The notes under the pieces: generated by a model
Told to the model about the DNA's origin: nothing
What the model saw: only the letters and a program-made list of their open reading frames with translations
Databases searched by the model: none
Source: Rhynchobatus australiae
Taxonomy: Eukaryota
Length of the DNA stretch: 63,478 nucleotides
Assembly: GCA_034780895.1 (NCBI GenBank)
Contig: JAUZTB010000068.1
Location: 21,974,019 to 22,037,496 of the forward strand
Reading direction: 5' to 3'
Made by a program: the position numbers and the translations under genes
Shown: positions 1 through 63,478 of the stretch, in pieces
How positions within the stretch are numbered: position 1 is the stretch's first letter
Layout: each line of letters opens with the position of its first letter

Positions 1-129
1 TGCATTTAAATACACGTTATTGACTGCAGTAGTTTCCACTGCAGTTTTCAGTTTTAAATGGTCTTGAGTACATATCTATATTCCTGTTAGCTGTCACCAA
101 AATGATCCATATCACAAGTGCAATCTTTC

Positions 130-860
130 AGCAATGATGGCATCAATTACAAACTTCGTTGCCCTCTCCAGTGTGCCAACAGAGTCTGTGGGCATCTGAA
201 GAAATGAATGTTTGAAGATCAAGACCTCAAACCTGGCGCCAAGCTTCTGGTGACCCCCAGCAGTGATCCCTGCCTCCTGAATTCTTTGGAAACACTGACT
301 ACATCTAGCAGGCACCTCAATTCACTGAAGTGATACCATCAATATGAACTCCACAAAATCTGCAAATCCATTAGCAGAATAGGCAAACCATCGGCAGCAC
401 GTTCTCTCAGACCAACCTGCCCAGCACTGAGATTCTAATTGTATTCAGCCAGCTCCGATGGTGAGCCACATTGTTTGCATGGCTGGCACCAGACTTCAGA
501 AACAAACACACTTCTCTGAGCTCCACCAAGAGAACAGAGAAGATGCTTCAAGGATGTTTTAAAGCCTCCATGAAAAAATGTAATATGCTCACTGAATAAT
601 GCAGTTCCTGGCCTGTAACTAATCCAAATGGAGAAGATGCATTGAGGAAGGCAGTGAGCATCATGCCCTTTCATAGGGAGAACACAGAAGACCATCAAAA
701 ATAGTGGAAGGAGCCCTCCATTTCCCATGCTAACCACCCACCTGCTCTATCCACTTGCCCCACTGTGGCAGAGTCTAAAGATCCTACATATGGCTCATAG
801 GTCCCCTCAGAACCACATATGTGGATAGAAGAAAGTTATAGCTCAACTGCAAGGGAGTAC
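130..860 (+). mobile_element. Degenerate RTE-clade LINE 3' fragment
   Basis: Decayed 3' end with remnants of the C-terminal zinc-finger region (tgccccactgtggcagagtc...ctcagaaccac). Similar to 52700-53030. Boundaries approximate; recognised from memory. Confidence 0.5.
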
Positions 861-1849
861 TTACCAAAAATCCCATTGAACATCAANNNNNNNNNNNNNN
901 NNNNNNNNNNNNNNNNGATGCTCATGTCTGGCCCTTGAGTGAAGTAAATGTTACTTAGCAGATACTAACCAAAGCCTGGATGTTTTCAGGTTGTGCTACA
1001 CTATTTTGTTGGCTGAGGAATTTGAAAAAGAACCAAACATCGTGCATCATTAATGAAAAATCCCACATCCAACTTTCTAACAAATGCAAAGTTATTGATG
1101 TAGCAACAGAAGATATTTGAGTCTAAGATTTCCTGGAGCAATAGGCCCCATCATCATCCTTTAAATAAGGATAACACAAGCCATGGGAAAGTTAACTAGC
1201 TCCATTGATGGCACCTTCAATCAACTGTTGACCCAAAGACATGCATGTCCCATATGGAATTCAGATCTTGTGTTTGTGTTCAGGTCAAAGCTGTATTGGG
1301 AGCTAGACAAAAGTAGTTCCATGAATTGAAAACTAAAGAGCATAATCCACTCAACACTTCTTATTAAAGGTGCTTAGCAAAATATCTGTCTACTTTTGTA
1401 CAGTTAAAGGCAGACCATGAATGGTAATGAGTGTTCATTGATACCCACCTTCCTTGTTGCTTAATTATCAACAGCCATTTCTGACTGCATTTGACAGGAT
1501 TTCAAACTTTGACAATCTTTTAGTTGTGGGACCACTTCCATTGCAGGTTTCCTGTACAATTTGGCATACGTGTAGTTCAGTGTTGAGACATGACTCCTAA
1601 ATGTCAAGTTGATCTATTGCAGTTCCTATTATGATCTTCTGACTTCTCATTCAACCAGAGTTGGTCATTTGGCATGATTTCATTTGAAGAATGATAAATT
1701 TGGTCACAAGGTTGGATTCATCACTGGCTAATTGGGTGGTAATTTAAGTGGGACTATATCTGCTGGACAGTTCTCTCAACTTTGACTTAAGTCTTTAGAT
1801 GTTAATGAGGGGCGTGTTACAGGATTGACAACCCTGGATTCACAATTTT

Positions 1850-2200
1850 AAGAGAAAGAGACCAAAACTGTACACAATGCTCCAGGTATGGTGTCACCAA
1901 GGCCCTCAATAATTGCAGTNNNNNNNNNNNNNNNNNNNNNNNNNNNNNNNNNNNNNNNNNNNNNNNNNNNNNNNNNNNNNNNNNNNNNNNNNNNNNNNNN
2001 NNNNNNNNNNNNNNNNNNNCCCTAATGTATCTGCCTCCACCACCTCTGTCAGCAGTGTGTTCCACGCACCCACCACTTTGTGTAAAAGATACATACCTCT
2101 GGCATCCCCCTTATACCTTCCTCCAATCACCTTAAAATTATGTCCCCTCGTGTGAGCTATTTTCACTCTGGGAAAAAGTCTCTGACTGCCCACTTAATCT
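1850..2200 (-). mobile_element. CR1-like LINE ORF2 3' fragment
   Basis: Minus ORFs read QRLFPRVKIAHTRGHNFKVIGGRYKGDARG...VVGAWNTL and LVTPYLEHCVQFWS, typical CR1 ORF2 C-terminal motifs. Interrupted by a 100-N gap. Confidence 0.85.
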
Positions 2201-2484
2201 GTGAAGTTAAGTGTCAACTATGTTGATGTACTACTGGAGGCATGAACAAGTCAAATTGTGCAGAGATGGCTGGTTTCTTTTCTGAAAACCTACAGGTCCT
2301 TCCCCCAATCTCAACAACTGGGGGCTAGGGGTTGAACCAAGTAGAGTTGGGAGCACTGAACTGACTTACTCGCTCACTCACAGAGTCAGTGAAGACAGCT
2401 GGTGGTTGTTCTTCCCTCACCAGCTTGCTCTCCTGTCACAGCTGTTTCTGCGGTCCTCTCTCACGCGTGGTTTTTGTTCATTTC

Positions 2485-2541
2485 CGACTTACAAACAGTT
2501 CCCAGTTATGGAACCCTGTCATAACCCAGGGACTGCCTGTA
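2485..2541. repeat. End of a putative TA-flanked DNA transposon/MITE (Tc1-mariner/Tigger-like)
   Basis: The 20-mer TAACCCAGGGACTGCCTGTA at 2522-2541 recurs exactly at 14976-14995 with similar upstream sequence. It ends in CTGTA, like a TIR plus TA. Confidence 0.45.
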
Positions 2542-3435
2542 TTAGTTAAACAATGGGTAAAACAATCTGAATGGTTTTGTGATTATCTTTTAGTGCTGCT
2601 AGATTTTTATTTCCAGATTATTTTTAACTGGACTTGCCAACTGCTATGGTGGGACTTGAACTTGCATTTTCTAGTTTATTAGTTAAGTAACATAACACAA
2701 ACTGAGCATTCCTATTCGAAATCCTTTAGAGTCTATGTCTCCTTATCCACTAAATTATTTCAGTCATTGTCCACCCTTTGCATCAATGGACTTCCTCAAA
2801 TGCCACATAGTTTACTTGACTCGCAATGACTCTTTAAAACTTTGCTCTTTCAATTTCAACCCCCTTTTTGTGGAAAAGCGTGAAATAGGATGAGATTGTA
2901 TTTGGAAAGCAGAGNNNNNNNNNNNNNNNNNNNNNNNNNNNNNNNNNNNNNNNNNNNNNNNNNNNNNNNNNNNNNNNNNNNNNNNNNNNNNNNNNNNNNN
3001 NNNNNNNNNNNNNNGTCAGAATTTCTGATTTAGTTGTAGATTATCCATTACGTGCAACTGCTGGAGATATATAAAGCTATCTGGAACTAAGACAGAAACC
3101 ATTTTGTATCATAGATTCTCCTTGAGAGGGGATATTATGTGTTTACTGAAAAATGAGTCATGTATTTTGCATATTATGGTGAAGGGTTAGAACAGTGTAC
3201 ATCAGACTGATAGAGAAAAAAATAATGGAAATAGGATATCAAAACGGAAATCATAAAACACTGAAAACACCTGTGTTTATCTTTTTTTAACTTTTTCAGC
3301 AATAATACTCTAACCCCAACCCTGATTATCAAGATACTTATGGTGTGAAGCTTATGGAAGTGGAATTCTTTTGGTTATACACCAGCTCTTTCATATTAGG
3401 CTTTTGAAAAGCAAAATAAAAATGCAGACTCTGAA

Positions 3436-3651
3436 AATCTGAAATGAAAGCAGAAAATGCAGTAAGTACTCATTAGATTAGGCAGCATCTGTGAGGAAAG
3501 GTTTTAGGTAATTAGATTTTCATCAGAGTTGTAAGTTCTTTCATCAGCTCTGACAAAAGGTTGCTAGGTTGAAACATTAACTTTTTCTCTCTCTGCAGAT
3601 GCTGCCTGACCTGTTGAGTATTTACAGCATTTTCAGTTTTTATTTCAAATT
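3436..3651. repeat. Inverted-repeat (hairpin) element, Penelope-associated terminal repeat family
   Basis: Arm 3436-3495 (aatctgaaatgaaagcagaaaatgcag...ggcagcatctg) is the approximate reverse complement of 3590-3651. The same family recurs near 8500, 9200, 12660, 21990, 30780, 51390, 60000 and 63440. Confidence 0.7.
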
Positions 3652-5769
3652 AGACTTAGACAAGTGATCATCAGACTGAGCTCTTGGAAAAAAACCACTG
3701 CAACACCCAATATGTCAGTAAAGCTATAATTCAACTTGATAATTTGCCTGTGGATTTCATGCATTTTGTATAGACCTTGAGTGAGCATAATCCCAGACCA
3801 TTGGACTTCCCTTCAACATCCAGTCTCAAAATATAATTTAGTAAGGGAATTAAATAATTAGCCAAAACCTATAGTGATAGCCTTTGTATCATTTGAAATA
3901 TATTTGTATCATTTGAAAGTGAGGAACTACATTGTCAAAAATTTAAAGTTACTCAAAGAAATAGGTTTCCTATGTTTCACCGAACACTTCCATTGTTAAA
4001 ACACAGATCCACTGAAGACTTTAAAATTTCTCTTATATCTGCAAACCCTTGTCTTATTCTGTCTCAACTCTGTCACACTTCTGTTCTTTGTTGACTGCAG
4101 CCGAAGCATTAGGGCCAATGTGTTTCTGGACATCTTTCCTTGTTCCTGTGAAACTCTGAGTATAGTCAGGCACTAATTTCTTTCTCGTTATATCCCACTG
4201 CGGTCAAAAGAAGACTTATTTTACTGCTCTTTTCCTGTTTATTCTGGACCTCAAGATTCGTCAACCCCGTCAGGTTTTTCATTCACCTTACAACACTCCC
4301 TCCATCCATATTTTTACCCCAAACAACATATCATCTAAGCAACATTTCTTCTTTTGTTGTTAATCAAATGCAAAAGATCACGAGTTTGTCTCAATTTGAT
4401 AGCTAACATCTATATATTAATAGTCTATTAATTTGCTTGTTGACAAATCCTTCATGAAAAGAGTAGGTAAAATATTTTTGGAGGAGATCAATACAATAAT
4501 TCACAAACAGCACTTTATAACACATACATACCACCCTTTTTTATGTTTATTTTCTGTTTAAGTGGAATGTTGCACAATTAACTATTTATTTTGTGCTACT
4601 GATTTACCTATTAATCATTATCACTGGTATTTCTTATTTAATATTCAATATTTCTGTATGAATTGTTTTCTCACTGGAAAACAAGATCCAAAAATGTTTA
4701 GGATGGAAGCTGTATGCCTGTATTAGTTATATAAAAATTATTGTAAATATTGTTTCCAAGCAAGCTGATTGGTGTTTGAGATTTTAACCACATAAATTAG
4801 GTTCTGTTTCACTCAAATTCCTGAGGGTAGGGTGACTTCAACAAATGTTATTTCGATTTGTAAAACACAGGTAACCTTAATTTTTCTGAATAATATTATA
4901 CGTTTTTTTCATTCCATTAATATATCCATATCTGATCAGTACTAGCGTATCTAAAAGTTATTACATATTTGACTAATGGACTGATGGTGGATTATTATGT
5001 TGTATTATCCAGCGCCATCTATGGAGGGAATTAAAAAAATACAAAAATGTCACAAAAAATCTGCCCTGAAATTGACTAGTGCAGAGTAATATTATTATAG
5101 AGCCTAGAAAAGGGTAATTCATTTGGTGGTTTTAGATGAAAATAACCCAGGCAATGCACCAAAGCAACGTTACATCTGTGTCTGCTTCAATTGTGCTGGT
5201 AAGAATGTCTTGGCATTCCAGGGGCCAACAGAGAGGTAGAAACAAATGGTGGCGGCTGAGAATTGTGTGCAGCAAGAGGGAAATAACAAAACCAATAACT
5301 ACTGCAGCAAGGAAGCTGTGATTGAAAACTGTGCATGAGCTCCCTTGCCTTAATAGATTCTAATCTGACAATCCCTTCAACATTAAGTCTTTCTACCACT
5401 TCTTGAATACAGTACTGTCTGTTACAAGTGTCACTGATATTACAAAAATATTACGATATCAACATAACCATTTTAAAATTGACATAAAATTCTTACCAAC
5501 AAGATATGTTAAGAGTTTTGCATGAGCTGCATCCTTGTGATTTTACTTTTCCTGATGCTTATTCTAAATTAGTTCTAAATGGTACTGAAGGGCCAGAAAT
5601 CCGAAACGTTATTGATCTCTGAAAAATATTGCAGGTCCCTTGGGACAGAAGTGCTGTTGCACTCCACTAAGTTCTGGATAACGAAACAGCAATGCAAATA
5701 ATTTTGCTGCCTTAATATGTATTCTACAAATTTCTGAACACATTGGATTGTCAAATTAGTGATTTAATT

Positions 5770-5787
5770 GTGTTCTCTCTATTTTAG
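5770..5787 (+). other. Splice acceptor opening the receptor coding exon
   Basis: Polypyrimidine tract and TAG (gttctctctattttag|G) 147 nt upstream of the ATG. This matches the CNR layout of non-coding 5' exon(s) followed by one coding exon. Confidence 0.6.
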
Positions 5788-5934
5788 GTATAAAGTGGAG
5801 AACTGGTGCTGAAGAGCTGAACACTGAAAATTCCATGTTTAAAATCATCTTTTGAAGTCCTCAGTCTGATTAAACCAACTTTAGAAGCACCAAGGAATTC
5901 TGAAGGATAGAACTTAAATATTCCACTTGTAAAA

Positions 5935-6483
5935 ATGAATGGAAATGATTCAACTCCAAATTCCAACTCCAACTCAACTGCAAATTCACTCATTTCTTAC
6001 ACTACAGTCAGACCTGATGAAATAGTTTGTATCCGTATGTTATTGCCTATCGAACACTTCCTAATCCTTACAGAAAGCCAAAAGAAAATTATTGCTGCAT
6101 TGTGTTTGACAGTGGGGCCTTTTACTGTTTTGGAAAACTTCTTCATTTTATGTGTGATACTCTTTACTCCACAGCTTCGAAGTCGACCCTCTTATTTATT
6201 TATTGCCAGCCTTGCAACTGCCGACCTCACGGCAAGTGCTGTATTTGTTTACAGTTTTGTTGGCTTCCATGTTTTTGAGAACAAGGACAATAAGCACATC
6301 TTTCTGTTTAAACTGGGATGTGTCATTGCATCATTCTCAGCTTCAGTGGTCAGTTTGCTGTTCACTGCCATTGACAGGTACATATGCATTCACAGGCCTT
6401 CTGAATACAGGGCAATTATAACAAGGAGGAAAGCAGTGAACTGCATTTTAGTTATGTGGTTAATTGTTATTATTATTGGTTTA
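5935..6483 (+). CDS. cnr2: Cannabinoid receptor, most likely CB2; segment 1 (N-terminus to TM4)
   Basis: Motifs LEN (TM1), LRSRPSYLFIASLATAD (TM2), FHVF, FKLG (K3.28), AIDRY and TM4 Trp. The short N-terminus with two sequons (NDS, NST) and PSYLFI favour CB2 over CB1. Homology stops at IIIGL; the ORF tail KKQKKLKLY is read-through. Confidence 0.9.
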
Positions 6484-6774
6484 AAAAAACAGAAAAAACT
6501 TAAGCTTTATTAATAGATCACATAAATTGAGGCTGGAGGTCATGTTAATATTTTCTAATAATTCAGAATGTTACTTCTCAAGACCGCTGAACAGGACAGA
6601 TACTTGAGTGGCACCTGTCCTGATGATGGAATCAACCTTAATTACTCAGGGAAAATCCAAGCTTTGAGTCTGTGAATGGCCAATAAAATATCAATGTAAG
6701 ATATAACTATGACATAGGGGCAGGTTTTGCATTTTCAAAGCCATCCTTTAAAAGAACAAATTAACTTAAATTAA

Positions 6775-6943
6775 ATTGGTTGTTGCATGTTCTGAGGCAC
6801 AGTGAAAAACTTTGTTTTGCATACCATCCATACAGATCATTTCATCACATTGGTGCATTGAGGTAGTACAAGGGAAATCAATAACTGAATGCAGAATATA
6901 GTGTAACAGTTACAGAGAAAGTGCACTGCAGCCAGACAATAAG
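6775..6943. repeat. Interspersed repeat fragment inside the receptor interruption
   Basis: ctgaggcacagtgaaaaactttgttttgcatac closely matches ctgaggtacagtgaaaaacttgtcttgcatac near 15662-15693. Confidence 0.7.
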
Positions 6944-7045
6944 NNNNNNNNNNNNNNNNNNNNNNNNNNNNNNNNNNNNNNNNNNNNNNNNNNNNNNNNN
7001 NNNNNNNNNNNNNNNNNNNNNNNNNNNNNNNNNNNNNNNNNNNTA

Positions 7046-7545
7046 CTTCCTTTGATGGGATGGAATTGCTGTGAGTCACATAATCACTGTTCCGAGCTAT
7101 TTCCTTTCGTTGATGAAGCCTATTTAATTTGCTGGATAATGCTTATAACTTGTCTGTTAGTTTTAATAATTCATGCCTATATACATATTCTATGGAAGGC
7201 CCATTTTCATTCAGTCTACATGGAGAAACAGAAAGAAGGAAGGAAAGGTCAAGTAAAATTAGGACACAAACGTATGGACATTAAACTTGCCAAAACGCTA
7301 GGCCTAATACTAATCATTTTGATTACATTTTGGTCTCCAGCCTTGGCTCTAATGACATATGATGTATTTGCCAAAGTAAGCAAAGATATCAAAAAGGTGT
7401 TTGCTTTTTGCAGCATGCTATGTTTGCTAAATTCTACCATGAATCCAATTGTTTATGCGCTAAGGAGCAAAGATATGCGCCGTTCCATAGTAAACATATT
7501 GTCTGGGTGCAAGAAGCATAAGTCATCTCTGGAGAGCAGTATGGA
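7046..7545 (+). CDS. cnr2: Cannabinoid receptor CB2, segment 2 (end of TM4 to C-tail)
   Basis: LPLMGWNCC...CSELFP, ILWKAH, RMDIKLAKTLGLIL, KKVFAFCSMLCLLNS, NPIVYALRS. LPLMGWxCC, SELFP, KTLGL and KKxFAF are CB2-type. Confidence 0.92.
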
Positions 7546-7660
7546 NNNNNNNNNNNNNNNNNNNNNNNNNNNNNNNNNNNNNNNNNNNNNNNNNNNNNNN
7601 NNNNNNNNNNNNNNNNNNNNNNNNNNNNNNNNNNNNNNNNNNNNNGGAGAGCAGTATGGA

Positions 7661-7766
7661 GTCTGATGGACAGATCAAAAGCCAAATTATGAATGTTTGT
7701 TCATCAAGTGATAAATATAGCCCTGTCACTTCAGAAAATAGTACCTCACTCACCATGCCTGTGTGA
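7661..7766 (+). CDS. cnr2: Cannabinoid receptor CB2, segment 3 (C-terminus and stop)
   Basis: The 15-mer GGAGAGCAGTATGGA sits on both sides of the gap 7546-7645. Collapsing it gives ...LESSMESDGQIKSQIMNVCSSSDKYSPVTSENSTSLTMPV* (TGA 7764-7766). ESDGQI resembles EADGKI of human CB2. Confidence 0.8.
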
Positions 7767-8187
7767 AATATTTGAATGCTTGAACAACATACTTTCAGAA
7801 TAACAATTTACTTTATGCAAAGACGAAGAGCAGTCTAGCTGATGGTACTTATTCCGATCCACATGACTGGGGACTTCTTTCAAGTGAACACATTTTCAGG
7901 CATCAAGTGATCCCAATTCACCCACTGATGGAATTTCTATGTACTGATACTTCAGAGATGTTACAGAATTTAAGAATCACATTTGCCAACTCTTCTGTCG
8001 GAAAATATTAGTATGTATTCCTGACTTTGGTGTCAATTTCATCAGCATTTCAAAATGTTAACAGCCCCTTTACACATTCACTATCAAATAGCACTGTATA
8101 TGCATGACCATGTTTCATAAATTCTGCAATGGATTTTCAATATGTAGCACAATTTTAAAAACAAATACCTTTCTGTCGAGTTAGTGC

Positions 8188-8193
8188 AATAAA
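8188..8193 (+). terminator. Candidate polyadenylation signal for the receptor gene
   Basis: AATAAA ~420 nt after the stop. Further AATAAA hexamers occur downstream, so usage is uncertain. Confidence 0.35.
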
Positions 8194-8489
8194 CATCATG
8201 GCAAATTAATCTAAGAGGTAACATAGAATGAATTCAGAAATGGGAAACTTTATTAAAATTTCTCATTGGATCATAATCCCACATTGTAACCACTGATCTG
8301 TCTGCAAATGATAAATTCTCATCATGTTAAAACAAGTCTACTGAGCCAAACCAGAAGAGCTGAAGACAATGTGAACATTTTTTATTGATGTATTTTTGTA
8401 CATAGCCATAGCTTTGCTGTTTGGTCCAAGAATTGGTACAAACAAAAGTTCTGTTGAGTTTCACAATTTAGATTTAAAGATAATAAGAA

Positions 8490-9270
8490 CATAAAATGTT
8501 GGAAAGCAGGTCAGGCTATATCCACATAAAGAGAAACAGAGTTAACATTTCTGGTCAAAAGCCCTTCATCAGAACTGGGAATGAGAGAAAAACACGTTAG
8601 TTTTAACTTACAGGAAAGGAGGGAGAAGGGATGTATAGGATGAAGGGAACATCTGTAACAGGGTGAAGCTAGGGTTACCAAGGGGATACATTGTAGAATT
8701 CTTATGGTCATTGGGTTAACTGGAACAGTTAGAGGGTGCTAAAGCATACCAAGAAGTGTAAAATGTTCTGAGATGCAGGGCTATGAGATATGCCCAGAAG
8801 GTTAGTCTTTGCTTAATGGAAAGAGAAAAACTGAGCCAGAATCACAGATGGATGACTTACAGGAGAAACGACCAGTTCTGATACAGACAGGGAAAGCAAG
8901 TTAGCATAAGTCGTAGAATTTGAAATGGAGTTCTGAAGGCTGCATCATGCCCAGACAGAAGATTTTGCAACAATCTATGCATCTTTGTTTGTATTACTGT
9001 TCTCTAACTACCCCGTTAACCCACTGACTGAAGGACCTCTGCAGCTTATCCCCCTGGTAACCTTGGCCTCACCTTATCACTGATGTTCACTTTGTCCTAT
9101 TCAATCCTCCCTTCACCTTCTCTACAACTTAAAACTTTTTCTTTTTTTTTCAGTTCTGATGACAGGACTTTGAGCAGAAATGTTAACTCTGTTTCTCTTT
9201 TCACATGTGCTGCCTAACCTGCTGAGTATATACAACATTTTCTGGATTTCCAGTAGTTGCATTTTACATT
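8490..9270. mobile_element. Non-autonomous Penelope-like relic with inverted ends
   Basis: Left end (agagaaacagagttaacattt...catcagaactg) and right end (cagttctgatg...aaatgttaactctgtttctct) are reverse complements. There is a second inverted pair (gggttaccaaggggata / tatcccctggtaaccttg) inside. Confidence 0.6.
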
Positions 9271-12200
9271 TAAAGATCCTTGCTTTAACCTATGGATTGC
9301 TGTATATTCCTGATCTATTACTTAAGTTTTTTGCTAGCTGTGATAATATATTTATGATGGAGTGTCCAGTCTCCTGTGATAACTAACCAAATAAAATGAA
9401 CATTTGGTAAATCGAGTCATTACTGATAATTGGACCTTGTTCAACTTTTACTGAGGTTGATGATAAGAAATAGCAGCTTCTTTCACATTATTGGTTATCT
9501 GCATGCATTATCAAANNNNNNNNNNNNNNNNNNNNNNNNNNNNNNNNNNNNNNNNNNNNNNNNNNNNNNNNNNNNNNNNNNNNNNNNNNNNNNNNNNNNN
9601 NNNNNNNNNNNNNNNTGCATGCATTATCAAAGGAAACAATGAAACCAGAATGAGATATTTATTTATATAATTATGGATTGCTTAAAAAATTCCATTTTGT
9701 GTATATTCCATAACATAGACAGAAAAATTGTTTAAGTAAATTATATTATGAACTCAAGTGTGCATCATTTTGTTTGGATGACAATTGGAATTGCAGCCAT
9801 GCTCTGTACAATGATTTTTTTTCAAAGGAAATCAACTAATGATATTCATTAAACTGAAATGGTACAACTGAATAGTACAACATGGGATTTTGTTTACAGT
9901 ATTCTGTAGCACCAGTTTGTAATCTTGGCTACAACATTTTAAACTGTGGAATAGAAATGCACCTTTGGCAACAGCACAGAATGCAAAATATTGCAGTGGC
10001 AGAATCTGACCTTGATGGACTTGGGCTAGAGTGGTGCAATACATGATTAATGTTCCTGCTCACAACAAATTCCTTGGATTTTTCTTGACAAAAGCAATTG
10101 CAATCAAGAGTTTCCTTGAGAAAACTATATGGCCTGTTTGACATAAATTTGAGCTTTCTTTGTATTGGAAACCCACTCTGAAACATTTCCTTGATCATTT
10201 GAGAAATTTGAGTGTTTTAGGCACAGAATATATTCATTATCTGCCACAGTAATTGGATGACAACCATATGTTGAAACCTAGAATGCAGTGATCAAAAGCA
10301 AGCAATCCTGGTAAAAATGATTGTCATTAGGAAACTGACATAACTTTATGGAAACAGATAAGTAAAAGAGCTTTAATTATTAGACACTAAAATAACTGGG
10401 TCACATGACCTCCCTGATCCCCATCCTCTCCTATCCTGATGCCGTGACAACACACCAGTCCAGTATATCAACAGGTTCATCCATAGCAGCACAGCACAGA
10501 GCTATTATACAGACTTTAGAAAAAGTTCACACTGGCATGACTCTCCTGGAATATTTAAATAAACTTTCTATAAGGGTGAATACATTACTGGCAGATATAA
10601 TGACAATGTTCCACCTTTGGCATCATTTCACAGTCACAAACACAGCAAAGTGACATGCAGATTACTCCACAAAGACAATAAATGTGTTCTAAGACTTTTA
10701 TTAGAATTTGTAATTGGTCAGCGCTGCAATATTGAAATTATATTATATAACCCCAAACAGAGAAGGAAGTCATTCACCCCATCCACTCTATCCTGACTCC
10801 CTGAAGACCAACATATTCAGTTCCATTACTGTGTTCTTTCATCGGTGCCCGCAAACTATGCTCCTTCTAATGTGCATTCTAATACCTTTTGAAAGCACTG
10901 ATTGGCTCTCTTTCCACTGCACTTACAGGCTGGGAGTCCCAGGTCATCACTTCTGTATCTTTTGCTCTTCGTGTTAAAATTGTGACCCCTTATCCTTACT
11001 CTAACATTTTCTCTCTATTGACCCTATGCAGCTCCATCATGATTTTGTGCATCTCTATCAAAGCTCCTCTCAGCCTCCTTTGCCCAAAGAAACACTTCTG
11101 CAGCCTCATCTTGGAGCTGAAACCACTTGCCCCTGGTGTCATTCTAGTACAATAATTAAAACTCTTAAATTCTTTATTTAGTTCAGAGGAATTCGGTCAA
11201 AGTGTTCTTCATGTCGTAACCTACAGAAAGCCCCTAATTAGTAAATAATTTGGAAATAAGATATAACAAAAAATATTATTAAAATATAAATCACAATGAT
11301 ATCTATTATAAAATTAGTATACTGTAATTATAGACTTCAGATTTATTCAGCTAGAGATTGGTCACAATAAAAATATTAAAGAGAAATATGTTTATGTGCT
11401 AACATGCTTCACAAGACACTCTATAAAATGGATTAGTGCACATTAAACAGGTTGTTGATCAGACTTTTTTCTTAGTTAATCACTTGTTAAGCAGAATCAA
11501 AATGTGAAATAAAATATTTTAACAGGGTTCTAGAAGTTTACAAAGCCGACAGCAGACTGTTGCTAAGGAGGTGTAAAGCTGTAGGAAAACCTTTTGAGAC
11601 TTGCTCTTGCAAAGGGGGGCATTTTAATCTCCTCCTAACAATTGCTTTGACAAAGAGAGGAAGGGTGGTTAAATTGTTGAAATTGAGAAAGCTTTAACAA
11701 TTTTGAATGTAACCAGCAATGACCATATCTACTTCAGGTTTAAACATTAACGTTTTGGGTTTGGCCAAGATAATTTTTCTGGGATATTAAAATAATACTT
11801 AGAATAATTACAATATTTAAAGTTGTCATCAGTTTGGAACTAGTAGCTGAGAGTCCAGGACTTAAGAAAGGCAGTTCAAGGTAGAGGTAAACTGTAGGAA
11901 CGCAAAAATAGACCTTTCCTGTAATACTGGTGGGCCAAAGGGAGTAGCAACGTTTCCACCAGGCTTCCAAGCAAATCTGCCTCAATCCGATTCCTTCTGT
12001 TTGGACTCTGCATCCAACAATGACCATGCCCAACCTGATACTGATCCCTTCCTTCCTTCTTTCTTCTCTCTCCTCCACCTCAATCTTCTTGATTGCTGAG
12101 AATCATTTTTGGTGATTCCTGGCTTCTGCCTTGAACTAACGGCTTTGCTGGCCATCAGGCAACAGGCTTTCCCATTGGCTGGTTGCCAGGTGGGAAACAG

Positions 12201-12954
12201 AGTAAATCAATTTTAATGAGGTCCTCCCTTTAGTTTGTGCACATTATCCTCGTCCTTGGATGTGTGCGCAGCAAATGTAATTCTTCGGGAATTTATTTGT
12301 TATATCTTCCAGAGGTTCCAGTCTTCTTATTCTTACAATTAAATATCTTATATGTGAAAACCAAATGACTTCAGCAGACAACCGAACATCCCTGTAAGTA
12401 CAGAGGCGAACAAGAATACTGTATAACATGTCAGCTACTGAGATCACATGATGCTAGAAATTTATTAATATAACTCCAAAAAGAATAGTGCTCTCCAATT
12501 GAAAATCAAGTTAATCTGTGTACATAGCTGAGTTTCTTGATGCCTGTTGGGAAATTCAACTCCTCATTGTTCCATGGAACTTTCATATTCAGAAGCATTT
12601 TGTTTTTCAGCAAAAAAAACAACCCCACGAATGTCTACAGAGACATTGGAGATTCTGCAGATGCTGGAATCTGGAGCATCACACTAAAAATGCTGGAGGA
12701 ACTCAGCAGATCAGGCAGCATCTATGGAGAGAAATAAACAATCGACATTTCCGGTCCAGACCCTTCATCAGGACTGGAATGCCTACTGGGGTGCGAGATG
12801 TAAAATTCATTTCACGTGATATTTTCATCACCACTGATTTGAAATGCGACAACTCTGACTTACATAGGGAACAACCAGGTTTCTCTAACCCCAATTCCTC
12901 TGAAATAATGCTACTTAAAAGGTTATATATTCAAACTGCATTTTATTTTATATT

Positions 12955-13900
12955 CATTCTCTGGGATTTGGGATGTCAACAGCATTTATTCCCTATTCCT
13001 AATTGCTCTTACGAAGGTGGTGATGAGCATCTATCTTGAATTAATCAGTCCTTCAGTGTTGTTGGGCAGGGTTTCTAGGATTTAGACCCAATGGTGATGA
13101 AGAACTGGTGATGATGGTATGCAACTTGCAGGGGAACATGTAGAGGGTAGCATTCCCATGGCTGACCTTGGCAGTAGAATCCATGTTTGGGAGGTGCTGT
13201 GAATGTAGCCTGGGCGAGTAACAGCAGGGAAGTTTGGAGACGGTATACACTGCAACCACTGTGTATTGGAGAGAATTAATGTTTATGGTGATTGATGGTG
13301 AGGCAATCAAGTAGGCTGCTTTGTCCTGGCTGGTGTCCAGCTTCTTGATAGTTGGCGCTGCACTCATCCAGGTAAATTCTACTGCATTCGTGACTTATTC
13401 AATGTAGAAGGTAGAAAGGCCTTGGGGTGTCAGGAGGTGAGTCACTTGCTGAAGGATGCCCAGCCTCTGACCTGCAGTTATAGACATGTATTTATGTGGC
13501 TGGTAAAGTTGAAATTCTGCTCAGTGGTGACCCCCACAGGCTTTTGATGGAGGAAAACATGATGGTAATGCCATTAAATAACAAGGGTAGTGAGTTAGAT
13601 TCTTCCTTTTCGGGATGATCGGTGCCTGAGACTTTTGNNNNNNNNNNAGTTACTTGCCACATAGGAGCCCATGCTAGAATGTTGTCTCGGTTTTGCTGCA
13701 TGCAGTGTGAGGCTGCTTCATTTGTTGAGGATCATATGAATGGAATTGAACATTGTGCAATTAAAGGAAAGAAGGTTATTGATGAAGCAGCTGAAGTTGA
13801 TCATTGCCCTTAGGAATTCTTGGAGTGAAAGCATAATTGACCTCCTCCAACCAAACCATCTTCCTTTGTCCTCAGTGACATTTCTAGCCTCCTACAATGT
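12955..13900 (-). mobile_element. Degenerate LINE (CR1/L2 group) 3' region
   Basis: Minus ORFs SAAPTIKKLDTSQDKAAYLIA and DNILAWAPMWQVT resemble the RT C-terminal region. Related decayed copies at ~900-1800, ~29640-31400 and ~37900-39600. Confidence 0.6.
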
Positions 13901-16900
13901 CATTTGATCCTGGTTGCTTTGCCTCTGGACGTCAGGATCACAGTCATGTTCAGCTTAATTGCCTTATTCCAGGCTACCACTGCTGATCTCTGCTACAGTT
14001 CACTGTTTGTTGACCTCTGCTGCTTTAGGGGCCAAACTCTGTACTCAAGGAGATGAGTCTTTAGCATGTAGAGCAGGCATGGGCATTTGGCTACATCACA
14101 GGCTTACCCAAATTGCAGGCATTCAGAGATAACACATGCCCTTGAAGAGACCTTCCAGCAACCTCCTTCTGGAAGAAACTGCCCTTAGCCCTGAGAAGCC
14201 TCCACAGTCTCCTTACATAATAAAAAACATGCCTCCAGCAGGCATTACTCTTCAAGAACCTGTCCAGGTCCTTCTGTCCCTCTGTGAAGAATCTGTTACC
14301 CTCCTCCATTACTGTGTACCTATTCACTTACCAACGACACTCCATGTGGCTGAAGGAATGTTGCTTGTATAGTACTTTGTCTCATTCAAAGCTGTACAAC
14401 ATGCTGAGAACATCATACAAGGAATGCTGTTTGGTGTAACTCGCAACTGAAGTTGTCGTGCTTTACGCAATATTCACAGGCAGCATTAGTGTGAGCCACA
14501 ACATTACTTTTGCACCAAGAGCAGCATGGAAAAACGTCTCGACTCAGTTCAGGCCCTTGGCAATTCTTCACCCTCCTTATCTTATGTGGAATTCAATGGC
14601 ACAACACAGAATCAAATGCTCATACAAGGGAGAACTCACTCAGTTGAACATTATGCTTTGAGTACAGGGACTTCCCAGACTATGACTGATCTGATTTAGA
14701 GAAATCTGACTTTATGCAAATTCTCCCAAACATTTTAAAAGAAGTTTTCAGGCTAGTAATAAGAATAATAAAATGTTTCATAGTATTTATTAATGACCAG
14801 ATACAGTATATATTCCTTTAGTTTAATTATGGGTAGTGTTAGGGTGATTATTTAATGAAATGAAAGAATTAAAGCAAATGTATATAAAGCAGATAACGTG
14901 GGTTACTGCAGAAAATGGAATTTCTAACTATAAAGAGATGGGCTTCAGACAGTTCTCAAGAATGGAACCTTTATGTAACCCAGGGACTGCCTGTATAGGG
15001 GAGATGTGATTATATTCAACTTCTTCTTTGCACAGTGGAGCATAGTATCAAAACTTTTGACTATAGAAGCAGCTATTCCTTCCTGAACACTGGATGATAA
15101 GTAATTAAGGACAATATGTGTGAAATGTATATTGTTTTCAGAATCAAAGAGCCCCAATCTGTTCACCTTGAGTGCATAGTAGACTCCTTGGAGACACATG
15201 CTAATCTACTGAAAATGTAACTGCTCAAACTTTTATCAAATTCTAAGATCTTTTAAGAATCTATCAAAAGCAAGAAAGTTCCAAGAAGAATGTACTACAG
15301 CATCTCTTTTAGCTATTAAAGCAGCATTTCTGATGAATAGGTCATTTCGGATATTTCCTGGTAGGAGCCAGGATGTCTTGGCTGAATGAAAGTGGCATTA
15401 TAGTGGATGAAAAATATTGGCAACAAAAGAGGTAAAAAAAATTGTTATTTGCTGTAATACAAATCCGAAGAATAAAACCAGACATATTCAGAAACCTGTG
15501 CCAAAATTGGCAGAGTTATTCTACAGACTGGTCCTACAATATATTCACCTGACAGGGATATCAAGAATAAGGTGTCACAAGGTCAAAATAGAGGTTGGCC
15601 ATTCAGGACAGAAATGAAAAGAGGGTAGCAAATTGGTATTGGTTTATTATTGTCACTTGTACTGAGGTACAGTGAAAAACTTGTCTTGCATACTGCTCGT
15701 ACAGGTCAATTCATTACACAGTGCAAACCAATAAAGCTTTGGAGGTTCTGAATCTATTTAAGATCAATAGATTTTTAGCTATGAATGGAATCAAGGGATG
15801 GGGTTAGTGGCACTGAGGTAACAAGTTGGCCAAGATCTTACTGAATGGCAGATCGGGCATGAGGGGTTGAATGTTCTAATCCTTATTCTGTTCTTATGTT
15901 CTTAGTTTGTCAGATTTATGCTCATGGAACCATACATATTAACCAAAATCCCAAACTCTTCCATCACCATTTCAAATATTTTTTCCCTGTAGATAGACCA
16001 CGAGCAGTGGCAGCAGTGATGTGACCCTGGAAGTCCTTAACATTGGCTTCAGACTTAATTAAGTCTTATGGCCAGAAATTATCACATCGATTACCACCTA
16101 GATGATGAAACAATACTTGTGCATGTTGAACACCACTTAGATGATGAAACAATACATATACTCTAAACATTGGATGTTAATGGTCATCACCAAGAATAAC
16201 TAGGTTGAACCAATACTGGCATTCGAGGGCAGAGATTGGAAGAGTTGGGGTGAAACCAAAAGGACCACCACCATGATGAGACTGAAGGTTGTAAAGGTTG
16301 AGAGTAGGGAGTTGTCGAAGAGTGGAAAGGTCAGGGTTGTCAGAAGGTTGGAAGGGTTGCTCAATTATGAGGTGATCCAAGTAAGGTAAAATTAATCCAA
16401 CAGCTAAATGGAAAGGCTCTTATATCCATGATTAATCAGTCCTCATTTATTTTTGTATGCCAAATTAAAGAAAGTGTTTAATTCTGAGGCACCCATCCTC
16501 ATAATAATATTTAAAAGACCATGTCTCTTCTTGTAAGCTTGATGACTGAATGTGCCACCAAAGGGCTTCTGAAAAAGTCAAGAGTGGGCAAGGTGAAAGC
16601 AGAATAAGGGCTTTTTCAATTTTCTTACATTTATATTTGCTACCCAACCCACAGCTACTTATTCCTGGAGGTGAAAATTTCCCTAACCATTGGCAAACAT
16701 GCCTGAATATAGTCTCAACATTTTTTTTATTATGTTAATAAAATAAAAGACCTTTTAAAAGCTATATGAGAAAAAAGACAGTGAAAAATATTAAACACTC
16801 TGCCAATCAATTTTGAATATACATTGTACTCATAAAATTCAAATGAGATTATGTCCATCCTCATGAGTTTTTCCTAAACATGTGTCATTTCAAGGGAACC

Positions 16901-19900
16901 TCTGTGAACAGTATCTGCCTTTGTAGATTGTTAACAACCTTCTATCACCAGATGGTGATGCTATTGATATACCAGCACTGAGATACCACTTTTTACACTA
17001 ACTTGCAAAGTTCAGTGTTCATTCCTATTTGAATGCAAAACACCTTCTGTTACATTAACATTTTTATATAAATAAATAGATGCCTCTCCTTCCACTTTCC
17101 ATTTTTCCCTCACCATCACACCTAATCTGCCCCATTACTCTCCCTTCCTATAAGATTATGGCCTCCTCCTGGTTAACTCTTTCACAGTTATGATCATCAG
17201 ATATCATGGAAATGGATTAGCCTTTTACTGTTTCAAAAGAACAGTCAATTGCATTTCTTGTTAATGTTAATGTATAGGCAGAGTCGCAGGTTTCTAAACT
17301 AACCAAAAAAAATCAAATGCAGTATATGGAAAAACAATAGCAGATTACAGTTAAATTTAAATAATCATTTTTCAAATGTGGACCTTATCAGAATGCCCGG
17401 ACTACAAGTTATGTACTGTAAAAACAGTTGCTCCACCATTGATAGCCAGGCTTTCAGTTGTTAAGGCTTTAAACCTCTTCACCTCTTTTTCTTCCTTTAC
17501 AAAGCTGCTAAAAATCACTTCCTTTATCCATCTTTACATCATCCAGCACAGTATGTCCTTATATGATTTGATGGCAAATCTTGTCTGATGGCACCCCTAT
17601 AAAGCACCTTGGGACCTTTTGCTGTATTAATGCTTTATATAAAAAGCCGTTGTTGTTTATGTTGATTTGAGATGTGGGACTGAAGCGAAGAACTGATGCC
17701 TTTCAATAGCATGTGGATGGAGAAATGTAGTTATAAAACCAAGTCATTCTTTGACTACACTGAGACACTGCATTGGAGATTTAGTGCCCCATTCAATGAT
17801 TTAAACCGTGTGAAGACACTACAACATTAGAATTTTTGGAAGGGGACTATGATGTAACTCTCAGTCATACATTCTGGAGAAAGTGAGAACAACAGTGAAT
17901 TTCTGTTACCTGACTGAGTCTATAGATTAAAAATTGTTTTACTGCCTTGTAATCACATTAAAAGAACATTTTAACTTGCCCTAACTTTGGGTGAAAATCA
18001 TATAAAGAACAAGGTCTTCATTGTGAGTTTCACAGAACAGTGCTGTAAGATTTCTCTGCATGATGCTGTGGTGGAAGTGGCATTGTCAATTTCAGCACTG
18101 TTCCCTTTTGGTGCATTGCAAGTTTTCGCAGCTCCCAGCATTTAGCATAGCAGTTGCAATCTCTGAAACCAGCTTTTAAAGGGACATATTACAATACAAA
18201 CAATATTCTTCCAGCTACAGGGGAGTATTGCTACCAATCAAATTGATACGCCAAAGATGGTACTGGTGTGGAAATCTACCCCCTGGGGGTCAAAGTGAGC
18301 TGGATGGGTTGGTGAAGAGCAGTGCACACAGGAAGTATGTTCCTTCTTAATGAAGGTCACAAAGACCATCCAGAGCTCAGCCAGGTGCTTTTGGCAGGAA
18401 GTTCCCGAGAGGTCACTATAAGGATGTGAGGGCAGTCTCTGATGTGCTTTGGGAAAGCTTGCAATTCAGCCAAATGCCCAACCCTACTCCGTCTTCACCC
18501 CTGGGCTGAAGGAGAACTACATGTTTTCCTCTCCTTGGGTGTGAGTTTGAATCAATTCTCTAATGCAACAGTCAGCACTACATTTTGAGAACTGGCAGTG
18601 ATCAGCAGCAGCAACCTGTAATAATCCTGGGGCAGCAAAGCCAAGAGTGACCCTGTCCTCCAAGGGCAAAGCTACAGAGGCACATGATTAATAGGCAAAT
18701 GGTCAGAGATCTCATTTAGGAAAAAGAATGCAGTTTGAGTGATGGCTTTTTAAATAGCACAGAATCAGAGTAAAGGTTGTTTTTTTTCCTGTGAATGAAT
18801 AAACACATTCCTTTTTCATATTAGTGTTGAAAACCTCATGGGAGACAAGTTTGCATGTTGCACAACTGTTGAAATCATTTGGAGGAGTTTTACGCTGGAA
18901 AAAGTTTCTTGAGAAAAAGGAAATTCCAGCTGAAAGACCTGACCTTGAATTTCCCAGTGGGTGCTTAGACACACAGGAGCATTTGCAAAATTGATCTGCG
19001 CTGGGTTTAGGCAATTTTCAAATGCACAGCATTGTTTTGATCTGGNNNNNNNNNNAATCCATTTTTTTCTCTGATAAATAGAGCCCGCAAGTGTGCTTAT
19101 TGTCATTGATTCTAACATTTGAAAGTTCAAATTATTAAAGTATATTCAATTTCATTGCCAGTTCACTGGCACAAATTATGTTGAGCCATAACCTATTTGC
19201 TCATAAAACATAGTGAAAAATCCCAAACACAGTCTCCCCATTGAACACATAGTAAAAATGGGACACAATGAAGATCCCTCCCACAACTCTGAACTGCTTG
19301 CTCTCAATAATTCCCAACACTTTTTTGGTACTAGTAGAAAATCCTGCTGGTGATGAATCACACAAAAAAGTATTTCCTGAGAATTGGTAGGAGCCATTTA
19401 GCAAATTATAATACCCATATAAGTGTACATATCAGACTTAAAACATACCAAAGTGCATTAAATATCCTACCTTGATGCAACTTCTCAGAACACTCATTTT
19501 CTTTTACCTTAACCAGCCTATGCCCTGCAATATAGTCTGAACTGATTGCTAGGACGGCAGCAACCACCTGATAGTAGAAAGTCAATCTTCTATTTTGAGT
19601 TAACTTATTGCAGCAGTATTTCAATTACATCATTTCACACTGCAAAGTGATGTTACTCTGCTGATTATTTGCTAATAATTCAGGATTTTTGCTTAGAACT
19701 CGAAGATGAGGTTCATCACTATAAAATACTTCTGTCATCACTTGACAAATTCCCAACAAAAGCTGTTAATGTCTTCTGTGCTCGAAGCTCTGGATCTCAA
19801 TATATAAACCCCTCCACCATTTCACTTCCTTTAAGATGCTCCTTAAAACCAACCACTGACAAAGTTTTTGGTAGCATAGTGAATATCTTATTGGTAATTG

Positions 19901-20441
19901 ACAGGACTGCATGAATGATTCAAAAGGATGAATTTGAATCCGGCATGACAATGAGAGACTAAATTAATTTAATTAAATAATCTAGAAAAGAATAGCTTCA
20001 GTAATTCCTGATATTCATAAAAAACAAACCTATTCACTAATGTGTCTGAGGAAAGAAAACCTACAGCCTTTACCTAGTCTCGTCTGTATATAATTCCAGA
20101 CCTACAGCAAAGTAGTTGACTCTTACCTGCCCTCTGATACAGTCTAGGAAGCTAATCTGTTCCATCCACCACAAGAACTACAGCAGTTCGAGAAAGTAGA
20201 TCACCACCACTTTCTCAAGGACAGTCAGGATTGGGCATTAACTACTGGATATACTGGTGATGTTCAGATCCTATGAATAAATACAAAAAAAAACTGCCCT
20301 CATTTTTCTTTAAATAGTTTAGTGTCAATTTTTTGAAAAACNNNNNNNNNNNNNNNNNNNNNNNNNNNNNNNNNNNNNNNNNNNNNNNNNNNNNNNNNNN
20401 NNNNNNNNNNNNNNNNNNNNNNNNNNNNNNNNNNNNNNNNN

Positions 20442-20781
20442 GTGGGAGAATTCAATGTTCATGCTGTTGGGCTGCAAGGTTCCAAGATGGAAAATGAGGT
20501 GCTGTTCCTCCAGTTTGTGCTTGGAATTCTCCTAGCAGTGGAGAAGGCTGAGGACTGACATATCTGTGATTGAGTGGGACGGGGAACTGAATTGATTGGC
20601 AACGGGGAGATGCAGACCGCAGTTACGGATGGAGTGTAGGTGTTCTATGAAACAGTCACCTAGTCTGCGTTTGGTCTCACCGATATAGAGGAGGCTACAC
20701 ATGGAGCACGAAATGCAGTAGATGACATTAAGGGAGGAGCAGGTGAATCTCTGACTCACCTGAAAAGACTGTTTGGGGCCT
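20442..20781 (-). mobile_element. Penelope-like element GIY-YIG endonuclease fragment
   Basis: ORF 20532-20759 reads QRFTCSSLNVIYCISCSMCSLLYIGETKRRLGDCFIEHLHS...VANQFSSPSH: VIY...CxxC...YIGET motif of PLE endonucleases. Confidence 0.88.
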
Positions 20782-21169
20782 ATGGTTTGAATCTGAACAA
20801 GTGACGCTTGGGCAACTATTATTTTTATTGTACTTTCATAAGTGGTCAGCCTATTAACTTATAAAGCTGTGTACATGTTCCAATTGGCAGTAGAGTCACT
20901 AACTCAGTATCGTGACAAACCCAAAATTTAGTTTAAAATATCCAGGTTGGTAGCATTCTCTCCACTTTGGCGGCATTGTCGAGAAGGTTCATCGGAAGAC
21001 TGCAACATTGCTCACCAAGAGTCTCATGTAATTTCGTAGGCATAGAATCACTTTTATAGAAAGTTATAGATGTTAGCACACAGTCCTGATTTTCGATAAA
21101 GCGCATCTGCATGGTGGAATTAAAAATGGCATTACTGCTTGTCATTTATGATGTCACTTTTAATTAAAA

Positions 21170-22095
21170 CAGAAAAACCTGTAAATACTCAAGTACCATC
21201 TGTGAAGAGATCTCTAGAGAATGACGATGAACTTCGAAGTGTCTCATATTTAAACTTTCCATCCTACTCCTGATCTCTCGTCTTTAGCCTCCTACGCTAT
21301 CCCAATAAAGCTCAACATGAGCCTGAGGAACAGCACCTCATCTTCCAACTTATCACAGGGGAGTCTTCAGGACTTAACAATGAATTCAACAATTTCAGCT
21401 TAAGAATAAAGGGATGTCCTTTTAAAACTCAGATGAAGAGAAACTTCTTCAGCCAAAGGGTGGTGAACCTGTGGAATTTACTGCCACAGAGGGCTGTGGA
21501 GGCTCAGTCATTGGGTACACTTAAGGCAAAGATTGATAGGTTCTTTATTGGTAAAGGGGTTAAGGGTTATAGGGAGAAGGTGGCAAAATGGGGTTAAAAA
21601 CAAATCATCCATAATTGAATGGTGGAGCAGACTCAATGGGCCAAATGGCCTAATTCTGCTCTTATATCTGCTTCTATTTCTGCTCCTGACCCTTAAGGTC
21701 TAATTTCAGATAACTGGCCATTTTAGTTATGAACACATTTGTTTCTCTCCACTTCTGACATCTCAGGTATAATTTGTCTTCTCCAATTTACACATTCTCC
21801 AGACATACCTTTACCATGCTCATTCAGTCAGGACCACCTCCACTTGTGTCATTCACTCTCTTTTGGCCTCCATTCCATTATGCATTTTGTTCTCTCCATC
21901 TTCTTCTTTCCACCCATTCCTGCTTTCTCTAAAACTTAAACCTTATTTTGTTTCTAACTTTTTCCACCTGTGATGAAAGGTTCTCAACCTGAAGTGTTAA
22001 CTGTTTCTATCTTCACAGGTGTTGCCTGATCAGCTGAGTACTTCCAGCATTGACTGTTTTTATTTTACGGTTCCAGAATGTGCAGTGTTTTGCTT
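21170..22095 (+). mobile_element. Penelope-like relic carrying a nested CR1 insertion
   Basis: gaggaacagcacctcatcttcc (EEQHLIF, PLE endonuclease tail) at ~21325 and the terminal-repeat family sequence at ~21960-22090. Confidence 0.6.
21399..21701 (+). mobile_element. 5'-truncated CR1-like LINE 3' end flanked by an 8-bp direct repeat
   Basis: Encodes ...KTQMKRNFFSQRVVNLWNLLPQRAVEA. Flanked by AATTTCAG at 21391-21398 and 21702-21709. Confidence 0.8.
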
Positions 22096-22239
22096 TTGAA
22101 TGTCATTTTTAAAAATCGGTAGTTACTCCGCTAGAGATACCATCATAGTTGTTTATTAACTACAATTGTTATTTTTGATTATCATTAAGAGATCCTTGCT
22201 GGGAATATGACAATGTTGGCTGTGGTCAAGTATGAATGC

Positions 22240-22555
22240 AGTCTTTTTCCCAGGGTTGTGGATTCAAGAACTAGAAGGCATTGGTTTAAGATAAGGGGGA
22301 AAGATTTAATAGGAACCTGAGGGGCAAGTTTTTTTTACACAGAGGATGGTATATATGTGGAATGAGCTGTCAGAGAAAGTGATTGAGACAGGTACATTAA
22401 CAATTTTTAGAAGCTAGTTGAACAGGTACGTGGATAGGAAAGGTTTAGAAGGTTACGGGCCAAACACTGACAAATGGTACTGGCTTAGATGGGCATCTTG
22501 GTTGGCATAGATCAGTTGGGCCGAAGGGCCTGTAACCATGCTGTATGACTGTAAT
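22240..22555 (+). mobile_element. CR1-like LINE 3' end
   Basis: LFPR...RTRRHWFKIRG...FFTQRMV-like sequence and the typical tail gggccgaagggcctgt...atgctgtatgact. Confidence 0.8.
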
Positions 22556-22859
22556 AGATCGTTATGGATGACATTATTAAGATGTATTTGAACAGCCACC
22601 ACTTGGCAACGTGTTGGTTGCCGTAGGATTAGATATATTCTTGCTCCCATGACTATTTTGAATGAGTAAGTGAAGTTAAGAGAATATCTTGAAAAGATGA
22701 TGATGATGTTTAACATCAGAACAAAACTAGTCCATTAAAGGCAAGGTGTACATTGAGAAGTCTTGCAAACTTACTTTTCTCAGGATGCTTTCACAGGTTT
22801 AATATGTATCAGGTTTGCAATAGATTTCCTGAGATGATTAGTTTTGAGGTGAATGGGTG

Positions 22860-24060
22860 GAGCCGGGCACTGAGGGCTGACCCCAGCCTCTGCGGGCCTC
22901 GGGCAGCAGCCTGTCTCTTTAATAATGTTCCTGGAAATGATCGGGAGGGGAGGTAACTTTCGCGTGAATGACATCCGCCAAGAGCTCGTCTCTTGACGGC
23001 ATATTGAAGAGGATCGTTACTCTCCATTATTTCAATGATTGTAAAGGTCAACCGACCGAGTGGCCTTGGCTGAGGCAGGTGTATTTTGCCCGGGTCACCT
23101 CACGACTCCCCCCTCCTCCCCCCAAACAGGGCGGCGGGTGGCACTACCCACATTGTGACGCAGGCGCCGCGGCTGAAGGCGAGGCTGTTGCGGGGAGTCC
23201 GGCCGGAGACGCCATTGCTGCTTGAGGAGCTGGAGCTGTGAGTGGCTGGGGCAGGGGGAAGCGCCACAGCGACAAGGCGGCCTCACTCCGCTGTCCGACC
23301 GCCTCCCTGCTCCCCGACCTTTGTTTTACACCCCTTCGCGAAGCAATACGTTGGAACTAGATTATCTGTTTTTATTAATCGGGCGGGCGGGCCCCTGGAC
23401 GTTGCCTCCCTCCCGGGCCGGTCGGAGTTGCGGAGCTCTGGGCGTTGGAGGCGAGCTGGTGTCGACGGATCATGGCGTGCGGGGCCACCCTCAAGCGCAG
23501 CGTCGAGTTTGACGCGTTACTCAGCCCTCAGTCGCCCAAGAGGAGGCGGTGCATGCCCCTAACGGGGCCCGGCGCCGGGACACCTTCGCCGCAGAAGTAC
23601 CTGAAAACAGAGGCGGCGGCCTTCGGCGGAGAGAGCTCATCGGCGCACAGACTCACCCCAGGTACGGCGGCGGGGGAAGGGGGGGAAAGTCGGCGCCACA
23701 GAGCGCTGGCACGGCCAGACAATGGCAGTAAAACGTCGGGGGTTTGATACGCCTGGGTGATAGAGGGTGCAGCTTCCTGGGTGATGCACCATCCAGCCTT
23801 GCTTCCCCAACTCCGCTCCCTGGTGCAGAGCTTCCCGCAACCCCGCTTGTGAAACGGCGATTTGTTTTCTGTGTGTAGTTAAATAATGACCGGTAATCTC
23901 AGAAATCGATGCGGTTCATCGTTTTTCACAGCCACCCACTCGGAAATGGCTGCCATTTTTTTTGTTTAGTGAGGGGAGTCGTCTTTGATCGCTGCTGCAC
24001 AAACCTCGGAGGCTTTTCACGAGAATGAAGTCAGTATCTTAACACTGTGCAACTTGCCAG
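22860..24060. promoter_or_regulatory. CpG island / promoter of akirin
   Basis: Sharp rise in GC and CpG density around exon 1. GC boxes (GGGCGG), a CRE-like TGACGCA near 23156 and an inverted YY1-like pair at 23944-23958. Confidence 0.85.
23472..23661 (+). CDS. akirin1: Akirin coding exon 1
   Basis: [30 protein letters not shown]...SPQKYL...HRLTP: invariant akirin start and PKRRRC NLS. Kozak ATCATGG; phase-1 donor CAG|GTACGG. Confidence 0.93.
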
Positions 24061-24409
24061 AGACGTTAGAGCTTCGGGGCAGAAATGTGAGGTCTCCCAG
24101 CCTTGCTGTTTGTATCGTCTGTACTACTTGATGTCGTAGTTACCGTCATGGTGCGCAAAAACAATTGCATCCTTTTATTTATTACAATATACTGGCGTAG
24201 TAATATTTGTAACGCAGGAAGAAAATAATTCATGTGGAATTAAGTCCTAGAATGTTATCCAGAAGTCAAGTGTACATTGCTTTTAAAACTGACGTTTAGT
24301 TTTTAAGTGGGGAACAACAGATCTTTGCGGATAGTTAAAGGGCCTCGTATATCGCGTTAAACTGAAACAAGGATTTTAATCATTGATAAAAATGTTTTGA
24401 GGTGAGTCA

Positions 24410-25370
24410 TTTGATGACATAAAGCTAGATGGCAGTATGGACTCTGAAGAGGATACAGAAGGGCTTAGAAACATAGAAAAACCTACAGCACAGTTCAGGC
24501 TCTTCGGTCCATAAAGCTATGCCAAACATGTCCCTGCCCTGGAAATTACTAGGCTCACTCAATAGAAACATGGAGAATATGAGTAGACTCTATGAATGGG
24601 CAAGACCATAGCAGACAGCATATATGGGAAAATTGAGATTATCCACTTTTGGTTAAAGATTAGAAATGCAGATCAATTATGAATGGAAGAGATTGAAAGG
24701 TGTTGGTGTTCAGAGGCATCTGGGTTCATTAGATGGGAAACAATGAAAGTGAACGAGCAGATTCAGTGAGTAGTTAAGAAGGCATTTTGATGTTTTGTGT
24801 GCGTTGGTGTTTATTCCATAACGAATGGAGCATGAGTAGAAGTGTTTCACTTTGACTTGTGGGACCTTGGTGAGACACTATTTGGAATGTTATGTGTCAG
24901 TCTTGTCTCCCTAACTAAAGAATGGTACTTGTGTTAGGAATCCAGCAAAAGATCATTTTGATTTCAGAAAGTATGGGTTTGCTGTAGGGAGGATGATTTA
25001 ATCACATTAGTCCTACATTTTCTGGAGTTTAGAAGATTGAATTGATGTTACTGACACTTTCAAATTTCCTGCAAAGATTAGGAGAGTGGTGAGTTGGTGT
25101 TTCTTCTGGTATGCACGTCCAGAACCAGGGGTCACAGTCTCAAAAAAAGTCAGTCATTCAGGAAAACAAGTTTTCTTTCACATGGGCTGGTGAACCTTTG
25201 ACATTCCTTGCTCAAAGGAACTATGGAGGCTCAGTTGCTGAGTATTGAAGACTGACTTTTAGATATTAAGGTAATTGAGGGATATGGGGTTAGTGCAGAA
25301 AAATGGTGGTGATGCAAAAGATCAGACATGTTGTTGAATGGCAGAATAAGTTTAAAAACATTGAGCGGCC
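24410..25370 (+). mobile_element. Degenerate CR1-like LINE RT/3' fragment in akirin intron 1
   Basis: Remnants of (A)DDIKL, LVRHYLECYV and RTRGHSLK motifs and a 3' tail; many stops and indels. Confidence 0.65.
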
Positions 25371-27829
25371 TGTTTAAGTGGTGCATTGAGGAAGCAAGCC
25401 TGTTTCTTAAAGCACTGTATAAACTTAATAATGTTTTGGGTTTTTGTGTAGATGTGTGCATTTGGTGAACTTGAAGCATGTACAGTATTTATGAATCCAA
25501 GGTGGCTGTTATCTTAGTTGGTGTGTTTTGATCAAAAAATGCTTTTGCATTGTAATTTTAAGTTTAAACACAGCAGGGTCTCCCATTTGGTAATCTGTCC
25601 TTTTTTGTATTTATGCTACAACATTAAGAGAAGTGAAGTTTGTTTGGAAGCTGATTTGATAAGGTGAATAACTAACTTTATGGGAATGGCCCACACGCTG
25701 TATGCTGTCACATAGTTGGCACTGAGCAGTCAGTTTAGGTTAGTACGTGGGGGGTGAAGATGGTAAATAGTGAACAGTGTTCTTGGGTTGGTGATGCTTT
25801 TGAAACTATTGGCACCACCAACCTGAGAATTGGTTGATAGGAGGTGCCTAAAACTAGCATTCATTTTTGAGTATGCTCTTTAAAAATGACATTGGTTTAC
25901 TGCCTTGAAAACTTGGTTTATTGGTATTGTTCTGAGGATGTCATTCTGCTCTCTTCCTGATTAATCTATCAGTACATGTTATAATTTGACATTGAAATTT
26001 ATTCCCAATTTTAGCTCTACAGTTTTGGCCTCCACTTTTGATGTTTTGATTTCTCAGTTTCTTGTTCAAAAATGTCAGAATTTGCTTCTCTGGTCTTCTA
26101 TGTTTGCCTTTTACTTTAAAGCTGATCTCTCATAATCCATTTTGTAACTGGGTACAGGACATTGCTTTATCTGTTTAATCTTGATGTCTCAGAATTGACA
26201 GTTTGCTTTATAAGTGCTTGATTTTTGTTTTCCTTTGCTAGCATTGACTGTTTAGTGACATGTTTGTTTCTTCTGTGCCCCATGACTTTTTGTTATCTTT
26301 ATATTTGACTGTATTATGAATTTATGCTTGACGACAACAACAATGAATATTTTTGTCCTAGATTTTAATTTCCCCTGGGTGGAATATTCTAAGCCATATT
26401 TCAGTAAAGTGTCCAATAAATCACTTCAAGCATTCATAGTTTTAAATGCAAATAATTGCTATTGCTTACAATCTTATTCAGTTAGAAGCATTATAAATTG
26501 TTTTGCTAACATGTAGGCTTAGTGAAAAGAGGGAAGTAGAGAATAAAAATAGATTTATAACTGGAGTAAAGCCCCCTAATTGTATACTCATTCCATTGTG
26601 ATGGTGTTATCTTAAAAATCCATTTTTCTGGCCTTTCGTTTTGAGATTTGTTCATTTGTGTAGCCTTGTCTCAGGACATCAATAAGTGCTTTACAACCAA
26701 CTTTGAGCACATGAAACAAGGAATCAAATATTTGCTAAAGTTGGATTTTCTTTCAGTTGGAGTTGCATACTTCGAGCTTTAAAGATGGACTAGCTAGTCT
26801 TGGCAATTTGTCAATAGATTTTTAAAGGCAGCATACTTAATGTTATGGAATTGGAATTTAAGTAATGAATGCTTTACAGATATGAGTAAATTCAGTCATT
26901 AACTTGTCAGTATTTTTAATCCCTATGTTGCTGCATCAAGGCCTTTAAAATGGCAACTTTTTAATGTTTAAAACATTGTTCAAATCCCATTAAAATGTTA
27001 AACAGTTCTAACATAATTTATCTGTTTAAAAAAAAATGAAGAACTGTCTTCAAGAAAAATGAAGGCAATCTTGCCTCTCGTTGGGGAGTTCTGAGTTGAC
27101 ATCTAAAGTTTTGGTAGATTTAATTTAAATTTACAAAGATTTGAAATAACTAAAGCAACTGGCAACAGTGGTCTTGTAACAAACTAGAAAAAATACTCCA
27201 GATTTTACCTTATTGAACGCTTTCAAAAGAACAGATTCCAGTTTTTTGAGAAAATGGGTGCAAAATAAAGCAGTTTCTTGTGGAAAGAGTTTCATAAGCA
27301 ATATACTCTGTGTTTAAAAAAAATAGTTGTACCACCATCTTTGCGTTCATGTTTTTTAAAAAAACAATTTAATCAGTCCTTTAGAAAGAGTTCTAGGATG
27401 AATCCTGGAACATTTTTCTAGTTGGTTACAAGACCATTGTGTTCCCAGTTGTTTTGGTTATTTCACTGTTTTAATTTTGTCTACTTTTTTTGTGGAACTC
27501 TTCCTTATCGGCAATTTCTGCTGTCATGGAAATGAAAGCAACATTTGAAATGAGATTGTTTATGTATGTATCAATTATAATGAAGTGTTGCAATGCTACA
27601 ATGGAACCAAAGCCAGCTAAGGGTTCTTGAAAGGAAACTTCAATGAGAATTTTTTAGGTGTCCTCCTTGGCGAAGGAGAAATAAGGGGTAAGGAAGTAAG
27701 AGGCACTAAATATCACAACTTTCAATATTGAAGATGTCACTGTAGCTGCAGTATATAACTATGAAATGTACTGCACTTGCCCACATCCTGTGAATGATAG
27801 AAAAATGCATACTTCATGCTGGATGCTGG

Positions 27830-28250
27830 AAAATAGGACAGCACAGCAAGAGGCCCTTTGGCCCACAATGTCTGTGCTGACTATGATAGCAAATGAATCT
27901 AATTTTATATGCCTGCACATGATCAAAATCCCTCCGTTCCCTTCATGTTCGTGTGTCTGTCTGAATGCCACTATCACATCAGCCCTGGCACCTACCACTC
28001 TGTATAAAAACAATTTTACCCCTCTTACCTTGAATGTATGCCCTCTAGTATTTGACATTTCTACGCTGGTGGAAGAGACTCCTCTACTAGCTTATTCGTG
28101 CCTCTCATATAATTTTGTAAACTTCTATCTGATCTCTGCCTTTGCTCCAAAGAAATGAATCCACTTGTCCACCCTCATTATTAGCTAATACTTTCTAATC
28201 CAGGCATCCTGGTGAACCTCCTGCACCTTCTCTAAAGCCTCCACATCCTT
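27830..28250 (-). mobile_element. CR1-like LINE 3' fragment
   Basis: Minus ORFs KDVEALEKVQ and SNTRGHTFKVRG...RVVGA. Confidence 0.8.
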
Positions 28251-31200
28251 AATGGGGTTAACTTCCCTGATTTTCTTTTTTAAAAAAATGTAACATCGAC
28301 AGAATTCAGCTTTTGCTCTTAAGTGTGCATTTTCTGCTCCCACTGCTATCTGATTTAAATCATAAATGGTCATCTAAAGAGAGAAATGTTCTTTGTACAA
28401 TCTTTTGTGTGTCTGCATGCTGCTAGTGCACAGTCTTCTCCTAGCTGCATACTTCCTGACTTGGAAGTATAATTGCCATCCCTTCATCTTTGCTGGATTT
28501 AAACCTTGAATTTCCTAACCAACCACTGGATGCACCCTTGAGGTCTACACCAGTTGATGAACTTGCTGTTTGGAAAAGAGTCTTCCCAGTCAGAATAGGA
28601 AGTAGGCATACATTTGAGTGAAAAATAAGCTTTTGAACATTGTGCAGAAGTGGGAATAACCTAAACTCCTCTAATTTTAAGGCTCCTTGGAAATGTGCGT
28701 AACTGGGGATTTTTATGTTAACTTCCAAAGATAATGTTTAAAGGAAGTATTGGTATAAGCATCTGAAATACTGTTAGAAAGTTGAAACAAATTTAAATAT
28801 TTGACTATTATTATAGTGGTAATTTATTTGCTCAATGCAAACTTTGTTTTTGGTTCAATTCAGTTAAACTAATTCAAGAACACTTGCAGCTAAAAGTCTA
28901 GAAGCAAATTTGGTGGTGCAAAGCAGTTTTCAAGTTGTACTCAACTATATCAAACTCATTTCTTGTTACGTTGAAAACATGAGCTGAGAAGACGAGGTGC
29001 TTTCTACCTGCTCAGTGGGAAGATGTGACACAAGTTATTCATTTCCTGCCTTTGCATGTACTTGAATATTGTTCTAAAACTAACAATAAAGGAAAGTTAG
29101 AGTTTGAAATTGAATTTAATTTTGAGGATGGCCAATTAATGTTGTTATAAAGTTAGGTATTTTGAACTTAAATTAAGGAGTTGTATGCAAACACNNNNNN
29201 NNNNNNNNNNNNNNNNNNNNNNNNNNNNNNNNNNNNNNNNNNNNNNNNNNNNNNNNNNNNNNNNNNNNNNNNNNNNNNNNNNNNNNNNNNNNNNAACACT
29301 GCATATTGGAATCGATGTAGTGTTTCACCAGGAGCTCAAAATGTTGACCATATTGCCCAGTCAAGTTTGACCTGATCTCATTCACTAGTGTTGGGTGGAT
29401 GTGAAAACAAAATAAAGTTGAATTACAAGATGAAACAAAGGCTATCAGAAATAGCAAAACTGCAGATGGAAATCCAAAAGAAAAACTGAAAATCAAGAAC
29501 AGCAAGTTGGGTAGCAGTGAAATAATTGCAGATGTAAATGCTTCAAATGGCAGGGATTAAGATTCAATAACTTGGTCATGCAAAAGGTTAGGATTAATGA
29601 TTGGGATGTTGAAGGAAGAATGAGTATCAAGTAACAATTAAGAAATGCAGACCTCCAAGTGCTTCCACTATACAGTTGGTTAGGGAATTTTGGTATTTAA
29701 CCCCAGCAACAATGAAGGGGATGGCTATTATATTTCCAAGTTGGAATGGTATGTGGTTTGGGGACTCTGCAAGTGATGTTCCTATGTGTTTACTGCCATT
29801 GTTCTCAATAAATGTCATGGATTTTGAGGATGGTGCACATGGCAGCTGATCTGGTGATGAATGGAGGAGTGTCATTCCAGCAAACTGCTTGTCCTGATTG
29901 GTGTTGTTTTTGTTAGAGCTACAATCAATCACTGACCTAATTGTAGAAGGGTGGTCACTGATAAGTGCTGTAGATGGTTGGCTATAGGGCTGCCATGAGG
30001 AACACTTGCCTTTTCATATTTTCCCATGATGCTCATTGATTTCAGTTTATGCATGCTTGGGCCAAGGCTGGAGCTGAGTGGTCTTAGCAAAACAAAGACT
30101 GGGTCTTTGAAGTTATTGCTAGTGCTGTTTCACATGTTGACTTGGAAGTAATGACCACATTATATTTGTCTGGGTTTGGTCACAGAACATTATGCAATCT
30201 GGAGTGCAAGCCATCAATATTGCAGGTATAATGCGGATGTCCCAGAGCCATTATCCAGTGCTCTCAGCTGTTTGAGGCGACATAGAATCAAATTGGCTGA
30301 AGGCAGGGTTCTGTGATGGGGATACCAAGAGAAAGTTGAGTTGGATTATCTACCTGGTACTTGTGGCTGAATGTGGTTGCTTCCATATTATCCTCTGCAT
30401 TTCTCCAACCACTGAGGATGGTATATTTTTGAAGCTGCTTGCCATTCGTAACTGGGAAATGGCAGGAACTGAGTTTTGATCTGATCTGTTGATGTAGCCT
30501 TGCTTGGCTTGGTATACCTGGTGCTAATCTTGGCATGCCCTTTTGAATGAGGTCTGACCACCACTCCCCACCCCCAAAACAAAAACTTATGATTGTAATC
30601 ATGTAGCTTGGCAAATGCTTGACTGATACAATTTTGGATTTGTCACACTACTGAAAGTCCACGAGATCTTGTGGATGCCCAGTTTTGAGCTGCCAGATCT
30701 GTTTTGAGTTTAAAAACAAAACAGTGGAGGTGCTGTACATGTGAAGAAAATAAGAATTTATTGGAGATGCTCAACAGCTAGGCAGCATCTGTGGAGAGAA
30801 ATGATTGTTTCCCATTTCTGACAAAGTGCTTCAACCTGAAATATTACTTGTTTCTCTCTGCAAAGGTGCTAGTGGACTTGAGTGTTTCTGGTATTTTCTG
30901 TTGTCATTGGTGTTTGTTTTTGATCCTCTTGGCATCTTTGTAAAGATGGCACTTCAAGGTCTGTGCAATAGTCACTTCTACCAATACTGCCATGGACAGA
31001 TGCATTTGCCATAGATAATGTGGTTGTGTGGTTTTTTGTCCCCCTCATTGATTCACTACCTGCCACAGACTCAGTGGCAGTCATGTCTGTAGAAGGAGAT
31101 TAGGAGGAAACTTGCTTGCCCATGACCTGATGCCACGAGACTTCATTGGTTCCAGAGATTATGTTGAGGATTCCCTGAGTGAGTTATTCTTCTTTTCCCC

Positions 31201-31830
31201 ACTACTGCCTCGTCTGGTAGCCTTGTCTTATTGGGGCTGTGGAATTGTGGAAGAGTTTGGTGCATTGTAAGCTATGTTTGTCAGGTGGTTGCTTCACTAC
31301 TGTGAAATGATTCTCCTAGTTTAGACACCAATCTGCAGATGTTTGTGAGGACATTTTTTTGTAAGGTGGACTAGGCTATCCAAGCTTGGGACCCAGGTCC
31401 ATGCCAGGTGGTCCACCAAGTTCTATTCAGCTTTAATGTATCACTTGGTGGTGCATCAGTTCAATGATATGTTGCAGGGTCAGACTTATTTTAATGCCAG
31501 TTCTGGGAAGGACATGAGTGAATCTGTCAACACTACCAAGACTAGATTTTATTTAAAAAAAATCTTGACAGCTGCTGTGAGTCACTTGGAGCCCTCTTCT
31601 CATTTCAGACCAAATATCTGGGTTACTAGTCTGGTAGATTTGCAATTGTCTTGTTTTAATTTGCCATTAAAAGAACATGTGCTAGGTTCACTTTTTTAAA
31701 TGTGCAGCATACGCTTGTGTATATGTTGCATTTATGATCTTAGATTTTTTAATAAAAATTTGGTCTTCAGACATGTAGTTATAATTTGCATTTATTTTTC
31801 CTCACATTCACTTTCCTATTGAAATTTCAG

Positions 31831-31974
31831 AACAAATATTTCAGAACATCAAACAAGAATATAGCCGTTTCCAATGGAGGCGACAGTTAGAAGGAAGCTT
31901 TAATCAAAGTGAAACAAACTGTTCTGCTGAGGGATCATCTAACAATTTGTTACTAAATGCACCAACTTCACCAG
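31831..31974 (+). CDS. akirin1: Akirin coding exon 2
   Basis: Acceptor tttcag|AA and donor CAG|GTAAGC; 144 nt, phase 1-1. Reads (E)QIFQNIKQEYSRFQWRRQLEGSFNQSE...APTSP(G); EQIFQNIKQEYSR is the AKIRIN1-type sequence. Missed by the ORF track. Confidence 0.93.
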
Positions 31975-34900
31975 GTAAGCAAGATTTCCAAAATATTTTA
32001 ATCTTCAGTATTTTTTTAGCCNNNNNNNNNNAAGGATGAAGAATCACTTGATTTGCCTCCCATTAAACCTCTGGTTAATGGGAATAAAAAGTAGACAGTT
32101 TCTGATGTTTCAGACTGAGTGTATATTCAGTAAATGACAAACCTAAAATGATTACTGTTTAGGGCAAATGTTTCAAATAATACATTCTAAGAAGCAAAAC
32201 AAAGGCATGCTGTAGGCTCTATGTTTCTGTGTTTTGGGGCTAGGCTTGTAACTTGGACACACCGACCCTGTTTTATGAATATCTTTTTGCATTATTTTAA
32301 ATGGAAGACTTTATAGTGAATTTTGTTTGGTGAATGGTTGCATGAGGTGGGGTTATTGATGAGTGGCAGCAAAAATTCAGAAGTGCTTAAATTTTCCATG
32401 ACTGGAGAAGGTGGTGACTTAACATTCTTCTGTCACAGCTGAAGGTTAAAGGGCAAAAAATTAACCAGAACGACATCCCAGAATTTAAAAAAAAACTATC
32501 ACATCGAGCTATTGTACTTTGTCAGTTTTACATTTTGGAACTTTGAATTGAGAAGGGTCCATTGTGTCCAGTAGTGATTTTAAACTTAAGATGTATTAAT
32601 TGCAGGAAAAGATAGAATCATCCAACGGTTAAGAGCAATCTGCAAAATTGTTTTTTTTTTCATTAACGTAAGAGCAATATACTTGTCTTTAATGCATTGC
32701 TATAGTTATAGAATGAAGGCAATCTGGGCAGGATTGGGGGCACAGGTTGCTGAGGGAAAGAAAATAAGATGGGATATGTTGAATTTGATATCTGATGCTG
32801 GTTTATTGCAAACCACATCCAGGAGGATATTGTCTCACTTCATAAAATTGTTTTCACCCAAGACCATAGGCCCACTGTGCCTTTGCCACTTTTTTTGTTG
32901 CAATCCAGTAACTCATTTCTCCCATCTTTTTGCTCATCCCTTAAGGTTTAATTCTCCAAATATTGATCCAATTTCACTTTGGCTACAATGGAATCTGTAT
33001 CTGCCATACTGTGTTTTAGATCATATGTATTCAGTCACTTAAGTACATATCTACTAGTACTTTACTTTTTTACCAGTTATTTTTATCTACATCCCTTGGT
33101 CATCAAGTCCTTTTCTATTAAAATCACATTCCTTAGATTACCTTATTAAAGGCCTTTGAGTTTTGTACACTGTCAAATGTACTGTATCAATTATGTTCCT
33201 CATCATTAGAGTGCTATTAAAACTTTTCTACTTCCTCTTTAAGGCTTTCACATCTTCTGCAAAATGTGTTGACTTGAATTGGATGCAATATTTAAATTAT
33301 GGCTCCATTTATAAAACCTAATGTCCTATAATTTATTTGGTCTTTCTTGCCACCTTCAGAACACTTGTTTGTATCTACATGATGTGTTTCTTTACTNNNN
33401 NNNNNNNNNNNNNNNNNNNNNNNNNNNNNNNNNNNNNNNNNNNNNNNNNNNNNNNNNNNNNNNNNNNNNNNNNNNNNNNNNNNNNNNNNNNNNNNNNNNN
33501 NNNNNNNNNNNNNNNNNTTTTTGAATAAGGATTTTTTTCCCCAATCTTCAAGTACCACTTCTGTTACAGGTGGGATTGGGGGATTATGGTCGACCCTTCT
33601 GTGGTGTCTACTGCCACTTGATTGCCCAGACTGGTTGCACCCAGGGCTACGTATCATCTGTTTTAAAGCACAGCCAGCTGCCTTGATGTTTGACCCATCT
33701 ATTATCTCAGCTTTCCCTTTTTACTGTTTGTTTGTGGCAACAACCACCACTTGATCATGACATACAGATAATTTGTATACTTCAGCCATGACCTTTGCAT
33801 CCATTGCAAAAACTGACTTTTTGGTCAATTCTCTCCCCTTATGCTCACAGACTGTGTTACCCTCTGTTAGTTTCAAGTCTATTTCTTAGTCATTGTCGTC
33901 TTTTTACTTTTATTTTGTCTGGCTATTGTATGTTATCCATTTGATGTATCATTTGGCATGTTTCTGTCCTACATCTCAGTGGTTTCCAAAATTCCTTGCA
34001 GAAGTCACTTCATTTTGAGAGTACATATGGGGCACAAAGTANNNNNNNNNNNNNNNNNNNNNNNNNNNNNNNNNNNNNNNNNNNNNNNNNNNNNNNNNNN
34101 NNNNNNNNNNNNNNNNNNNNNNNNNNNNNNNNNNNNNNNNNNNNNNNNNNNNNNNNNNNNNNNNNNNNNNNNNNNNNNNNNNNNNNNNNNNNNNNNNNNN
34201 NNNNNNNNNNNNNNNNNNNNNNNNNNNNNNNNNNNNNNNNNNNNNNNNNNNNNNNNNNNATGAACAAGTTCTAAACACAAAACTTGCAGGCAAGAGCGTC
34301 ACAAAAATAATTAATCACCTAGAGAGCTAAAAGGATATATCCAAAAGAGATGGGGGGAGGGGGGGAATGTAACCATGAAAATAGTGTCAGACACAAGTTG
34401 CAGTGACCATCTTTGTTGGCATGCTGTATTCACAGGCTTTTGTGCTATGTCAGCTGTTACTGCTGGGCGTGGGGGAGAGCTGTGAAACAGGCTTCAGTAT
34501 TTTGACTGTCCTTTCTAGTTGTAGCTATCTGTCATCAGATCATCCATTGAAATCTACAATTCTGGCAATATTTTACAATTCAATATTAAAAATTCTATTG
34601 GGAACTTCAATCCCTGCTTCTCTTTCCTGACTATTGTGCTTGCTATTCTCCACATTCATTTTGAGAATTTTTTTTTTAAACCTCAAATATTTTGAGTGGG
34701 TCTTTGAATGTTTATGGTAAAGATTTTTTCATTTAGCTGTGAGATGGAATGTTCCACTTTATACCAGACTTGCTGCCAGGGTAAATTGTCTGTAGAAATC
34801 AAAGTACATAAACTTTTGTGAGAAATGGTTCTTGATTTGTACTGAAGAACCCTACTTTTAATACATAGAGTACCCCTTCAGCATACAAAGAGGAACTCTC

Positions 34901-35289
34901 ACCTTGTTGGTGACATTGAAGTAATTATTCAATTAATTCCACTCCCTTACAGTCTCCTTTTTAGTCCTGCAAATTTAGTATACAGTTAATTGAGAGCAGT
35001 AAAGATTTCCTGCTTTCAGTTAAAATCTCTAAGGTCTTTTCTCTAATGCTCTTCCCTTGCCTCTTCCTGTTAATTGTTAACATACAGTATTCAGACAATG
35101 CGATTTCAAAGGCAATAGAGACAATTTGACTTTGAGAAGTGTGTGATTAATCTAGTGTTGAAAATCGGCATATACTATATTGTGGGGGAAAGAGGGGGAG
35201 CTCAAAGCTGTGGGTTGTTTAGATTTTTTTTTAAGTTGGTGCTTGATGGTTCCACAGCAGGGCTACATGGGGGGGAAAATAATCCAAGG

Positions 35290-36815
35290 ACTTCCTGACT
35301 ATGCTGCCACTTTCAGGGAACAATGAACTTGCACTCCAGGATCCTTCCATACATCAATGCTTCTAAAGGTCCTCCTGCCATTTAAAATATACTTTCCTCT
35401 TGTATTTGACCTCCTAAAGTACAGCACCTCACATTTGTCTGGATTAAACTCCATCTGCCCTTTCTCTTCCCACACTTCGAGCTGGTCTGTATCCTGAATT
35501 CTTGGACAACCTTCCTCACTATCCACAACTCCTCTAATTTTTGTCACCTGCAAGTTGCTAATCGGCCCACCTTCATTTTTGTCCAAATCAATTGTATAAA
35601 TCGCAAACAAGAGGTCCATGTACTGATCCTTGAGGAACACCACTGGTCATAGACCTTCAGTCACAATAACACCCCTCCACTGCTACCCTCTCTCTTCTAT
35701 GGCCAAGTGAATTTTGAATCCAATCTATAAAATCTCCATGGTCCCATATGCCTTGATCTTCTGGATTAGCCTACCATGAGGGACTTCATTGAAAGCTTTC
35801 CTGTATGATGCACCCATGTATGATGCACCCACTGTCCAACTCTCATTAATTATCTTTACCTCAAAATAAAACCAGCTTGGGTTTAAGACATGACATTCCC
35901 ATGCTGACTATCCCTAATAAGTCAATGCTTTTCTAGATGTGAGTAAATCCTATCCCAATGAATCTTTAATTTCCCTACCATTGATGGAGGGCTCACTGGC
36001 CTATAATTTTCTGGTTTGTCTTTATTGCTCTTAAACAGAGGAACAACATTGGCTATTCTCCAATCCTTTGGGACCTTGCCTGTGGCTAAAGAAGATACAA
36101 AGATCTTTGTCAAAGCCTTTCTCATTAACCTGGATAGATCCATCAGGTCTTGGGGACTTACCTACCTTAATGTTCTTCAAGAGTCCCAGCATGGTGGGAT
36201 GCTGGGACTCTTGATGTCCGTCATATCAACATGTCCTCATATCATTATACCCCTCCCTGATCTGCTATCTTCCATGTCCTTCTCAATAAATACTGATACA
36301 GAGTACTCATTTAGTACCTCCAGAGTCCTTCTGGTTCCAGGCATAAATTCCCTCCTTTATCTTTGTGGTCCTACCCTGTCCATAGTTAACCTTATTTTTA
36401 ACGCATCTATAAAATACCTAGGAATTCTTTAATCCTCGTCACCCAGGATGTTTCATAGACCCCTTTAGTCCTCCTGATTCTGTTTAAGTTCTTTGTTTTC
36501 TTATTTCACAATGGTCCTGTTGCCTATGTTTTTTCTTTGACTAAATTTGCAACATCTCTTGTTATCCAAGATTGAACCTTGTCTTCCTCACAGGAGCACA
36601 TTGGTCCTGAATTCTGACCAGCTGGCCTTTAAACAACTCACCTCAGATGTGGACTTGCCCAATAACAGCTACTCCAACCTACATTCTCCAGCTTCTGTTT
36701 AATATTGTTGAATTGAGCCTTTTCCCAACTTGGCACTTTCCCTTGAGATCCCGTGTAATCCTTATTCATAACTCTCTCAAAAGTTATGGAGTTGTGATCA
36801 TTGTTCCCAACATGC
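35290..36815 (-). mobile_element. CR1-like LINE ORF2 (endonuclease end plus reverse transcriptase), degenerate
   Basis: Minus ORFs GEHVGNNDHNSI, SSLATGKVPKDWRIANVVPLFK...ENYRPVS and QMEFNPDKCEVLYF. Frameshifted; includes a 15-bp tandem duplication at 35802-35831. Confidence 0.9.
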
Positions 36816-37115
36816 TCTCCCAAAGGCAACTTTGTACAGTGATCATTCTTTGCCCTCCAGCTTGGGAGGGGAAGAAGAGAAACTACTTAATGTTGATCCT
36901 TGTGTAAAATGGCTTGATGAATATTTAAAAACCTGTTTTTAGTGAAATTTAAACTTTTTTTAAGAGATGTATAATGAAAAGCTCTTTACAAACTAATTTT
37001 TCATTGATCATAATACAGATGAGTGTGTATAGTAAACTTTGTAACATTCTCAACTGAATCAAATCCAAGTGATTAAAACATTCTTTAGACTGTCAGAATT
37101 GAGCTGAATTTTTAA

Positions 37116-37238
<123 letters not shown>

Positions 37239-38648
37239 TAAAAATTTTTCAGAAGATGTGGAAGTAAAGAGTAATTAGACTTGATCATACTCCACAAATA
37301 ATGTGACTGGCCATTGTGGATTCATTTTTGCCATTCAATACTCTTTCCCAAATGGAAAGTTTCAAAGCAATTTAAAACCTTTTCCTGAGCAGCAGTATTC
37401 GAGCTAGCTCTAAACAATTTTGTAGACTACTGATTTATCCGTTTGTGCAGTTTGAGCAAAAATGAATTCTGACTTTATTGAAATTTATGGAGGTGTTGCA
37501 CTGGGAGGGCAACTCTAGTTAAACACCACCAAAAGTAAAATTTCTGTTAATAGTCTATCATTGTTTGGGGTGTGAAATTGTTGCCTCTCAAGCACTCTAG
37601 TCCTTATGACTGCCATGCTATAAAATGGAGTTGCGTAGTGAACATATTTTAAAAAAAGAGTAGCATTAGGCTATTTGAGCCTGCTCTACTGTTCAGGTTT
37701 GTGGCTGATTTTCTCCTTCATGCCACTTTCCTGCAGTATACTCATGCCCTTTGGAGTTTTGTGATTTTTGTTTTTTGTTTAAAGATGATCATTCTTTGTT
37801 TTGAATGAACTTCATGACTGAACCTCCTCTGCCTCAAGGTAGAAAATTCTAAAGATTCATCACCCTCTGTGTGAAGAACTGTCTTGTCTTGGTGCTGAAT
37901 GGGCTACTTATTCTGACAATTACCACAGTCGATGGAAGACTTTTCCTTCAGGATAGGGTATTCCTTGGTTGTTGAGTTGCTCACCTTTACAAGGTGAGAT
38001 TTATTGGGAGTTGCTGAAGATTGGGTGAGTTGCTGAGCATATTATGCAAATGTATATATTTGCCAGGGATAGGTGTTCAAGCTGGAAGCTGAATTGCCTA
38101 GTCAGAATTTTTCCTGGATTACAGCAAATTGCTTGAGTTTCTTGCTGCTGTACCTTCCTCAAAGTGGAGAAAATTTCTTCATGCTAATTGGCATATACTT
38201 TGAGCCACTTGGCTTCTGACATTTTGGTCTGCAGCATTAAAATAGTTGCTGGAGTTGAGTTCCTGCATGGTGATCACCTGGATATTGATGCTGAGCTCAT
38301 TGAATGCTGTGAAAAGGTGGTTAACTTATTCCTTTTTGATCATTGGCACTTGTTCATTAGCCCAGGTATGTTGGTATGAGCTGCTTTATTTAAGGATGGC
38401 TGAATGAAGTGTGATATTGTAGTCATTAACAAACCACTGCAATTTTGAGCTTTTATAGTCTAGAATTAGTAGTTCAACCTTTAGTTCAGCTTTATTTTCC
38501 ATTTACTGGAGTAGTTTCCCCCAAATTGTTGATTTCTGCTTTTAACTCCAAATTCTGGTTGATAACAAGTACAATCACTTTCACCTTGCAACTTTTTGTT
38601 TTTTCATGTGTTACGGACTAGGACTGTTAGTGAGTGTCCCTTTTAGAT

Positions 38649-38662
38649 TGTGTGTGTGTGTG
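38649..38662. repeat. (TG)n microsatellite running into a gap
   Basis: tgtgtgtgtgtgtg immediately before a 100-N gap. Confidence 0.7.
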
Positions 38663-40896
38663 NNNNNNNNNNNNNNNNNNNNNNNNNNNNNNNNNNNNNN
38701 NNNNNNNNNNNNNNNNNNNNNNNNNNNNNNNNNNNNNNNNNNNNNNNNNNNNNNNNNNNNNNTTCTTCATCTTCTGTTGACGTAAGCCACTCACTCACTC
38801 ACTCCATAACACATGTCTGACTAAATAATGAAGAATTATCCTAGTGAAGTCTACCTGATGAGAGTTGGAAGTTTGAACAGGTGGTATACTTTACAGCCTT
38901 TATAGGTGGTATAGAAGTACTGTTGAGGACTTCTATAATTGGGAATAGGGCAGAATTTGGATTTGTTTTTGTTGTAGGCTGGACATGCCCTTGTAGTTCT
39001 CTGTATTCTTTGCCAGTTATCTAGGATTGTCTGCACTTGAACATCTTGGCTAGGTGTGGTGAGTTCTGGACCTTGATTGTTGTTGTAACCTATAGTTCTG
39101 CTGTGCACTGTAATCCATTTATTGTGGGATTGCTTGATTCATTGTCATCAGCTTATCTTTAACATGTTTTTTTTATTCTGTTTATCACAGGTCAACTTTG
39201 ATTGTCCATCCTTAATTTTTCCTCAGGGTGATGATGGCCTTTGCCATGAACTTGTATAATAGTGGGAGAGAACTCTCCCAAGTCCAGTCCTAATGAATGA
39301 GTTTTTTTCCATTAAAGCTTGACTGATGTGATTTTAAAGTGGAGGTTGTAGGTGATGTTGCCCTTGTACTCTTGTTTCCCTTGCTCTGCTAGGAAAGGTA
39401 GCTTTGGGTTTTGGGAGGTGTCACAGAAGTAAAGCACCTTGGACACTGCCACCACACTTCACAATGGTGGTGAAAGTACAAGATGGAAGATTAACTAGGT
39501 TCCAGTTGTACAGTTTGTCCTGTATCTCAAAGAGAAAGCAGAGGATGGCCTTTGAAGCTGAATTTGATGAGTAGCCATTTAAGGGGTGTTGAGCCAAAGA
39601 ATATTTGAAGGTTGACCAAAAGCTGGGAGGGCTACACTTTGGGTGGTTTAGCCCTTTGTTTAAATGGGTGAGGTAGTTGAAAATCTTCATTTTGACAGGA
39701 AGTTGGAGAGGCAGACAATTTAAAGATGAATCAAAAGTGTGGATCTACTTGCTAAATTAATGGCCATCAGAAATTGAATAAATGAATAGAAAGCTGAGTT
39801 TTTGGGCAATACAAAGTACTGGAAGAACTCTGATCAGGCAGCATCTGTGGACGGAAATACTCTGATAATGCTCTGAGGATTTAGGGCTGGAGTTGGTGAG
39901 AGGTTGTGGGACAAGACTGTCGTAGAGAATTTAAATTGGGGGTTTTAGAAACTAGGTAATAAGTTGAGATCTGGAGTAATGGATTAGTAAAACTTTTCAA
40001 TATTTAAGTACTAATTTGCTCAAGGTAGTGAATGGGAAGTCAGCAAGGTGAGCTTAAAATGTCACCTAAGAAAATATTAATGCTTGAAATACAAAAGTAG
40101 AAAAATGCAGTAAATTTTCAGAGCATCACACAGCTTCTGTAGAGTTGATATTGTGGTCCTCGGTATTTCAGATTGTCACCTGTTTATGCCTCTGGTCAAG
40201 CCATTGCATCCCTCTTTTCATCTGGCAGCACCACCATGACTTGTCTTTTAGCATGGTTGGGGNNNNNNNNNNGGGAGAAAGAGCGGGGACCCAAACTTAA
40301 ATTGTAGCTTCTGTTTTGAAGAAACATTCTGTTTCTCTTTCTTTCCATTATAGTAGTCGTGCACGGAGCCAATGCATATGAGTGGATATTTCAGTATCTG
40401 GGAAGCATTGTAGAGGTAGTTTTGATGCCAGCATCCCAGAACTAAATCTTTTGAAACAAACCTCCACAAATGTAAATGTAGCTCCCACCAGACTTCTGCA
40501 GACTGAGGTGGGCTGCTAGTCATTCCTGACCTTTGATCCTCAAGTGGAATGCATTTATTCGGTCTGGTTACCATATTGCCTGTGATTTTCATGAATGAGT
40601 GGTTGTGATAATGGTATTATCTTGATTTGCAGTGAGCCTAATTGTGGGGTTCTGTGCTGTGTGCTTGCCTACAGCTCCCTCTGATTAAACTGTCAGTAGT
40701 CTTCATCCACAGCTTCTGCATAAAGGAAGACTGGCTGTTTTGAAGTACTGGAAAGCAGCTGGCATATATTGGACCAGCCCTGTATAAATTATTACAATCA
40801 AGTGATGAGCTAAGAGGGAAATAGTCCCCTTTTCCTTGAGCATAACTTGCAATGAAATGGATTGAGCCAAAAAGTTACATGATTAGTGCAATATTA

Positions 40897-41490
40897 NNNN
40901 NNNNNNNNNNNNNNNNNNNNNNNNNNNNNNNNNNNNNNNNNNNNNNNNNNNNNNNNNNNNNNNNNNNNNNNNNNNNNNNNNNNNNNNNNNNNNNNNNNNN
41001 NNNNNNNNNNNNNNNNNNNNNNNNNNNNNNNNNNNNNNNNNNNNNNNNNNNNNNNNNNNNNNNNNNNNNNNNNNNNNNNNNNNNNNNNNNNNNNNNNNNN
41101 NNNNNNNNNNNNNNNNNNNNNNNNNNNNNNNNNNNNNNNNNNNNNNNNNNNNNNNNNNNNNNNNNNNNNNNNNNNNNNNNNNNNNNNNNNNNNNNNNNNN
41201 NNNNNNNNNNNNNNNNNNNNNNNNNNNNNNNNNNNNNNNNNNNNNNNNNNNNNNNNNNNNNNNNNNNNNNNNNNNNNNNNNNNNNNNNNNNNNNNNNNNN
41301 NNNNNNNNNNNNNNNNNNNNNNNNNNNNNNNNNNNNNNNNNNNNNNNNNNNNNNNNNNNNNNNNNNNNNNNNNNNNNNNNNNNNNNNNNNNNNNNNNNNN
41401 NNNNNNNNNNNNNNNNNNNNNNNNNNNNNNNNNNNNNNNNNNNNNNNNNNNNNNNNNNNNNNNNNNNNNNNNNNNNNNNNNNNNNNNNNN
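40897..41490. other. 594-N assembly gap, probable site of akirin exon 5 (YVS-stop)
   Basis: No YVS* exon was found by eye elsewhere after exon 4. Sequence after the gap is repeat-poor and U-rich, like a 3' UTR. Inference only. Confidence 0.5.
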
Positions 41491-44400
41491 TGTAAAAATG
41501 AAACAAAAAAAAAACAAAAATTGACTTTACTGGTCAATGTGCTGTCAGTACAGAGATTTGTCTACTTTCCACTGCTAACTCTGCTACTGTGAGAATAACC
41601 TGCCATTTATTTCCAGTTCAAGAAGCTGAATACCAAGCAACAGTTGTTAAATCTGCCTTTTTAAGAAGTGGCACTGAAAATGGGAATGTTACTTTCAAAC
41701 CTTTTTTGAAAGGATTAAAGTTCTGTCACAAGTGATTTAGTCTGAATTTTGAATGTCATTAAAGTAGAAATTTGTTTCTGTTGATCTGAAAAATAGTGCA
41801 CTACAATATTACTGCAGAAATCTCCCTTGTAGAATAGATTTTATTTTTTTATTCAGTGGAGTCTTGTGTTGTGTCAGCTGCAAACATTTTGTAATGTTAT
41901 TACCTGATGGCAAGTGGTATGTGTGTATCCAATCAAGTAATTGGGTTCAGTTTGAGCTGGGGAACTGCAGTGGGACTTAAATTCCACACTTGGACTGAAG
42001 TAGACTGGGTCTGAAATATTACCTGTCCTTTCATGGTTAACTGGTTGATTCCACATGAATTGTATACATGGTTATTGCCAAACAGATTGGTTTCAAATTG
42101 GGTATGGGTTGGTATATGCCATTGATTTGATGGAACTAACTTTACCTTGTGTAAATGAAGAAAAACAATCATTTGTAAACTGGTGTAAAGTTGTTTTTCA
42201 TTGTATTTTGGTTAAAATTGTCTAAATGGCCTTAACTACTCTTGTGCTCTTCCTTTTAAACCCTATTTTGTAGAGGTGATCTGTTTAAACGAATGTAACC
42301 TTTTTACCATCTGAACCAGTGGTTTTAAATTGGCTTTGAACCTTGTGCCAACATTTAAGAACTGGATAGGTCTGTAAGATGTGAGCTGCATTTTATTTTT
42401 TTAAAGCTTAAGATGCTTCTGATTCCCACTGTTGGTAATTGTTTTGAGCTTTAGCTTGGTCAGTGTGATTTTTGCAGTGTATTTCAAATACACTTGTGTT
42501 TGATATCACAAGATGCATTAGAGCAATAGGCTAAAATTCAGCAACTGGCCTCTTTTGGAGAAATTTGGTATGGTGCGGACTCTTAATTTGAATATCTAAT
42601 CTGGGAGACCTCCAAATCCAGCTGTTGGTCATTTCTATCTAGACAACAGAACTGAAGGATTTTCAGTATCCCATTAACAGATTACAAGGATGAATAGTGG
42701 CATTGCAGTGACAATTGTCTCCACAATATTCTGAAATAACAAGGTTAGTTCAGTTAGAATGAATTCCAATTTTTTCTTAATTATACCTAACCAAAAAGTG
42801 CAACTTTTACCTTGCTCTTTGTACATTTTTTGCCCTGTATGGTACTAACAAGCTTAGTTTTTAAAAAAAACTTGACATCAGACATCTCCTTTATCCTACT
42901 TTGATGTAAACATTTAGTATAAATTGGGGATGTGAAAACTTGTTTGAAATTTGGTTTTGCAACATGTAATGGTCCTGGATGTGCTTGTTTGCCTGAGTTT
43001 TTATCTACTTATGGTTTAGTTGACTTCTGTTAATAAATCTAGAGTGGCCTTATGAAAACAGCCAGATGGTAAACCTGTTTTTGGCCTCCATTGTCAGGAC
43101 ACAGAAATCTATTATAAGTTGTTTTAGTGTTTTTATTTAAAAACAACTTGTTACTTTGTAGAATGAGGGTTCTTATAGGCAGTTACATACCTCCTTTGCA
43201 TGACTACACACATTCACATTTGTGGTGTCCATTATACAAGGAAGCATGCTGTTAAGTTTGGAGCTTGCACTTTCCGAAACCTTGCCACGTAGTTGCATAT
43301 GTGATAGGAAGTTTAAGATATTTTGTATTATAGTGATGCTTTCTTTCAGTTATTTCTTCCCTTTGGTATTTTTAATGGAAATTGCATTTACATGATTTGA
43401 GTACATTTTCACAATTGAAATTGAATGTTAAGATTAAAAGTTAAAACTTCAAACCTTAGTGATTCACTATTATTGTTNNNNNNNNNGTTTAGTTGCACCT
43501 GAATGTGAAGATCAATGTTATAGTTTTCAGTGGTGTGACTGGTGCAGCTGGAAACAATAAGCAGTACTTTGGTTTTTAGAACTAGTGATAAAGGTTGGGA
43601 GTACCGTGACCACACTGGGGCTCCTTGAATGCAGTGAGGGAGAATGGGCTGAGGGAGAACACTGATCAGTTTGGTCGGTGTATCAACAGTTTATAGATGC
43701 TTGTCCTTTCTGTATCTTCCTGTATCCCTTGACAATTTCCTTTTCTCATCGAGTTCAAGTTCCCTTCTGTTGGCTGGTATCCAATACATCATGCAGGGCT
43801 AATTCTAGTGTCACCTTTTTCATCTGAATATTGTCTGTTTTATTTCCAGGCTGGGTCAGGTTCACTGACTTATTTTCTTTCCAATTGGTCTTGAGCTGTT
43901 TTTTTAAGAAAAATCACTGCTGAAGTTTTCTAAATAGTGGCTTAGAACACTGGATTGCATTCAATGATTTTACTGTTTTATAAACCTTCATGGAAGGTTT
44001 AAATTCCTCCTGAGCTACATGTGTCAAGGATAGCTAAAATCAGTTGGTTTGTGTTTGGGCACACATTCCCTCACCCCGCACGCCTGCCCCCCACCCCCTT
44101 AATCTTCTGTTCCTTTAAACTAATTTGCCATAGGAAACATTAAAATGAGAATGTTAGAGGTATACCAAGTATTATTGCTGTAACCAAAGGTTACTGGAGC
44201 AGTGAGCTTTGCTTTCCAAAAGTGGTTTCTGCTGATCCAACTGTGGGAGATAGCAAAGAAATTTAAGAGTGGGTTTGGGTGATGGTAAAGCAAGTGTTTA
44301 TGTATTTAAAACCTTGTTTCTTTTGTACTTTCTCCCTCTGATTTCTTCTACAATTCCACCTTGGTACCTTCCCCCTAGAGTATTACACAATGAGGTCACA

Positions 44401-45689
44401 AGACAGAAAATGGCAGTATAAAAAGAGAGCTGATTCCTGTTGCATTAGGATATCTAGCAACTAAACTTGCTGGATGTNNNNNNNNNNNNNNNNNNNNNNN
44501 NNNNNNNNNNNNNNNNNNNNNNNNNNNNNNNNNNNNNNNNNNNNNNNNNNNNNNNNNNNNNNNNNNNNNNNNNNNNNAATGACAGAATAAAGGTCAAAAT
44601 TGAGAATTGTATGTAGCTTTTTTATTTTTGGGAGGTTTAAAAATTGTCAGTGCTTAGGACTAGTTTTTCCATAGGTGTATGTTTGGAATACAAATTGGAA
44701 ATGGATCTAGGTTTTAAAATAGCAGAAGGGGCACAAACTCGTTCTAATCACTTAACATTTTCATCGAATGTCATATGATTTCTAGAATGTGCGCTTACCT
44801 AACATGCAGAACAGCCAGTGGCATGGCTGTTGCCTCTTTATAAAGCAAATAATAGCCCTTCTGTTGAGGTAATATTTGCTATTTGTGTTTCATGTGATAG
44901 ATGTATTGTTTGTGGAGACCATGCCTTTGTCTAGAAAGTTACTTTACTTCACCATTCAATGCCATTTGTTTCATTGAAATTCATTAAACAAATACAATAC
45001 CAACTATGATTCTCAATTTTGTATATTTGAAAGGGTTTTGTAAACTTTCTGCATAGATTTTTTTTGGTTTCCACTTTTATTCCTGATCATGGCTAGTTTT
45101 TTTATTATATATAATTTAAAAGCACCAGCCCTCAATTAAATAGAAATTGGAAGATTGCAATAAAGAGAAGTGGGCTTGGTGAAATTGTTCAAATGCTTAA
45201 TATCTCAGAATTTAATACTTAAATGTGCACTGTGTATGATGGCCTATTAGTGTGGATTTCATTCTTGTTCCTTTTTTAATCAAAACAATGATGGCAAAAT
45301 ATTTATTTTTGCAAAAATATTGGGGTGCTGTTCAGTAATGCAGTGCACCTATATTTGAGTATTATCAATAGCCATGCTTAATGGCTATGTGACTTGCACA
45401 TCACCTGGAATGTTGAAGATTGGTTAGTTGCCCCATTTATGTTTAAACTCCTGTAAGTAATTAACATTTTGTTAAAATATTGAGGTAGCAGAGTTGCATT
45501 TTTTACTGGTGAAATCTGTTTGGATAATGTGTTGCAAATTGGGCTATGTGTTTTTTTGAAGTTTTGCTCTGCAGACTGTTTTAATGGGACCATTTTAAAA
45601 TACCCCAAATCCTCTTCTGGAATTTTGAGATGTTATGCATCTGAGGCATCTCCCCTCTGACTCCAAGGATATCAATTGGAAGGAATCGG

Positions 45690-45975
45690 TACTACAGCTC
45701 AAAAATGGGCCCTTTGGCCCATCTAGTCCATGCCAACCTGATCTAATGCCTAGTCCCATTTACCTGGAGCATATCTCTTCAAACCCCGCCCATCCATGTA
45801 CCTATCCAAACTTCTCAAGTGTTACAATTGAACCTGCATCTACTAGTTCTGCTGGCAGCTCATTCCACACTCAAACCACCCTCTGAGTGAAGAAGTTTCC
45901 CACAGATTCCCCTTGTATGCTTCACCTTTCACCCTAAATCTACTGTATGTCTTCTAGTTCTAGTCTCACCCAACC
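45690..45975 (-). mobile_element. CR1-like LINE 3' end
   Basis: Reverse strand has actagaagacatac, aacttcttcactcagagggtggt...tggaatgagctgccag and the tail gggccaaagggcc. Confidence 0.75.
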
Positions 45976-46814
45976 TTGTTACCAATCTTCTATCAATGGG
46001 GTAGTTTCTCAAACAGGGTGTTGGCAACAGGAGGTGAAGGTGCAGGGGAAGTTGAGATAAAGAATGGGTCTTTGCAGAAAGAAATTGGCTTAAGATAAAA
46101 TCAGTTGTGGTAAATGGTTTTGCAAACTGGAGGAGAGTAGGCAAAGATGTTCCCAAGACCCTGGTGTTAATATCCTTTTGATGGCTTGAATATGCAGGAT
46201 GTTTTTAAATGTGTATTTCCAAATTTGTCATGCATAAATTGATGTCAAGAGCATAGAATGGCACAATTTGAAGGTGAAATTTTAATACAGACACGAGAAG
46301 CATTTTGGTAGAAAGAAGCAATTTGATTCAGTGGCAGAATTCTAAGCATGTGAAGGAACAAGGACCTGCATTGTAGGTTGTGGAGCAAACCAGTTGTATT
46401 TGCACACCAAGAGTTGATCTCCCTGTACCCTCTATTACAATTGTGACTAAAACACTTGGGACTGAATGATGTGTTTAAAACGTAGCAGTATGTTATAAAA
46501 TGATTTGGAAATCATGGGAATGGTGCTGAGAAGATCTGAGGAACCAGAAAAGCAAGGCTGTATTGCAGGAAAAGATGAACAGACTGGGTGTCTCCACTAG
46601 AAAAGTCAAATCTAGTAGAGGGTTTTGAACATTTTGGCAAAGGTTCTGATAAAGTGGAAGTTATGTATCAATTTGTGTGTGTGGGGAGGAGGAGGGAGAG
46701 AAACATCTAGAGACCACTAATAGGAGTATCACAATTACCCACTAAAGAATGAGGGAATAGAAGGTTGTGCTAGCTAGATAAGAGACTTTGGGACAAATGA
46801 GACAATCTCCACTT

Positions 46815-47230
46815 CAATGTCTTGAGCTCAAATACAGGCTGACATTCCAATATAGTTTGTTAAATGGTCAATGTGCCATCTTGTAGGTGATATTAAACTG
46901 AAACAGCAGCTGGAAGTATTTCTCTCTGGAACAAATTTCAAAAAAGCAAGGGAATTGTCCCATGTCTTAGCTAGTATTCATCAACATCTTACTTGGTTAT
47001 TGCTGTATTCTTTGTATAAAAGCTTACTGNNNNNNNNNNNNNNNNNNNNNNNNNNNNNNNNNNNNNNNNNNNNNNNNNNNNNNNNNNNNNNNNNNNNNNN
47101 NNNNNNNNNNNNNNNNNNNNNNNNNNNNNCTGTGGACAAATTTATCTACTGTGCTGCTTGTGTATGACAGCTTCTTCATTGACTGCAATCAGTCTCCAAC
47201 TGCAAGGTATTTTGGGACATGCTGTGGTGC
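46815..47230 (+). mobile_element. Ancient Deu-domain SINE-like relic
   Basis: cttgagctcaaatacaggctgacattcca and aagcaagggaattgtcccatgtcttagc resemble the recalled SacSINE1/AmnSINE1 core. Highly decayed. Confidence 0.4.
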
Positions 47231-49269
47231 TGACTCAAACTACAAATCTTTTTCACTTCAAGATGAGCAAAAATTAACCAGAAAAGACTTCCTTCAGCCC
47301 AAAATCTAAGTCAAATTAGCCCAATGTCTTGCCTTCCTGTATAAACAGACAAATTGGGGAGGAAAAATGACTGGACTCCTATTAATTTGCTCTTTAATCA
47401 ATACCCTATCATGTCAATTTGTTAATGGCACAAATCATTGAAATGTCCTCTTCAAATACAGCCTTTACTCAAAAGTACCAGGATTCAAGTAAGATGTAAT
47501 AAAAGTGCTTGTAAGTACAATTTGTATTTAAGATAATTATGTAGAAATCTCAGCTTGAAGTAATCCAAGTGAAGTAAAGGTGTGATTTCTAATGGGGGGG
47601 GGGTGTATTAAAATTGAGGAAATGACTAAAGCTGCAGGAAGCCTTAATGTTACTATTAACAGTCCTACCCAATTTAAATCCAGTTGAGATTCGTCCTAGA
47701 AAATTTCTTTCCGGAGGTTTACCGTGCTAATTTGAAATGGTTGGGACCACCAGATAAACTTAATGTTATTTTGCTGGGTCTATTGTGTACAAATTTCATG
47801 AATAAATGTTTTCCCACTTTGTAACACATTGTGGCAGTCTTGAGCTTGGCCAGATATGATACTTTAACTACATAGGGATAATTGGAGACCTGTTACAAAT
47901 GCTAGTTGCTCTGACTTCTCTGTAGTTTATTTGTGCAATTTATTCTCCAGACTAAAGCAATACCAAGATTTTAAAAACTTTTGCCAATGGCCAATATTGT
48001 ACTTCATTTTTCAGTCTACACGCATTGAGGAGATAATGCAATTAATCAGAAGGTACTGGTCTTAATGCCTGTTAAAAAGCTAGCAATGTAAAACGTTGGC
48101 AGATGCATTGCTAAACTGGGACGTTTGTAGATGGGTGTTAATGATCCCGTGGAATAATGAAGGACCATAGTTTCTGTAAATTAATGTTTAGATATAACTA
48201 CATCCCAGATGATACTATTTAAAATTTTATAGTAGTTTTATCTCTTTTCTAGTTGTGAGGTAGGTCATTGAACTGAAACTATTTCTCTCTCCATGCTAAT
48301 TGAGAGTTCCTCCATTTTCTATTTTTGTTTCCGATTTTCAGCATCGGAAGTTTTCCCCCTCCATTACCCCCCCAATACAAACCTGTGTCCTTTTGCTATG
48401 GTGAGGGCCAATCTCTACTGAGAATTTTAAATATCTGTATCAGGATTAATTCACTATTTTGGCTGATGTTAACCTTAAACCAGCCATGGACCTGTATTTG
48501 GTCAGTGCTACAGATCATTATTACAACAGCCTCGATTTATTGTCTATTTGGAACCTGAGTGTGGTCCTGTTTTCCTAACACAGTGCTTGCACCTCCTACA
48601 AAATTAGCCGAAATCTCTTGGAATTTGCTCCCATAACCGCGCGGCAGTTTCGGTCTCTGTTAAACCCACAAGAACCTGACTCCGATCTATTTACTACGAA
48701 ACCGGGTAAATACACAGTGATTTACACGTTTATTTTAATGGAGTTAAATGTATTTGATGCTTTTGAATCTTTAAAATGTTTATTTTTTTAACCAAGGCTC
48801 AACTTGAACAATTTTATGTGGGCAGGTAGTCCTGCTTCCTGGAAAAGTTGGGCAAATATTTCCTTTCAGTTTGAGCAGTAGTCTTTCCCTGAATGTTTGT
48901 CCCGAGTGGATTACTTCAGAGAATTTCGTTTTTAAGAGAGGTGCTATTCATCTGCTCTTCCGATCCTATATTCAAGTCTTCCTGCAGCTTATTCTATTCT
49001 GTTTTGGAGTCCGCCACCTTTTATTACTTATGTAATCTCCAACAGTACTTAAAGCTACTGAAGCATTTAAACACAAATGTTGCTTTTTACACTGTATAAT
49101 CGCCTGTGCCTTTGCTTTTGAAGTGTCTTAGTATGTCAAACTAGAGGAGGGTTGCTCTTTTGAAAACAAAAGCACGGTTAAAAAAGAGGGAAAAAGGATT
49201 GTACAAACAACTTTAAATATTTAGGTCGAATTCATGAAGCCAAACCGGGAGCAGGGTGGAGCTAAACAA

Positions 49270-50680
49270 CGTTGGATGCTGCGAAAAAGAGGAACGAAGC
49301 GTTAGCAACTGCAATGCCAACATTGGCCATCACGCCGAGAGTTTCAGATGGAATGGATTACTAGGAAAACTCATTAATTCTACAACCGTTTGTAACACAC
49401 CCGGCGGTGGGGGTTGGTCTGGTTTGCTGCACCTCCTGACGAGGGACGGTGCCTTTGCCCCAAGGGCAGCATCAGCGGTGCAAAAGGATACAAACAGGTC
49501 GGGTTACCCACGTGCCCAGTTAGTGCGGGAAACAGGAGCACGAGCGTCGGCCACCAGGTGGAGCCGGCCGAGCCGGTGACATTGAGCGGCAGACTGGGGG
49601 CGCGCATGCGCGTCCGTCGCAGCGTGGGCTGGTGGGCGTGAGTGGGGGCGCGCCGGCTGCAGGGTGGGACTGAGCATGCGCTCCGTCTCCTGGCGGGAGG
49701 CGGGCACGCGCGCAGGGTGGGACTGAGCATGCGCGCCGGCTGCGGGCGGGAGGCAGGTACGCGCGCCGGCTGCAGGGTTGGACTGAGCATGCGCGCCCGC
49801 CGGTGGGTGGGGCCGAGCACGAGCGGGGCGGGTGGGCGTTTGAAGCGAGTGGCGGTTGGAGGCGTCGACGATGGAGGTGCAGGGGGAGAAGTGGGGCCGG
49901 AGCTGGAGGATCCGGCGGAGGAAGAGGAACCGAGAGAAGGGTTGCAAGGTCCGCAGCAGGATGAGGCACCAGAGCAGCCGGCGGGAAAAGGAGAGGCACC
50001 GCCGGGGCGGGAGGAAGAGGGAGGCCGCCGAGGGGCCGGCGGGCAGCGAGGAACCGGCGGGAGAGCCGCAGCCCGGGGAGGAGAGGGAGGGGACGGACGA
50101 GCAAGGAGAGGGGGAGCGCCGGGAGCCCGACCCGGAGAGCCTGGAGGGTCAGCGGGGGCTGAAGCAGAGAGAGCCAGGGACCGTCGACCCGCTGGGGCCA
50201 GAGGGTGAGAGGCCCCGAGCCCCGAGCTCAACGGCCCGGGAGGAGCGGTCAGCCGCCGAGGAGAAGGTGGCGGAGGGAGAGCAGCCGAGGAGGAGCCCAG
50301 GAGCGGAGGAGCCCGAGCAGCAGGAGGACCCAGCCCCGGCCGGGCCACCGGGAGCCGAGCTGGAGCACAGCGGGGAGGATGAGGAGAAGGACGAGGACCA
50401 TGTTGCCGCCGAGCTCGGCGGCGTGAAGGACGGGCAAGCGGCGGCAGAGGAGCCGGGGAGTCCGATGGGCCGACCGGGAGAGCGAGGAGAAGAGCTGGGC
50501 GTGTCGGAGGGCCAGCAGGAGCAACGAGGGGCAGAAGGACCGGAGCTGGACGAAGTGGGACGAGAGGCACCGAGTCTGAAGGAGCAAGAAGTGGAGGGGG
50601 GAAGAGAGGAGGTGGAAGTTTCAGAGGGCCAGGAGGGAGCTGGAGACGCACTGAAGGGAGAACAACAACCGGAGATCCCG
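49270..50680. promoter_or_regulatory. CpG island spanning the promoter and body of an unassigned gene
   Basis: Very high GC and CpG content against the AT-rich background. Confidence 0.88.
49601..49794. promoter_or_regulatory. NRF1-like motif array in an imperfect tandem repeat
   Basis: Palindrome CGCGCATGCGCG at 49601-49612. GACTGAGCATGCGC at 49668, 49721 and 49781. GGCGGGAGGC at 49692 and 49745. Confidence 0.7.
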
Positions 50681-50749
50681 GGGGAAATTAAAATACACCA
50701 AGGTGGAGCTGGAAAACTTAACAGCAGGACCCAGTTAAATCAGGACTGA
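49871..50749 (+). CDS. Uncharacterised, probably intronless, Glu/Gly/Pro-rich disordered protein (292 aa) with a basic N-terminal block
   Basis: ATG with +4 G (GACGATGG) ~75 nt after the motif array; sustained GAG-rich codon phase; TGA 50747-50749; AT-rich trailer with AATAAA at 50967. No recognisable domain. It could instead be a first exon using AAG|GTGGAG at 50702. Confidence 0.6.
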   Translation: MEVQGEKWGRSWRIRRRKRNREKGCKVRSRMRHQSSRREKERHRRGGRKREAAEGPAGSEEPAGEPQPGEEREGTDEQGEGERREPDPESLEGQRGLKQREPGTVDPLGPEGERPRAPSSTAREERSAAEEKVAEGEQPRRSPGAEEPEQQEDPAPAGPPGAELEHSGEDEEKDEDHVAAELGGVKDGQAAAEEPGSPMGRPGERGEELGVSEGQQEQRGAEGPELDEVGREAPSLKEQEVEGGREEVEVSEGQEGAGDALKGEQQPEIPGEIKIHQGGAGKLNSRTQLNQD

Positions 50750-50966
50750 GGAATTGTTCAGCAACAAGTGATTCCAAATATAAAGGGGGGGGGTAGATTA
50801 AGATAATATATATTTTCAATGTGTAATTTGATCTTGAATAAGTTTTAATCACAATTAGCACATGTTTTTGAAGAAGTATGTTCTTGTAGTTAGAATTCAT
50901 TTCACTTTTGTAATCGGTCTGATTTTCTACTGTTTGTGGTATTTAATGTGAGTTATTAGATCAATT

Positions 50967-50972
50967 AATAAA
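50967..50972 (+). terminator. Candidate polyadenylation signal of the acidic-protein gene
   Basis: AATAAA ~220 nt after the stop, followed by a GT/T-rich stretch. Confidence 0.5.
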
Positions 50973-52699
50973 ACTCATTTCGATGTTTTACATGCTTTGC
51001 AATAGACTAGTCAACGTTAGTCGTGCTGGAAGTCTGTTAGGGCATTAGCAGTTACCAGTAAAACAACGTGTAGCCTGCAGTTCTATCCGACTGCTAACAG
51101 CAATTTAGGAACATTATTATCCTAATTTCAATAAGCCAAGTCAGAATTTTCTAAAGGATATGATGTACATGGGGGAAATAAGCTTAAGCCTTAGCATGAA
51201 TATGTAGTGCATTACAGGAATTAGAAATTGTCCCTGCATTTTATTGAATTCTAATTCCTTGGAAGGACACCTCTCATTTACATCCTGGAGTATTGATGAT
51301 ACAATAATAAAACTATGTCATAAATACACAGTAGGGTATTAAAACCCTGTGGACCTGCGTGATAACAGAGAACTGGAGACACAAAAGATTGCAGATTGTG
51401 TAATCTGGAGTAAAAGAAAAACAAATGGCTGGAGGATCTCAGTAAATTGGGTATTATCTGTGGAGGCAAAGGGATGGTTGATATTTCAGGTCAAGACCCT
51501 GCAATTTGTTTTTTGACAACAGAGAACAGTGGGTATAGAGATTGTTGTCACTGCCTACTCAGAGGTGCAATAGATGGCCACAAATTTGGCAGCAGTTTAA
51601 AATATAAGTAGGCCAATTGGTCCTCCAAGGCTGCTCCACTATTCAACAGTATCAGATATTGTCTGAAGTTAATCGCCTGAAGAGAGGATAGTGAGATAGA
51701 ATAAGTGGTAGGTATCCACCAAAGGGGAAGGAGTATTGTATAAATTGTAACTTATTGGATACTAGAAAAATCAAGAGAAATGAGGTTATTGCAGGGAAGT
51801 TGCACTGAGGTAAAAGATCAGTCATGATTATGTTGAATGGCAGCACAGGAACAGGCGTACCTCTTTTGCTATTTCTTATGTTCCTATGATTGCAACCATG
51901 GCATCTGTAGTTTTCAGTTTTCCCTTTGGCCTAGGATACATTCTGTTAAGGCCAGATGTTCTATCTTTTTCACTTGGAGCTGTTCCTATATTTTAAATGC
52001 ATCTAAGTGTATTTCATTTTATTCTATCCATTTTTTCTACCATTGTGACATGCACACAGAACTCTATGGAAGTAAATGCAAAGTAATGATTCAATACCTC
52101 AAACATGCTCTCTGCCTTCACAATCTATTTCTTTTAATAGTTCCTAATTAGCCCCACCCTTAAACTGTTTTTACCATTTATGACATTTTGGTTTTATGTT
52201 ACTTATTAATTTACTCTATTAAACTCCCTGAGTCATGCCAAAGTCTGTAGGCTTGACAACACTACAGATTTAACCCAACAATTATAGGCTAATGGTGGTG
52301 GTGGGGGGAATCTTTTATATCATTACTCCTGGACAAAATATGCGGCTTTGCCTGTCTTTCCTCTCCCCCTCTTTGGAATATGTCCAGTCTGCTCTTTGAA
52401 GGCTTTGCATTGCTCATCTTTAACCACAATTCCCAGATTTTTTAAAGTCTTTATGGAACAAGCCATGATTTACTTATAAATCACATTCCTTCCCATGCCT
52501 GTAAATGAAAGAACATCACACTGATGTCTAAAACTCCTGAGGTCTAATATTCCCTGAGATCTAGTTTGTTAAGGCAATAAAACTTTTTTTGCATAAATCA
52601 CCAAGCCAAGGGTGGTAATTATTAATTTTTGTGTCTACATTATCAAAAAATTCCAAGTTACAATATTTAGTGATGATTGATTTGGCATATACACATAAT

Positions 52700-53030
52700 G
52701 TTAGATAGATTGCAAGCAAATTCTCATTCTCTGAAAAAAATTGTGATATCCTTGTCAACTGATGCAAATCACTGGTCCATGACTGCTCAAAATGGAGAAG
52801 CAACATCCAGGTAAGCACAGAGCACCTTGGTTCTGTAACAGGAGCATGCGGAGGCCATGTGCAAACAGTGGAAGAAGTGCAAAACTTTGTAAAATACCCT
52901 CATGCCCTCTCAAGTAGCACCTATTACCGATTGTGGTTCGCTCACAGGACTCTTTGGCTACCTCAGAACCTACAGAAGTGGATGGAAGCAAGACATCCTT
53001 CATCTCAAGGAACTGCCTAAGAAGGCACAC
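52700..53030 (+). mobile_element. RTE-clade LINE 3' end
   Basis: catgactgctcaaaatggagaag...cctcagaacctacagaagtggatggaagcaagacatcct...ggaactgcctaagaag matches the recalled RTE terminus (HDxSKWR...YLRTY). Related to 130-860. Confidence 0.65.
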
Positions 53031-54616
53031 ATTGTATTGAAGTTTTGCCATTTCTTTGTTTTCATTTGCACACTCTATTTTTAAGTTAATTTATATGTAC
53101 CAGAGTGAGCTTAAAACATTTCAAAGCATTAATTATAAGAAATTATGTTTAAAAATGATGTCAGTGTGACTTTGAGGATGGGTTGGGTTGGCTGGTGCCA
53201 CCATGAAGCAGTAAGGAAGGGAAAGGTAGAGGGAATCAATCACAGTTAAATATAGGTGGGGAAAAATACCAAAACAAAGTTGGCTGTAGTAGGAAGTGGG
53301 TAGACAATATTAGAATTAAATGGGAGTTAGTTGGGCAGTGGGGAAGAGTGCACCAGCATCGAGTTTAAGTAATAGGACAATGAGCCACCTNNNNNNNNNN
53401 NNNNNNNNNNNNNNNNNNNNNNNNNNNNNNNNNNNNNNNNNNNNNNNNNNNNNNNNNNGAACGAGGAAGAAAATGCCAACTTTGACAGGAAAGGTGAAAG
53501 AATAAGGGCACAGCACTAAGAATATGTGAAATAGTTTTTAAAAAATGCACTGAACCCCAAGCATATTTCCAGTGATTCTAGTATAATAGCAGCTTCCATT
53601 AAGGTTACTCCTTTAACATCCAATGCATAAGTGGACAGAGGAATAATCTATCAAAATGGATGACTAATCAAAGGAAAAAGTACTAAAAGGAATATCAAAG
53701 AATTTGGTCAAAGAGAGATTTTAATAAGTGTCTTTCGAGGTCAGAAGGTAAAAGTGCTTTTAGTGGGAAGTTTATAAAGAGTCCATGGACTTCATGTTAA
53801 GGTACTGAATGGATAATGAAAAGAGGGAAGTAATTTGTCTATTAGCCAGTGGAACTGAGTGTATGGAGGCAAGTAAACCTAGTGATCTATGGTCTCTTGT
53901 GTGTTTTGCAATGACAACCAGAGAAATTCTCCCCAGAAATGCCAGTAGAGAGAATGTTGAATCGTAGAACAGTGCAACCAATCCCTCCTATGTTGAGGAT
54001 GATTTCAAAGAGAAATATCAGATTTGGCTTTGTTTTACATTCTGCATTTATTTTCTTACATATGTGGGAGTCTTGAGAAATAAAAATACTTACACTGATG
54101 TAAACAGTAACAACTTAAATTACCGTAGGTAGCTCCTTAAGGTACTGCATAAATATTTGGTGGTTGTAAAATAGAAAACAGATTTCAGTACCACCCAAAT
54201 CTCAGGATTTGGGAAAAAGTAATTTGGCAAGGTTTTACCAATATTTGTCATATTTTATTTATGTTGAGTTTGATGCTTTGTTATATGAATGTAATGGAAC
54301 AGTATAAGCAAAAGGGATTAATGAGCACTTACAAGTAAAGTCTTGCAAAGAATTGTGCAATTGAGCAGAGCTATTATCAGTTCTTTTATTGAACTTACAT
54401 TGGCTATTTACTTTATTGAAATTCAAAAGCCACATAATTCGTACTCGACCTGTATAAATCTGTTAGCTAATCAATGTACAGACAGACTCCTTTGGACTCT
54501 GACCAGCTGTAGCCAACAGTGAGTCGGGGTAAAATGGAGTTGTCTATCTCTGCAGAGAAATAAAGTTTGGTCCTGAAAATGTTTCTGAGTGATGATCTCG
54601 TTTTATAGTAGTTAAA

Positions 54617-54666
54617 AACTTGGCGATAACAGGAACTTGGCGATAACAGGAACTTGGCGATAACAG
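54617..54666. repeat. Tandem repeat, 3 x 17 bp
   Basis: AACTTGGCGATAACAGG at 54617 and 54634, plus 16/17 nt at 54651. Confidence 0.9.
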
Positions 54667-55169
54667 TAACAGCTATGGAACCTTAGAACAAAAAAAAACA
54701 AGAAAAAAATTGAAAATAGAAAAATGTAATTTTTTTTATTTTTATTGATTATTGATATTAGTGAAATATGAAACTAAAGATGAATAAAAGAACAACTTAC
54801 ATTTACTTAGTGACATCCTTTGTGATTATGACAAAGGTAATCTATCTCCTTACATCCCTTTTGGATATTTTTTTTGACAAGGTTAACCACACCATCCCCC
54901 TTCCATACCCCTCCACAATCGTCCAGCTGGTTGGGATCACATTTGCCTGGTTCCACTCTTTTCCATACATTGGTTTTGGTGATGCTTCTCTTCCTGCTCC
55001 CTTGCTGTTACTGTTGTTCTTCAAACATCTTTCCTTAGCTCCCTTTAATTTCTCATTCTGCCCTTTAGCAAATCATCTGAAAAAAACATTCGGCTTCTGT
55101 CTGAGAATCCAGCCCTACCTTATTACCACCCATCTTGGTTCTTTGTATATATTTAAATGATCAATTTGC

Positions 55170-56180
55170 TTGTCTCACACTCAGCACTAATTTGATATCG
55201 GGAGGCACAAACACATTATCATCACAAATTCTGTTCCCTCTCCATTCCCTGGTCACTGACTACACAGCTCACACTGGCAACTGAATATTTGTCACGGTAT
55301 TGTCATATTTGACCTAGAGGTAAGTTTTGAACTACATACCTGCAGATTCACAAAGACCGTTCATTCCCATCTCTCTATCATTGTCCATCTTTGTCTTGGT
55401 TCAGCTTATCTGAAGCCATGTCTTGTTAACTTTAACGTTGACAATTCCAACACTCCCCTGGTGAATATTTCTCATCATCTTCCGCATATATAGCATTTGG
55501 AACACAGCTGCCCTTATTCTAACTCCGCCTAGTCCTGTTCACGCATCGGCTGGGGCTGGCAGCTGGGCAATGCCTCAACTTTTAAACTTACCTGCTTGTT
55601 TTAAAAATTTTCCATGGCCTCAGTCCTTCTCCTCTTTCCGTATTTCCCAGTAATGTAAACACACTTTGCTGAAAGCTTCTTCCTCCATGGAGCACAAAGG
55701 ACAGCGTTCGGCCCATCGAGTCCATGGCAACTCACAGAGAAATTTCATTCCGTCCCTCATTTTTCCTGAAACATATTCTCCCCATCAACTCGCCCCTCCT
55801 CCAGATTCTACCACTCGCCTACACACTTGGGACAATTTACAGTGCCAACGAACCTACCAACTAACTTGTGGGAGAAAACTGGATCTCCGGGAGAAATTCT
55901 CCGAAATATCTGTGTTCTGTAATTCTGGTCTCTTGTTCATTCCTGAATTGTTCTGTCAACGATGATCGTGTTTTTTATCACTGAGGCCACGAAACCCAAC
56001 ATTCCCTCCTTAAAACTTTCTCCCTCTCTTTCCTCCTATTGGTTCTTTTTCCAAGCTTTTGCTCATCTGCCCTTATATGGCTCACTGTCAAATTCTGTTT
56101 GAAAACTATTCTGTGAAGGGGACTGGGATGTTTAGTTAGGTTGGAGGCATTATATAAATACGTTGTTATTGTCATTTATA
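55170..56180 (+). mobile_element. Degenerate L2-like LINE 3' region with a nested SINE piece (~55690-55900)
   Basis: Decayed L2 features and 3' end ctgtgaaggggactgggatgttt...ggcattatataaatacgttgttatt. The nested piece resembles the SINE at 58127-58453. Confidence 0.5.
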
Positions 56181-57480
56181 TAGAGTTTTTTTAATTCTGC
56201 ACGTCCCAAAACACTTTACAACTAATGAAGAATTTTGAAAATACAGTTACAGTTATTTTCATTGGAAAATACATTTTAAAAGAGAACTTTTTAAATAGCA
56301 TTAACATGATTAATGTGATTCTAAAAATCCATCACCGTAAATTGCCATGTGAGCAAGATGGCTCACTTTGCCTCTCGATGCCTTAACGACTTTATCAAAC
56401 ACTTTTTGCATGCAGCCATTTCCTTTAACAAGTTTCTATCCGACCAAACGGTCTGGCATTTGCCCTGAAAATGGCCTGAAGTTCACAACTAATGGTGACA
56501 GCATCACATGGTATGGCTTTAAAAGATTAAATAGTTTGGTGGCTATTGTCTTCATGTTTTGAATTTTTTTTCCCCATGTTTTACGAGAGCTTCTTCCCCA
56601 GCAGCACAGTGGATATTGCTCGCAGACAAAAGATAATTGACAGCTAGTTCAGCCTCTGCAGATTCTTCCGGCTTCCGATGCACTAATCAGCACAGTCCCG
56701 AGAGTCTGGAAAATTGGTCAAAACTTTCACGGGCAAAAGCGAGGTTTTGGAAGATTACGGAGAATCTGTAAAACGTACGGACTGGTAGACGTGGGCTTCG
56801 GAATCACAGCACCAGCTCGTTTAAAAGCATCTGATATACAGCGAGCGACATTGCACGAAAAGCAGCTGATCCAGGTAAGCAAATTCTTCTTCCTCCTCCG
56901 GGGTTGTTGAACTTGTAAGTATCGAGCGAGAATATTTTATGGGTCGTGATATCCTTGTGTTCAGTTGAAATATTCGCTTCTAAGCTACAGATCGGAATCA
57001 ACAGTTGTGAGATGATTTAACCGTTCTTGCTCTTTCAATTAATTGATCTGGCCGGCAGTTTTCCTTAAATTGTCATCATGGTGAAGCCTTCAATGTTGGT
57101 GGCAGTTACTGTGTTCACCCAGGAAATGCCGTGAGAGGGAGAGATATTCGAGTACCGCATCAGACTAAACAGGGTTGCTTTCTTCTTTCAGTGGCGCCTG
57201 GATAGACTCGAATGCACGATAACATGTTTGTAAATTAAAAGCTGCAGTTCTCTACCTAAAATTTAAGTGGTTATATTTTATTCAAATATAGTTTTGCAAA
57301 AGCCAATTTCACTGAACCCGACCAGTGTGAACGTGGAACAGGTTATGAAATATTTACATTTCGGAAGTTTGGGATTATCAGGAAATAGGTTGACATTTCC
57401 ATTTTTTCCTCTCTGACCAATGTTACCCCCACTCTCAGATTATTCTCTCTTTGAAGGCTGCTGATCACTCAATCGCCCGT

Positions 57481-57595
57481 ATGAAGTTCTCTTTGAAAGC
57501 TGGCGAGAGAGTGAACCAGAATCCGAGTTTCCAGGAACTCCCTGGGACAGCTGAGGACAGCACCTCTAATGGAGAATTGGGGAGATGCACAGAAG
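57481..57595 (+). CDS. Putative coding exon of an unknown small gene
   Basis: Branch-like CTGAC at 57413, acceptors at 57438 and 57456, ATG at 57481, weak donor AAG|GTCTGC. Reads MKFSLKAGERVNQNPSFQELPGTAEDSTSNGELGRCTE. No homology recognised. Confidence 0.25.
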
Positions 57596-58126
57596 GTCTG
57601 CGTCAGGGGGAGAGAGTGTTTGAGGAGATGGAGTTGGCCACGATACTGATGGGATTTATGGAAAAAAAACAATTATTTTGAGAAGAATGTTGTGGGATCA
57701 AGAGAAACTTGTTAATAGTTGAGCAGGACTTATTATGGAATAGAATGCATGTGGCAGTATTTGTGACAAGTTCAAGTTTATAGAGGATAGAGAATCTGCA
57801 GAGACTATTAGTATTCAGAAGGGGAAAGCATCCATTTGGTTCCCACCTNNNNNNNNNNNNNNNNNNNNNNNNNNNNNNNNNNNNNNNNNNNNNNNNNNNN
57901 NNNNNNNNNNNNNNNNNNNNNNNNNNNNNNNNNNNNNNNNNNNNNNNNTCCCACCTCAGAGATGCTGCAGTGGGGGCAAAAATAAGAAGGGTTGCAGGTA
58001 AGAAAGCATGGAGACTTGAAGTTGATAGAATATATAGTTGAAAGCTCAGTTGAGTACCAAACAGCAGGGGAAGATTGTAAATGGTGTGGCTCCATGTGAA
58101 AGTGATCTATGGTAAAAGTGTTAAAG

Positions 58127-58453
58127 TCATAGAGAGATACAGCACAGAAAAACGTCTTTCAGCCTGAGTCCCTGCCAACCATTAATTACCCATTTACACT
58201 AATCCTACATTAATCCCATTATTTTATTCTCCCCACATTCTCATCAACCACACACATACACACTAGGAGGAATTTACAGTGGCCAATTAACCAACCAATC
58301 CGCACATTTTTGGGATGTGGGAGGAAACCAGAGCACCCAGAGGAATCTCATGTTGTCACAGAACGTGCAAACTCCATACATTTAGCAGCTGAGGCCAGGA
58401 TTGAACCCAGGTCTCTGGCACTGCAAGGCAGTGGCTCCACTAGCTGCACCACT
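58127..58453 (-). mobile_element. tRNA-derived V-SINE (HE1-like)
   Basis: Minus strand has an A-box-like GTGGTGCAGCTAGTGG, B-box GGTTCAATCC (58398-58407), V-domain-like ggagtttgcacgttct...ggtttcctcccacatccc and a LINE-like tail. Confidence 0.85.
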
Positions 58454-60359
58454 AAAAAAGAGATGGTTAGAGATTTGGCCTTCTCAATGCACGTAGGAAG
58501 ATGTGACTCATTAAGGGGTTGAAGGGGGCAGAATGAGAAATCATCAGTGGACAAATAAACACTGAACATAAACTCTTAAAGAAATTAACAACTGTAATGT
58601 TATAAGATTTGCATTCATCCAGCATTTATAATGTAGGATAATCATCCTAAGATATAGTGTAACTTCACCCTATTTATCGCTGTGCATGTAAAAATTAAGG
58701 GCACTTGAAAACAACAACAAAGTGAAATACATAATGAGACATGTGTTCTGTGTGTAATTGTTCATTTACCTCAGCAAAGGCACTTTCATGTGATTAGCCA
58801 TTGAGCAAGCGGGAAATAATACACAATACTTTTTCCACAAATAGCCTCTGACATTTCCTATTGTGTCCCATGGAGCACAGGTTGATTTTTCCGTTTAATG
58901 ATTTTTGTTATTGATGTGCCTGAGATTATGTAAATTGCAATCCATGACATTTTATTATACTTCAACCCCACAGACAATTCAGACACCCCCACCCCACCTG
59001 TGTATAATCTGGATTATTATACAGGCATATAATATTGTTTTTATTTTTATATCTTACATAAAATACATTTTCATAGTTTTTATATAGCTTTTCAATGTTG
59101 CTCTTTGCATGCCTGCTCAGTGCCAAACCTGAAGCCAAAGATCTGACCTCTGCGAATACTTGTATTGTGGTGCCGACACAATTGGTTGATGTGGTTGGGA
59201 TCATGTCAGTAATAAACGATGGCAAAAACGTCACTTTGATTTATTGGCAGGAATTGTTGAAAAGTAAAATTTATGGAGATTCATCAATGTCTCCAGCAAC
59301 AGGAACTGCAAAGGTTAGACGTAGGGTGGAATCTCTCACATCTGTCAACAATGCCCATAATCCCAAACTGAGAGGAGGTGTACTGGTGTTTCATTTCAGT
59401 TTTTCAAATCAACATCCCAAGGTGTGGGACACTGCCAACTGGATAGTAAATTGTGTAGAACTGTGGATGGCTCTGTGCTCGACATGTGTGCTCAGTACCT
59501 TTCATATCGCCAAACAAATTTCACCTAGCAGCATTTTGATAGACAGGGAGACTGTCTGTCAAACAGTTTGAATTGTATTGAAACCATGGTCAGAATTTTC
59601 AGTTTCCACAGGTGTAAAATAACTGGTATTGGGCCAATGACTATACACCTTACTCAATTTTCCCTTTCATTGAAGTTGAAATTGCTACTATTCCCTGTTC
59701 TATGCTTCCACAAAAGTCAGTAATTCCATCATCTGATTTAAGTAAATTAACAATAATTTAACACAGCTCTCTCCCCCTTTCAGGTCCTGAAATAAGACTC
59801 TTTAACTGTAAAAACTTCACACACCAAAGGAATATCACAGTTTATTAAACATTTGGCACATTCTTGGTCTGAAGATTGTAAAGACTGACATATAAAATTT
59901 AAAATGTTTTGCAAAAAACATGGTTATATTATATCCCTTGATACTTTTCAATTATTCCAAATATTTAAAAATAATTGAAAATCAATAAAACCTGCAGAAG
60001 CTGGAAATCGTTAAAAAAAAGAACATGTTGGAAATACTCAGCAGGTCAGGCCGCATCTGTGGGAAGAGAAACAGAGTTAAAATTTCAAGTGAAAGACCAT
60101 TCCTTGAACAAAAGTAAAAGCGACAGTGTCCTTTCTGCGGGAGTAGTTTGTTGCAAACACTAATTAAAGAACTGTAAAAGAAGATGAATATTTCAAAGGT
60201 TTGAATGTAAAAGCATCATGTAAAAGGAATAGCAAATTTGAGGTTTGAAAGGGGTTTAAATGAATTAAGTTTGAATAGGGCAGATGAGTTTGGTTGCAAT
60301 GGATTATGGGGTAGCTGGATTAACAAAACAAGTTGCACCCTCACCTTGTTCAATCTACA

Positions 60360-60703
60360 CGTTCCCATTGAGTTTACTGTGTTCAGTTCCGGTTGCCACA
60401 TTATAGGAAGGATGTGGAAGCGTTGGCGAGGGTGCAGAGGAGATTTACCAGGATGCTGCCTGGATTAGAGCATATGGAATATGAGGAGAGGCTTAAGGTG
60501 CTAGGGCTTTACTCACTGGAGAGGAGGAGGATGAGGGGGGACATGACAGAGGTGTATAAAATATTGAGAGGAATAGATAGAGTAGAAAGCCAGCGCCTCT
60601 TTCCCAGGGCACCAATGCTCAAGACAAGAGGGCACGGCTTTAAAATAATGGGGGGGGGGGAGTTCAGGGGAGATGTCAGAGGGAGGTTTTTCACCCAGAG
60701 GGT
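60360..60703 (+). mobile_element. Relatively young CR1-like LINE ORF2 C-terminus
   Basis: Uninterrupted PHYRKDVEALARVQRRFTRMLPGL...LGLYSLERRRMRGDMTEVYKI...RGHGFKI...FFTQR, up to a 100-N gap. Confidence 0.92.
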
Positions 60704-63478
60704 NNNNNNNNNNNNNNNNNNNNNNNNNNNNNNNNNNNNNNNNNNNNNNNNNNNNNNNNNNNNNNNNNNNNNNNNNNNNNNNNNNNNNNNNNNNNNNNNN
60801 NNNCCTGGACTTTAATAGGGAAAGGTTAAGGAGAAGCATAAGGCTCTTCAAAATCAGTGCTTTCAAGTCATGGGTCTTATCTCCATGCCACCAAATGTCT
60901 GCCCACTTGATAGAAGCAGAAGCATGTTTGGTGGAGGGCACCATCCAGCACCAAAGGACTGGTTGCCAACATCAAGATTCTTGCATTTTAAGGTATTTGT
61001 TGTATTTCAGCGTGAGACTGGTTTGTAAGTCGCTTGAGATCATGTGAGTTCAAGTCAGTTCTGTCGACAGTGCCTGCAAACAGCAGAGATTGTGGAGAAG
61101 GGAGGGGTCACTACCAGCAATTTCAGATTTCCTTATTAAATTATGCATTTGCTGAAACAGTCACCGTTAGTTTCACGGTGCAATAACAATTAAAGGAAAA
61201 GCTGAGGGAATGGGGTTTGGGAGGAAATTTGTAAGAGGAAAATTGGGAAGAAGCCTTAAATAGTCCATTTTTACTCTTCCACAAGGAAAATAAGAAGATT
61301 TCCTTGCATAAGTCCCTTTTGGCTTTGGCTGCGAGTCCTGCTATTGTCAGCCTGTGGGGAGAGAGAGCCTCAATGGCTTCCCTACTGAGGCCACAGTTAA
61401 CATTGCAGAGGGACTTAATGATATGATCTGAAAATTAAAAGATGGACCTCTTTACCTTCTAGTTTTACACCAGTCCTGAGGAGGTTACAGTGGAAAGCAA
61501 TGGGATCGGTGCAGGATGATGTTCGCCAAGTCCCCTGCGTGGTGGTGTCTGAAAATCAGCATGATTTCTGCTGGGTGGCTGGGTTAAGATTAACTTATTG
61601 AAAGTGAAATTGCAGATTTTGCAACAATGATAATAGCAAAAGGATTGGCATTACCAAATCCAGAAATGCGCCCTATCCCCAATTATTGAGCTTGCTCCAT
61701 AGTGGCTAAAAAAATGTCCTGAGTTTAAGAATTTGGTGCCCTCTATACCTTTTCTACTAACCTTATCATTATTAATGTTAGAGTCATTACAATCCATCAC
61801 TATTACTGTCCCAATGCCTTTGCAGATGAATAATTCGCCTACAAACATGCAGTTTCTGAATCTTCACTGATGACTTCTCCTAATGCTTGAAGCATCTAAA
61901 ATGGAAGGAGGAATAAGGGTGTTTTCAGATCTATGTGACTAAAATACTCAGGCAGGCAGAGTTCCCTTTACATGGTGTGGAAAATATATGACTATATGGG
62001 AGGCGATTCTGAAAATTTCTTTGCTGTCTCAATCTTATCCAGAATCATCGACTTAATGCTTACCTCCCTGATAGTGGAGGTGAACAATGAGAAGAATTGA
62101 AAGAAATTATGGGGTTAGTAAAATAAAAAGGGATAGTGGTACAATTCTTCCATGTCCAATTAGCATCTGGGTTCTCCATCAACTTGGATGCCTTTACAAC
62201 AACTATATTATGTAAGGGTTTAAGGATGAGTTTCTTTTTGAAGAGGTGATGACGTAAGATTTGAAAACAAGAGAGACTATATCAGAGGCGAGAGCATTGT
62301 TAACAATATCAGCTAACATGGGAGCTGGAATAGAAGATGGATGGTCAGTAATTTAGTGGGATTAAAGTGGTGTGCGGTTTCTAGTTAAAATGAGTTCAGA
62401 GAGGGCATGAAGAGTGAACAAAGAGAAATGAGAAGAGGGTGCACATTGAGGATCAGGTCAGCAGGAATATTAGAGGAAGTTTGGCTTAATGGGCCATGCG
62501 AAAGAGGGAAGTGACATAGGCAGTTGATCAGCTAGAGTCATTTTCAGTAACAGTGAAGTCCATGAACTTATCAGACCTACACTGCCTATCTCAGTCAACA
62601 ACAGTTCTAAAGACTAGGAATCATTTCCGTAGCCCTGCTCTGGAGCTTTTCCAAGGCCGTTAGGACACAGATGAGGCAAAAAGAATGACTGTGGCACTGC
62701 ACAATGTGCAAAACACTGAAAGCTATTGTTGACTCACTTGGTGTAATCATCCTTGGCAACAACTTCCTGTTCAGCATGGTGAGTCCTCTAATTGTTTGCT
62801 TTGATATTATGACTGAGATCACAGTTTTGGATAAATAGTGCTGGTACTGCTTAGTATAGGTACAGTGGATTCCCACTTCAAAATTATATTTTTGCTTTTC
62901 AGTAAAGATAGGGATTTAAATTAAAAGGTAAGTTTAAATGCACAGCATGTTTCATTTAAATTATTTTCTTTCCTCTATGTAATTTGTGAATGTGCCTTAG
63001 ACTGTAATTTATTTGCTCAGGCACAAGAGCGCCTTCATTTAATGGAAATTTGATTCCCATCTCTATGGCAATTGTTTTGTATCTCAGAAACCTAGGGCCA
63101 AACACAATTTTTTTCTGTGACACAAATTAATTGTTACTGTAATTACCTTGGTGACTATTAAAACATTTAGTTAGTTGTGCCATTAAATATTTTCCCAGGG
63201 AATCTCAGCAGTACAAGATCTGACTGAGATTTGGGTAAATGAAAAGTCATAGGAAGTAAGGAAGAACAACAAAGCCATTACCTGTAATGTGGAAGGTCTT
63301 TGACGCACACACATTGTCCTCAGAGCCAAAGAAATATAAGGGAATGTCGGAGTCAGAGAGGATTGAATACACTGCAGATACAGTGACAAGCTGTAATTTT
63401 GCTAAATTAAGGAGTCACTAAAAAAATTGGAAACAAATTGCAGATGCTGGAAATCTGAAACAAAAAACAGAAAGCACC

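Follow-up and report, generated by a model that had tools for sequence, protein, structure and literature searches.

How did a predicted protein that is acidic along most of its length come to begin with a stretch so rich in arginine and lysine that the same DNA, read one base earlier, restores the acidic composition? This question is raised by a 63,478-nucleotide stretch of the Rhynchobatus australiae genome (the window), in which a sequence-only reading had picked out a charge-inverting block of 44 codons and had offered three explanations: a pair of compensating frameshifts that created a protamine- or NLS-like domain, translation of two frames from the same DNA, or two homopolymer errors in the assembly. 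The features concerned are the following.

49871-50749, + strand: orphan open reading frame (ORF) of 292 codons, no intron needed, with a basic head (aa 1-50, net charge +18) and an acidic tail (aa 51-292, net charge −42)
49871-49873, + strand: present start codon ATG, in strong context (A at −3, G at +4)
49889-50020, + strand: basic block, aa 7-50 of 292, with 17 Arg and 6 Lys, no Pro, Ala or Thr, and RRRKR at aa 15-19
50021-50746, + strand: acidic low-complexity tail (E56 G39 P25 A23 Q18 of 242 residues), likely disordered as judged from its composition
50967-50972, + strand: AATAAA, a candidate polyadenylation signal on sequence grounds, 220 bases past the ORF stop

Both translations of the block, and their counts, were reproduced. 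The main frame encodes 23 Arg or Lys among 44 residues, with 3 Asp or Glu; one base earlier the same DNA encodes 16 Asp or Glu among 44, with 3 Arg or Lys. The positions assigned to the G5 run (49882-49886), the GGG run (50019-50021), two upstream ATGs (49729 and 49789) and the −1-frame stop (50206-50208) were correct, and the remark that the acidic reading resembles the rest of the protein was borne out, its codons fitting a codon model of the tail as well as the tail itself does (−3.23 versus −3.24 per codon). At its three codon positions the block has the same base composition as the tail displaced by one nucleotide. Under the tail-trained codon model the acidic frame is ahead by 44 log units over 49889-50018, with the main frame ahead afterwards, and the ORF has strong three-base periodicity.

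The inversion of charge is largely expected from the genetic code and needs no special cause, because Glu, Pro and Ala codons that end in G read as Arg or Lys in the +1 frame. Eighteen of the 23 basic residues of the block correspond to Glu or Pro codons read in this way, while the +1 reading of the acidic tail yields a median of 14 and a maximum of 18 Arg plus Lys per 44 codons (199 windows). Shuffling of the basic-frame codons gave 13.1 Asp plus Glu in the −1 frame as compared with the 16 observed (P = 0.066). Compared with the tail codon pool read in +1, the block has more Arg plus Lys (23 versus a mean of 15.1, P = 0.008), and it has C at the acidic third position in 0 of 44 codons, versus 47 of 242 in the tail (Fisher P = 0.0003, a value overstated by the spread of 2-15 among tail windows). 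The head uses only AGC for Ser, and contains Trp, Cys and Met, which the tail nearly lacks.

Protamines are short, wholly Arg-rich sperm proteins. The term 'protamine-like' is therefore wrong for the whole product, which has 292 aa, a net charge of −24 and no Pfam family at E ≤ 0.1. The term 'NLS-like' is plausible, RRRKR at aa 15-19 being a predicted nuclear or nucleolar signal.

The ORF is enclosed by a CpG island and is single-copy in its own genome (a 2.2-Gb assembly of 81,522 contigs), as judged by DNA and protein searches, which found no paralog of either frame of the block. No homolog of the product was found in a protein database that included shark and ray proteomes (E ≤ 1e-5), no match to tail residues 150-292 alone in that database at E ≤ 10, none among 1.84 billion representatives of all lengths at E ≤ 0.001, and none in atlas or metagenome searches; low complexity may mask diverged orthologs. 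On the + strand the gene order is a 7tm_1 receptor, the first exon of akirin, the orphan ORF, rhbdl2, a connexin and a Rag GTPase. The ORF apparently represents an unannotated gene between akirin and rhbdl2.

Several observations concern these neighbours. The receptor ORF (5911-7666, + strand; Pfam E = 1e-21), which we take to be cannabinoid receptor 2-like, is broken by N gaps. The first coding exon that we presume from its translation to be akirin (23473-23661, + strand) lies within a separate CpG island, and its leader just 5′ of the ATG (∼23438-23459) agrees at 19 of 21 aligned positions with that of the orphan ORF (49832-49852; shuffle P = 0.024, post hoc), a likeness that could be chance or the remnant of a duplicated akirin 5′ end. 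The neighbouring rhbdl2 exon has ray and shark proteins as its best matches (76–87%), and a rhomboid family search did not detect this rhbdl2. A candidate first exon for rhbdl2 (56618-56875, + strand) ends in a GTAAGC donor and shows weak tblastn likeness, spread over two frames and interrupted by stops, to an N-terminal extension found in one shark RHBDL2 isoform (E = 0.007 and 0.047); it is probably untranslated here. Fusion of the orphan ORF to rhbdl2 was considered and is unsupported, as rhbdl2 has this candidate first exon of its own (∼56620-56875) and the longest of 28 RHBDL2 matches does not exceed 334 aa. The downstream neighbours are rhbdl2 (L003:5751-5954), a connexin (L006:7496-9109) with its ORF split in two at L006:7933/7946, and the first exon of a Rag GTPase (L008:7132-7560), the latter two presumed from their translations to be gja9-like and Rag, respectively. 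Farther upstream on this contig, ∼320 kb from the window, there is an Ndufs5 match. Translations also suggested to us a degraded LTR-retrotransposon-like pol region (L009:1950-5887) and LINE-like fragments (window 60372-60704). On the − strand a Pro-rich frame of 435 codons (49380-50687) runs free of stops over the island; it has no Pfam match and is probably the mirror of the G/A-rich sense ORF.

To see how the locus varies, we compared contigs from sequencing runs rather than raw reads (depth 4-9). Twelve runs contain part of the stretch; eight were compared, and six cover the block. These represent five organisms: A (run X1), B (X2 and X3), C (X5), D (X6) and E (X7), with B, C, D and E showing roughly 96%, 92%, 90% and 91% likeness. 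X1 may be the assembly's own source, the X2 contig begins 18 letters before G5, X2 and X5 come from one study, and X2, X5 and X7 are small contig sets; X4 and X8 do not cover the block. No run with the stretch is listed as RNA, X7 being a conjectural case. Within the 6.1-kb stretch compared, the X2 and X5 contigs cover only 49864-50781 and 49817-50790, respectively, apart from repeats. This would suit a one-exon transcript; as the run type is unrecorded and gaps in coverage carry no proof, we give it no weight, and by the same token the lack of joints in the contigs is compatible with splicing. X4, a second run of organism A (depth 2.7), has a 2-base insertion and two other letter changes 3′ of the ORF (51007 and 50843-51195), a possible polymorphism.

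The proposal of two homopolymer errors draws on the fragmentation of the assembly (81,522 contigs) and on the fact that both sites are G runs, and it is refuted by this comparison. X1 matches 49051-51485 with no differences and no gaps, and none of the six covering runs, from all five organisms, has a 1-base indel at either G run. We consider the chance of an assembly artefact negligible.

Inside the ORF, each of the four indels found in the relatives has a length divisible by three (+6 in the block and +18 in B; −30 and −12 in C), versus none of the three length changes upstream (+52 in B, +65 in D, +22 in E; the D value from piece coordinates; Fisher P = 0.029). A 6-base deletion at 50097 was left out of this count, as the piece that showed it was off-target and only 31 letters long. 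Triplet indels are also favoured by codon-periodic repeats. Because 1-base indels are absent and ORF indels come in threes, we conclude that the arrangement with a basic head predates the five species and that the main frame has been kept.

What, then, marks the 5′ edge of the block? Two features are at issue.

49882-49886, + strand: G5 run, real, found only in organisms A and B
49891-49893, + strand: GTG in the acidic frame of A and B, ATG in C, D and E; putative old start

Within the run, the G that A and B have at 49883 is replaced by C in organism C and by A in organisms D and E. At 49891, organisms C, D and E carry A in place of G, which creates an acidic-frame ATG with G at both −3 and +4 and is silent (Lys) in the main frame. 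When a phased codon model was set against unphased background, the acidic-frame signal was flat over 49840-49894 and then rose by 14 log units up to 50017; a maximum-segment change-point was uninformative, extending into non-coding DNA. The acidic codon phase begins at ∼49888-49897, at the codon that is ATG in three of the five species. Its presence in those three species makes this ATG a candidate for the ancestral state, subject to the position of the root of the five. The first six codons after ATG 49871 prefer the main frame with the letters of organism A (log-likelihood −18.2 versus −22.0) and neither frame with those of D and E (−20.8 versus −20.6), six codons carrying little phase information. 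Among the listed differences, none in B, C, D or E falls at 49871-49873, and the present start would be a recruited, formerly out-of-frame ATG.

The 3′ edge is of another kind.

50018-50022, + strand: putative net +1 (3n+1) frameshift site, marked by a switch of codon phase, older than the split of the five species

Main-frame phase returns at 50018-50021 in the codon model. Repeat pairs that span 50020 are spaced by 58, 124, 355, 457 and 643 bases, all 3n+1 (all five spanning families: D2, D4, D5, D6 and D8), and 33 of 42 shared 8-mers are at offset 1, an offset also common inside the tail (25 of 69). The −1 peptide shares 19 3-mers with the tail as compared with 11.1 in codon shuffles (P = 0.008) and aligns to it with a score above shuffles (P = 0.04). 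Shuffle tests of 4-mers (P = 0.28), DNA 10-mers (P = 0.11) and codon likelihood (P = 0.060) were not significant; among the five measures of likeness to the tail (D+E content, 3-mers, 4-mers, 10-mers and alignment), two were significant. No relative with an unshifted state was found among the five species or in the database searches, and we infer the shift from codon phase alone. Elsewhere in the tail, 50117-50240 shows a weak frame preference and repeat D12 is spaced by 187 bases (3n+1); this is possibly a second, older out-of-frame patch.

The claim of two compensating frameshifts is thus upheld in one half and not in the other: there is a single frame switch at ∼50018-50022 and the block has acidic-frame codon phase, but a first indel at G5 is not supported, since the run is missing from C, D and E. 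The 5′ edge needs no indel because an acidic-frame ATG stands at 49891 in those organisms, and for this reason the block is probably not a compensatory frameshift pair. In such pairs the original N-terminus stays in the original frame before the first indel; no such segment was recognised here, by a weak test comprising six codons.

Translation of both frames had been proposed to start at ATG 49729 or 49789, and bears on two further features.

49602-49794, no strand assigned: four NRF1-like motifs, likely promoter, one perfect GCGCATGCGC at 49602 and three one-mismatch copies, within 53/30-base repeats (family D1) of the CpG island (CpG observed/expected ratio 1.07); binding predicted
49888-50208, + strand: alternative (−1) frame, acidic as far as 50020 and Gly/Arg-rich from there to its TGA stop; its length varies among species

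All four GCATGCGC/GCGCATGC matches of the 63-kb window fall in 49602-49794, and each motif has one of the upstream ATGs (49606, 49676, 49729 and 49789) as its core. One report gives GCGCATGCGC as the NRF1 consensus and describes a one-mismatch form as still binding in vitro (PMC10810270). Length changes in B (+52), D (+65) and E (+22 bases) alter the frame in which ATG 49789 stands to the block, and the E contig has other letters at the position of this ATG. New stops interrupt the −1 frame at 50047 (D) and at 50128 (D and E). We find no support for dual coding from these upstream ATGs. The second frame as a whole has no conserved start, with that at 49789 varying in frame and that at 49891 being GTG in A and B, and its length is not kept; within the block its second codon positions are depleted of changes (P = 0.017) and its synonymous excess is not significant (P = 0.23).

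Ribosomal frameshifting could in principle join the two frames. Known shift motifs include U-containing types, and in the +1 shift of the antizyme type the motif coincides with a stop or slowly read codon and is helped by a conserved stimulator on its 3′ side. A U-containing motif is impossible in 49963-50141, which has no T, and no unusual structure was found (fold z = 0.17). No substitution is listed in 49996-50032; the probability of a 37-base gap of this kind is 0.40 anywhere and 0.053 at that place. A frameshift element within these 37 invariant bases was rejected on the grounds that the gap is not rare and the fold ordinary, and the same three observations give no sign of a programmed +1 shift of the antizyme type.

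Frame-specific constraint had been suggested as a check between the readings, and it gave a divided answer. The tests drew on 14 distinct substitutions listed in the block and, for new stops, on 54 listed substitutions, both counts being lower bounds, and the P values, from many tests, are uncorrected. Main-frame charge changed by 3 units in the block where 7.1 were expected (P = 0.043; 14 listed substitutions) and by 5 in the tail where 10.2 were expected (P = 0.026), whereas the acidic frame of the block changed by 7 versus 7.6 expected (P = 0.50) and includes three E/K swaps, all silent in the main frame. The 54 listed substitutions create no new stop in the main frame (∼2.1 expected) and two in the −1 frame. 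By codon position the 14 block substitutions fall 5/1/8 in the acidic frame and 1/8/5 in the main frame, a pattern closer to that of an acidic frame under constraint; second-position changes in the acidic frame are depleted (1 versus 4.7 expected, P = 0.017). Low BLOSUM loss was seen in both (acidic P = 0.020, main P = 0.028). Synonymous excess was significant neither in the two frames of the block (5 versus 2.9 and 7 versus 5.2; P = 0.13 and 0.23) nor in the tail (P = 0.29-0.61). These marginal values tilt towards retention of charge in the basic frame, with some use of the acidic frame possible.

In the reading that we favour, to which we give about an even chance, the block forms the first part of a single-copy ORF whose frame has been retained in five species; it was likely turned basic through one old frameshift near 50020, which a switch of start codon likely rescued. 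The gene would first have started at ATG 49891, still present in C, D and E, and would have been acidic throughout. A net +1 insertion near 50018-50022 would then have cut this start off from the tail, and ATG 49871, 20 bases upstream and now in frame with the tail, would have taken over, giving a new head of 7 codons of old leader and 43 shifted codons. Later the old ATG would have been lost in A and B, where it now reads GTG, and stops would have accumulated in the old frame. The order of these events is our reconstruction from the codon phase and the sequences of the five organisms.

It is also conceivable, though unlikely, that no frameshift ever took place, the block being simply a stretch rich in Arg and Lys, or else tail DNA copied out of frame to the front of the gene, and the acidic −1 reading a by-product of AGG, AAG and CGG codons preceded by G or C. 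The recovery of 13.1 of 16 acidic residues by shuffled codons, the codon-likelihood excess of P = 0.060, the absence of an indel from five species and the conservation of charge in the main frame all suit such an origin; it leaves unaccounted for the excess likeness to the tail in 3-mers and alignment, a head that lacks Pro, Ala and Thr and differs from the tail in its Ser codons, Trp, Cys and Met, and a good-context ATG at the very onset of acidic phase in three species. Two compensating frameshifts, in which 49871 would be the old start and the block would lie between changes of −1 near 49882-49888 and of +1 near 50020, appear distinctly unlikely to us. The 3′ switch is clear, and the first six codons of organism A favour the main frame, but that preference disappears with the D and E letters, those codons hold almost no phase information, G5 is absent from C, D and E, and more steps are needed than one indel and a start switch. 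Pairs of this kind are known in vertebrates, at most 99 bases apart and clustered near gene ends (PMC8935012).

That both frames are used today is quite improbable. Leaky scanning to 49891 (ATG, or GTG in A and B) would yield a short peptide of acidic composition; alternatively, ribosomes shifting by +1 near 50020 would join an acidic head to the tail. The 5/1/8 pattern would fit, as would the 7 of 14 acidic-frame substitutions that are silent and the 2 more that are D/E swaps, the persistence of acidic phase after ∼10% divergence and the stretch without listed substitutions; the loss of ATG 49891 in A and B, the varying length of the unshifted product, the three E/K swaps silent in the main frame and the unremarkable T-free site speak against it. 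A related possibility, speculative and very improbable, is a natural charge switch, in which starts 20 bases apart and a +1 shift at a purine-only site near 50020 would give the same disordered protein an acidic or an Arg-rich head, sorted between compartments; it would explain the hints of constraint in both frames of the block. Finally, the locus could be a CpG island, transcribed or not, whose long G/A-rich frame yields no working protein. G/A-rich, T-poor DNA seldom makes stops, and neither a homolog, family or atlas match nor a synonymous excess in the tail was found. Three-base periodicity, triplet indels inside the ORF and not upstream, the lack of new main-frame stops, conserved charge, the strong start context and a polyadenylation signal 220 bases past the stop leave this last alternative a slight chance.

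If the ORF is translated, the product is predicted to be a disordered polyampholyte with a head of +18 and a tail of −42. By analogy with Arg-rich frameshift tails, the Arg-rich head would target the nucleus or nucleolus and bind nucleic acid or its own acidic tail, and the acidic tail would bind basic proteins such as histones.

In the literature searched, mostly outside subscription journals, we found no description of the orphan gene or of this case. Among systems that resemble it in part, GNAS XLαs/ALEX and INK4a/ARF are dual-coding loci in which a GC-rich exon carries two long open frames with disordered products. The GC-rich exon, the two long frames and, as a prediction, the disorder recur here, with the difference that the second frame keeps neither its start nor its length. 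Biba et al. (PMC8935012) describe pairs of compensatory frameshifting mutations, such as that in RAB36, with six high-confidence cases of 7-99 bases; the supplements list 624 candidate genes. Like these, the block would be a segment fixed out of frame close to one end of a gene that is young and weakly conserved. Such pairs need two indels relative to outgroups, whereas the five species show none here and the segment, at 132 bases, exceeds the 7-99 range.

In its build, the ORF recalls CCER1, a germline Glu-rich disordered protein encoded by a single exon in a CpG island and Glu-rich in its C-terminal part (PMC10713660). Single exon, island and Glu-rich C-terminal part are shared, and with no sequence match the analogy is one of build only. 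GAGE/PAGE proteins likewise have a basic head and an acidic tail; this too is an analogy of build, as the orphan product has no Pfam match. In tunicates a frameshift converted histone H1 to a protamine-like protein. A fixed frameshift that makes an Arg-rich segment would be common to both; there, Lys became Arg in a basic chromatin protein, whereas here acid would have become basic and the whole protein stays acidic (−24).

The closest mechanistic parallel in charge is offered by HMGB1-type frameshifts, which turn an acidic disordered tail Arg-rich (Mensah et al., PMC9931588; also the review PMC13251019). In the former study, Arg-rich frameshift tails entered the nucleolus in 12 of 13 tested cases, with an Arg cut-off of 15%. 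The flip from D/E-rich to R/K-rich is driven by the code in both systems, and the block, at 39% Arg (17 of 44), lies above that cut-off, its replacement of an acidic reading being our reconstruction. The HMGB1-type alleles are C-terminal disease alleles that lose the acidic tail and gain a new stop, whereas the segment described here is N-terminal (aa 7-50), its tail is kept and it occurs in five species, with nucleolar targeting only predicted. The weight of the comparison is limited, as the charge flip is itself expected from the genetic code and the gene is known here from sequence only. If our reading is true, one indel together with a neighbouring out-of-frame ATG provides a cheap route to a new targeting domain, and the persistence of the old start codon in three species makes the states before and after directly comparable. 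Acidic-to-arginine frameshifts in disordered regions, known from alleles in human disease that send proteins wrongly to the nucleolus (PMC9931588), would then have in this locus a fixed, multi-species counterpart, tolerated and apparently kept for its charge.
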